Origin: Octopus vulgaris
Lineage: Eukaryota
Length of the DNA: 64,000 bases
NCBI GenBank assembly: GCA_951406725.2
Contig: OX597821.1
Span: 62,558,001-62,622,000, forward strand
Direction: 5' to 3'
Part shown: in pieces, positions 1 to 64,000 of the stretch
Numbering within the stretch: the first letter of the stretch is position 1
How the letters are laid out: every line of letters starts with the position of its first letter
The notes under the pieces: model-generated
What the model saw: only the letters and a program-made list of their open reading frames with translations
Database searches by the model: none
Told to the model about the DNA's origin: nothing
Translations under genes and position numbers: made by a program

Positions 1-394
1 GAAAGCGTGTGATGAGAATGTTTGAAACACTCAACAACAATAAAACTGTCACTAAGAAAATGATCACATATACTTCATAGACGTCTTGAAAACACTCCTG
101 ATATATGTTTTATCATATTGTTGTAAAATATCTGCTGTGTTATTTCAATATTTCTTGAACATGTAGTTTTACCGTAACTTGGTATTTAATATGGCCACGA
201 ATCGCAAAGTGATCGCTCCTACTAGCACATGTGTACTCTAAGTTCATTACTTTTCATTCTTAAACGTCTCCGATGATTTGGTAACAAATGCTGATTCCGA
301 ATTTTGTAATTTTGCTTTATGCTAACAATAAAAAGTTTGCGTTCATAAAATTTTGGTAAAATAGTGTAAGTAAACATCTGCTATTCAACCTCTC

Positions 395-564
395 ATGTTC
401 ATATATATACATGTATATATATGTGTGTGTGTGTGTATGAGTACATACATACGTATGTATTATATATGTATAATATATATAAGCATACATATATTATATA
501 TATATATATATGTGTTTGTATGTATATATACATATATTATATATATATATGTGTTTGTATGTAT

Positions 565-595
<31 letters not shown>

Positions 596-660
596 CCCAT
601 ACATACACACACACACATATATATACATATATACATGCATCCATCCATATATACATACAT
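395..660. repeat. Compound (TA)n/(TG)n/(CA)n microsatellite
   Basis: Directly visible dinucleotide runs; explains the overlapping YI/VC-repeat ORFs. Confidence 0.95.
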
Positions 661-2921
661 ACTGTGGATAAACAAATCTGGGATTTACCTACATGGGATA
701 AAATTATAATATAGAAACGGAAATTCACATGAGTTAATATTGGTTGTTTGTCAAACAATTTCAGCTTTTAATTGCACTAAAGCGAGCACATACACACACA
801 CACAGACGTGTGTGTGTGTGTGTTTGTGTGTGTGTTTTCTATTTTTCTACTTTGCTTTCCGGAATTCTGATGTAGCGAGTGGTGCTAATGCTCATTCTGA
901 CTTTGCAATTGCGCATCTTAACTTACCGTCTCACATCATGTTTCTGTGAAACTATATACATTATATTATTCCAGCGTTTTGACGACATTCGTATTCCACA
1001 ACTCTTGCTGCATGCTGTTAATTGCTAGGCCACGCTTACATTTATCGATTTTTCAATCATCAACGTTTCACACTGTTATTTGTCGAATCCAATTTTGACA
1101 TGTTTAGAAGAACTATCTAAAATCAGGACGACGAAAATATTAATTTCAATGTTTATTCTTAGTAAATAGCTCGAGTTGTCAATAAACGACAAATGTGTTG
1201 TACACTGACAACACATTTCCATCTGAAAACATTTCTTCACTGTTAATTGTATCCATCTTTGGTTTTATGAAATACTACTGATAATATAAACACAGTAGTA
1301 AGAGGTATATTTCTTTAAAATCATTTTAAACATAAACAATAAGGTTGTTAATGCATGGCTTCTCAGTGGAATGCTGGTTAAAATGTTGCAGTATTCTATT
1401 GAGTCCATTCAGAAACTCGATTTTTAAAATTTCCTCTGGGTCGATATGACAAACGAAAAATTATTACTCCGGTGGGTCTGATGTAGTGTAAACTTTGCCA
1501 TGTAGAATGGGTTTGTCCCACTGCAAAATATTAAAAGAAATGATATCATCATTGCCATTATGGTTACTGCTATGGTAATTTCTTCTGTCATTATCGTCGT
1601 TATCATAACAACTGCGCATCTTTATTCTATCTAATATGTAATAGAAGCGATCGATAAAAAAATAATCAGGAATATCTTCGTCATCTGTTTGATAGATGTG
1701 ATTCAGCATCGTTAACTACATTTCTTAATTGCCAGCAACAACGTTGACAATCTGAGCAGTTGTTGGGGGATTAACAATGGAGATTTAGAGGTGGGGTTGT
1801 AAGTGTGGTAGTTGTAGAGCTGGTCACCAGATGGTCTTCCTGGCGCTAGATCATAGAGTTGGCGTTGTTTATAGATATAACGCTGTCACGGAATTTAATC
1901 TCTATATATCACGCAGGACATATTAGTTCGTACAATATTTGGATATAGTGAATTATGTTAGATAATACTGTTGGCATCACTTTATATAACTGTATGGGAA
2001 ATATTAGCAACACTAGTGTTAGCAGAATATTTACAAATTTTATGCATGCTTCTGACTATTTTAACTTGAGAGCGGTCAATGTAATCTTGAATTTGAAGCT
2101 AACGCAGGAAGTTGGAAGAAAACTATAGAGTTAATATTAATATACATTATTTTAAATGGACAAACAATGAAACACTTTATAGAGGGTTACAGCAGATTCG
2201 ATCGAACCCGGTATATATCTAGTAACTACGCAAGAATTTGACGATTAATATGAACACGGTCATAACTAGGATAATTGCTGCTAAATACCATAAGAAATAT
2301 AGAAGTGAATAGTATAAACACCAGTCTTTAGACGGTTAATATAACTTGAAAGTGAGATTTATGTAGGTTTCTGTTCTTCACGAGGAACAGTTCCGAAACT
2401 CAAATTTCGTCATGTGAGTAACTCGTGCTTTTTACAATTCAGATATGTTTGGAAATTAATTATGTTCATGTTGATTACTTGCTTAGACACATTCCATGTG
2501 GATTTGTGACATAAAATAGCATAGTGGATTAAATCGAAATCGGCAGTTGACAGCTTCCGCCTGTTATATAACCCAGAAGAGTAAAAGGTCACACTGATGT
2601 TATCGATTTTAAATACTGTAAGTCATTTTGACACGTGCTCTTATGTTGATGCCACACCGCCGTTCTAACTATAAATACTAATAATGACTTCTAACTAAAG
2701 CACACAGCTAGATATTTGAGAGTGCGCGCACCTTAATTTCGAACATAGTTAACTGTTACGTAATTCAAATTATATAAGAATAAATGGACTCAGGTAACGA
2801 ATCCAACATATGAATAACGAAAGCAAATAACAATAATGAGATCTTGCAAGTTCTCATTCTTAAATCAGAAAATTTTTGGGCACTCCGCACTTTTAACTAA
2901 TGGTGACAATGTAAACGTAAC

Positions 2922-3127
2922 AGGTAGTGAGCTGATGCAATCATTATCACACCAGGCAAAATGCTTAGCGGCATTTCGTCCATTTTTACATTCTGATTTC
3001 AAAGTCTACCGAGGTCGACTTTTTCTTTCTTCCTTTAGAGGTTAATAAAATAAGTACCAGTACTAGGGATCTGCATAATCGACTTGCCCCTTCCCTGAAA
3101 CTGCTAGCCTCATGCCAAAATTTGAAA
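2922..3127 (+). mobile_element. tRNA-derived SINE, family A (decayed copy)
   Basis: Aligns by eye to the intact copy at 25500-25731: GAGCTG..AATC.TTA.CAC.CC.GGC.AAATGCTTAGCGGCATTTCGTC ... GAGGTCGACTTT..CTTTC.TCCTTT ... ATAAAATAAGTACCAG. Confidence 0.85.
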
Positions 3128-3614
3128 TGAATATAAACATAAATGGGACATGCCAGAGAAATGTTTTCCAGAGATACATTACGTAGGTTTCTAAATACAT
3201 TCCGGGCTGGTATGTGTCTTCTCACGAATATTACCAGTATACTATACATAATACCATTCAACATAAGACTGACACCTACCATAGTTATATCTAATTATTA
3301 ACAGATACCGTCGTTGTGATTATTATTGTCATAGCATTGTACAAAGTAGTTTCGTGAAAATGAATATTTTTCTTCATTTCATTTATTACTATAGCCTCAA
3401 TTTCGACTAATTTTGGTTGATTTATTTAATTGCAAAATTAATTAATTTTGTCACTTTATGTTTTTTTTCCTCATCTAATTTCGTATATATTCATGTTTTC
3501 GTACAACAGGATGTCAGAGAGATGTGAATGTAAAAATCGAAGTTTTCCTACAGCAAGTAATTACTAAAAGATATACTGATTTTTTCACATCTTTGCTTTA
3601 CTGTGTTTTCTAAC

Positions 3615-3790
3615 AGTTTCGATAAAGGAACAATGCCCGAAATGTTGAGAGGAGGGGATCCTTTTATTTCGTCACCCCACCCCGGTTCTTGATTAATATT
3701 TAGTTTTATCAACCATGAACATAGAAATTCAAAATTGATATCAACAGCGTTTGAATTCAGGGCGTAAAGATCTGGAAGTGATAACAGTTT
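3615..3790 (-). mobile_element. SINE family A, highly decayed
   Basis: Remnants such as TTTTATCAACC.TGAA..ATAGAAA..CAAAATTGA..TCAACAGCGTTTGAATTCAG match the reverse complement of the family A core. Confidence 0.55.
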
Positions 3791-4009
3791 CTAATTTAAA
3801 GAATATTCAGGTGAGAGATCATGTTGAGATCATTAACTCTAGTTCTTCAGTATTGCTAGAAAAATAACAAATCCCAATATAGCCACGATGTTACTTGAAA
3901 ATAGAATGTAGAATTTAGTTAAATTCCACAAGGCATTACTCATTTCTTTCGAACACTCTAAGGAATCTGAAAACTTCGATGGAGGAAAAAAGTTTTAATC
4001 GCATTATTT

Positions 4010-4047
<38 letters not shown>

Positions 4048-4095
4048 CACACACATACACACACATACACAATACACACACACACACACACACAT

Positions 4096-4145
<50 letters not shown>

Positions 4146-4292
4146 ATATATCATTACAGAATTAGGGTGAACACAATTAAAACATTTAAAATTATATAAC
4201 TTTTAGTATAAGATTTTACTGAATATATACATACATACATACGTACATCCATATACATATATTTACGTATATATATATGTATGTATGTGTGC

Positions 4293-4333
<41 letters not shown>

Positions 4334-5149
4334 CGTGTACATGTATGTATATAAGTATGTATGTAGAAACGTATGTATGCATCATTGAATATATGTATTA
4401 TAAGTATCTCTGTACATGCGTGTGTGAGTGAGTGTGTATGTATGAGTGTTGTGTGTGTGTGCTCATGTGTATATGTGCGTGTGTGCGTTACAAAGGAGTG
4501 ACTCCGCTGAGATAGAATTTCAGACACTAAAGGGACATAACTAAATACCACAGGGTATTTCATGGAACTATCAATTCAGCTAGCTGCTTGAGCTTCGTAT
4601 ATCTGAACTGAAGTTTACAATATTTCTTTGTTGAAACGATGCCAGATTATTTTCGCACCTCATAAATAAATAAACTAGATGTCATTTGTGCAAAGTAGTA
4701 GAGGGTGATTGAATCAAGTAATAATTTCTGTCCTATATATTTGCAGATTTGTATCATTATTATTGTTACAGTTTTATTATTGTTGTCTGATGGGATTTAA
4801 ACTTTACATTCTGAACTATATTCCCCACGGACTTCACACGGTCCTTCATTCATATTTTCCCGATCGATAAATTAAGTATGTGTCGAAATCTAGCATCGAA
4901 CATAATGGGCAATGCGCTACAAACGAAGTGTATGAAGCCACTTTTCTTCGTTAGATATTATTTGGTATTCTCTCCCTCAAATGGATTCCCACCGAGTTCA
5001 TGGGTTTTACCTGGTGTTTAGATATTCCGACAATATACACTGCGTAAAGATAGATATAAACTTTCAAACGCATATGTATAAGTACATTAAAGAACGTACA
5101 TACAGACGCATGAACATGCATATACTTATGCATACATACTTACATACAG

Positions 5150-5198
<49 letters not shown>

Positions 5199-5295
5199 TG
5201 TTTGTGCGTTCGTGTGTGTGTATTTAAGTATGTGTATGTATGCACGTGCATATGTGCATTTATATGTACATATATTCATATATGTGAGTGTGTGT

Positions 5296-5342
<47 letters not shown>

Positions 5343-5478
5343 CACTGTACATTTAAACACATAGATATCCATAAATACACTGTATTTATATGAATAATAT
5401 ATAGTCTATTGACTAATTTTTCTACACGCTATGCCACTGGTAGTAAAAATTTCTAAAATTTGTAATACCCTGATATTA

Positions 5479-5518
<40 letters not shown>

Positions 5519-5609
5519 CTATGTATGTATATATGTATGTATGCATATACATAGGTGTGTGCATCTGTCCGAGTATGTATATGGAACCAACACGTAACTA
5601 CATATAGGC

Positions 5610-5987
5610 CGAATCTTAAAGGTCAGCTAAGGACAATCTTATGCGTTACCAATCATGAAGAAAAAATCAACAGTAAAATAAAAATCAGATAACAATCCCT
5701 TTCAAACGGCAACTACTTAAACAATAAGAGAATCACCATCCCACTACATCTACACATTCAAAGCAGTTTGTCAGTAACAACATATCCTGATAAGCTTAGT
5801 GTCTACTAGTAAATTCAGGCCACGACAGACGGAGGGGATGTTCTTGAAGCCGAGGATTTTGAACTTACGGAGACAATATTTACATATCACCCGAGGAAAC
5901 ACAACTAGATCTCGTAATGCAGGGTACCACTTGTATAATCAAATACCTGCACACCTGGAGAAATACGTTGCGTTGAATCAAGTGTAG
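5610..5987 (+). pseudogene. Possible decayed 3' end of a LINE (CR1/L2/Jockey-like) ORF2
   Basis: Frameshifted motifs (LRTIL, RITIP/YIYTF, NTTRSR, GYHLYNQIPAHLEK) resemble the C-terminal ILT.PSLYIY...NTR...G..LYN.LP..IK pattern of these LINEs. Recognised by eye only. Confidence 0.4.
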
Positions 5988-6178
5988 TGATTAAAAAATA
6001 AATGTCCAACCGCACTGCTTCTTGTTGACTCCAATCTTTGCAAATGTATATTCACACACGACAGATGCCCAAACACAAACCTGGAATACGTATATCACAG
6101 GGTAAATCTGAAGGTGGATGAGCATTATAATCTAGTCTACTACATTCTTAAACAGAATATACCCTAACTCTCTCTCTT

Positions 6179-6181
<3 letters not shown>

Positions 6182-6209
<28 letters not shown>

Positions 6210-6210
6210 C

Positions 6211-6270
<60 letters not shown>

Positions 6271-6314
6271 TGTGTATTTTTCCCATTAGGAAGTGCGCAA
6301 CTCAGTCTATCACC

Positions 6315-6390
<76 letters not shown>

Positions 6391-6452
6391 GTGTGTGTGT
6401 GTGTGTGTGTGTGTTTGTGTGTGTTTTGTGTGTGTTTGTGTGTGTGTGTGTA
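6182..6452. repeat. Compound (TA)n/(TG)n microsatellite
   Basis: Directly visible. Confidence 0.95.
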
Positions 6453-6840
6453 TGCTGGCCACTATTATCGTTATTATATTTGAATTATATGAATTTTGTA
6501 TTTTTATTATTTAGTAGTAATTGTGGTATTAACAGTAAAACTTCTACGGTAGTAGTCATGATTTTATTGTTGTTCTTGTTGACGTTGTTGCTGCTGTTGT
6601 CCCTGCTGTTGTTGTTGTTGTATAACATACCTCTATGTTTAATGGAATTTCTTGGTAGCAACATTCACAATAAATTGAGTAGATGAACTTGAGTATAGAT
6701 GAATTAACTACTTAAACAGAGACATTGCATTGGCCTGAAGCTACTTGACATGCCTAACGTCAAGATGTATATCTGGAATCAATAAATTTTTATAATGCAC
6801 TACATATTCTATTGATGTAATTAGGATATAAAGCATTTAC

Positions 6841-6898
6841 GAACTAGCCATAGAAGCTTAACTTTTACAGAGTAGCTTACATGGAATAGTAATTCACT
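6841..6898 (+). repeat. 58-bp dispersed direct repeat, copy 1 (copy 2 at 12986-13043)
   Basis: GAACTAGCC(A/G)TAGAAGCTTAACTTTTACAGAGTAGCTTACATGGAATAGTAATTCACT; one mismatch between copies. Confidence 0.95.
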
Positions 6899-8517
6899 AC
6901 AAACAAGAGCAAATAAAATCATGAATATTAATGAATAGGATATAAAAGATTAACAAATTGCTGAGAAAACTAGACAGGACATATGGAACAAAAATAAATA
7001 AATATTTGTCTCTGCTATAGTTGTCTGCACTCCCTGTGTATTTAAGATTAAATGGATTTGAATTGTATCGCAGAATGAGGCTATTGTAAGGCATATAATC
7101 TATTATAGGTAATAAATCGAACAAACAAAATATTTTAGTGTGCAAATGAATATTATCAGTGATGACGTAAGTAATACTACCAGGACACATATTTTACAGA
7201 TACGTTCATTGCATTTATTTGCAATTGACTTCCTGTCTTGTTAAATTAACGTAAGTCAACAAAAAGTCAAGTGCTCTCTACATATTTGAGAAAACAGGCT
7301 TGAAAAAGAGTTAAAAAGCTCAGTGTGTATTCGTAGCGTTAGGTTCTAGTAATAACGTGACATGTATAACTTATGCGCAGTCACGAAAGAAACCTATCTT
7401 CGAACCAGTCTTAATAAACATATTCATTTGTATCTTAGCTTATTAACTGTGGAAGAACGTAACCAGGTCCTTTACCAATATATATGAATTTCTGTATATA
7501 CCTAACGTGCTGTGCACTATATCTTAGTGAATATCAGCGGAATTATACGTTTCTGATGAAGGTAAAGTAATTTCTATGCAACGGGATATCCTATAAAAGC
7601 GTGAGAAACTAGAAAATTATATTCTACTTAATTACTAATATTGCTGTTCTCTTATGGTATGTAATTGTTGCAGTTTAATGCGTCAAATAAGCTTGCATAC
7701 AGTTATGTATAATTTAACGTTGCAATGGTATTACTGAAATATTACATTTTGAAACAAATCTAGTTTTCTAAGACAAGAATAATGCATTTAGCTATACTTA
7801 GTAGCAGGATGATACGTCATATTGTCGCCAAACTTCTGTAGAAGCATAAAAAAATGTGAAGCAAACTATATTTCGAATTCTTTATTGTACTTTCAGAAGA
7901 AAATGAATTACAAATAATATCAATCATCAATGAACAACGATCTTCATTTTCAAAGAAGAAGCTTTTTACATAGGATACATGCAATAATTATGTCGTATAA
8001 TAATGACAGCTTTCTCTCTGCTATTATCGACATCCTATAAATTCTGGCAGAGACCAGGCACACGAAGAAGCATATCACAAAGTGTAAACAGAAATAAGCA
8101 AAAGCGTGGTTCGGATGAACAGCGCACTACTTATTGATTTGGAAATTCAGAACACTACAGAGATTAACTTTAGAGAGCAATTGTAAGGGTGAGGTTAAAT
8201 GAAGCATTTACGTATCTGTGAAACCGTTCAGTGTTATTAACAAATGTATCCTTTCAGATAACTAACAAATATCATTTGGGCTGCTATAAGCAATTCCAGA
8301 TAGAAATATTTTGATACGATGAGTAGTAACATATTTCACACTCATATATGAGTGTATGTGCATAGTTGTACATGCGCGTGTGTATCGATGCATATATATA
8401 TATATAAACATACACCCAATAATGTATCTAGTTACATATTATTTACTTATATACCTAACTAAAAACAAATACTCGTAACATACAAATATTAATGCTACAT
8501 AGGTAAATCACTTGATG

Positions 8518-8582
<65 letters not shown>

Positions 8583-10229
8583 TATATATATGTGTGTGTA
8601 TATACACAAACACTCACACTCTCACACGTATATGTATGTATTCATAGAAATATACATATATGTGTAAATGTGTGTGCGTGCGTGTGCGCGAGTGCGTGTA
8701 CTTAAGATCAGCATTTGATTTACAAGTGTATGGACAAAGGTACATAAATTTCCGAACATTTTCACACGCAGCCACTTTCCTTTAGAAACACATATTGGCG
8801 GTCATAAAACACATGAAAGATTTTCTGTATCTTTCTTTAGCGAAAGGATTGAAGAGAACCGTATATTAAGATGTGTTTGAGAGAAAATAGGTTATTTCTG
8901 TTATTTGATAGGTTTTCGTTTTGCTATTGTTGGTGTCTTTTTATATATATATTAAAAAAAAAATTAATATACACAAATCTCAGGCAAAATATCTCAAACA
9001 ATAACAAAATACCTCTTGGCAAACTATAAACTTTAGTTTCCATAATTTTGGTGAGTAATTGTGATCAATTCATAAAAGATATCCCGAAGGAATTTAAAGC
9101 AAATATATAAATAAACGAATAAAAAAATAAAATTAAAAAAATCAAGAGAAAAAAAAAGAATTAACAAAAATGAAAATAAACACAAAATCAAATTGAAACA
9201 TTTTCCTCCATAAATAATGTGCAAAAGTATTTCAATTCTAAAGTGTTTATTATATGGAAGGGAAGAAAAATCAATAATCTACCGTGAAACTATTATTAAA
9301 ACATTTAATAATAGAATGCTCAATGCCGTATCCACAGGCTCTGTATCATTGTTGCCTTCCATATATAAGTTACGTTCAATTATATCGACAGATTTTTTCC
9401 CTCTTTTTTTCCAAACTCCATACTTGTCACCTTTAAAATCAATGAATGTGTTTACTATCACGCATAGTGAGGCACATATATAAGGATATAGCCACACAAA
9501 GATAGGATGTCTACATACGAAAATACATATACTCATACATATATATTTGTCTATGTATTTACACACACGATAAAACCACAGTGTATGTACGCAGACATGT
9601 ATTATATATACATATAAGCATATGTTTGTATATATGAATATATGAGTGTGTGTTTGCGTGTGTGTGTATGTGTGTGTACGTGTGCATGTGTATGTATGTT
9701 TAAATGTATATATAAACACTCAGGCACTAAATTAATGGACTTTGTCGAAATGTGTCAGAAGCTCGTGCAGGAGACCCATATTTCTTTTATGTATTTTGCT
9801 GATATATTACCAACTACATAAATGTTTACCTTACTAAGACTATTATAAATCAATACTGACATGTTGATTTACATTATGTGTTGACCGGTAAAATCTCCAA
9901 TCTTACGAAGTTTTCAATGTTCATACTTGTATAATTTCTTGGTTTGGAGTCATGAAATAGTATTTAAAAAAATATTTTCCTATATCAGTTTAAGAAAAAT
10001 AGAAGTGCCTGCTATAATTCAAATCTTTATCCAGGTTCCACCTAAATAATCTCAATATATTCGTAAAGGTGCATATATCCATGCGATATACTCCCTCAGT
10101 TATTGTTCATTTGACGACTGCAGTTAGAATTTAAAATTACAGAATATTCAATTTAACATTCATTAATTCAAATTTCGAAAAATATTTTACAAATAGTACT
10201 TTGTATACAATTTGATATGTAGCCGAAAG

Positions 10230-10446
10230 TAGGCGAAGAGCTTGAAGGATTGTTAGCACGCTGGGAAAAAGCTTTAGAAATATTTTGTCCATCTCTATGT
10301 TCTGAGTTCAAATACCACCGAGGTCGACTTTGCCTTTCCTCTCATCTCAGGGTTAATATATTAAAATACCAATGATGAGAGGGTTGAAATAATTGATATC
10401 AGCGATCCCTTACCGAGATCGCTGGCCTTGTGTCAAAATTTTGAAG
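10230..10446 (+). mobile_element. tRNA-derived SINE, family A
   Basis: AGGCGAAGAGCTTG...GTTAGCACGCTGGG...GTTCTGAGTTCAAATACCACCGAGGTCGACTTTGCCTTTC...GCTGGCCTTGTGTCAAAATTTTGAA. Confidence 0.85.
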
Positions 10447-10876
10447 CAGTATATAGCCTGCGGCAAGTGTAGCAAATAACAATGCGATGCCTTAAATGTA
10501 ACGTATGTTCTATGATATAGTATTATTTACTCAGTAAAACTTGATATGCTGTATTGATGACAATAAATAGTAGAGTGTTCTTGTCTTGAAATACATAATT
10601 TATGGATGCCAAAATACGAAAGTGGAATCTACATTTCTTCACACTTAGAAGTGCGTATTTTGCTGTTCAGGTGCACCTACTTAATACCTCATCTATTGCT
10701 ACTAAATATTTCATCATGAAAAGAGGAAGAGATAAGGAACCTATCCAATTGGTGATACAAAATGAATGTCGATTGTGTAATCTTTAGCAACTGTCCTAAT
10801 ATGCCGCGAGCTAATATATTTTCATGAGTGATCAAAGAATTGCCAAATCCATTTAAAATGCTATTCACAAGAATGT

Positions 10877-11215
10877 TTGCTTTTCAAACGTACACCAGGA
10901 CCCAGGCGCATATATAAATTTAAAAATAAGTGGTACAAGTTTCAGATTCCAATGAAAATTCCTACATGGTTGAAACAGAAAAATAGATTTTCTATTGGAT
11001 TCGAAATATTCACAGACAACTATATACACCAGCTATCCAGTGAAAGCGTACGGCTCATTAAAACTAGAGATGAACATCTATGGAGAACTAAGGATAAATT
11101 AGAGCTCTGATTATATTCAGTGTCTAAGAGAAGCGGTTCAGCTGCCACGTCGGGGTGGTGACGAGATAGCAAAGAAGGATCAATGAATACCTGATGGTGA
11201 TCAAAGCCGTTCATG
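10877..11215 (+). pseudogene. Decayed reverse-transcriptase fragment of an R4/Dong-like (RLE) non-LTR retrotransposon
   Basis: Ordered, frameshifted motifs RTPGPRRIYKF..WYK, IPTWLK, NY-T-PAI and INEYLMVIKAV parallel KAPGPD.I.NFWYK, PEWL, NYRPI and KDQLLIDKAV of R4/Dong RTs. Confidence 0.55.
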
Positions 11216-11408
11216 TTCCACCTTGCAAAATCTCTGCTGGAGAACCTGAGTATGTGTGCACATGAGTGTGTGGGTCCCCCCTCTCTCTCTATCTGTCTAT
11301 CTACATGTTTCTCTCAGCTTCTATTTCGTCTCATACATATATATATATATATATATATACACATGCATATAAGCATATAAGTAAACAGACACACAGACAC
11401 ACACACAT

Positions 11409-11507
<99 letters not shown>

Positions 11508-12661
11508 GATAGCAGAAGTTTGTATTTCGCTAGCGTTTGTTATGTTTTAACGTATATAAACTACGTAACATCTAGTATTTTATCAGCCATCCATCAGTAC
11601 TTTTCAGCTTCAGGGGTTCTTTGACTTCTTTCTTTACTTCACTTTTCAGCTGACTCCAGCTTATACTAAATCTCACGACGCTCCTCCCGTATATGTAATG
11701 TAGCAAAAAGTGCCATTTGAATTTCGTATGATATAGGATAAATATAAACATGCCAAGTTTTACTTTACAACACGTTGCAAATTATGATTTGTAATGCACA
11801 GAGAGCAGCAATTTTTATTCCAATGATCCGTCAATAGTCTCAGAAGATTTTCTCCGAAATGCTACTATTGTATCTCACTTACGACGCATGTACTTTATAT
11901 CTATAGATATCAGGGACTGGGGAAATAATATTTCATTGTGTACATGAAGATTTATTAGGTACGGATAATATAAATTGATGTGGGTGCTTTGTTATCATCG
12001 ATCTGTTTTGTTGAATAACTTTGCTTTTGAGATATCCCCATTGTGAATGCAAAATGGAGCGTGGCTTTCTGTATTAAATGAAAGATTGTTGAATTTACAA
12101 ATGGAAAATAGCAAGCTGTATATTTATGAAGACATACTTTTCTATTTTTTTTATTGTAACTGTTATCGTTAATAAAACTTCCAGTGTTGATGTATTAGTT
12201 GTATTTTGCTGTTCACGTAGAGATTCTTTAATTGTCGATACAATTGCCGTTATAAAAGCTATGGGAGATCGATTTCGAGATGTTAGGGATTGTGGAGCGG
12301 AGTAATATTGTTATTTTTTGTTATGGGTTCTGCTTTTCTTAAAAGCTATTCGTGTTCATGTTGCAGCTGAAATACCACATATAATACTTCTTTCTACCAT
12401 TTCTGAGAAATTCATTCCTTTATAGTAAGGGAGTATTGATTTCTGAAATTGGCTCAAGGCCAGATATTTTGTATGATCGGAAATTCAATTAAATCAATTT
12501 CTGTATTTGGCTAGTATTTATTTTAACAAACCATGAAATATAGAATGTAAGACTGAGTTAGCTACTAGTTGAACTCAGAGCCCAAAGACTCACAATAATA
12601 CTTAAGATAATCATTACAAGCATTAATAATTATTTGTGTGGAATTGTTTATAGGAATATTG

Positions 12662-12840
12662 TTTTCAAATTTTGATACAAAGCTGGCTATTTCGGAGGAT
12701 GGAGCTAGCTGATTTAAACGACTACAGTGTTCAGTTGGTACTTATTTTATCGAAGGAACATGAAACCAGAATGTAAAGACGGACAAAATGCCATTAAGCT
12801 TTTTGCCCGGCGTGCTAATTATTCTCCTGGTACGCCTCCT
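12662..12840 (-). mobile_element. SINE family A (internally deleted); a second decayed copy lies at about 12440-12595
   Basis: TTTCAAATTTTG...TTGGTACTTATTTTATCGA...CAGAATGTAAAGACGGACAAAATGCCATTAAGC.TTTTGCCCGGCGTGCTAA is the reverse complement of family A. Confidence 0.85.
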
Positions 12841-12985
12841 TACTGCCTAGAGGATATTAAAATAGTGTTCATAACTTACAATCTTAGTTGTTTAACTTCT
12901 CTAGAATGGAGTTAATACAAAGTTACCAAAATAATAATTTAAACAGTTCTTGTATATATATCAGAATTTTTGCATAATAAGATAT

Positions 12986-13043
12986 GAACTAGCCGTAGAA
13001 GCTTAACTTTTACAGAGTAGCTTACATGGAATAGTAATTCACT
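12986..13043 (+). repeat. 58-bp dispersed direct repeat, copy 2
   Basis: Near-identical to 6841-6898. Confidence 0.95.
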
Positions 13044-14116
13044 GCTGTATAGATATTAGGCTGTATATATATTAGAGGATTTATAGATATAAGGTCTTAT
13101 AGCTTCTTATATACACACGCTGACATAGAATCAACGTTGAACCATTTATTCGCATTATTAAGTTTGTTGGTTCTTAGTTTTAAACTATATCAGCATTCTT
13201 TAATATTTTTTTCGTGTTATGTTAAATTTGAGTTCAGTATCTATCTCCAAAAGAGGAATTGAAATTGAAATGGAGACGTTTAATGTTATATGAATCACTC
13301 ATAAATTGTCAATGTTACTGATGTATATAGATGAAAATTATATCTATTCATACTTTCTTGATGACAAACTACATACGATGAACTTGATTTAAGTTCACTA
13401 GGCAGCAGCAGTATTGATTCTTTGTCGCGGCATTTAACTAAGGCTATTCTTGGTTTTACACTATATCCATAATACGATACGACGATAAATTATTGAAACT
13501 GTTTTGCTTCTGCCGCTTAGCAACTAAATAAATTCAGGTAAGTGTCAAGCGCACTTTCAAGATGATCGCAAAGAAGTAATATAATTGTATCAACAAACAA
13601 AACGTAAGTGATATCAGTACTGTAACTGCGGTTATAAGTATATATATAAGTATGCCCACACTCACAGTGCAAATAAATACAAGCACGCATATAAATATGA
13701 ATATATATATATAAGCGAGAAGTTGAGATTATAAGAGATAATGGTGTCATTGAGACGTAAAGGTGTCAGGTAATGCTGAATAAGTGCTATAGACAGACCA
13801 TAGTGGAGTACCAGATTGGGTAATAATACGAATAAATGGTTCAACGTCGGTTCTATGTCAGCGTGTGTATATAAGACCTATTTATAAATGCTCTAATACA
13901 GGGGTGGGCAAACTTTTTTGATCGCGGGCCGCACAGTGCGTCTTTGGAACCTTGGCGGGCCTCATTTATAAAAATCAAGTGAAAATATTGTGAATTACCG
14001 TACAGTTACGAAGTATCTGCATAGAAGTTGGGATTCATAAAAGCTCTCGGCGGGCCGCATGAAAACCTATGGGGGGGGCGTAGTTTGCCCACCCCTGCTC
14101 TAATATCTATACAACC
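13044..14116. repeat. Long inverted repeat (arms of about 90-100 bp at 13060-13160 and 13821-14116; right arm interrupted by a MITE)
   Basis: TCTTATATACACACGCTGACATAGAATCAACGTTGAACCATTTATTCGCATTATTA versus TAATAATACGAATAAATGGTTCAACGTCGGTTCTATGTCAGCGTGTGTATATAAGA. Confidence 0.9.
13899..14097. mobile_element. hAT (Charlie-type) MITE, 199 bp
   Basis: Perfect 16-bp TIRs CAGGGGTGGGCAAACT / AGTTTGCCCACCCCTG; 8-bp TSD CTCTAATA at 13891-13898 and 14098-14105; subterminal GCGGGCC motifs. Confidence 0.95.
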
Positions 14117-14181
14117 TTTGCTTTTTATTTTATTACGCCAAAAATTCATATATATATATACATACATACTTACACACATAC

Positions 14182-14228
<47 letters not shown>

Positions 14229-14244
14229 AACACACACGCACGCA

Positions 14245-14284
<40 letters not shown>

Positions 14285-14292
14285 CATATATA

Positions 14293-14400
14293 AGCCCGTG
14301 TGTATCGTTGGCCATTTTCTTCCTCTGTCTTCCCTTCCTTTGGACATTCCTCTATTTCTGAAGAAGAGCTTGTTTGTTCTGTGTTTGAATTCACTAATAT
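14293..14400 (+). mobile_element. Short microsatellite-flanked repeat island, homologous (inverted) to 44781-44970
   Basis: TGTGTATCGTTGGC...GTCTTCCCTTC.TTTGGAC matches the reverse complement of 44900-44950; ends near an isolated CTGAAGA box. Confidence 0.7.
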
Positions 14401-15978
14401 GTACTTATATATATATATATATATATCTGTATATATAACGCACGCATGATGGTGAAAGAAAAGATAAGCATTGCTGCGTCAGACTAACAATTCAAAAAGG
14501 TCAAGAAGTGCATAAAGAAGCGCACATATCTTGATATACACCTCATTGGAAAAAAGGATGTTATCAGTTTTTAAATAGATTAAAATCAATGAATAAAATA
14601 ATTATATGAGATGCGTGTTACAGTCGCGTAGACGATTACAGATGAGGCTCCAGTGACACGTGAATTTAAGAGCAGCCGATGTTTTGCTATAACATGTAAA
14701 ATGTTTACATCGTTGTGTACTGATCAAGAGATATAACAACAAAAAAGAAAGAAAGAAGGAAAGTTGTAAACATTTCATCCTTTCGACATTTGTTTTCCTT
14801 TCAAACTGAAAGAAATCGTTATTTTCTTAACAGTGATAAAATCTAAACAATCATATATATAATACTTGGAACTTGTTAAGTGAAATCGAGAGGGCTTCAT
14901 TGAAATGCATGGTTAAAGTTTTCTACAATAAATTATTTTAGCAGGGATTAGCAGGGGCAGAAACAAGAAACATAGCAAAGAGCACGGCTCATTTTATAAA
15001 AGCTTAATTTTAATTGTTGTCTGTCATATTTCCTGATATTACTTATGATGGCAAAAGTATGCTACCAAATTTAATCATCTTATATACGGGTGTCAATATT
15101 GCATAGAAACATAATGCGGGCGTTAATGTGTAAATGAGCTATATTCGTGTGTTTATCTGTGTAATTATCTTTAAGTCAATATTAGTAATGCTTGTGAATA
15201 AAGTGAGAGAGAGAAAATATGCTAGAGAGAAAAAAAGAGAATGATAGAAAGGGAGAAAGAAAGAACAGAGAACTAACAAACACGGACACACACGCACACA
15301 TGCACACACATTTATGTTTATTTCTAGAAATATCTGCACAGTATGATATCCACATCAACGCTAATATACAGATATACACGCAAAACTTGTCGTATACGGG
15401 ACATTGAACAAATCAGTGATTTATTCGCAATGACTATAATTCTGACAGTGTATATTCAGTGTGCAATACTTATCATCTAAGTTGAAATATAATTCATCAT
15501 CATAGGATAATTAAAATCACAACTAGACACAGACACACCTTTCTATTTTGATAACATAGACTTTATGATATCTCATAGTTCATGACGAGATAGCACTGGG
15601 GTTAGACATAAAGGCAACTGTTTGCTCCCAACACCGCTGTTGATCGTATTATTATTATTGTTGTTATCATTGCTTAGACTAGTCTAGCGATCAAATATTT
15701 GCCTTATATAATGCACTTAATGAGGGGGTAAAGTGAAATTGCTTTATCAGTGTTCGAATCATAATTACACATAACAGAAACACGTACAGTATTTGAAAAC
15801 TACTAATTTCAGTCTTTGGACAGCTGAGATACGGGTGCAACACATTTAAGTCTTTGGTTGAATCTATCGACCCCGATAAGTATTTCACTCAGTTACATAT
15901 TTCGAGGAAAACATTTGAAAATCTAGATTTTAGAATGTAAATTGTCATGCATCACATAACACATTCTTTGCAGGGCTG

Positions 15979-16138
<160 letters not shown>

Positions 16139-16367
16139 ATGCGGCCAAACGTAGGGTGACAGTTGTTCAACTATCTCTTTCGCATTCATATATTATCAGC
16201 TTAGGTCCTACTTATGAAAAAAAGGAAACCTTTATTCTATGCTAATTTAGTTAATTTTGTCAAGCTCTCTTTTCAGTTTTTAAGATAGAAATTTAGATAT
16301 AATAAAATGGTTTAAAACAAATTTTAAGTGCCAAGGTGATAAATGTAAACGTACTTTTGGGTCACCC

Positions 16368-16415
<48 letters not shown>

Positions 16416-16418
<3 letters not shown>

Positions 16419-16776
16419 TCATCATCGTTTAACGTCCGCTTTCCATGCTAGCATGGGTTGGACGATTTTGACTGAGGGCTGGCGTACCAGATAGCTGCAC
16501 AAGGCTCCAATCTTGATCTGCCAGAGTTTCTACAGATGGATGCTCTTCCTAACGCCAACAACTCCGAGAGTGTAATGGGTGCTTTTTACGTGCCTCTGGC
16601 ACGGGGACCAGTCAGGCAGTACTGGCAATGACCTCACTCGAATCTTTTTACTCATGCCACCGGCAGAGGTGCCAGGAAGGCGACGTTGGTAACGATCACG
16701 CTCGAATGGTGCTTTTTTACGTGCCACCGGCACGGAAGCCAGTTGGCTGCTCTGGCAACGATCACGCTTGGACGGT
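16416..16776 (-). mobile_element. SINE/LINE-tail retroposon (family C) with (ATG)n tail and internal subrepeats
   Basis: CATCATCATCGTTTAACGTCCGCTTTCCATGCTAGCATGGGTTGGACG terminus; repeated GGTGCTTTTTACGTGCC....GGCACGG and GGCAACGATCACGCTCG units; GC-rich relative to its flanks. Confidence 0.8.
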
Positions 16777-16792
16777 GCATGTATGTATTTGA

Positions 16793-16843
<51 letters not shown>

Positions 16844-17085
16844 CAAATACATGCATATTCACTCATGCATATATGTACGTGTATGATAAACCGACGCACA
16901 TAGGTATACATTGCATCTGTATGACTATACATAGACATACATATACATATGAATAAACATGTAAGTACAATCTTATTGACATATATATATATACACATAC
17001 ATACGTAAGTAGTTTTAAGTATATATTTATATATAAATATGTGTTTGTATATATATATTATATTCACACAGACACACAGACACAG

Positions 17086-17142
<57 letters not shown>

Positions 17143-17900
17143 AATATATCTATCTATCTATATATATATGTGTATGTATATACATAGCTATATACTACAT
17201 ACATTTGATTGTGTCTTGCTAAACACTTGAAAATCCTGCATACTTGAAATCAAAGTGATTAGGTGCGTGGTTCTGCTTTATCTATGGCAGCATGATGTCA
17301 ATTTCCGTTTTGGCATGCGTGTTGTGAAATATAAGTTGAACCGGATGACTTGTAGCATCTTTATACACACACGCATATATCATGCTTAACTTAAAATATA
17401 TAACAGTGGAATAAATGATAGCTCATAGTAAAGAATATTAATAATAATAATAATCTCATGTTACTCACCACTGAATTTAGGATTCAACAGTAATGTATTC
17501 TATTTAAATATAGTTGCATATTTCTTTCATTGAGAAAATTCAAATTCTTTTTATATTCCAATCAATAAAAAACACTGCTTCCTTTCTTAGGAACCTGCAC
17601 TGCAGAGGATTTGATAGAAGCCCGAAAATAGAGAAACGAACCTACAATAAAAAAACAAACATTTATGAGGAAACATTTATAAATTTATGCTTCAAGAATA
17701 AATAAATATGTAAATATGTTAGTATGATATGCACCAGGTAGGGTTGGATAAACGTGTGGTTCCACCCTGTGGCTCGTAAGTATCAAATTGGATATTCCCA
17801 TTGTGTACAGAGAGAAAACCATTCCTATTATTATTATGTGCCTAGGGGCTGGTCAACGCACGCGTTACGTTGAATAGTACGTTGTTGGTATGCTCTAGCG

Positions 17901-18175
17901 TAGTGGTTCTCAAGCAGTATCCATATGCCTCTGAGAGTCCCCATAAGACGTTTGGTGGGTTCTATGTAACAAAATAGATTGGAGAAATCACAATAGATTT
18001 TGAGGGCTGCTGCAAAAATTTGGCTTTAGATGTATGTATGACTTAGTACATACAGCTGGGTTTCTTACCCAAGCAATTAACATAGTTCAACCAAAGAATT
18101 TTGAAAGAAGTTTCTATGGAGGTCTACCAGAATAAAATAATAAACAAACGGGTGCATAGATAAAAGATGGTTATC
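17901..18175. mobile_element. Decayed hAT/Charlie (MER5-like) MITE
   Basis: Left end TAGTGGTTCTCAA (cf. CAGTGGTTCTCAA) preceded by target-like CTCTAGCG; right TIR only partly present (AAAAGATGGTT). Confidence 0.45.
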
Positions 18176-18215
18176 CGACAAGTCGTAAATCTCCTCAGTG
18201 AATTATAATGAAGTG

Positions 18216-18549
18216 AATAATAACATATGATGGATAATTGTTAGCTTATTACAACCGTTTCTTACGCATCTTCTTAATAAAAGAATGAGAACATTACTGC
18301 ATTACCAAAAAAGCGTAATCGTTCGATGAAGCGTAATTTTACAAACATGTCATAGATGGCCTCAACAGACTTCGGCTGTATCCTGTCCGTGCTGTATTCT
18401 TGGGATATTCTTTTGCTTGTAAAATTATGCTCCATCGATTACGGTTTTTTTGTAATGCAGTAATGTTCTCATTCTTCTATCAAAAGGGTGCGCGAGAAAC
18501 AGCTGTAATGAGTTGACAATTATCGATCGACTGTTATTACTCCTTTGAG

Positions 18550-18644
<95 letters not shown>

Positions 18645-18718
18645 ATATGTGTGTGTGCATATATATATATACACTCAAATGAGTAATAACATATGATCGA
18701 TAAATGTCAGCTCATTTT
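18216..18718. repeat. Foldback element: arms about 18216-18344 and 18417-18550, plus a third inverted copy of the terminus at 18672-18716 across a (TA)n tract
   Basis: AAGAATGAGAACATTACTGCATTAC / GTAATGCAGTAATGTTCTCATTCTT; ACTCAAATGAGTAATAACA.. is the reverse complement of ..TGTTATTACTCCTTTGAGT. Confidence 0.85.
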
Positions 18719-18966
18719 ATATATATATATGTATATATACATATATATATAATATATAATATATATAAAATAAATATTATATATATATATATATATATAT
18801 ATGTATAAATATATATACGTAAATATACATATAGTTATATACGTACATATCTACATACGTGTATACATATTTACATATACTCTCATTCATGATATAAATA
18901 TAACTTATATATAGTATAGATGTAATATGTAAATCCGTGTGTGTGTGTGTGTGTGTATATACATAT

Positions 18967-19054
<88 letters not shown>

Positions 19055-22000
19055 CTTATTGTCAGTTTAAGTCTGTGCCTATGTCGATAACGAACCGCCA
19101 ATTATTTTACATATACATGAATGTATGCACTTGACAGTAAAGTTCTCTACATACTAATTAACGCAGCGCAATGTGAGAGCATACTGCACTGATAAGGTGG
19201 GAATGCAATGAAAATTAAATTAAATTGGTTTATCAGAAGCATTGACACTTCACCTAAGAAATTTAAATAAGAGAAGCCATTAATAAGAGAATATTCTAAG
19301 TGTGATAAGAGATGTTTAGATATTTCAGTTAAACAGTCAATATATTAACTAATTCCTTTCCAAGTTGTACATTAATTTGAATAGTCGTTTGTGAAGTTAC
19401 ATGTCACGGAATTGTATGTACAATTAAAGGAGCTTCGCCTCGTTGTTATTATAGTCATGTCGGCACCGTGTTCTATTGTGATATTGTGATTAAAAAGAAC
19501 GGTGTCTTTATGAGCTTGCTCCTAACCGACATTAAACAAGTATGTTTTTACCATAAATTTGGTATAATAAACACTCGTGAATGAAATTCTCTAAAGGAAA
19601 CTGTAAGGAAGTTCATTTATGACTACACGTTCTTGCTTAATAGACGACAACAATCGCTCGATTTGACACCATCAAGTGACTTTTGTGCTTCATTAACTGT
19701 AACCATCTTTTTTTCACAAACTTTATTACTACGTTTACAATATGGTCTTAAAGATTTTTCTCCTTCTTAAATGAAACTCTTTGAAAAGGTCTGAAGTGAC
19801 GACATTCCTTTTATCATTGTGCCACAAGCATTTTCTTTAAAAGAAATTGCTTGAAAAAATTAATTTAAATATTCTGGTTTAATGTGTTTCGAGGTTAAAA
19901 TAATTTCTAATTTACTGTTTTCCCCCCTCGACATATCAAACTAAAACCTGTTTGTGGGGTTGAGTTTAAAATTTCATTAAATTTCTATCATTTCTATTTC
20001 CTTACGATTGGATAACTACTTACTTAAAGAATAGAACTAAGGATGTACGGAATATTATCGTTGGTGTTATTTTCTTGATACTGCATTTCATCGAACCTTG
20101 AAAGATGAAAATCAATTCGTCATCAATGGGAGTTGATTTTCAGTTACGGATGTAAACTAAAGATTTAAATTTTTAATTATATTATCATTGCTGAATCTGT
20201 GGGCGGCCAACGTATACGGATTACACCCAATATTGTGTTCTTATAAGCTGTTCGATTGCACATTTACATAAATTTCAGTACTCATACCAACTGCATAATA
20301 GGCCAAGGCTGAAATCTTTCACCTTTCTGTTACATGTATATCAACTTGAAATGAAAATATATAATAATGAAAAAAAAAAAACGTGACAGTATATGTAGAC
20401 GAAGCACATAGAAATCTTTACCTTTATATTATATTAATGTGCATAATGTTAAGACCTACATATGGAAAACCTTTCCGGAAACTTAAAATTTAAGAGAATA
20501 GGTGTAGATATATAAGAACGAAGAAGTGTATTAGTCATGATATATAAAGTTTAAATCGCTCCATTCATCACACCAAATAAATAGTCTATGTAAATCTACT
20601 TAATATTGCTTATGTACATCAGATTGTACCATAGAATAATGGAATATATATATAAAAACTAAGGCGAAGTTTCGAAAGAATGTCAGCTTATACACTAAAA
20701 TCATAATATAACAGACCACTTTTAAAAGTAGGTTTACAGGTATTCTTATTCTTAACAAAATTTTATACCGCCAATAATCAATCAAATCCATAAAGAACTG
20801 GAATTTGTTAACAGTATTTTTTTATTAATAGATCTGATTATATTGTATGCAGTTGTTCTCTCTCACGCTGTCTCTTTCTCTCTACATATGTATCTATCTA
20901 TCCATCTATTTATCTATCTATCTCATAAAATTTTACTTAAAGCTTGGATCGATTAAATATTGCAGTAGCTTGCATTGTATATGTAATTATATAGATTGAT
21001 ATGTAGAATGCTCCGCCATTAAGTAGTAACTGAATACAATCAGTGTACGAGTAGTTTCTTTGCTACGTCTCAAGATTTTTGTATCAAGTTTTTTACATAC
21101 AAAAAAAAAGAAGATATCAGTATATAGCTCTCCTGAATTTTACATCTAAAATTGATTGTTTGAACTGAAGTTAAAGATGACTAGAACCGACTACAATTTG
21201 TTCTATTTGATTTGCGTCTAGCTGAGATATCTATAAAATAATCGGTTTTATATTTTGCTATGATTTTGTTTTCTTACCAAATTTCTGAAAGAAAATAACC
21301 AATTCCACCTCCAGTTCTTTGTTGAATTGTTCATTTATGCTCACACATTTCTCACCATATTCATTATCTCTGCACATCGCTTCTCGATTTCTAACAATAC
21401 ACTCACGTAGTTAAGAGTCATGCTATTCTGCTTAATATCTATCGAACAGGAAAAGAGTTAAATTTTCTTTTTGTCACTTTCGTAGGAGTTTCTCTCTGCT
21501 TTTCTATGTTTGTTTCTCCATTACAATATCACTCCAGACTCCTCGTTTAAACGTTTAAATACAATATGATGTCTGGACTATTTCTTACTCATGCATATGC
21601 GTAGACTATACATTACAATAAGAATAAATATATTTATGCAACAGAGGTACACATATATACGTAGACTCCCATGCACAATTACTCAAAGCATTTAAGTGCA
21701 CGCACATATTCTCACATATCTACATTACTTCACTATTTCTCTCGAGATCAATTTTAGGTTCCTTCCTTCACCAACAATTCTACAAAGATTTCTGAATATA
21801 GGTTAAATATTCATCTGTAAACCCGAACAACAAATCAATTTATATTTCGTAGTAGCATTCAAATCATTTATTTCCTTAGATTTATTTATTCATTTATTCT
21901 TTCATTCAGTTATCCATTCATTATTTCGCCTATTCTTATTTCCTTTCTTTTATTCATTTCCAATCGCCTTATTATATATTTGATTTTTCTTTTCTTTCCA

Positions 22001-23164
22001 AATTACTTTATTTTCATTCTGACAACAGCAATTCAATTGGAGCGCTCATGTTAAACACTAAATGAACCATATTGGCAACGAGTGCACACACTTGTCTACG
22101 TGACCTACCAACCTCGCCCTCACTGGAATTTCTTCTTTATTCATTGCAAACTAAATAATATAAATCTGCTTCCTGTGTAACACGAGTCGGAGAAGAAATG
22201 GAGGAAGGAGGGTTAAGTCTAAGGAAGTCTAAGAGAGGGAATGTGCAGAAGAGATCGCTTGATAGAGAAAAAGAAAGAAAAATGTACGACTAAGATAGTG
22301 ACCAATGCTCCTTGTAAGAATTTTAATGGTATATTTATTTAATATTTTGTTGATTTTGTTATTTTTCCGGTATTATTTTTCTGCGAATGAATTATGCAAC
22401 TTATAATTATGTAAATACAGGAAGTAACTTGGTGATATGAAATGAAACTACCCACAAATTTATAAAAGAATGTATTTACGTAAATGAAAGAAAACTCAAA
22501 CAGTTTCCGCAGATGTTAAAGAAAGTAATATACACAATTTTCTTGAAAGAAATAAATAAAGACATGTTATGAAGGAAATGTTGTGTATTTCCATAGGATG
22601 TTGGTAATGAACAGAGAAACAAAATGATGATGACGATAGCGATGATTATTGAAAAACTTTAGATATGAATTCAGTTTAGGAAATATGTGTCTCTAATGCA
22701 CTTGCCATCTGAATAAATTAAATTTACTGTTTTACTTTCTAAGAAGTTACATCATAACTGATATGAAACAACCGTAGAGGATCAGAATTAGTATGTTTAG
22801 TAGAAATAAAAAGAAAGGTTTGTCTTTAACGTTATACTGATGTATCACAAAACTATAACATGAGAAAATATGTTTGAATTGATTTAATACAGATGGAATA
22901 CGAACTATGGTAGGTCAAGAAAATACAAACGTACGTACACACGCGCACAAATAAACAAGCACACACATGCACACACGACACACTCTCAGTCACACAGAGA
23001 GGAGACACTCACACAAATGCACACACATATTTATATGTAAGGAAAGACAGATACTAAGTAGAAGAGAGACGGAGAGACATGGCAGAGTGATGAATATGTG
23101 AAATATATTTTAATAAATTTTCTCGAAAGGGAATTGATAAATTAAGTTTATTCTTCCATACATA

Positions 23165-23671
<507 letters not shown>

Positions 23672-25499
23672 ATGTATATATACAAATACATAATCATTAC
23701 TGAGTGTAGCAGTATTACTATCAATAGGCAATCATTTTGTCCGAGTTGACGTAGATGACTTGTATGAAAACCCAAATCTGTGCTATTTGCCATACGATAT
23801 ACTCTGTTACAGACGCAAGGTGCATAGATCTACAAATATAAAGATATACAGCACCAGAATATAATTGGCCGCAATGGTACTATATTGCGCATTATACTGC
23901 ACGTCTTCAGAGACAGATGTCCGTGCGTTGATCGCATACCAGCCGAATCTCGCTGCCACAGTATATAGAATAAGTTAAACTTTTCGGTCACTGATGTTGC
24001 AAATATGTTGGTAATAGTCATAATAAAGAAACCTGGTTGCTAATTGCAACACCAATGGCTCAAAAAACACTGTTAATCTATATCCTGTGGCGATTTGGCT
24101 GGTATGGAAGCACCAGAACCCTGGGAATGAAGATGTGTAGTACACTGAAATTACGTGATGTAGGCAGATTTTCATCTGCTACGAGATATGTCTGTTCTTT
24201 TATGCGACATATATCATCTAAGTTATATATATATATATAGATACATATGTGTGTGTGTGTGTATTATGTATGTAGTATGTATATTTAACTGTGTTCCCAT
24301 GCTTATAATAGTTATGTATTTATGTAGCAGTTCTACTTATGTGTGCATCTCTCTTCTATATTCAAATGCGTTCAGCATGGTATTTCGTCTCCTATGATCT
24401 CTAGATTCCGAATACATATTTGCTTTGCTTAGAGAAACCTGATACAACTTTGTATTGAAAAAGGAAAAAATCCAGTGCACAAACTGCTCGAAACTGTTGA
24501 TTTATCATCCACATTTTCTTTACTCTCCTTTCTCCTAACCTGAGTAATCTCTCTCTCAATCTTAACACATGTAAGCACAAACGTATGCAACACACCTATG
24601 CACATACAGTATTATATGCACACACATATGCACATGAGTAAAATATGCAAGCACAAATATAAGTGAAAGTGTATATGGATATGTATGTTGAAATTTTACT
24701 GACTTAAAAAAAATTAGCTGCTAATTATATTTCTATGTATATGCTGCTAGGATTGAAAGAATCACTCACAATCTTTCAAATCTAACTTTTACAATATTTT
24801 TGAATCAACCACTGCTGTTTCTTATTTGTCTTCTAAGTAATCAATAAATGAATTATAAATATATATTGTTGTGTTCTTTTAATTTTTTAAAAATCTTTGT
24901 TCAATGAATATACTAAATGCACCTCACAAAGGAATCATTGGAATTAGTGTGCATAAATGCACTGAGTGACATTTCATTATTGAATAGAAATATAATATGC
25001 AGATGAAATTATTTTTAGAGAATATGAGAAAAACAAATTTGAGGAATATGGTAGATGCTTTATCTTTGAAAAAGTTTATTTACTTAACATACAAACAATT
25101 TACATTTGAAAGAGTCAGTACACAATGAATTCACTCCTGCTTGTATTTTAGCTCGGGGAATATTTTATTTTATAAGCATATGTGTATAATTAATCTATGT
25201 GTCGATTTTAATTGAAATTTCTTCCTAGATATTATCGGTAACATCACCATTCGTCTTTCATTCACATTTTCTTTGCACGTTTTTTTTTTGTGTGTCTTAC
25301 TTGCACGGAAAAGTGATTGAATCCGCTGTCACAAAAGTTTGAACTCATTTTAAGAAAACCAGGCAAAAGGAAAATAAAAAAATAAAAACTTTTCTTCTTT
25401 AGACATTACGCTAGCAAGTATTAGCTAGCATCTACTTGCGTGGTACTTTGTGGTATAACGAAACGTAAAATTGACCTCGATGGTATTAAAATTACATGT

Positions 25500-25731
25500 A
25501 AGGCAGCGAGCTGACAGAATCGTTAGCACGCCGGGCGGAATGCGTAGCCTTATTTCGTCTGCGTTACGTTCTGAGTTCAAATTCCGCCGAGGTCGACTTT
25601 GCCTTTCATCCTTTCGGGGTCGATTAACTAAGTACCAGTTACGCACTGGGGTCGATATAATCGACTTAATCCGTTTGTCTGTCCTTGGTTGTCCTCTCTG
25701 TGTTTAGCCCATTGTGGGTAGTAAATAAATA
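25500..25731 (+). mobile_element. tRNA-derived SINE family A, young full-length copy with TSD
   Basis: A-box-like GAGCTGACAGAATCG, B-box GAGTTCAAATTCC, central GACTTTGCCTTTCATCCTTTCGGGGTCGAT..TAAGTACCAG domain; 18-bp TSD GGTAT(T/G)AAAATTACATGT at 25482-25499 and 25732-25749; many retained CpGs. Confidence 0.93.
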
Positions 25732-28096
25732 GGTATGAAAATTACATGTTCTAGCGATTCTACGATCCCTGAATGTGCATGGAGTAAACAAAGCAACGTA
25801 CAGGCGACCACATTCACGTATATATCTAGACCTAATGATAGAGAGAAATGGGTGTAGCATTTAGTCAGTGTTCTATTTTCTTTGTTTAAATCAACAATTT
25901 ATGTCTGCATGCAATTTACTAAAATCTGCTCTTGTACAAAATGATTGTCACTCCAGGCTCGAGTCTTTGGTTCATATTCATAGCAAGTAATTTTGACATT
26001 GCAACTTTGAGAAATATGATAGCTTCATGTATGTGTGCGTGACAATCTGTGTCTGACGGAGAGCGCATGTTGATACTATTTTGTGGGATATAGGTTCCAT
26101 ATCGTTATTCACTTCACAGATGTGAAATATCAACTGACCTGATTTAACAATCTTTCACCATAGGGAAAGAGACGTCCGTGCGACTAATCACAGATGTTAA
26201 ACAGTTCAATATCTCTCTTAGTGTTAGTCTCTTTCTCAGATGCCTTGCAAACAGCTTGCACATGCAAGTGCTACCAGTCGAGAACTCCGCATACCGGAAG
26301 CCAGCAAGTGTATGGGATTATCAGGAAAGAATGCACGCCATTTCGGAGCCTACCTCTCGACAGCATCACTTGACACCATACACTTGATATGAGTCCCCAC
26401 TTGCTAGATCAACTGGTTATTAAATAAAGCTCACTATTTCTCTAGCCATTGCTCATCGACTCTTTTTAAACAAATCCATCTCTCATTTTCAATGTTAAAC
26501 TCGATTTCTTTCTACCTTTGTCTACCTGTATGTCTGTCTGCCTTAATACACAAATAAATAAATTTTATCCACCATGTCACCTCTATGTAAGAAAAATTCT
26601 GTTCAAATCTTGGGTGGCTGGTTGGTTGAGCCTCCAGTCAAAATTTACATCGCACAGTGACAGTAAAGTGAATGTTAACATGAGGTTAAGAATGAGTGGG
26701 ATAAAGAATTGTCGTGCGACGCATGTTATAAGGAGAGTTATAGAAATGAGAAATTTCAATTAATTAATTACATCTTAGACCTATTCCCCACAGGCTAATG
26801 TCGGCCGGGAAGCGGTGTGTCATGTTGATCTGATCTCTCCCTACTAACTTTCGATTGGTACAAAGTTTAAATTTCATATGGTGGTCAATGCAAGTAATTT
26901 TAGTTCTTGTATTGAATTACCTACTGTGACGTCAGAACTCCTACTGTGACGCAAGTGTTTCTAGGATACGTTCTGAAAATGTCAAAATGTGACCGTAAAT
27001 TTGCTACCTTTCATATGCGCGTATTTAAATTCGCCTAGAAATGTTTAAATGGCGCTTGGAAATATATTATAATATTATGTACGGTACTTCTAGTCAAATT
27101 TATATGATTCATCTAATAAAAAGACAGTTATTGCGGGGTTCGGCACGTTGTTAAATGAAATGAAAGCTGATTCTCTTCAAATGGAAATTTATGAGAGTTT
27201 CACAAATATACAGGTAATAGCAAACACGTAATAGCAATTCTCTAGTGTTGACCTTATAGCAGTCTAGTAGGACAACAGTGCAAATAAAATCGCACATGTA
27301 GTAATAGGCAGCATACACACGGATGCAATTTCCATTCTGGAAAGTAAGATTTCCTGCTTGCCAAATTTTAAAGATCTGTAAAATCTGAAGCACGAATGCA
27401 TAAACATGAAAAACGCTTCAACGAGCTACAACCGTTTAAAACTAAGCCACATATCTCTAGCACCTCTACTTACGACGTGTTGGGTAAGAGTGTTATAGAA
27501 ACCTCGTGGGGAATGAGATTAAGGTAATAAATATTGTTGTTTTCAAAAATGTATTCATTTTATTATTTCATGAGAACCAAAATATTTGAGAAAAGACAAA
27601 AATATGCGTATTGCATTGATGCCATAATTCCTGATATTAATTATGGTGGGTAAATTGTACTATAAAGCTTACTGAAATTTGACGAGTAACAGACTAGTAT
27701 AAATTCAGGCATAGCTATTTCTTGTATTAGTGTTATTTGAGTGAATCGTATTATGTATCAATCTTGTTTTGAAATACTGATACTGTTTATATCTGAATGG
27801 GTTATATTTTCAATGGTCTAGCGTTGGTAATATAAAAACCTGTGAATGTATCCCTCAGCTTAGTCGAAACTGTCTATTGTATCAAAATTAGATATGTGCT
27901 TACTGAAAAGAGATCAATATTATGGTGCAATTTTGAGTCAGTTTGCATGGAAATATCTTTGTTCTTGCTATAACAATGTCATTAAATACTCACATGTTGG
28001 CCGATATGCGGATTATGAAATCAATATTACTACACCGAGCACTTTCTAATAACCAGAAATATTTATTATATACATAAATACACACTCATATACAAT

Positions 28097-28151
<55 letters not shown>

Positions 28152-28296
28152 TACATATATACATATATACTTATATACATATACACACATACACACACAC
28201 ATACACACAATATAAATATATATATAAATATATATATATACATATATACATATATACATATATACATACATATATATATATATATATATACATATA

Positions 28297-28341
<45 letters not shown>

Positions 28342-28544
28342 CACTAAGCACACTTACATATATCCACACACACACACACACTCATATATATGTATATGAC
28401 TTAGCACACTTACATACGCGGTAAAATCAAACCATTTTAGGAGAAACTTATAAAAGAAATGTGGCACGTAAGAATTAGGTAGGTAGATCTACTGTTATTA
28501 TAACACTGATATAAGCGACGAGAGATTACTGTAAAGCATTTCAA

Positions 28545-28885
28545 ATATGTGTGTGTATATGTCTGTGTGTCTGTGTGTGCATGTGTGCTTGTGTGTGTTT
28601 GTCACATACCACCTGTTCACAGGTGGTGTTCGTGTGTTTGTGTCCGCGTATTCTAGTGGTTCCGTAAAGAAGGAACTGAGAGAATATGTACCAGCTTTTA
28701 CAAGTATGTCCTGGGGTCGATTCATTCGGCTAAAGCATCGTCAAAGCAGTGATCTAACATGTCTGCTGCAGCTATGTGACTTAAACACTACACGTGTGAT
28801 TGTGTGGTAAGAAGCTTAATTCCAAGACCACATGATTCCGGGTTCAGTCCCACAGCATGGCACCATAGACAAATGTATTCTACCT
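28545..28885 (+). mobile_element. SINE family B fragments (3' body followed by a second 5' head)
   Basis: AAGTATGTCCTGGGGTCGATTCATTCGGCTAAA; then GTGTGGTAAGAAGCTT...CACATGATTCCGGGTTCAGTCCCACAGCATGGCACC. Confidence 0.75.
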
Positions 28886-29016
28886 TCGAATGTCAATATA
28901 TTAAGACATTTTTTTCTTAACATGAAAACAATGGTAGACTTAATGTACAAATAAAGAAATTCTATATATACAACAATGCAGTGTTGACTGCTCAATCACA
29001 TCGGTCGACATTTGCC

Positions 29017-29051
<35 letters not shown>

Positions 29052-29114
29052 GGTGTTTAAATAAGTTTTATATATATATATATATATATATATGGTGTTT
29101 AAATAAGTTATATA

Positions 29115-29187
<73 letters not shown>

Positions 29188-29249
29188 CTCTACCACTGGT
29201 ATTTGAGTACTCTTTTTCCACCTTGTTTCACATTTATGTGTTTACTCCG

Positions 29250-29302
<53 letters not shown>

Positions 29303-29857
29303 CATACATATATACACATATATAATTGGATAGATATGAATAGCTATACATCGAAAGACTATACAAATGACATTACATGAAATTGTCTCATATTTTAATT
29401 CCTAGAATAAAACAAATTATAATTCAAAAATGTTATCGAAAATATAATTAGAGAACTTCTAAAACTTCTACTTGTACTACTTTCATGCTTAACATATTAC
29501 TTATCTCTGTGAATTAATTATTCGATTATTAACAACATGATATCCTCTCAAAATGTCATTTATTCGATCATTCACTGCCGCATAGTGCGTTTTTCTTAGT
29601 GGGATGTCAAGCAACTGCTTGTTAAATAGCTCACTGGCATCATGCTAGCTTCCTGATTTTTTTTTCAAGTCTTAGTATTATATAAGTTTACTGATAGCAA
29701 CGCTTTTGTCAAATGTAAATATTGATAACACATTTTCTACTTTCATCATAACAATCATCAGTTTCTGATACGAATTCGTGTTGCAAGAAAATTTGTACAC
29801 TTCCATATCCAGTGAAAATTTTCTTTGTGATATTACTTTTCAATATTTTCCCATCGC

Positions 29858-30010
29858 CAGGCGGCAAATTGGTAAAGTCGTTGGCACGCTCATATTTTAT
29901 CTGACTTTAGGTACTGGGGTCAATAAGATAAGTAGCAGTTAAACATTGAGATCAATGAAATCAGCTTAATACTAACTCCAAAATGGCTGACCTTGCTCCA
30001 AAACATGAAC
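29858..30010 (+). mobile_element. SINE family A, internally deleted
   Basis: AGGCGGCAAATTGGTAAAGTCGTTGGCACG ... GGGGTCAATAAGATAAGTAGCAGTT ... GCTGACCTTGCTCCAAAA. Confidence 0.7.
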
Positions 30011-30263
30011 CCGGTATTTTCTCGTTGTATATGCTGAAGCGACAGTCAAGAGAGCTTCGAAATATTTCTTTGGGCTGTAGAACTTCAGAATGAGACATGA
30101 ATAACATTTTCAACACGCTTGCTTCAGGAAACTCTGACATACACAGACGCACGCACACATACACACACAAGCACACACGCACATATATACACACACACAG
30201 ACACTTACTTACACACAGGTATATGCATATATATACATATACATACACATGTATGTGTGTGTC

Positions 30264-30307
<44 letters not shown>

Positions 30308-30428
30308 AATGTATATATGTATGCATATATGGGTGTATATATAGGTGTTTGTATATATGTATGCGTGTTTAAAAGTATATATATAAATATAGTTATATAT
30401 TTATACATACATATATATATATATAACG

Positions 30429-30469
<41 letters not shown>

Positions 30470-30473
<4 letters not shown>

Positions 30474-30888
30474 CGTTTATGTGAGTTCGTGTGTTGAAGT
30501 ATAATCTGTTATGTCTGGGGAGAGTCATTCTCTTTTGGTGCCTTTTAATTTTTACACACTTACCGGTAAAATTTCCACTTATTTCTTTCGTTATTTTTCT
30601 AAAATTTTCATTGCGTTTCGACTCTCAAAACTATCGAAAAGATTGCAAGGCGCAACGAAAATTTTAGAAAATTAAAAAAGAAATAAGTGGACATTTTACC
30701 GGTGTGTGTGTTAAATAATATAAGACGCACAGAATAAGCAACAAGAATGATCCCGGTAATTACCGGAGTCATTCTTGTTGCTTATTTTGATTATAATCAC
30801 CCCACGGATTTACATGGATAACATCATACGGAATTCTGGTGCATCTAAATTAAGTACCATATTCATTTGAATGTAAATTTTTGCTGAA

Positions 30889-30891
<3 letters not shown>
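30470..30891. mobile_element. (TA)n-flanked nested-palindrome element, related to 32192-32698
   Basis: IR ACACACTTACCGGTAAAATTTCCACTTATTTCTTT / AAAGAAATAAGTGGACATTTTACCGGTGTGTGTGT; short hairpin AATAAGCAACAAGAATGA..CCGGTAATTACCGG..TCATTCTTGTTGCTTATT; tail TTATAATCACCCCAC...TGGTGCATCTAA.TTA.GTACCATATTCA. Confidence 0.8.
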
Positions 30892-30957
<66 letters not shown>

Positions 30958-30987
30958 ATATATGCATGATATCTCTCTCTCTCTCTC

Positions 30988-31038
<51 letters not shown>

Positions 31039-32087
31039 GTGTGTGTGTGTGTGTGTATGCGTGTGTGTGTGCTGATTGTCACAATCACTGTCCTAGGTGT
31101 GTGTTTTTCTTTACGGGAGGATTTCATACGTTGCATGAGATAAATCTCGAGTGACAATTGAATTTAGCAGCCTTATATACTCCGACATTGTAGTCATCAC
31201 CACTTTCAACTGACAAGTCTGTATGTCTTCCAAACGGAAAACAAAGTAGACATTGCCACAAGATCTCACTTCTACTAATTATGAGAAGTTAGTTATTTAA
31301 GATCTCTATGATCTCCTTAAACCTTTTGCTGCAATTTTACTTTTTAACTTAGGAAAACTCCTAGCTACTACCGGTGGAAATGTTTACGTCATCTCTGCAT
31401 AATAGATGATGTCTGTTGATCGAAGCTGGTAGTTTTGTAGTTATTTAATAAGTCATTTTCACATTCACTATGAACAGAATCGGGTGCGGCATTATTGTCA
31501 GCAGGTTTCACGCTAGCTGCTGACATTACCTTTTACATGCTGAAAAACTATAATATTTCCTAATATAATATATATGTTTGCCATCTTATAGTAAGCCATT
31601 AAGAATTTGCTTACGTTTTCTTTGGGCAAAAATAATCGATATCAAGCAGACACGGAGAGGCAAATGATGGTTGTCCTGGATTGTCTGACTGGTTGAAGAT
31701 CAGATTTTTGTGTCAACAAAAATTATATTGCACAGCACAAACAAATCCCATGACAGATTCCATATAATTCAGTATAAATAGCTTGGCACACAAACGAAAC
31801 AACAACGGAGTGATGCTGCCATAAAGTCAAAAGCCATAAACATGTTTGTCATTGTGGTTGATTTGTGAATAAACCATGCTTTGTGTACAAAATTATTCTC
31901 CCACACAAGTGTATGTACATATAAATACACGCTCGCTCATATAAACATGCACACACATTTACACACACACACACACACACACATGAACACATAGAAACAA
32001 CGACACATATATTAACATTTATCGAAATTCGCGTACACTGCTGAACAGGAAGATATCTGAGTAAATAATCAACTGTCAAACGTATAT

Positions 32088-32195
<108 letters not shown>

Positions 32196-32218
32196 AGAAG
32201 CAACAAGAATGGATAGGT

Positions 32219-32309
32219 TTTTAGTACAATCGTTTCATACAAGGACAGGCTTTATTAAAAGTTGCAAAAATTGCAGCATATAAACGTGTCCCGTACTCAT
32301 CAGCTAAAA
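32219..32309 (-). ncRNA. Type I minimal hammerhead ribozyme (mirror copy)
   Basis: Exact reverse complement of 32463-32553, created by the palindrome. Confidence 0.8.
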
Positions 32310-32462
32310 TACATGTGAGTTCTCTAGACATCCTAGTGGTTGAGGCTATACTCATGAAGTAATGTAGATAATTAAGTAACATAAAGTTTATGTTACTTAA
32401 TTATCTACATTACTTCATGAGTATAGCCTCAACCACTAGGATGTCTAGAGAACTCACATGTA

Positions 32463-32553
32463 TTTTAGCTGATGAGTACGGGACACGTTTATATGCTGCA
32501 ATTTTTGCAACTTTTAATAAAGCCTGTCCTTGTATGAAACGATTGTACTAAAA
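32463..32553 (+). ncRNA. Type I minimal hammerhead ribozyme
   Basis: Stem I TTTTAG(32463-68)/CTAAAA(32548-53); core CTGATGA(32469-75); stem II GTACGGGACA/TGTCCTTGTAT; GAAA(32536-39); quasi-palindromic stem III ACGATTGT; GUA cleavage triplet (after 32547). Confidence 0.8.
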
Positions 32554-32695
32554 ACCTATCCATTCTTGTTGCTTCTTTCTCGCTTATAATCACCCCACAT
32601 TACTGTATTGTTAAAACCGTATAGTTTGTTTTGGTGCATCTAAGTTAGGTACCATATTCAAGTAAATTCATTTAAATTAACTTGAATCTTTATTG

Positions 32696-32747
<52 letters not shown>

Positions 32748-32936
32748 ATATGCTTAAGCTTGTATATATACATATATCTCTCTCTATATATGTGTGTGTG
32801 TGTGAGTTGGTGTGCAATCGCGTGTGTGATTAATCTTCTATACCTCCGGGTTCAACATTTAAATGGGATTTAACTGAAACTTTTTCGAAATATCTATTGT
32901 CTAATTGCTCATTTGAGAATAGTCTAGTATGAGATG

Positions 32937-32976
<40 letters not shown>

Positions 32977-33184
32977 CATCTGAAGAGACACACTGTCGGC
33001 AATGATTACATTATCATGTGATCGGAGCAGACAAATTTTTGAAGAAGTTTTATTGATCTTCTTAACAGAAAAATAAAATTAAGAGTAGATGATGAACAAG
33101 AATATATTTCAATTGAAATACACGACGAAACGATAGATGCAGATTAAATATTTATCTATCAATAGCGATATCAGTACAAATATC

Positions 33185-33236
<52 letters not shown>

Positions 33237-33759
33237 GCGTGTGTGTCTCTGTGCGTAGAAAACCATTAGCACTGTGTTTGGGATTTTTTGTTTTTGTCGA
33301 GTGGCCAAATATAGCCAACGGAAGTATCTCAACATAATAAACCAACAGATTAATAATTGCACATAAAAAAATATTACATCCTCCACTTCTCGTAAAAAAA
33401 AGAAAAGAATGGTCATATTATCCACTCACTGAAAAGGTTTGCGGGTAAATACAAATGTATAAAAACACAGCACCACCGATGACAATAGGAACAATAACAA
33501 CAAAAACCAGATCAACTATTACGGTGGGAATTGTAACATGCGAATTATTTTTCCTGAAACTGCGTTATTCCGCATCATTGTTTAGTTTGTATTGTAAACA
33601 GAGCCGAGTCATATACCTCACGTTTTGGATATCAACAGTCTTTCAATGATACAGGTCTATTACCTTAACCTATAATTTGTTAAGCCATTACGTAAGTTTG
33701 TAGACATTGGATTAAGTGTATAGACATGGGAACCATTCTTTTAAAATCTCTGGCAATAT

Positions 33760-34218
33760 AGAAATATCATTATTTCTAATTCTCTATAAAGGAGACTACG
33801 GCAGCGGTACTGAATATAAATAGTTATCGCCAAGCTAACATGGCGATAACTATTAATATCCAGTACCGATGCCGTACTCTCCATAAAAGAGAATTAGAAA
33901 TTATGATATTTCTATTTTTGACATCCAGTGGATGTATTCCACTAAATTTAGGTAAATAATTCTTCGAACAGTCAGTCAGCAGCGACGCTCGATGGGTTCT
34001 GCTACTCCACATTCATAAGAGGCAACCACCTCGAAACTAGTCTGTGGATGCCAGACCAGCAAGGAGAAGCTGCTGACCTCTCCTGTTCGAAGGTTATGAT
34101 GGACACAGTTTTCTGTGTCACATTACTAGCTAGATGCGATGGTCTCTTGGAGCTAATTAATGACAGCATTCGTCCTATTTTTCTGAACTGCCATGTTAGC
34201 TTGGCGATAACTATTAAT
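33760..34218 (+). mobile_element. Retrozyme/Penelope-like insertion with 5' inversion and 14-bp TSD
   Basis: ATCTCTGGCAATAT at 33746-33759 and 34219-34232; 75-bp-arm hairpin 33758-33915; 20-bp terminal direct repeat TGGCGATAACTATTAATATC (33841 and 34202); internal hammerhead scaffold. Confidence 0.75.
34006..34048 (+). ncRNA. Degenerate minimal type I hammerhead
   Basis: Stem I TCCACA/TGTGGA, stem II GAGG/CCTC, GAAA, palindromic stem III ACTAGT, GUC triplet. The core reads TTCATAA instead of CTGATGA (3 changes), so this copy is probably inactive. Confidence 0.65.
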
Positions 34219-34456
34219 ATCTCTGGCAATATTTTTTTCACAAAACAATAGTCTAAAAGAAAGGTAGAAGAGAACCGAAATAAAAGTACCAGTTAAGCAA
34301 ATGATGGCAGAACACGCTTTTGGTCGTACATCTATTACTTCACCATTTGGTTATAGGTAGAAAGCAACCACAGCAGCAGCAGCAACATCAGTCAAATGTG
34401 TAAAGGTGTAGTGAACTCTCTACTAACTCAGGTTACTAAAAATAGATAGAGATATA

Positions 34457-35262
34457 CGAGGTCTGATCAATAAGTATCCGAACTGTCGGCATAGTAACGA
34501 AGCAAAGCTGCTGTGCAAAGATTGACCTTGAACTCCGCTGTGCATGCGCACTAAGGTTTTATGTTCTAGCTTCACTTCCGCTATTTTCAACAGTGTTTGG
34601 AAGGACGCTGTATAGCGTGTGATCATCGCATTAACCATGACAGAGTAAGTTGAGTAGCGAATCTGCATCAAATTTTGCCAAAAGCTTGGCGGTACCTGTT
34701 CAGAGGCCTACGCAATGTTTTATAAAAGTTCTCATCGTTCTCGCTAAAATGAAGGCGATGTTGTACATTTGAAACCCGACTGTCGTTTTGGTCAGCCGAA
34801 AGCAGTTTTGGTGCAAACTTGAGAGACACACATCTCATACTCAAATCTTCAGTGATAATGGACTCAAGTGAACCGTTACTAATCTGCACATCTTTTGATA
34901 AATCATGGATGGTGGTTCGACGATTTACCCTCACAGCTGCATGCACACCTGCAATGTTTTTCTCAGTTCTGCTGATTGCAGGTTTCCCAGAACGTTTGTC
35001 ACTATCGAAATTTTCTCGGCTATCTTGGAAACATATGAACCACTCGTACACTTGTGTGTGGCTCATACACTCCTCTCTGTACATTTTCTACAACTTTGCG
35101 TAGTCTTCACAGCAGGTATTGACACGACAATAAGCTGCAATGCTAAACCTTAGTGGGCATGCACAGCAGAGTTCGAGGTCAATATTTGCCCAGCCGCTTT
35201 ACTTTGTGTACTTTAATTTCTTTACTATGACAACAGTCCGGATACTAATTTATCAGATCTCG
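34457..35262. mobile_element. Non-autonomous mariner derivative with two left ends
   Basis: TA TSDs (34455-56, 35263-64); TIRs CGAGGTCTGATCAATAAGTATCCG / CGGATACTAATTTATCAGATCTCG; inverted homology extends about 100 bp into the 5' UTR. Confidence 0.92.
34728..35120 (-). pseudogene. Mariner transposase N-terminal HTH fragment (no DD34D domain)
   Basis: YREECMSHTQVYEWF..FQDSRENFDSDKRSGKP...NRRTTIHDLS...IITEDLSMRCVSLKFAPKLLSADQ; HTH_48-type region and a WVPHEL-equivalent FAPKLL linker; stop codon upstream. Confidence 0.9.
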
Positions 35263-35344
35263 TATAAAACCACATAGTGAAGAATAAGGAATAGTTAAAC
35301 GTACTGATCTCCAATATCCATAAGTACGTACTTTAGAATCCTGA

Positions 35345-35472
35345 ACCAATAGAATAAGTACTTGGCTTGACAAATAAGCCCTGGTGCCAATTTGTTCAAC
35401 TAAAATACTTCAGGGCGGTGTTCTAGCATGGGTACCGTCAAATGATTGAAACAATCTTAAGAATAAAAGAGT
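35345..35472 (+). mobile_element. SINE family B 3' fragment
   Basis: ATAGAATAAGTACT.GGCTT.ACAAATAAGCCCTGG...GGCGGTGTTCTAGCATGG...AAATGATTGAAAC. Confidence 0.7.
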
Positions 35473-35907
35473 AAATTGATGCATAATCAACTACTGTGTT
35501 AATCGAAAGCAGAAAGAAAAGGAAAACCAATTACGAAACGCTGTAATGGCTCTAGTGAGTAATTGCAGGGGATTGAGTAAATGATAAATATATGGGTATA
35601 TGTGTGGATATGTGTTTGTATGTGAGTATGAATGCATACACATTTACATACGTATTCATAAACACACACACATACAGAAATTTATATATATATATAAATA
35701 ATAATAATAATAAATATTATGGAATAAATCCAACCTTACAGGGAAAAATCAGATTTAGGATTGAATCCAATTTTATAGTAAAATATTATATTAAATTAGA
35801 GACAAAACCACTATTAGGCAAATCAAACAATGAAAGACTTAAGCCAATGCATAAATTAATTTATATTATTTAAATATGTAACAATTATTAAAAATATATA
35901 ATTAATA

Positions 35908-35972
35908 TCCACTACGATAGTTTCCTAGCTGCTGTCATCAAATTTTTAGGTCGCAATCATTCATCAGGTGTT
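35908..35972 (-). ncRNA. Degenerate type I hammerhead within a TA-flanked island of about 300 bp (35700-36001)
   Basis: Minus strand: CAC CTGATGA a TGATTGC..loop..GCAGCTA g GAAA CTATC GTA GTG. Core boxes are intact; stems are short or mismatched. Confidence 0.55.
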
Positions 35973-36009
35973 TCAAAATTTTTCTTGGCGAGTTTTAAAC
36001 AATATATAT

Positions 36010-36113
36010 ATATGTATGTATGTATGTATGTACGTATGTATGTATGTATGTATGTATGTATGTATGTATGTATGTATGTATGTATGTATGTATGTATGTA
36101 TGTACGTATGTAT
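36010..36113. repeat. (TATG)n tetranucleotide microsatellite
   Basis: Directly visible. Confidence 0.95.
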
Positions 36114-36667
36114 GTAGACACTTATATTCGTGCGTATATCCTTGTACACATATATATTTATAAAGATACATACCCGTGTGTGTATATCTCTAAGAAACAT
36201 GTATTTCTTCGGAATTACTGCTTGTTCAGATGCTTCCATACAATCACACACATCAATAACTTCCTTGTGAGGATTATTATTCTACAAAATGGAACATTTT
36301 TTTATGTGGCTAGCCATAGCTTTTTCTCTGTAATATATATTTAAAAGTTTGATGTCTTCCTCAGCATACGCTTAATTGGATATGTAAATATAAACTACAC
36401 GTCATACGAAAAGAAAAACTATACAACATATAAATCAAGAGTAGAGAACAAACTATACATATATTATATATAAGACAGGGAGAGTGAAAGAGAGCTAGAG
36501 GGGAAAGAGTCAGGCTAAATACATATATACACGCATATACATATAAATGGATATATGTTGATATATGCTAATACACATGTATCTCTCTCACTCTCTCTCT
36601 CTCTCTCTTTCTCTTTCTCTCTCTCTCTCTCCCTCTCTCTCTCTTTCTCTCCATCGTTATGTATATT

Positions 36668-36985
36668 TAGGGGGAGTGGGTGTATGGTATGAAACGTGCT
36701 TCCCAACAACATAGTTCTGCTACAACTTCGGGCCAACAAAAGCCTAGTGAGTGGATTTGGTAGAAGTATGTGTATATGTTTGTATGTCTGCGTTTGTCCA
36801 ACCATCGTTTGATAACCGATGTAGGTATGTTTACGACCCCGCAACTAAGCGATTTTGCAAACGAAACTGATAGAATAAGTACTAGACTTACAAAAAATAA
36901 TTCCAGGTTTTCTTTCTTCGATCAAAGGCGGTGCTCCGGCATGGCCACAGTTAGATGACTGAAACAAGTAAAAGAATAATAGAAT
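36668..36985 (+). mobile_element. SINE family B (internally deleted)
   Basis: GTGAGTGGATTTGGTAGA ... GATAGAATAAGTACTAGACTTACAAA ... GGCGGTGCTCCGGCATGGCCACAGTTAGATGACTGAAACAAGTAAAAGAATAA. Confidence 0.85.
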
Positions 36986-37076
36986 AAGAATATATATATA
37001 TATGTTTCTATATGCATATCTATATCTATATGCATATCTATGTCTATATGTATGTATATATATATATATATAGATC

Positions 37077-37130
<54 letters not shown>

Positions 37131-37152
37131 GAGATAGATAGATAGATAGAGT

Positions 37153-37479
37153 GAGGGCGCGTGGCTTAGTGGTTAGGGCATTCGGCTCATGATCGTATGG
37201 TTGTGAGTTCGATTCCCGGCGACGCGTTGTGTCCTTGAGCAAGACACTTTATTTCACGTTGCTCCAGTCCACTCAGCTGGCAAAAATGAGTTGTACTTGT
37301 ATTTCAAAGGGTCAGCCTTGTCACTCTCTGTGTCACGCTGATTATCCCCGAGAACTACGTTAAGGGTACACGTGTCTGTGGAATGCTCAGCCATTTGCAC
37401 GTTAATTTCACGAGCAAGCTGTTCCGTTGATCGTATCAGCTGGGACCCTCGTCGTCGTAACCGGCGGAGTCTTATTATT
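37153..37479 (+). mobile_element. tRNA-derived SINE family D, young copy inserted in (GATA)n
   Basis: A-box TGGCTTAGTGG, B-box GTTCGATTCC, followed by GTTGTGTCCTTGAGCAAGACACTT; (TTA)n tail; flanked on both sides by GATA repeats. Confidence 0.9.
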
Positions 37480-37866
37480 AGATAGATAGATAGATACAAA
37501 TGCGATCACGCTGGGAAATTGCCCTGAAACGTTTAGTCGAATGAATCAATCTCAGTAATTTTGTTATAGTATTTACACTATTGTCCCTTGTTCCGAAAGT
37601 AGGAGGGGGTAAAGAAACCTGTACCTGTTCTCAAGCTGAGGTAGGATAAAAAACGTAGTGAAAAGGGTGGAAAGGGATACACACACATATACTAATATAC
37701 ACATATACCTATACATATTCACACACACACACACACACCAAAGCTACGAGAAAAAAGTAATCAATATTATCCTAACTCAATAGTTACTGCGCTGTTTGAA
37801 GATTTTGCTTGCCCGAGCAACTCGCTCCACGCCATTGTGTGTGTATACATACATATATATATATAA

Positions 37867-37948
<82 letters not shown>

Positions 37949-39508
37949 GTATGTAATATACAAAATATACAGACAGATAGAAAAAAAGAAAGAAAGAATA
38001 CAATGTGGCCAAAAAACATGCCATCAAAATTTGCAACTATTAAGTTTAGTAAAAATTGCACATTATAACTTCACAAAAGATTTCCTGATATTAAATTTTA
38101 TATGCTCTTATATGCTCGAAATAGACAAGTTGTCACGTGATTAGCCTACCGTTAAATAAATGTAAATCTTTTGTAGTAAAATTTGAATGGTTTTGCATTA
38201 TTGGAATTGTTTTTATAGACCTGTTCCATATACTTAATTTGTATGTGAAGAGCAATGAATTATGTTTTTTTGCAATAGATTTTTCAATTTTTTTAAAAAA
38301 CAAAATTGCAATTTTTCTGCTAATGTTCGAAAATGCCACCAACAAATTCTTGTAGTGATATATTGGAAAATGTCAGTAATGATTTCTGGTAAATCTAAAA
38401 TGTCTCTTTATTGCAACATTTAATTCAGACGTAATACATTCATAAGAGACTATGTTTTATTGCATTTATATATATATATATATGTATGTATTTATGTATG
38501 TATATGTATATTTGGAGATAGATACATAGATGTAGATGTATATGCATACATATACGTATATATACTAAATCCGTATATATGTGTGTAACTTTGTATGTTC
38601 GTTTGTATATATCTATATATGTATGTATTTTTGTATGTGTGTGAGTGTGCACGTATGCGTGCATGTATCTGTGTAATACCTGTACATGTATGTGTGTGTG
38701 ATAGATAGATATGTATGTATGTATGCCTGCTTCTGATCTGATGTTGGCTATTTTCATATAGTGGCAATTAAATTAGCAGAAACTATGAAGTGATAGAGTA
38801 TTTAGTATTTAATTTCAACCGTCTGCTAAAATAAATGTCACCTTTCATCCCTTTGTGGTCGATAAAATGACTGTTCTGATTATCTTTCTTTACGCCGCTG
38901 TATAGTAATTCCCATTCGTTACCAAATAACAAAATAGACAGTTAACTATCAAATAAAGTATGAATTATTAGCTGAATGAGCTTACTTTCAATTTTTGCCA
39001 CGATATTAGCCAGGAGGGGCCTCAGGTGAATCCTAGAACGAATTATTGCTTCCCTTTTCTGGACGATTATGTTGCTATGCACACAAATATGTAGGTCCAC
39101 ATTCAGATAAAAAAAGAATGCAGACTGATTAGTACAAAGACAATGACAGACAACCTCTCGGGAACGGGCTTGGTGTCTTAAATCTCTGACTTTTCTACTA
39201 ATGTAATAATGATCCCCGCTTCTTTGAACTGACCGGTCTCATACCGTCTCATTTCAGACATTCTTGTACCAATAGTCATATGTCTTATGAATCTCCCTAT
39301 GTCTATTTCTTCGCATATTCACCGAACACATTTCTTTCCCCAAATCGTCAAGCATTTAGAATCTCCCTTGATCATAATTACCCCTCAGGATAAAGTACAG
39401 CTTTTAAAGAGGAACATTAATGATATGACTGCGCTTTCCTCTAACCTAGTTTGAGAAAATTACGAGGAGATAATGTTATTGTACTTGCTAGCAGTATCAC
39501 AATATAAT

Positions 39509-39680
39509 AAGGTAGCAAGCTGGTAACATCGTCAGTACTCCCGGCAAGGTGCTCATATGCATTTTCTCCGTCTTTACCCTTGGAGTTCAAATTCCACTGA
39601 GGCCGACTTTGCCTTTCATCATTTCGGAGTCGATAAAATACGTAACGTGGTATTGTTGGTCTTGTGCCGAAATTTGAAGC
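39509..39680 (+). mobile_element. SINE family A
   Basis: GGAGTTCAAATTCCACTGAGGCCGACTTTGCCTTTCATCATTTCGGAGTCGATAAAATA. Confidence 0.85.
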
Positions 39681-40472
39681 CAATGTTTCAACACAATGAA
39701 GTTGCAATCCTCGTCTGTAATACTTTCATGGAGCTATGTAAGTAATGGAGTAAACATACCTCCAAAATAAGCTACCACTTTTTTTTTTATATTATGCGCA
39801 AAACCAATGTGTGTGAGCCATGTGAAAATTCGCAACACTATTTCAATATCAATTTGACCAGGGCATGAAACTTGATGCTTTAGATTGTTCAAATTCAATA
39901 CCTTTTTTTCGAGGTTAAACAATTTTAGTTTCTGTTATAACTGACGGCGTCATATTGTGGAACATAACATTATTTTCGTAGGTTTTCTTACAAATAATGA
40001 TTCTAATCATAAAACGATTGATATAACAAAATCACAAGCTAAGTGACATTTTTAAAATTGATCACAGATCTCCGTTTAGACAATTATATATTCTGTGGCA
40101 TTTATGCATAATCAGAGAATGTTTTCAAACAAACAGGAACAATAGAAATCTTCGCATTTTCCGTTCAGGTATATTTCAATATCATGGTGGAAAGAGGCTT
40201 CAAGGTTTCGGTCTTCTGCAAGTTTCTATTTTCTTCTTACATGAATCACTTTTCTAAGATATCATGTTATCACAAAATTGTAGAAAAGATAAACACCGAA
40301 ATAATCGCGTCCTTGGAATGATTTGATTTCAGGCAATGTAGGGAGGAAATAAATTTAAATAATCGCTTAAGCTATCCGGTTCAGACTTAATCGAAAATAT
40401 ATACTATATATATTTACATCTTTAATATTTTATATACATACATACATGTACGTATGTACATACATAATACAC

Positions 40473-40529
<57 letters not shown>

Positions 40530-40605
40530 TATACATACATTTAAATGTATATGTATATATACATATATATATGTATTTATACATATATATGTATATGCAT
40601 GTGTG

Positions 40606-40640
<35 letters not shown>

Positions 40641-43394
40641 ATATATGTATGTATTTATCTATCTATTCACACGTTCACAGACACTCATTTGCTCATATGT
40701 TTAGTGTTTGCTGTTTAAAGCTGTAGTTTCGACAATGATAAATGAAGTGGTGGTAGCTAAAGTAATGAAACTCTCACCGATTCAGTGCTAATATCTGATG
40801 TGTGGCGTCTGTTGAAGCAGGAAATATTATTAGATATACTTTTAATGACATATACGTCGGATTTTATATATTATACCTGCATAAATCCCCTTACGGGAAA
40901 ATGCAGACATTTATTTCTGACTATTTACGTACCTTAGACTTTCATAAAACTTTGCATTTTTCAGCAAACACGATTTTAGATTAATTTGTTTGAATGAATG
41001 AATTACATTATACATTGTGAAGGGTGGAGATGTATGCGCCGTTAATAATGAATTTAATGTCTTGGGTATAAATTATTCTTATTCAATATTGTATTTCTTT
41101 TCTGTCTACCACTCAAACTTTTCGCCACATTTTTCGAAATCAAACAAATTAAGAATATAATGCTTCATTTTTATCTAGAAATGCGTATCTTGTTTATTTC
41201 GTTTTACCCTGTTATCTATAAACATTTAATCATTTCCATGGCATCACATATATGTACATACGAGTAATATTTGATGTTGACTTTAAATAATCAATGTAAT
41301 ATTATGCAGAGCTTTGGAAAAGATGAGTTAGTGATAAGAAACGAGCTCTGTAGAAGAGCGGAAACTTGCCTGGGGAGGAATGAGTTTCTTTCTTGCTTAA
41401 GTTTAATACATTATATGCAATACCAAAACCCACGATTAACTTATTATCTAGTGATAGAGCCGAATTCATTGCAGTATCTCTTTTCATTATTTACTTGATC
41501 AAATTATTTCTCTTAATATTAAAAAAAAAAAAAAATTCTTTATCGTATTGTTTAACTCTGAATGTTTCTCGTAGAAACGTTCTTTAAAATTAAGGAAAAT
41601 TAAAGAATGCTATACCAAAAATTATATAGAATAAATCGATATAAACTATTTATAGCTCTAGGACTGCAGGAGATTTCGTTAATTCAGTAACTTATTTAGA
41701 CGTTTACGTCAATGTGAAATGTACGAAAATGAAAGCAGATTTATGACGCAGAAATTACTACATTTAATTTTATTTTGAATTATTTGTTCTCCCAATGCTT
41801 TTCAATTTCACCTGATTATTTTCTTTGTTTGTGTAGCTTCTTTACTATCCGATCGCTAGTTTTGATAATGCAGGGTCTTTAATTCTTCATTTTGTTATAT
41901 CCTCATCGCAGGTCTCTGTGTATATATTAATATTATAATACGCTTTCTACTTTTATTTTTCATAAACTTTCATTTGCCGAGGTCGTAAATATCAGATGTA
42001 GTAATGAAAGCACCTACGTTTAATTTTGCTTTATTTTGTCATACCTCACATCATTGGACATCAATCGGTTTCTCACCCGAGATCACAGTATGATTTGATC
42101 TTAAATATTTTCTTAATCCATGCTCCAGATATTCTCAATGATTAGAAATTAATTTGATCAAATAAAACGCTAATCCTTTTATTTCTGTTTTTAATCCGCT
42201 GTTTAAACTGTTGATGATTTGCTCTAGTTACGGTAGTCGGTCAAGCATCATACAATTAGTAGACGAAATATTAGCCAATCTAGCGCTGAAACTCAATATG
42301 GTATCTCACATGCAAGATTATGTTTTTCTTTTTAAAAAGCCACTTTGATCAATTAAGATTTTTGTGAGCTATTATTAATCACTTCATCTAGAAGAGATGG
42401 GAATCGAAAACCAAGAACACAAGATAACATTAATAAGATCAGTTGATTGAAATTCTTTACATTATTGAAGTGGATATGGAATCTACAGCCATCTACGAAA
42501 GCAACGGACAGGTTTTTTTTTTATTACGAATATTAACAATACGGGAATGATAGTAACATATATTTGTGTTGCGATCAAGTTTTTATTTCTATCAGTACTT
42601 GTCGCAAAGCCTACATACTTTCCAAAACTACTGCTCTGCAAGCTGACTAAACACTCGTCTTTTGTAAATTTTCTCTCTCTACCATAATAAACTGTTTTCC
42701 TAAAACAAATATTCGCTTTCGTATACCTTTAATATTTCGTGTTAAATTTAGGGAGATGCATGACATACAATGAACATTTTATTTCCTTTGATGGATATAA
42801 TGAAAATCAAGTTTTCATATTGGCGACAAAACTACAAACAGTAAATATGTGATATTGAAAAGTAACAATACAAAAGGTATTTCAGTGATAGGAAAATCTT
42901 GTGGTTTATGTTTACAGCAGTTATGATGTATGATGTATTTATATTCATTATAACAATTTGTTAAATCGTAAATATTTGTATTTTGATATCTTTTGAATAT
43001 CAGGCAAAATGTTTTGCAGTATTTATTTAGGCACTTAATGAACTGATTCTCCCTTCCATGATTGACAAAATAACGTAACGGCCTTGTCCATTTCATTCAC
43101 CTACATGATCCACACAAATTGTCGGTCTTTTGTGTATTTAAAAGAACCATTATTAATATTATTGTTGTTTGCTACAAATATTAATAATAATGCTGATTGT
43201 TTATGAATTAGGTGGCATGACAGCAATTTTGTGGGGACGATGTGTAAAGGTTCAAAATCAAATTTGATCACGATGGGATTAGAGATCACTTAGTAAAGAG
43301 CGGAAATAATGCCAGAAAGCATAATTGTCCGACACTGTAGGGATTCAGACAACTCACCATCGTTGAAACGACAGTATACATAACGACAATACTA

Positions 43395-43600
43395 CTTTCG
43401 AAATTGGCTCAACGTCGGCAATTTTAGGGACGGGGGCAAATCGACTACAACAGCACTGCTGCTCAATCGATATTTAACGTACCTCCACTGAAAGAGTTGG
43501 AGGTAAAATCGACTTCGGCGCAATTCCCAAGAGATGAACCAGATATAAAAGCCGCTAAAAATTTTACCCGACGCGTTAACGATTCTGCTATTCCAACGCA
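43395..43600 (-). mobile_element. SINE family A
   Basis: GCCGCTAAAATTTTACCCGACGCGTTAACGATTCTGC and GGTAAAATCGACTTCGGCG are reverse complements of family A. Confidence 0.8.
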
Positions 43601-44633
43601 CTTACGACAGCAGAAGCAGCAGCAACGCTGAAAATACAAACGACAGCAACAACCATAATATCAATAATTTAATTATCTTCTACATTTTTCTTTATTTTCA
43701 ACATGTTTACTTACATTTGCCATCAACGTCATGCATCATATATTTTTATCACCAATTTAAACAAACTTAGAATTTTCAGTTAATTATTTTATCATACATG
43801 TCATTTCTTTTCTTACATAATCAGTAAATTCAAAAATACAATTATACACTATAGAAAATAAAAAAAAACATACGCGGACATTGTCACACACAAGCACAAA
43901 TGCATATGTAGGTAAGTGCTCTAAATATATATTTTTGACTGTGTTATGCAAGCATATGTCAGTATGCGCGTTTATTTCCACGCGCGTGACAATTTGTAGA
44001 TGTAATCCGTTTAAGTAAAAGACTACATTTGAAAATTTTCTCTCTTCATTTCATATACGGTGAATCATAATTTAATTGAGTTTCATGTGGTTTGCTGCAA
44101 ATCTTAAGTTTAATTTCCTAGAGTAGATTACACTTTCGTATTTCGTATCGTGTACTTTAGAATTTTTTTCTCAAGAAATATGTGCATCTTATAATTTGAT
44201 AAAGTAGCTTCAGTTGATGCCATTTTTGTTTTGACTTGTTGGAAAAGGACCACTTCGTGCTCATTTATATAGTATGTGCAACCTTCATACTTATACGTAT
44301 ATAGATACTAGATTACAAACACGTTATATTCAAACATCCAAACATATTCTAAGGTTTGTACAGATTCCATTTGTTTATGCACACAGACACACGCAAGGAC
44401 ACACACATACTGGCACACACACACACACAGCAGCACAAGAATATATTCTTAGATGTTTTCGTTTTCTTGTTTCATCGCATTTCTAAAGCATTCTCAAACT
44501 CCAGGGCATATCCATTTATGAAATGCCAGAAAACAAATGTTGGTGTAAGTAATAAGGACAATTTGTGCAGTAAACCTGAATGCAAATAGATATTTCATAA
44601 ACAAACTCACAAACACTCATGCTTTGATATTCA

Positions 44634-44970
<337 letters not shown>

Positions 44971-44997
44971 TTATATGTGTATATGTGTGTGTATGTA

Positions 44998-45098
<101 letters not shown>

Positions 45099-46456
45099 TG
45101 TGTATATATATATACATGAATATATACACGCATATATGCATTTATTGATATATATATATATATATACACATATATAGATATGCATTTATATATGTGAACT
45201 GTATGTGTATGAGCATATATTTATATATATATAAATATATATGTGTGTATATATATGTATATATATGTATCTACTTATATATGTACGTATACATATGTGT
45301 GTGTTTTTAAACATACATGCATGCGTCTGAGTGTGCGTATTTGTGTGTGTGTTTGTGTGTGTGTAGGTGTGTGTATTCACACATACATAATATATACGGA
45401 ATCATTCTTTGAACTAATTATGAATAAGTCGATATTATAGTTACAGCAAATATCTGATTATCTCATAATTATTTCAAATCATAACCCGGCAGAGAACGAT
45501 ATAATTATAAAAATCAATAATCACAATCTCGTTACGTTTTAAATATATCATATCTAGAACACAATATGAGTTTTGGGCTTGAAGTAGAATGCTCCAAGCA
45601 AGTTCTGATGAAATATAGCGGCATTGTCGTTCTGATTTCTTATTATACATTTACACAGTTTACACGTTATTTCTCCGTGTAAGTAAGAAGTTGATGTCTT
45701 TGATATATTTCGATAATATTTCCTCGGTTAAACTTGATCTGTTATATCTTTCTATCTCGAGGCAAGGTATGGAATTAGTTACATGTAGATTGAGACAACC
45801 GGTTATCAGATTGAATATCCCAACAAGAAATTAAATACAGTGTTATTCCATAACGTTGCATAAAACGATAATATATTCGAAGAATTGAGTTAAATTTTAC
45901 GAAAAATAAAAAAAATATTCTCAAAATAAAAAAAAATGATTAAAAAGCAATTTGTTGATTTAATTCTATAATCTGTATAATTTATGTGTGAGTGTGGGCG
46001 TGTGGATGATTGCGTATATATGTATATGTCTGCAGATATACACACATATGCATATATATGCATATATGTGTGCATGATCACATTTATGGGTAAATATTTG
46101 CACACCAACGCTTACTGAAAAACTATATATGTACGCTCACGTATGTATGGGTGTATGTAACCTTTATTGAATGGTGATTTTAAAATGGAAAATTGTCCCC
46201 ACATGTCTACTAGAGGCATGTATCAAAGTATTTAAAAGAAGAATTTATGAGATGAGTTAGCTCCAACGTTCGATGAAAATATTGACGATCATTGGAGTTG
46301 TAATACACATAAGCTATCTTGGTCCAACCTTTCGCAATAAGTTCGAACTGTTTACAGGTATAAAGGCACAAATGCAGGAAAAGCGTGTTTTAGATTGTGT
46401 ATGTTATATGTATAAATGTGTGTTTCTATCTACGTATCTATCTACCTATCTATCTA

Positions 46457-46489
<33 letters not shown>

Positions 46490-46825
46490 TTTGAATGTAT
46501 GTATAAATTCAATCACGTATTTATAGAATTGATTGGGGTGACGTTTTTTAAGAACCCAACTCCACATCATATTATATAGACATCGAAAACACTTTAATTT
46601 TCATATTACGTACGTGAGCGACTCAGATATTACTGCTTCCGATACTGAACGTTACATCATAAGCTAACGTGCACTCACACAGCCTCCACTACACAATTCA
46701 ACCTGTAACTTTTAAAAGCCTTCCAACTGCTCATGTGGGCTATTTCGTCGCTCAGACACTTTCGTCTATAGGGCACCTCACACATCCTCCAGTGGCATGG
46801 GGATTGACACCTAATAATAATCCTT

Positions 46826-47025
46826 TCTAAAATAGTTACGTGACCTGAAACCTTCGTGGAGCAGTTAGTCGATTACATCGCCCTAAGTGCAGAACTGGTA
46901 CTTATTCCATCTACTCGGAAAGAATGAAAAGTAAAAACGACCTTGGTGACATTTCACCTCAAAGCGTGGGGAAATGTCGCTAAGCATTTTGTTCCAAGAG
47001 CAAACTATTGTGTCAGTTAGGAGCC
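46826..47025 (-). mobile_element. SINE family A, decayed
   Basis: AACTGGTACTTATT..ATC.AC.CGGAAAGAATGAAAAGTAAAA.CGACCTTGG ... GAAATGTCGCTAAGCATTTTG. Confidence 0.8.
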
Positions 47026-48189
47026 TTGTGAGTAAAATTATTTTGAATTTGAATATTGAAAAAAACCTTGCTTTCTTCGCAATATGATTTTCATTACGCC
47101 CTTGCCATTTCAACTAATGTTGTACCAACGCATTTTTAACGAGAAACATATTTTATTGAAAACTACCGAGGAGTAATAACATACTGTCTTGTTGCATCAG
47201 TGTTTCAACGAACGTCACTTCAAAATAATCAATGTGGCAATATCCCTCTCAAATATTTCATCGATTAATGTAAATAATATTAAAAGATAGCCCAGGGAAA
47301 GTTTACAATGAAATAATACATTTTATTATATTGAAATTGAAATTGGTATCAGAATTGCAGTATCAAATTATATTTTCTGATACTTACTGGAAATTTCGTT
47401 ATTTCTCATATATATGAATGTCTCAAATATATTTCTGTATGTACATGAAAGCTTTCCGACCAAACTTCGACAAGTTTCAATATCAACCTGAGAAGTTTAC
47501 ATTTTCTATATATTTGCAATAGCGATGTATTTCGTGTGCTCTCTTCAATAGTAATTTGTAGTATACGTGATACCAGACTACGTATGATGTGTAAACTACC
47601 TATGTTGTTACACAGACGTGATAATATTTATCTTATTACTAACTAAATAGTTAACGGATCAAGCAAAACAAAGCTTCTTTCTATATCAGTGATTACTAGT
47701 TAAATGTATTTCGCCAGACTGATATAGGATATAGTGATTGATATCTGTATTGCATTCAAAAACAACTATTGTTGCTACATATGTTTGTTTGACAGATTGT
47801 TTTTATCATATTGTTTTCCATGAAACCAATCTCGATAACATTATAACATTTAAACCACTGGACGAATAATCAAAGCATGTTGATTATCGATCTACAATGT
47901 AAAAACGTGAGTAAATAGCATACTAATAAAGAGAGAGTTTGAAATAAAGATAACAATATTACTTTTTTTTCAAAATGATTTTAGATAAACAGATATCATT
48001 TAATAGATTTTGTCTATTCTGGGATTAGAAAAAACAGCAAACAGCCAAACAAACAAATAAGATAACAGAAGACACACCTATTATCTTTAAAAAATTTGTA
48101 TTCATAGACTGATAGAACCGTTGCTCAAAAAGTATGAGGAAACGATTATCGTGCCGTATCTACATATTAATATTAATGGGAAGGTCAGA

Positions 48190-48345
48190 CAAATTTGCTA
48201 GCGGGATTTCGTCCATCTTTACGTTCTGAGTTCAAATCCAACCGAGGTAGACTTTGGTGTTCATCCTTTCAGGATCGATGAAATAATTACATTGGAATCA
48301 ATGTAATCGGCTTAAACTTGACCCAAATTTGCTGGCCATGTGCCT
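48190..48345 (+). mobile_element. SINE family A, 5'-truncated
   Basis: ATTTCGTCCATCTTTACGTTCTGAGTTCAAATCC..CCGAGGTAGACTTTG..GTTCATCCTTTCAGGATCGAT. Confidence 0.85.
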
Positions 48346-48447
48346 ATATGTATATTTATATGTATTGAATTGAGCCTGTTTCAGCTTATGAGCTGTGACC
48401 GTACCGTATGTATCTATGTATTTACCTATAAATGAGTATATGTGTAG

Positions 48448-48494
<47 letters not shown>

Positions 48495-50689
48495 TTATGC
48501 TTCTCTATGCGCATGTATGTACGTACGCGTGGATGCGCTGACGCGTGTGTATGATATTTAAACTTACAGCTATTTCCTAAAATTAAGAGTTAAAATATCG
48601 CAAAATACATGACGAGTAATATAATAATGTGGTGTAAGTTACCGATACTGTCTAAGGTACCTTTTTAGTAAAATATTTTACACACAAAGTTATTCAATTT
48701 ATGCACCTGAACTCAGAATAATTAGTACAATTATAGTTTAGAGGTCAGGTTTTTACTAATGTTGAACGCCACTTAAAATCTAATCGAGTTGACCTCTGTA
48801 ATCAAATGCATTGATTCCGTGAACCAACCAGATTCAAAATGTACATATAATAAAGGATGAATTCTTGATTAGCATACGATTCTTCGTTAAATAGAAGCAC
48901 AAATGTTGGCAATCGATTATTTTCAGCTTTAGTTACAGATGCAATATTGAGCTAAAGAAGATGGCATGTACATGTTGCTTAATAGATCTATATAGAAAAT
49001 ACACAGCAGTATAATTGTAATAAAACGCAAAACGGCATTGTCGAAAATGTAATGTTGTGCTTAAATTGTGTGCATAACAATTGCGATGACAACGGGCTAT
49101 GTGTTTTGTTTTTCCGAACAAAATACAATTAAGTGATCATTTTCAAATATCTAATTAATACAGCACATTGTAGATATCTTGTTAATTCAATTAATTAAAT
49201 GTTATAACAGCAATCAATGATCGGATGTTGTGTCGAACAAAGCAAACTGCTTTTAAATCTATGAAATACAATATTTAATGTAAAGGAAAAATGATGTGTA
49301 CGAGTCATTGTCTATTTCACGAACAAGTGGACAATGTACAATTAGAAAACAAATGCATCAATTATTCTTATATGAATACCAATAAATTGTAAATGTGTTC
49401 TCATCGTTACTCGTATAACTAAACATCGAATAGCTGGTGGCAGCCACAATCTTTGAGCTTTTATCACTATACCTATCAAAATTCTTTTATCTTTGAGGGA
49501 AACTTTGATTTCATTTTATTAATTTTCTATTTGTGAGTGGATATGCAATATGCAGAGACATTATTGAGATACGTGCATAATAATGTGAATATTTTCTTGT
49601 TGTTTCTTTACGTCAGTGATACAAATTTTGGTTAAGCTTTGAGAACTGATATGACTACTCTCCTCCAATCGATTCTTCTCCCTTTTCTCGTTTATTCATT
49701 TTCAGAACTCATATGAAAAGAATATAGTTAGATCCGTCTTTCCTGTGAAATTAATTCATTCTATTCAAGCGATCGTACATCTAAGCAGTCTAGGAAGAAC
49801 TATGAGTATTTAACAGGTGTTGGCTAGTCTTTTCTTTGACTATTGTATAAAGAAGTCATTTCATTTCTTTCATCATTTATTTCATCTTCCTCCTTTGTAC
49901 TACTTCTTTGTACCGTATTTTCTGGCATAGAAGTTGCCGTTGTATAGAGTGTAAACATTCTAAAATCATTATATTCTTTCGAAATTCTGTTACATTTGAC
50001 ATGGAATTTTTGGTGCTTCAAATTCATCTTCGTGTATAAGTCAACGCAACGTTGCTGGTTCTAAACTTATTTTGGTCTGAAAAATTAGACTTCTGTGTAG
50101 GAAATACGGTATATGTTTTTATTAATGATCTCATGTCTTCAGAAATTTAGCTTACTGCATACCTTACCAGTCATTTCATTTATGTTTCTTCCTACGTACA
50201 ACATTGATATCGCAATCAGTAAAATTAGAAACGGAAACTAATTGTAAAGTGTCGTTTGCTTTGAACACGTTTTCGTACGATGGGGAAACAGAAATAAAAA
50301 ATGATAATATAAATTCAAAATATATTCACAAAATATCGAACAGAATTGCACATGCCAAAATTTACAAAACAGAGATGCTTTTCATTAGAATGAACAGAAG
50401 ACAGAGACGCATGTATATAAATATCCATGAATACGTACAAACACGTGCACATACACAAACATACATATGTGTATATATGCATATGTATGTGTATATAGGT
50501 GCATGTATGTGTGTGAACAGATACACAACCAATCAGAGAAAAAAATGAATGGGTAATATATAAATAGACTGTTAGATTGATAAATGGTTAGATAAGATAA
50601 AGAGGTTGGCAGATAGGTATGTAGAAACGTTGAAAGATAGATAGATATGCAGATAGCTATGTAGGTAGGTTGGTAGGGAGGCGGGTAGG

Positions 50690-50712
50690 TAGGTTAGTAG
50701 GTAGGTAATAAG

Positions 50713-50773
<61 letters not shown>
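50690..50773. repeat. (TAGG)n/(GATA)n microsatellite
   Basis: Directly visible. Confidence 0.93.
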
Positions 50774-50774
<1 letters not shown>

Positions 50775-53436
50775 TGACTGTCATGGCGAGAGTCACGGCA
50801 TCCTGCTAGAATAGACTGACCAAACAACCATAAATATTAGCGGTATGAGGGAGATGGTAGTGAGTAGGCGTTAATCACAGGAAGTCGTAAGGTATCGTTT
50901 TTGTAGTTTGTCGGAATATCGTCTCTTGGCTGGTGTATAACTCGTAGAAAGTTTGTTGGATTGTTATGTTGTTGTTACCCTGCTTCGTTATATGTTTATT
51001 GTTACTACACGGTCATACTGTAAAAAATGTAAAGTCATAACAATTGGCGATGAAACAATAACAGATAACAATCAGACTAAGGAAGTAATTACTAACCAAT
51101 TTCACAAAAATATTATATCTAGACATAATTCTTCCAAACGCGAGATATTCCGACATAATCTGAGTCATAAATAGTAGAAACTGGTCAATCAGTAATTATT
51201 AAGTTAATATAAATATAAATCAATATACATAAAGGAAAGACTGTAACAGGTCAGATTATTTGTGCAAGCTGAAATCGTGAACCCGTTGTATATAGATCTC
51301 GAGACATGCATGTCCTTTCTTTGCAAATTGAATTCACGACAGGATCCATCATTTAGCTTGTAGACGAACTAGATAGCATTAGGAAAATGGTATTAATATG
51401 TAATTTTTGTCCCGCTTTCATTTGGATTGAAATCTACATGGGACGAAAAGTATAAAAAATAAAATTATGCTTCACTAATTTCTATATTACTGTCAAAGTA
51501 TCACAGCTGGCACGCATAGTGAAAACAATGAACACCAGAATACCTAATATACTCCTCATGGGTGAGTGTGTTTGTGTCTATGTGTATGTGTGTATGAATG
51601 TGTGTGTGTGCATGTGTGTATTTGCCTATGTATGTTTGTATACATGTTTCAATACGTTTGTGTGGACGTATGTTTACATGTGTATACATACATAGAATGT
51701 GAGACAGAGAAAAAGGAGGGAGAGAGAGGGTCATGTATGCATGCATGATTGGATGCGTTTAGTATTTAGATGAAATTATTGTATTAATTAATTTAATCAC
51801 TTAAACTTTCCACGTGACCTTCCACTTTACAATGTGCACATTGCACACGTGGGCAGTTATGAGATATATCTTAAACGAACACACTTTTGCTTCAATTCGA
51901 ACAAAGGAAAATGAATACAATGCTGCCTGTTATAAATTACACATTTTTATCTGCTTTACATTTACATAATGTAAAATGAAACTTTACTATAATTCGACAT
52001 TATATAAATAATCAGTTGTATTATCTTTTTATCATAATTTCATCCATACCAAAATCAAATCAATATTGACTCTTCGAATTCGTATCATAAAAGTTTGACC
52101 TTTCGAAAAGTTAAGTAGTTTAAAAATGAACAACTTTTGCATAGTTTTAATTCAATCTTCAAAAATATTCTCTAAATGTCACATAATGTTATAGTAATTT
52201 TAATCTGAGATTTTCAGCTTAAAGATATAAACCAAAAACAACCATCTCATAAACGACATTTCATTTTTTGTTTGTCTAATATTCATATTATATATACTTT
52301 ATACGTTTTATATTTGTTAGTTAAATGATATGGTGTCGAATTTAAACTGTATATGCATATAGAAATTCGATTCCCTGGCCTGAGTTTTGAACTTCGAAAA
52401 TCGACTAAAATTGATTTCTATATTCGAATAACTTGGCTTGGTACTATATGCTAGATGTTGGGTGAAAATAAAATTGTACATACGGTATCCACGCCTATCA
52501 CACGAAAACTAGCTTCTGATATTAAATATCTGAAGAGAATATGAAATAAAAAAAAGATATCATCGAACATAGTTCACAAATGTTTCCTTATTAAATGAAA
52601 TATCGAAATCTCGTTAATTATTTTGGATTGCCAGAGTATGAAGTAATAATAATTGCAATATATTATGAAATATTCTTCTGAATCAACAATTATCTTGACG
52701 TAACTGTCAAACATCGGCCATTATTTTCTCCTATTTGTATGAATGAATGTTGCAATAAAAGGCAGCAATCTCAGAAGTACTTAAATAATTTAAATATCAT
52801 TTTATTGGATAACGCTTCAAGAATTACGTTCATAAGGATAATTGAATCAAGCCTGCAAAAAGGCATGTGGTATCTAAGTTAAAGTATTCTGTTTTTGTTT
52901 CATTTATTAATATCCACTGTACCCACATCGGCATATTTACTTACTCTGTAGTTCATTTTTGCCGTAGTTAATATAAACATATTCATAGTGTTGCACGTGG
53001 GTATTCTCTGTATAAACAACTGTATGCGTCAATGTTAATTTTGCAAAACTAACACGAGTTTAAGTTTCCTTTCGCTTCCATTTGCAGTGACAAAACATAG
53101 ACTAGTGGATAGGTCGTGGCACTCATACATTACTGTCCCGGATTCTGTACCAGCTTGTTCCTGTAACAGCTGCTTCGTATTTGCTTGGGAAATATACTTC
53201 ATTCGACGTTGTTCCTGACTTCTCAGCTGGAAATAAACAACCCTAAGTAGACTGGCGTTCCGTGCAGGGGAAATGTCTTGATCTCGGTTACTCATATAGA
53301 AAGGAAATCGGGTAACCAGCTCAATGAGATCTAGAACTTGTAATGCAATGTTCAGTTTTATAGATATTGTTGCTGCTGTTGATATATATGAAGATGCATT
53401 ATATGTTCAAACTTTACAATATTTGTAAAATATAAT

Positions 53437-53621
53437 CGATTTTGCCATACACAAGTAGATGACTTGAAATTTCATGGGAGGGCAGTGTTCAACTGCAACT
53501 TATTTTACCGACTCCGAAATGAAGAAAGGTGAAGTCGACCTCAGTGGTATTTGAACTCTGGACGTTAAACCTGAAGAAATGCCGCATTCTAACGATTCTG
53601 CGAGCTCACCGCCTTCCATAC
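53437..53621 (-). mobile_element. SINE family A with 14-bp TSD
   Basis: GAAAGGTGAAGTCGACCTCAGTGGTATTTGAACTC...CTAACGATTCTGCGAGCTCACCGCCTT; TTGTAAAATATAAT at 53423-53436 and 53622-53635. Confidence 0.88.
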
Positions 53622-55927
53622 TTGTAAAATATAATGTGTTACATCAAAATTGTCTTCAGTTTGAAGTGAAGCCGGCATTTCATATTTGAGATAATTGTTA
53701 CTTCCAAACTTATAAAATATTCTTAATCAGATATGACTGACATATATGACAAGAGAATTCTGAATTATTCGTCAATGTTTCAATATTTTTATTCAACTCT
53801 TTGTCTTTGATTATAAACATTAATCAATTATGGTTTATTACACCTGCCGATCACTTTATGACTATACGAATTTAATATGAAATGAATAACGCTAATTGGT
53901 GGGATTAAATAATAATTAACATGTACCTAGTTATTATCTTGAAATGTTGACAGTGAAGAGACAAAGTAATATATAGTGGAAAAGTTTCTATGACAGATTC
54001 TGTATATATTCATTGGTTAAATGAAATACATTAACATTTGCAGGCGAAACGGAAAAAGGAAGTCATTATTTTGAGGAAAATTTCAAACTCTCGAGTCTGT
54101 GGAAATGTGTCTTTAATTATAATATAAAGTTTTCAGTGTAATGACTGCACTCAGTAAAATGTCAGTGACATAGCGTTAGTTTAGAAGTTTTGAAGAAAGA
54201 CCAAACTTTTCTATTGAAAATTCCTTGATTTATTAACAAAATCTTCGGTACTAACTCTTACACCATCAATTTCAATAAAAGCAAAAGCACTGCAAGCACA
54301 TTGTGCAGCTACGTAATACTGTAGAAGCATACATAGACAGAAGATGAGAGTATGGGTAACAGGACGAGGTTTGCAAAATACTAAATCGTAGACTGAATGC
54401 CTAATACAATTTAACTATTGCATTAAAATGTTTTCACAATAAATTGATATTTTCTACTATAACATTTCTTTATTTCTCCATATATTACTACTGTTTGTCC
54501 GCTGTTGCTAGGAGTAAGTCAGTGAATCCATATCAAGCACCATTATAGCTGAACATTCAAAATACTTTTTTTTCTTCATAATATCTGAAAACTATTTACA
54601 TATTACTCTACTGGTTCTTGGAAGCGTTTTTAGACGTGGAAAAACCAGAGCAATTTGAAAGAACTGCGCTATATTGAATATATAATATTTCGAGATTCGG
54701 TGATTTTCCGTTACTACATACAGATGCAAATTCCTTCCAAACTTCATTTACCATGTCAGATAATTATAGAATTCAGCTTGGTTTGCGACTATTGGAAGAT
54801 ATTGCTCTGTGAATACACAAAGAAATGCTGGCGTCATAATTTAAATTATCTTTCGAATGAATATTCATAGAATCGAAACTCTTAAACATTGTTCATTTCA
54901 CTTCAATCATCTTGATACACCAAAGTATAACGAAACGGTGGAAATTTGGGCTCAGTTCGTATTTAATTATGAGAGGAGAAAATAAACATATGCTAGAAAC
55001 GTTTGCTCAGAAGCATAAAGTGGCAAATAAAACTATACATGGTGATAATGATTGGACAGTGGAAAACATGTACAGTTCCATCACTATCCATATATCTGGG
55101 TTTACTCGGTGACGGAAACGGAATCGGAGAGCTTTTATAGTTTATCCGGAACGAGTAATGCCGCCACGGAACAGTAGCAGGCAGTTTTTATATCCTGTCC
55201 ATATTTACGGATTAATAAATCACAAGTGTCTCACTACCTAAATATAGTGACATCCCTTAAGACTGAGTCTAAATAATTGAGAAGATTTAGAAGTTAGAGA
55301 ATGAAATTTGCTATTAAAAATTAAATGTTTTTCTCATATATATAAGTGATCTAATATATTTTAGTAATCTGTTTGCTTACCAGGTTCTTGTACATCTATG
55401 AATAATAGTTGAATATTAGTATATTTCAAAGGTTTTATTTCGGCATAGATTAAACTATGAAATTTATACATTTCATACAGAACAAGATATATTGTAAAAT
55501 GTGTTATTCTATCCACAGCTACAACATTAAATCTTACCAACTAGAAGCATTACGGAATTAAAGAACTTGTTGTCGATGGTTCTTGATTGATTTCATTCTC
55601 TGAGAATTGTCAAGATAAATGATTGCGTCCGTTACATTATAAACATTTGCTCATAACATAGTGACACAGTTCAAAGCGATATTCAGATTGCATTTAACTT
55701 TTGTCTCCATTTACATTTACAAATATCAAAATACTTTTTGCTCATTATATCTATATAATGCGAATGTAAAGACATAAAGTTATTCAGGTAGGGTATCGCG
55801 GTAGCTCTCAAATATATTCCAGGTTATGGCTAACTGTTTCAAGTAGTACAGAGTGTCAATGATCACTTATTATTAGCAATCTCGCTTTAATTCTTACCAT
55901 GGCTAACTCCGCCTCCCCCTGTATATA

Positions 55928-56201
55928 CTTGGGATAGACGCCGTCACCCATTGCACTACAATTAGTAAAATATTTACTCATATCTTTCTATATTCTCACT
56001 TCAAATTTTTTATATGCCATACACTTACCATATCACAGGAGTCGCAGATCGACCATACACACACACATATATATGGTCGATCTGCACTTAGTGTGATATC
56101 TTAACAGTATGGCATATAAAGAATATGAAGTAAGAATATAGGAAGATATGAGTAAATATTGTACTAATTGTAGCGCAATGGGCGACGGCCTCTATCACAA
56201 G
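55928..56201. repeat. Foldback: 130-bp inverted arms around a 14-bp (CA)/(TA) loop
   Basis: Arms 55928-56057 and 56072-56201, e.g. GCAGATCGACCATA/TATGGTCGATCTGC and CTACAATTAGTA.AATATTTACTCATATCTT. Confidence 0.92.
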
Positions 56202-58174
56202 AAACATCAACAAGAAAGACATTGATATAGAACAATAAATTTGTACGAGTAAAGCAAACATTGATTTAATTCTGCTAGATTCATTGTCATTGTCACTGAA
56301 TATTTCGAAAACTTATAGAATCAACCACGGCTTACCTTCAGATATAAAGATGGATAAAATTATCGTCAGTAGTGGGAGATCATCAACCTTAACATTTTTC
56401 ACAACACTTTCATCAACACCAACAAAAACTAGCAGTAGAATGGTAACGATAATGAGATCAATATATTTTCAATAAAGGATATATATCTGGAGATTTTGAG
56501 ATTTCTGAAGATGGTAAGGATGACGCATATCATATAATTTATTAAATACATCCCTTACAACATTTTTTACCTATTTATCAACTGAATGAATTCTAACACA
56601 GTATCACTCAATTGTTTGACAGAGGCAATGTTCTGTCTCCAATTTCCAATAAACCGATTTCAAATTTAATTTATGATATCGATTAATATCAGAACATATT
56701 CGTCTATTGCAAAATAATTTAGAGCTGAAAATTAAACAGTTCCTGGGTTTTGAATTGGTATTTAACAGAGTCTGCATATATATTGTGTTTACCTCTGTAA
56801 CTTTTAGAAATATAAAGTTTATCTCTAATGCATTAGAGTACCTTCACTTTAGTTATGTCTTCAAATACAAAAAAAATAATTAAAATAAAACGCGTGGCTA
56901 ACATATAACAGGACCAGACAAGAATATCTGAATTTATTATTAATTAATAAAATGTAAAAATCTGACACTAGAGCTTTTGTTCTTATAATTTAATATATTC
57001 CAATCAGAGAAGGAAAAACATTTGAAATATCTTTTCTTCAATTAAAATTATTGAAACCACTAAAAGCAAGCAACTATGTGTTTCAAAATATCAATCATCT
57101 TAATGAATATATTACATGGCATTACCATATGGAAAATTACTGCACAATAAGACTAATGCTGTTATACGTTCCATTTTAGAATTTATTTCACATTTACCAT
57201 CATCCGATAATTTAAAATTCCTTTATCCTCTTTCTGCATCTTTCCATTCTCTTGGAGATACTAAAAGCCATCAACATTCAAATTCTCTCAACAATACGTT
57301 TTAAACTAGGAAATTTTAAAGCGATCCATACATAAAACAATTTTTCAAAATGCTTTTAAAGATTTTATTTTAATTCTCTCAATGTTATAAATGACAAATT
57401 TCTAAATTCCCAGAAGATTCTGAATTATTTCTTCTTCACCATATTTACACGAAACTGGTGTCATCGATAAATGGTTTCTCAAAGAAAGTGTTCGTATAAA
57501 GCCCATATTTAAAAAGCCGTTTTAAAACTTAAACATTAGATAACGTGTAAATCTAGAAAAATTACAGCATATTTTTTAACGAGCTCACGCTATTTATCAA
57601 ATACATGTAAGCCTTGTCGATGGTGGTAGCTGGACTTGCTACTCTCATATTTAAGGGTATTTTCTAAAACTAACTAGAATATTTTCCTCTTGCTTATTTA
57701 GATATTTACGCATTTGAGTAGAAATCAAGGTATGTAAAAGATTCATAAATTCTACACCCTGGTAACATACCTTCTTGTATAAGGCAAACAGTATTAATGC
57801 GAGTTATGGATGGCTAGAAGTGAAATACGTTTCTTTCAAGCCAAATACAAGGCGTAGTTGCTTTATTTAAATGTTTGCAGCAGAGACAAGTTAAGTTTCT
57901 ACATCTTTTTGTCTCAAACAACGCTTGCAACCACCACAGTAGCGAAAACGTTCGCAAACACTGAATAAGAGAGCCCCTACGTATTCCAAACATGTCGTTT
58001 CTGGAAGCCTTACAGAATGAATATTGTCGGTTAGATTAAAAGACAACGGTTGTAGCAGAGCACCAGAGAGCAGCGATTCGAAGATTGAAGCTATTAGAAT
58101 AAATAGACTTGTCCACAACACAAAGCTCAACAGAGAAACTATGATAACGGATATCTCTGTCACTTCTTCTGACC

Positions 58175-58483
58175 GTATGTGTGTGTGCGTGTGTGTGTGC
58201 GTACGTGCATGCGACACGTGCGTTATATCTATATGTACATATATATGCGTTCAAATATATGCATATATGTATACTTACAAAACACACGCACAAACAGACA
58301 CACATACATATATCCATATATATATACATACATACATACATACACACACATATATATGTATATATACATATACATACATGTATATATATATACGTATATA
58401 TACATACATACATATATATATATATATGCATATATATATATATACATACATGTACATGCATGTATATATATATACGTATATAT

Positions 58484-58544
<61 letters not shown>

Positions 58545-58585
58545 TATGCATATATATGCATATATATATACACATGTATATATTA
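58175..58585. repeat. Long compound dinucleotide microsatellite
   Basis: Directly visible; source of the 189-aa and 188-aa spurious ORFs. Confidence 0.95.
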
Positions 58586-59629
58586 ACATATAAGCCTGAC
58601 ATACCCTTAGGTCACTGAAACATTGGGTCACAGAATAGATACATTCAGACTGAATAATTATAAGAGAAGATCAAATATACTGAGGTCATTGAAATTTCTT
58701 ACAAAGTACTGTCGTTAATATATGTAGGACTAAACCATAGGAAATATGGAAGAGTTCTATGAAGCTTAGTGCCAGAATCGAAATGTTTTAACGCGCATTC
58801 TACTTTGATCAGAGAATGGTGTGGAATATTATACTAAAAACATCATTTACTTGAAATATGCGATTATATGTTCTACAGTATTAGAATATATAAAAATCAA
58901 TCATTTAATGCTTCATTGCTCTATCTCCAATTCTATTTGTATCTGCAACTGTACCAATTAGTATATTTATGAAGATATTAAAAACTCGGTCAATAAATAT
59001 GTGATTGCATCCTATAGATATTCCATACACAAAATCTCTGATCAAATGCTTGCAAGGAAAAAACTGTTTAATCTTTTTTTTTTCTGTCGATGCTCCAACT
59101 AGCAAAATCCTCTAATGTCGTTGTCAAGGCATTAACACTCAGCTACTGTAAGATAGCACACATCATAAATACTATATTAATTAAATGCTATTTTTCAGCG
59201 AGTTGTCAGTGACGTCAATTCTCTGTGAACAAAGACAAAACATGGAGTATAGATCAACTTTCTAACACAAATATCAATCGGAAGATAAATTCATTCTGAT
59301 AGTCACATTTCGAGATTTCTGATTAGGTAATATTTAGTTTTTATTCCGTATATTTATGAAACCTAGCTACAAGATGAATGCAAATTTATTAAGAAAATAT
59401 GATTTAATGGTAGAATATATAGATGACAGAGAAACAAAGACATAGACTGTGCGAGGATTAAATACGACTCTAAGCCAGATTTTGGAGCCTGCATGCTATA
59501 AACAATCCAAAATCTGATATATATTTATGAGCGTGTGTGTATGTGTGTTTGTTTGTGTGTGCGTGTGTTCGTGTGTGTCTTTGCATGCGTATATACATTC
59601 GAACAGTCTATGTGTCCTAAATCCCCCCC

Positions 59630-59700
59630 CCATGGGCCAGGGTTATAGAAACTCTGGTTGAAATGCAAGTTTCTTAACCACGCAGCCATGCCTGCACCTA
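59630..59700 (-). mobile_element. SINE family B 5' head fragment
   Basis: TGGTTG....GCAAGTTTCTTAACCACGCAGCCATGCCTGCACCT resembles the reverse-complemented tRNA head at 23530-23572. Confidence 0.6.
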
Positions 59701-60377
59701 AAATCATATCCCTGTAAGATATTAACAAAAAACTATGTTTTGACTTCGATATTGTTATTCAGATCTTAATTATCCTCATTCCAGTAGACACATGTTCAGA
59801 AGCGTACCAAAACTAACCATTCATTTGTTTATTTCAAATTTGCTTCGATTGATTTGAGGGATGTGCGTCTGTTCATTGCTAATTAGTGTTGTATATTTTA
59901 GTAGTATGATATTTTAGTAGGAAATTAATGCTGATTGTAGTAGTTGTAGCGGTGTCAATTTGGGGCAGGTCAAGAGATTGTGTATATGCTTACTCATTGG
60001 TTCGTTTGAGAAAGATAATTAAAACACTGGCGCAATCGAAGACAATATCATCAATATTGAGATATTATTATTCATCCAAATGAATAATCAATATTTGAAG
60101 TCAGTTTCAAAATTCGTAAAAGAATACACTGAATTGTTTAAACGCACTCGAAGAAGTTATGGAAACAATAAATATTATATAGAAATGAATAGATTTAAAA
60201 ATAAAGACTCTTATGCGAAGCATATTAATTTAATTACTGCAATGAATAATAAGTGAAAATAATCTATTGTATAAAATAATGCTAAAAAACATGGAGTTCA
60301 ATCGATTGAAAGTTCCAAATACAAATTAGTTATTCCTTTAATGAGTGAATTGATCATACAGTCTATCGGTCTGTCTG

Positions 60378-60408
<31 letters not shown>

Positions 60409-60411
60409 AAC

Positions 60412-60502
<91 letters not shown>

Positions 60503-60561
60503 CATATACAGATATGAATTAATAAATATATATTTATACACACATACACACAAACACACAC

Positions 60562-60626
<65 letters not shown>

Positions 60627-61425
60627 CATTATTGATCCATTCATAGTATCTGACGAATAATTTTCTTAAATTAGAAATTATTAATTACACATATGTTTAG
60701 AAAACAATGATGCAAAATATTTTGGAAGTGAGTTTTCGAAATCTAAGTAACTTTCGCTATTTACAGCTTCTTACTCACACTTTTTATTGAATAATCGTTA
60801 TACAGTAATTTGAATGTCTTCGGTTTACTTCCGGAAAAGAATTATTATCGAATTTTTTGCCTTTCTTGCCTTTCATAGTTGGTCATTTTGGACCTTTATT
60901 TTGACACTCGAAACATTTAAACTTCTATATTTGATTAAATTTTAAGTCGTTTACTGTAGGGAACATCTTCAAGTGCTGACTCACTGATTCGTTGCTTATT
61001 TGTCCTAATGAGATACGTTCATCTTTGCGCCAATTGAATCATATAATCTGTATTCCAGTCTGGACATCAGATGTAGTAAATGTGATATAGCGTTTTCCAC
61101 CCATGTTGCATCTGCAATCTATATTTCAATTAGCCTTCAGTTTCTTTCCAGTCTTGCATTTTTGATCGTATGTGCGTATCGTTGCTATTAATAAAAAGTG
61201 TTGTAAGTCCAAAACGTTGTTTTATCAAAATACGAAAAAATAGTTTCACTATTCCTTAGCAAAACCGTTGTACTGCACTTTAACAATTCTTGACATCTTG
61301 GCATCTGAATTAGCTGGTGATACGACAGTGTGACGAAGCAAAAATAAATATTGAAACAAATGCTTTTGGCCAAATTTGGACGTACGACAGTTTAAGATAA
61401 TAGCAACGCTATACATGTTTGTATG

Positions 61426-61477
<52 letters not shown>

Positions 61478-62378
61478 GGCTGCCCCCTCGTTATCGACTA
61501 TGGCCATTGCACGAAGCTTAACTGTTATTGGTGGTGTGATCGAATGTGAAATTTTAGCCCAGCTAAAGGTCTACAATGTCTTGTTCAGTATTGGCAACTA
61601 AAACCTTTACCGGTAATAGCCGGCTGTAGTTGTAACTGGGCTTCATGTACCTTTGCATGTCGTTTAAGTCCTCATGCCGAATTACACTTTCTTCCACATG
61701 CCCGACAGATATGATTACTATGGTGTGTTACACCACCACCAGTGGCCAGGTTGTCACTCATCTGTCTCGCTTTATGACTACGAAGATGACTCTTCGTATA
61801 TACATACATATATACATACATACATAGATATATATGCTTGGTCAAACTATCGTATCTCCAGCTGCTTCAGATACCAAGATGACCGATTGCGTAAACCTAC
61901 CAGTTATGTAATACAAAGACAACTGGAAACAGCTGTAAGCCAGATTTGCTCTCATAATTTAGATGCAAAGATGCCAAGAATTGTTAAAGTGCAGTAGAAC
62001 GGTTTTCCTATGGAATTGTGAAACTATTTTTCTCGTTTTCTGGAAATGCAACGTTTACAACACATTTGCATAATAGCAACGATACACACACACATACACA
62101 TACATACACACACTCTCACACACATATCATCAGTACTTCATATATTCGGAAAAGAAGCACGCAGTAAAGCATATATATATATATAATATATATATTTTTA
62201 GGAAGTTAAACGATATGGCCGCTCATTGAGTCTCCTATATTGCTAAGCGCATCATAGGTGCGAAAGCAATGGCTACTCTATAACAGGCCGTAGCTTTTAG
62301 CTTCCTAAAAGATAAAGGTTGATACATACATACATATATACACACATATACACACACACATATATATATGAGTGTATC

Positions 62379-62436
<58 letters not shown>

Positions 62437-63164
62437 ATGGTCTGTATATATACGTGTATGTGTTCGCGTATTTCTGTATATGGGTATATCTGCATATGTA
62501 TGTAGGAATATAACTTTCTTTGTAGATCATAGCAAAAGTTCATTCTTGCAATTATGCAATTATGCTTTGTTAATGCTACTTTCATTGATTTCACATGAGA
62601 TAGTAACGGTAAAAATGGTGATGCAATTTTACTACAAAACTATATATCCAACATTTAACTGTCACGAGAAAAAATACAGCAAAATCAAACACAAATCATG
62701 ACACTTTGCCGAAATTTGTTCTGCTTCAATTGCATCTGTACAACTATTAAGTTTGCTCCGATGAACTCGTTAAATCAATGCCACGCGTACCAAAGACAAT
62801 GATGAATATATTTTGCTTGTGAATGTCTATCTAGTGATTTAATTTAACATGTTCTTAGAGATATTAACGTTTTGATCAGACGGCTGATACCACTCACACT
62901 TAATTTAATTGATTGTATCTCGATTCCATAGCACTCTCTATTTTATGCAATGATGTCTAAGTGGAATTAAATGAAAGCCAGAAACAATATATAGAGGATA
63001 TATTGAAATAAACCACAGCTTGGAAGCTTGTTTTATAATTTCTCTTTTCTCTGGAATATTTACGTATGCAACCAGTGAAACACAGGTTCCATTTCAATGA
63101 AAACGTGCCTAAACACATACGCACACTCGCACACACATATACACATATACATAAATATATAAAC

Positions 63165-63169
<5 letters not shown>

Positions 63170-63253
<84 letters not shown>
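63170..63253. repeat. (TA)n tract
   Basis: Directly visible. Confidence 0.95.
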
Positions 63254-63254
<1 letters not shown>

Positions 63255-64000
63255 CATGGATTTGCTTTTACCTTTGAGAGAGGCAAGTTGGAAAACAAAA
63301 ACAAAATTAGGCCATGTAACAGTTGAAATTTGTGAAATAACCTAAATAAGAAGGAATGAAGATAAATAAGTTAAAAATTGATCTACAGAAGTCTGAACGA
63401 AAGAATCACGGAAACGTTCATTTTCAATAACATTATGACTATTTCACTTTGTGAAGACTTGTCCACGAAACAGTCAGGCTCCAATCTCGCTTTCATTCAC
63501 TGTGGAGTTTCATTAATATGAATGTATGTCCCCCACTAACACCTTCCCTTCTATCCATAGACAGATTGTGAAATTAGTTAATTACTGATAATATTTCTTT
63601 TATACTAGGCCAAAGAGAAAAGTTTCAATAATTTGAAAATTTTTTCGCAATTCATTCAGCATAGTATCTTAACTTCTGACGAAACTACTTTTTCCATTCA
63701 CTAACATTTATCTTGCAGTCAGCTTGTCTCACTTAAACCAAATAATCACATTTATTGTAATAATACTTTTGTTACTGCGATTGCATTTTCATAGTTTTAC
63801 TATAACCGAGCAAAATCTATGATGGAACGAGATACAGCTAATACTAACCATATTCGTTTCTTCCTAAACTTTTAAATGCAATTTTGAAGGCCTTAAGGCG
63901 TGCTTTTAGGAAGCTAATAATGCAAGTCTTGCGATTTACTACAGACTTCAGCTAGAATCGTCTGAATTGCAATATATGTTTTATAAATCTAACCCCACCC

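What the first reader, a model, noticed from the sequence alone, without database searches (positions are those of the whole stretch)
33746..34232. TSD-flanked insertion that records a circular or tandem 361-nt hammerhead RNA template (retrozyme-like)
Seen: a 14-bp direct repeat brackets the insert. The forward unit starts at 33841 and ends by repeating its first 20 nt at 34202 (offset 361). The inverted 5' segment (33760-33844), read on the minus strand, is unit END (GCCATGTTAGCT) joined directly to unit START (TGGCGATAACTAT..CAGTACCG..GATATTTCT). It therefore spans the head-to-tail junction well beyond the terminal repeat. A hammerhead scaffold (34006-34048) sits inside a larger stem (CTTCGAACAG..GTCAGCAGC / GCTGCTGAC..CTGTTCGAAG). 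Established: metazoan non-LTR retrozymes are small non-coding units of a few hundred nt with type I hammerheads, form circular RNAs and are thought to use PLE machinery. Inference: this is a retrotransposed, 5'-inverted copy of such a circle or multimer.
Basis: partly seen in the sequence, partly recalled or inferred. Interest (0 to 1): 0.8.

Follow-up and report, generated by a model that had tools for sequence, protein, structure and literature searches.

The report
Penelope-inserted hammerhead mini-retroelement, decayed copy
This is one old, decayed copy of a very abundant 361-base non-coding repeat that carries a variant hammerhead-ribozyme fold; its ends match the insertion pattern of Penelope-like retrotransposons, which likely moved it, and whether its RNA template was a circle is untested.

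Summary
The anatomy is confirmed: 14/14 TSD, 361-nt unit plus a 20-nt repeat, and an 85-nt inverted head joined through 4 shared bases. Public contigs show a high-copy family whose coverage stops at the TSDs. Its copies end at two fixed places about 56 nt apart (unit ~19 and ~75). This copy uses one at each TSD, which fits the Penelope 'tail' with an inverted head. The family hammerhead core is UUGAUAA (U3-A8, a known variant), not CUGAUGA; this copy has lost G5 and is likely dead. Family majority letters fold far better than this copy (-137 vs -103 kcal/mol; 0 of 300 controls as low). The 'unit start' is only the inversion breakpoint and the family's ends are fixed, not permuted. The cDNA crossed the ribozyme cut site, so the template was either a circle or an uncut longer-than-unit RNA; I cannot tell which. 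No empty site was seen; two other organism labels share the insertion. The scan noted similar Penelope-type mini-insertions on other DNA (e1-7858806, e1-7881736). Verdict: retrozyme-like non-autonomous Penelope derivative.

The parts
33746..33759 (+). 5' copy of the 14-bp target-site duplication
   Evidence: 14/14 identical to 34219-34232; family coverage starts in the bin 33756-33789
33760..33844 (-). Inverted head: unit 350-361 followed by unit 1-73; its outer end is the family's distal fixed end (unit ~74-75)
   Evidence: 8 mismatches in 85 nt vs forward arm; loose ends into unlike flanks at 33758/33759 in 40 (X1), 28 (X8) and 25 (X9) listed contigs
33829..33844 (+). Inversion centre: 4-bp inverted repeat around an 8-nt loop; 33841-33844 is shared by both arms
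   Evidence: sequence; the same 4-bp pairing (unit 1-4 with 350-353) has probability 0.98-0.99 in the majority-letter circular fold
33841..34201 (+). One full 361-nt non-coding monomer, 41.8% GC, at least 27 of 361 letters away from the family majority
   Evidence: 0 Pfam families in the 5 reading frames tested that overlap it
33895..33914 (+). 8-bp hairpin (unit 55-74) whose 3' foot coincides with the distal fixed end
   Evidence: majority-letter fold; its role as a priming landmark is inferred
33956..34097 (+). Long rod enclosing the hammerhead; would hold the two cut ends together
   Evidence: fold z -4.8; family letters at 33961, 33974, 33989, 33990, 33992 and 34000 all improve pairs in it
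34006..34048 (+). Type I hammerhead: 6-bp stem I, 4-bp stem II with 6-nt loop, 1-2-bp stem III with palindromic loop, core U3 U4 C5 A6 U7 A8 A9; cut position after 34042
   Evidence: 34014 reads G in 94% (X1), 92% (X8), 94% (X9) of summed contig depth and in 2 of 2 contigs of X2
34202..34221 (+). Repeat of unit 1-20; ends at the family's proximal fixed end (unit ~18-20)
   Evidence: 20/20; loose ends into unlike flanks at 34219/34220 in 50 (X1), 59 (X8), 56 (X9) listed contigs
34219..34232 (+). 3' copy of the TSD; its first 3 nt also match unit 18-20
   Evidence: family coverage falls to flank level from the bin 34232-34265

Best explanation
This is a decayed genomic copy of a high-copy, 361-nt, non-coding hammerhead-bearing repeat family that was likely inserted by the reverse transcriptase-endonuclease of an autonomous Penelope-like element (PLE). 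Shown: TSD, inverted head, longer-than-unit forward arm, many family copies, two fixed ends about 56 nt apart, a U3-A8 core with G5 in the family, and a family fold that this copy has lost. Inferred mechanism: (1) a PLE enzyme nicks both strands of AT-rich DNA 14 bp apart. (2) The bottom-strand 3' end primes cDNA at the proximal internal start site (unit ~19, 3-nt microhomology). The top-strand 3' end primes at the distal site (unit ~74-75, 2-nt match). (3) The bottom-strand cDNA runs through the ribozyme cut position, so its template was uncut or re-ligated there. (4) The two products are joined at the 4-bp inverted repeat at unit 350-353/1-4, by annealing of the two cDNA ends or by fold-back of the top-strand cDNA, giving the head-to-head palindrome. 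(5) The copy then decayed neutrally by about 7-8%, losing G5. In the family, the ribozyme probably cuts as a dimer in multimeric transcripts, and the rod would clamp the cut ends for ligation into a circle as in non-LTR retrozymes. That this insertion's template was a circle I put at about 0.45, against about 0.55 for an uncut linear read-through or partial-tandem RNA.
For:: 1552, 1849 and 1720 contigs laid in three DNA-sized runs (X1, X8, X9). Summed depth in X1 is 1,500-52,000 inside against 9-20 in the adjacent flank bins (a rough sign of many copies, not a copy number). Loose ends with unlike, AT-rich flanks (agreement 0.44-0.49) pile up at unit 74-75 and unit 18-19. Three listed opposite-strand joints lie wholly in the unique part of the unit at different points (34001/34164, 33997/34154, 34055/34136), so inversion points vary while the priming ends do not. 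Listed joints tie a fixed end to an internal start (34219>34126; 34217>33927; 33758/33969), as partial tandems would. 22-33 contigs per run carry family letters at 33883-87 yet map to the forward arm, which implies they run on past unit 75; the 27 majority letters lower the circular energy from -102.9 to -137.0; 0 of 300 random same-type sets do as well (z -5.5); 17 of 27 sit in pairs where this copy has a mismatch (13) or G-U (4); majority circle z -8.3 against 100 shuffles; helices pair unit 30-35 with 320-325 and 1-4 with 350-353, across the end-start junction. Literature: PMC11167929 (a purified PLE nicks and extends both strands, starts at two internal sites that define the tail, and uses uncut RNA); PMC3846280 and PMC8557442 (inverted 5'-truncated head, tail at one end, 8-10-bp TSDs, palindrome at the junction); PMC4209133 (canonical metazoan HHR architecture, U3-A8); PMC3088659 (U3-A8 natural, active in vitro); PMC7229834 (retrozyme traits).
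Against: No autonomous partner was found: no genome is held and no RT or endonuclease family was hit in 150 of 154 candidate frames of the window. The 56-nt tail is longer than the 30-40 nt reported for PLEs. No empty site is among the 15 listed joints (27 not shown); the insertion is shared by organisms A, B and C. No full dimer or array was seen, since the contigs are short. The one run guessed to be RNA (X2) gave 17 contigs of low depth, none over 95% alike and 13 only partly on the stretch, so abundant retrozyme RNA is not shown. The majority fold does not favour the + strand (-137.0 vs -135.1) or the circle over linear forms (-141 to -143). Majority letters come from separate short contigs and 98 table rows were hidden. 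Self-cleavage is untested; 8 of 9 Xenopus retrozyme dimers tested in the 2026 preprint did not cleave.
Confidence: 0.8

Rival explanations
1. One reading: the insert was copied from a covalently closed 361-nt RNA by rolling-circle reverse transcription (a true non-LTR retrozyme cycle).
For: The forward arm crosses the cut site intact and stops only 20 nt after one full lap. The family keeps G5, a 3-8 pair and full stems, and the rod would clamp the cut ends. The sequence closes on itself in other copies. Circles are shown for coral, mussel and axolotl retrozymes (PMC7229834).
Against: An uncut linear transcript of a copy like this one, with its tail, gives the same product, and uncut RNA was the main substrate of the anole PLE (PMC11167929). 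Listed joints look like re-priming at the fixed ends rather than clean laps. No circular RNA or full tandem array was seen; circular and linear folds are similar in energy.
Confidence: 0.4
2. It is a stump of an autonomous PLE (solo pLTR plus tail, with a small partial tandem), and the 361-nt period is specific to this copy.
For: Inverted head, tail and TSD are the architecture of autonomous PLE insertions, most of which are 5'-truncated (PMC3846280, PMC8557442); U3-A8 was first seen in PLE-linked hammerheads (PMC4209133).
Against: Family contigs are continuous across unit 75-76 and cover the whole unit at 100 times flank depth or more; no shared ORF-like loose end is among those listed (627 rows hidden). 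The ribozyme has canonical stem sizes, not the minimal PLE form. Family letters restore pairs between unit 30-35 and 320-325.
Confidence: 0.12
3. A DNA-level palindromic element (MITE or fold-back element) with a chance hammerhead-like stretch.
For: Inverted repeats and hairpins abound; the two strands fold equally well; other palindromic elements occur in the window.
Against: The inverted repeat is at one end only and its centre differs among copies; the TSD is 14 bp; the family keeps the catalytic letters with a 3-8 covariation; the descriptor hits once in 128 kb of both strands.
Confidence: 0.03
4. A SINE-like unit mobilised by an ordinary LINE, inverted by L1-type twin priming.
For: A 14-bp TSD, 5' inversion and junction microhomology are also LINE marks (recalled, Ostertag and Kazazian 2001).
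Against: There is no poly(A) or simple-repeat tail and no B box. Priming is at two fixed internal sites, and the arms overlap by 73 nt instead of abutting.
Confidence: 0.05

Closest known systems
Metazoan non-LTR retrozymes (Cervera and de la Pena 2020, PMC7229834; Li, Clavereau and Pollet 2026, 10.64898/2026.07.22.740005)
   Same: Non-coding 150-450-nt unit (mussel 350-390), GC under 50%, canonical-size type I hammerhead with weak palindromic stem III, highly self-paired fold, TSD over 4 bp, high copy number, dispersed monomer copies.
   Different: U3-A8 core instead of CUGANGA; explicit PLE insertion marks (two fixed ends, inverted head), which the parts of those papers that I read do not describe; tandem arrays, cleavage and circles not shown here.
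Penelope-like element insertions with inverted pLTR and tail (Arkhipova 2013, PMC3846280; Craig 2021, PMC8557442; Frangieh 2024, PMC11167929)
   Same: Inverted 5'-truncated head overlapping the direct copy, palindrome at the junction, tail on one end only, TSD of about 10 bp, AT-rich targets, two priming sites, template uncut at the ribozyme.
   Different: No ORF; tail about 56 nt rather than 30-40; hammerhead of canonical rather than minimal PLE form.
Non-autonomous Chlamys PLEs such as MRC1 (passage in PMC8557442)
   Same: Non-autonomous PLE derivatives with pLTRs and head-to-tail copies.
   Different: Green-algal; that clade is reported to lack canonical hammerheads.
U3-A8 hammerheads (Perreault 2011, PMC3088659; Schistosoma Cercyon-linked motifs, PMC4209133)
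   Same: Same covariation of the 3-8 core pair.
   Different: In Schistosoma it was reported from a search with a PLE and mostly as single motifs; here it sits in a canonical-size ribozyme within a 361-nt structured unit.

Membership tests
non-LTR retrozyme | type I hammerhead of canonical architecture in the unit | tested here: met
   stems 6/4/1-2 bp; family core UUGAUAA with the U3-A8 covariation; this copy lacks G5
non-LTR retrozyme | non-coding unit of 150-450 nt, GC under 50%, no LTR pair | tested here: met
   361 nt, 41.8% GC; no Pfam hit; PBS and PPT were not searched for separately
non-LTR retrozyme | genomic head-to-tail tandem arrays of two or more full units | tested here: inconclusive
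   sequence closes on itself and 20 X8 contigs read on past unit 20, but those may be tail-bearing ends; contigs are too short for dimers; no array within 32-36 kb of the window
non-LTR retrozyme | TSD longer than 4 bp | tested here: met
   14 bp
non-LTR retrozyme | highly self-paired monomer | tested here: met
   predicted only: z -4.3 for this copy, -8.3 with majority letters
non-LTR retrozyme | self-cleavage and accumulation as linear and circular RNA | not testable with these tools
   only assembled contigs were available
PLE-mobilised insertion | two internal priming sites giving an optional tail at one end | tested here: met
   loose-end peaks at unit 18-19 and 74-75 in three runs; spacing about 56 nt, longer than the published 30-40
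PLE-mobilised insertion | inverted 5'-truncated head with a palindrome at the junction and variable breakpoints | tested here: met
   other inversion points
PLE-mobilised insertion | homology to the pLTR of an autonomous PLE in the same genome | not testable with these tools
   no genome held
autonomous PLE | RT plus GIY-YIG ORF | tested here: not met
   the insert is 459 nt between TSDs with no Pfam hit
tRNA-derived SINE | tRNA-like head with A and B boxes | tested here: not met
   no B box; only two undefined ARAGORN calls at a relaxed 70% threshold, on hairpins

The most novel reading that the evidence does not exclude
A family of many hundreds to thousands of U3-A8 hammerhead RNA circles, invisible to CUGANGA-based screens, that is copied by a Penelope enzyme priming both target strands at two fixed sites. 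Its insertions would be the first direct genomic record that retrozyme circles are Penelope substrates, with forward arms stalling just after one lap.
Probability: 0.3. Interest if true: 0.7.

Novelty: new variant of a known kind. Interest (0 to 1): 0.45.

Why it matters
That retrozymes are moved by Penelope-like elements rests, in the papers I read, on shared ribozymes, co-occurrence and pLTR homology. Here a retrozyme-type unit carries the PLE enzyme's own footprints: two fixed priming sites, an inverted head and a long TSD. With so many copies, the lengths of forward arms relative to one lap and to the ribozyme cut site can test whether PLE templates are circles, cut monomers or uncut multimers, which is still open. 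The U3-A8 core also suggests that screens built on CUGANGA undercount such families. This single copy is inert and has no evident host function.

Tried and rejected
No own genome, so no genome BLAST. No second copy in the window. Rfam: no hammerhead; the weak miRNA hits are just the palindrome. Exact 24-nt junction pattern in JGI metagenome contigs: 0 matches. Phage records, distant blastn: no match. No earlier finding by sequence or in this genome. No RNA holder listed on record; this is no evidence on expression. Run X2 was credited with 0.58 of the words but gave no contig over 95% alike; unexplained. No pile-up of ends at the cut site (34042/43) among the 24 listed loose-end rows, but 627 rows were hidden, so nothing is concluded. 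tRNA-derived head rejected. One hairpin register that I probed (54/73) was off by one and gave zeros; the hairpin is read from the structure and the unpaired probabilities instead. Position 33926 was left out of the majority set because the runs disagree. A protein search with the transposase-like frame 34671-35087 found nothing, so the host is not identified by any search. Literature searches. None listed, by title or abstract start, a cephalopod retrozyme or a U3-A8 retrozyme; subscription papers, Repbase and Dfam were not searchable, bioRxiv supplements are closed, and Lunse et al. 2017 was not held, so the family may already be catalogued.

Full report
Observation. The 14-bp direct repeat (33746-33759, 34219-34232) is exact; the 20 nt from 33841 recur at 34202; the minus strand of 33760-33844 is unit 350-361 followed by unit 1-73 with 8 mismatches in 85 nt. 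An exact 14-mer repeat so placed arose in 57 of about 20,000 random placements, 48 of them microsatellite-like. The window is about 32% GC and rich in microsatellites, with no protein family above Pfam's cut-off in 150 of 154 candidate frames. The host is an animal by inference from this and from DNA runs with 1.9-2.6 billion letters of contigs. Its repeats look octopus-like to me, but that is recalled and no call confirmed it (one search found nothing).

The ribozyme. A relaxed type I descriptor hits once on both strands of the window, at core 34012 and cut 34042. Stem I is 6 bp, stem II 4 bp with a 6-nt loop, and stem III is 1-2 bp closed by a palindromic loop. This is the 'canonical' metazoan architecture described in PMC4209133 (parts 1-2 of 4 read), which that paper says needs a second copy to fold as an active dimer. 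The core here reads UUCAUAA. In public contigs position 34014 is G in 1318 of 1406 (X1), 784 of 852 (X8) and 6597 of 7017 (X9) units of summed depth and in 2 of 2 contigs of X2; 34012 and 34017 are not among the 40 listed differences (98 hidden), and two printed contig fragments read TTGATAA (tables 5c and 7). So the family core is UUGAUAA: U3-A8 in place of C3-G8. That covariation is natural and active in vitro (PMC3088659, passages) and occurs in Schistosoma PLE-linked motifs (PMC4209133). This copy's C at position 5 very likely inactivates it (G5 as a catalytic-core residue is partly recalled; PMC3088659 notes that most core changes cause drastic loss). Rfam misses the motif.

The family. 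No genome is held, so I used my single read-laying run on four of 24 listed runs. In three DNA-sized runs 1552, 1849 and 1720 contigs fit, with summed depth in X1 of 1,500-52,000 inside the element against 9-20 in the adjacent flank bins. The tool warns this is no copy number; I take it only as 'very many copies'. Coverage begins and ends at the TSDs. Loose ends that run into unlike, AT-rich flanks cluster at 33758/59 (unit 74-75: 40, 28, 25 listed contigs in X1, X8, X9) and at 34219/20 (unit 18-19: 50, 59, 56); 627 loose-end rows were not shown. The family therefore has two fixed ends about 56 nt apart, and this copy uses the distal one at its left TSD and the proximal one at its right. Inversion points are not fixed: three of 15 listed joints are opposite-strand joints at other places in the unique part of the unit. 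Three others tie a fixed end to an internal position, as expected if truncated cDNAs are extended by re-priming (inferred; internal deletion is an alternative). Contigs with family letters at 33883-87 map to the forward arm although the inverted arm matches two of those three letters, which implies they continue beyond unit 75; the 361-nt loop is thus a family property. The insertion itself is present in organisms A, B and C (junction contigs with 1-4% differences), and no empty site was listed.

Structure. This copy folds well as a circle (-102.9 kcal/mol, z -4.3 against 100 shuffles). With the 27 majority letters the energy falls to -137.0; 0 of 300 random sets of the same substitution types reach it, and 17 of 27 letters lie in pairs where this copy has a mismatch or G-U. 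About 60% of positions are paired, so this is what neutral decay from a structured ancestor gives. The majority fold pairs unit 30-35 with 320-325 and unit 1-4 with 350-353, across the end-start junction, and both fixed ends lie at the 3' foot of a hairpin. Against over-reading: the minus strand folds as well (-135.1), and linear forms are slightly lower in energy than the circle, so folding does not show polarity or circularity.

Mechanism. A purified anole PLE nicks and extends both DNA strands at AT-rich sites and starts reverse transcription at two internal sites whose spacing is the genomic tail. It does not need ribozyme cleavage (PMC11167929, parts 1-2 of 4). PLE insertions commonly carry an inverted 5'-truncated head overlapping the direct copy, a palindrome at the junction, a 30-40-bp tail at one end and TSDs of 8-10 bp (PMC3846280 and PMC8557442, passages). 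This insert fits: bottom-strand priming at unit ~19, top-strand priming at unit ~74-75, and joining at the 4-bp inverted repeat by end annealing or fold-back. These steps are inferred.

Circle or not. Position 33841 is only where the inversion happened; the natural monomer would run from cut site to cut site (unit 203 to 202) and holds that 'junction' internally. What the insert does show is that cDNA crossed the cut position, so the template was not a simple cut monomer. A ligated circle fits, and the stop 20 nt after one lap and the end-clamping rod are suggestive. An uncut read-through RNA from a copy with one unit plus tail fits equally, since a lone weak-stem-III ribozyme may not cut. The one run guessed to be RNA shows only 17 low-depth contigs of other copies and cannot decide it.

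Comparison and novelty. The unit meets the testable traits of non-LTR retrozymes (PMC7229834: passages, part 1 of 3 of Results and the Discussion); tandem arrays are inconclusive and cleavage and circles untestable, so I call it retrozyme-like rather than a proven member. The 2026 preprint (parts 1-3 of 5; supplements not seen) already argues that retrozymes are non-autonomous PLE derivatives, from co-occurrence and pLTR homology in vertebrates. PMC6962438 (passages) counts 235 hammerhead loci in giant squid without describing units; PMC6765202 and PMC7151607 (passages) gave background only. Eight searches listed no paper that by title or abstract start describes this family; repeat databases were out of reach. 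Two earlier scan notes describe related PLE-type mini-insertions in other genomes; they are unchecked and not used as support, though one gave me the lead to PMC3846280. What is new is a family with a U3-A8 core in a canonical-size ribozyme and with direct PLE insertion footprints. Verdict: real; new variant of a known kind; interest 0.45.

Noticed in passing
run X9 (depth 188) and X8, joint 34189>33844: A family variant whose end-start junction lacks about 12 nt, including the 4-bp inverted repeat used for the inversion here; may be a subfamily.
   Followed up: no
window 34045-34046 and 34008: Stem I variants: 34046 reads A in about 36-45% of DNA-run depth and one X8 loose end has T at 34008, which would be a compensatory pair; all 3 contigs of run X2 carry other letters at both 34045 and 34046, a form rare in the DNA runs at 34045.
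   Followed up: partly
window 34453-34559 and 35145-35266, frame 34668-35087 (-): Inverted repeats (76%) around a transposase-like reading frame (mariner-like by recall), about 220 nt from the insert; no Pfam hit and no protein search hit.
   Followed up: partly
window 55928-56201; 30550-30715; 30730-30789; 18507-18716: Other imperfect palindromes (78-90%), some with microsatellite centres; none carries a hammerhead by the descriptor.
   Followed up: partly
window 13105-13160/13821-13876 and 61168-61312/61955-62093: Pairs of inverted repeats (95% and 82%) about 0.8-0.9 kb apart, likely small DNA transposons.
   Followed up: no
window 23170-23380/36767-36971; 2922-3085/25501-25667 and further copies: Several dispersed SINE-like repeat families; the first resembles an octopus tRNA-derived SINE (recalled, untested).
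   Followed up: no
window 33760-33832 vs 33841-33913: 6 of the 8 arm mismatches are complement swaps (5 A-T, 1 C-G); most are explained as independent decay from the family letters, more often in the forward arm.
   Followed up: partly
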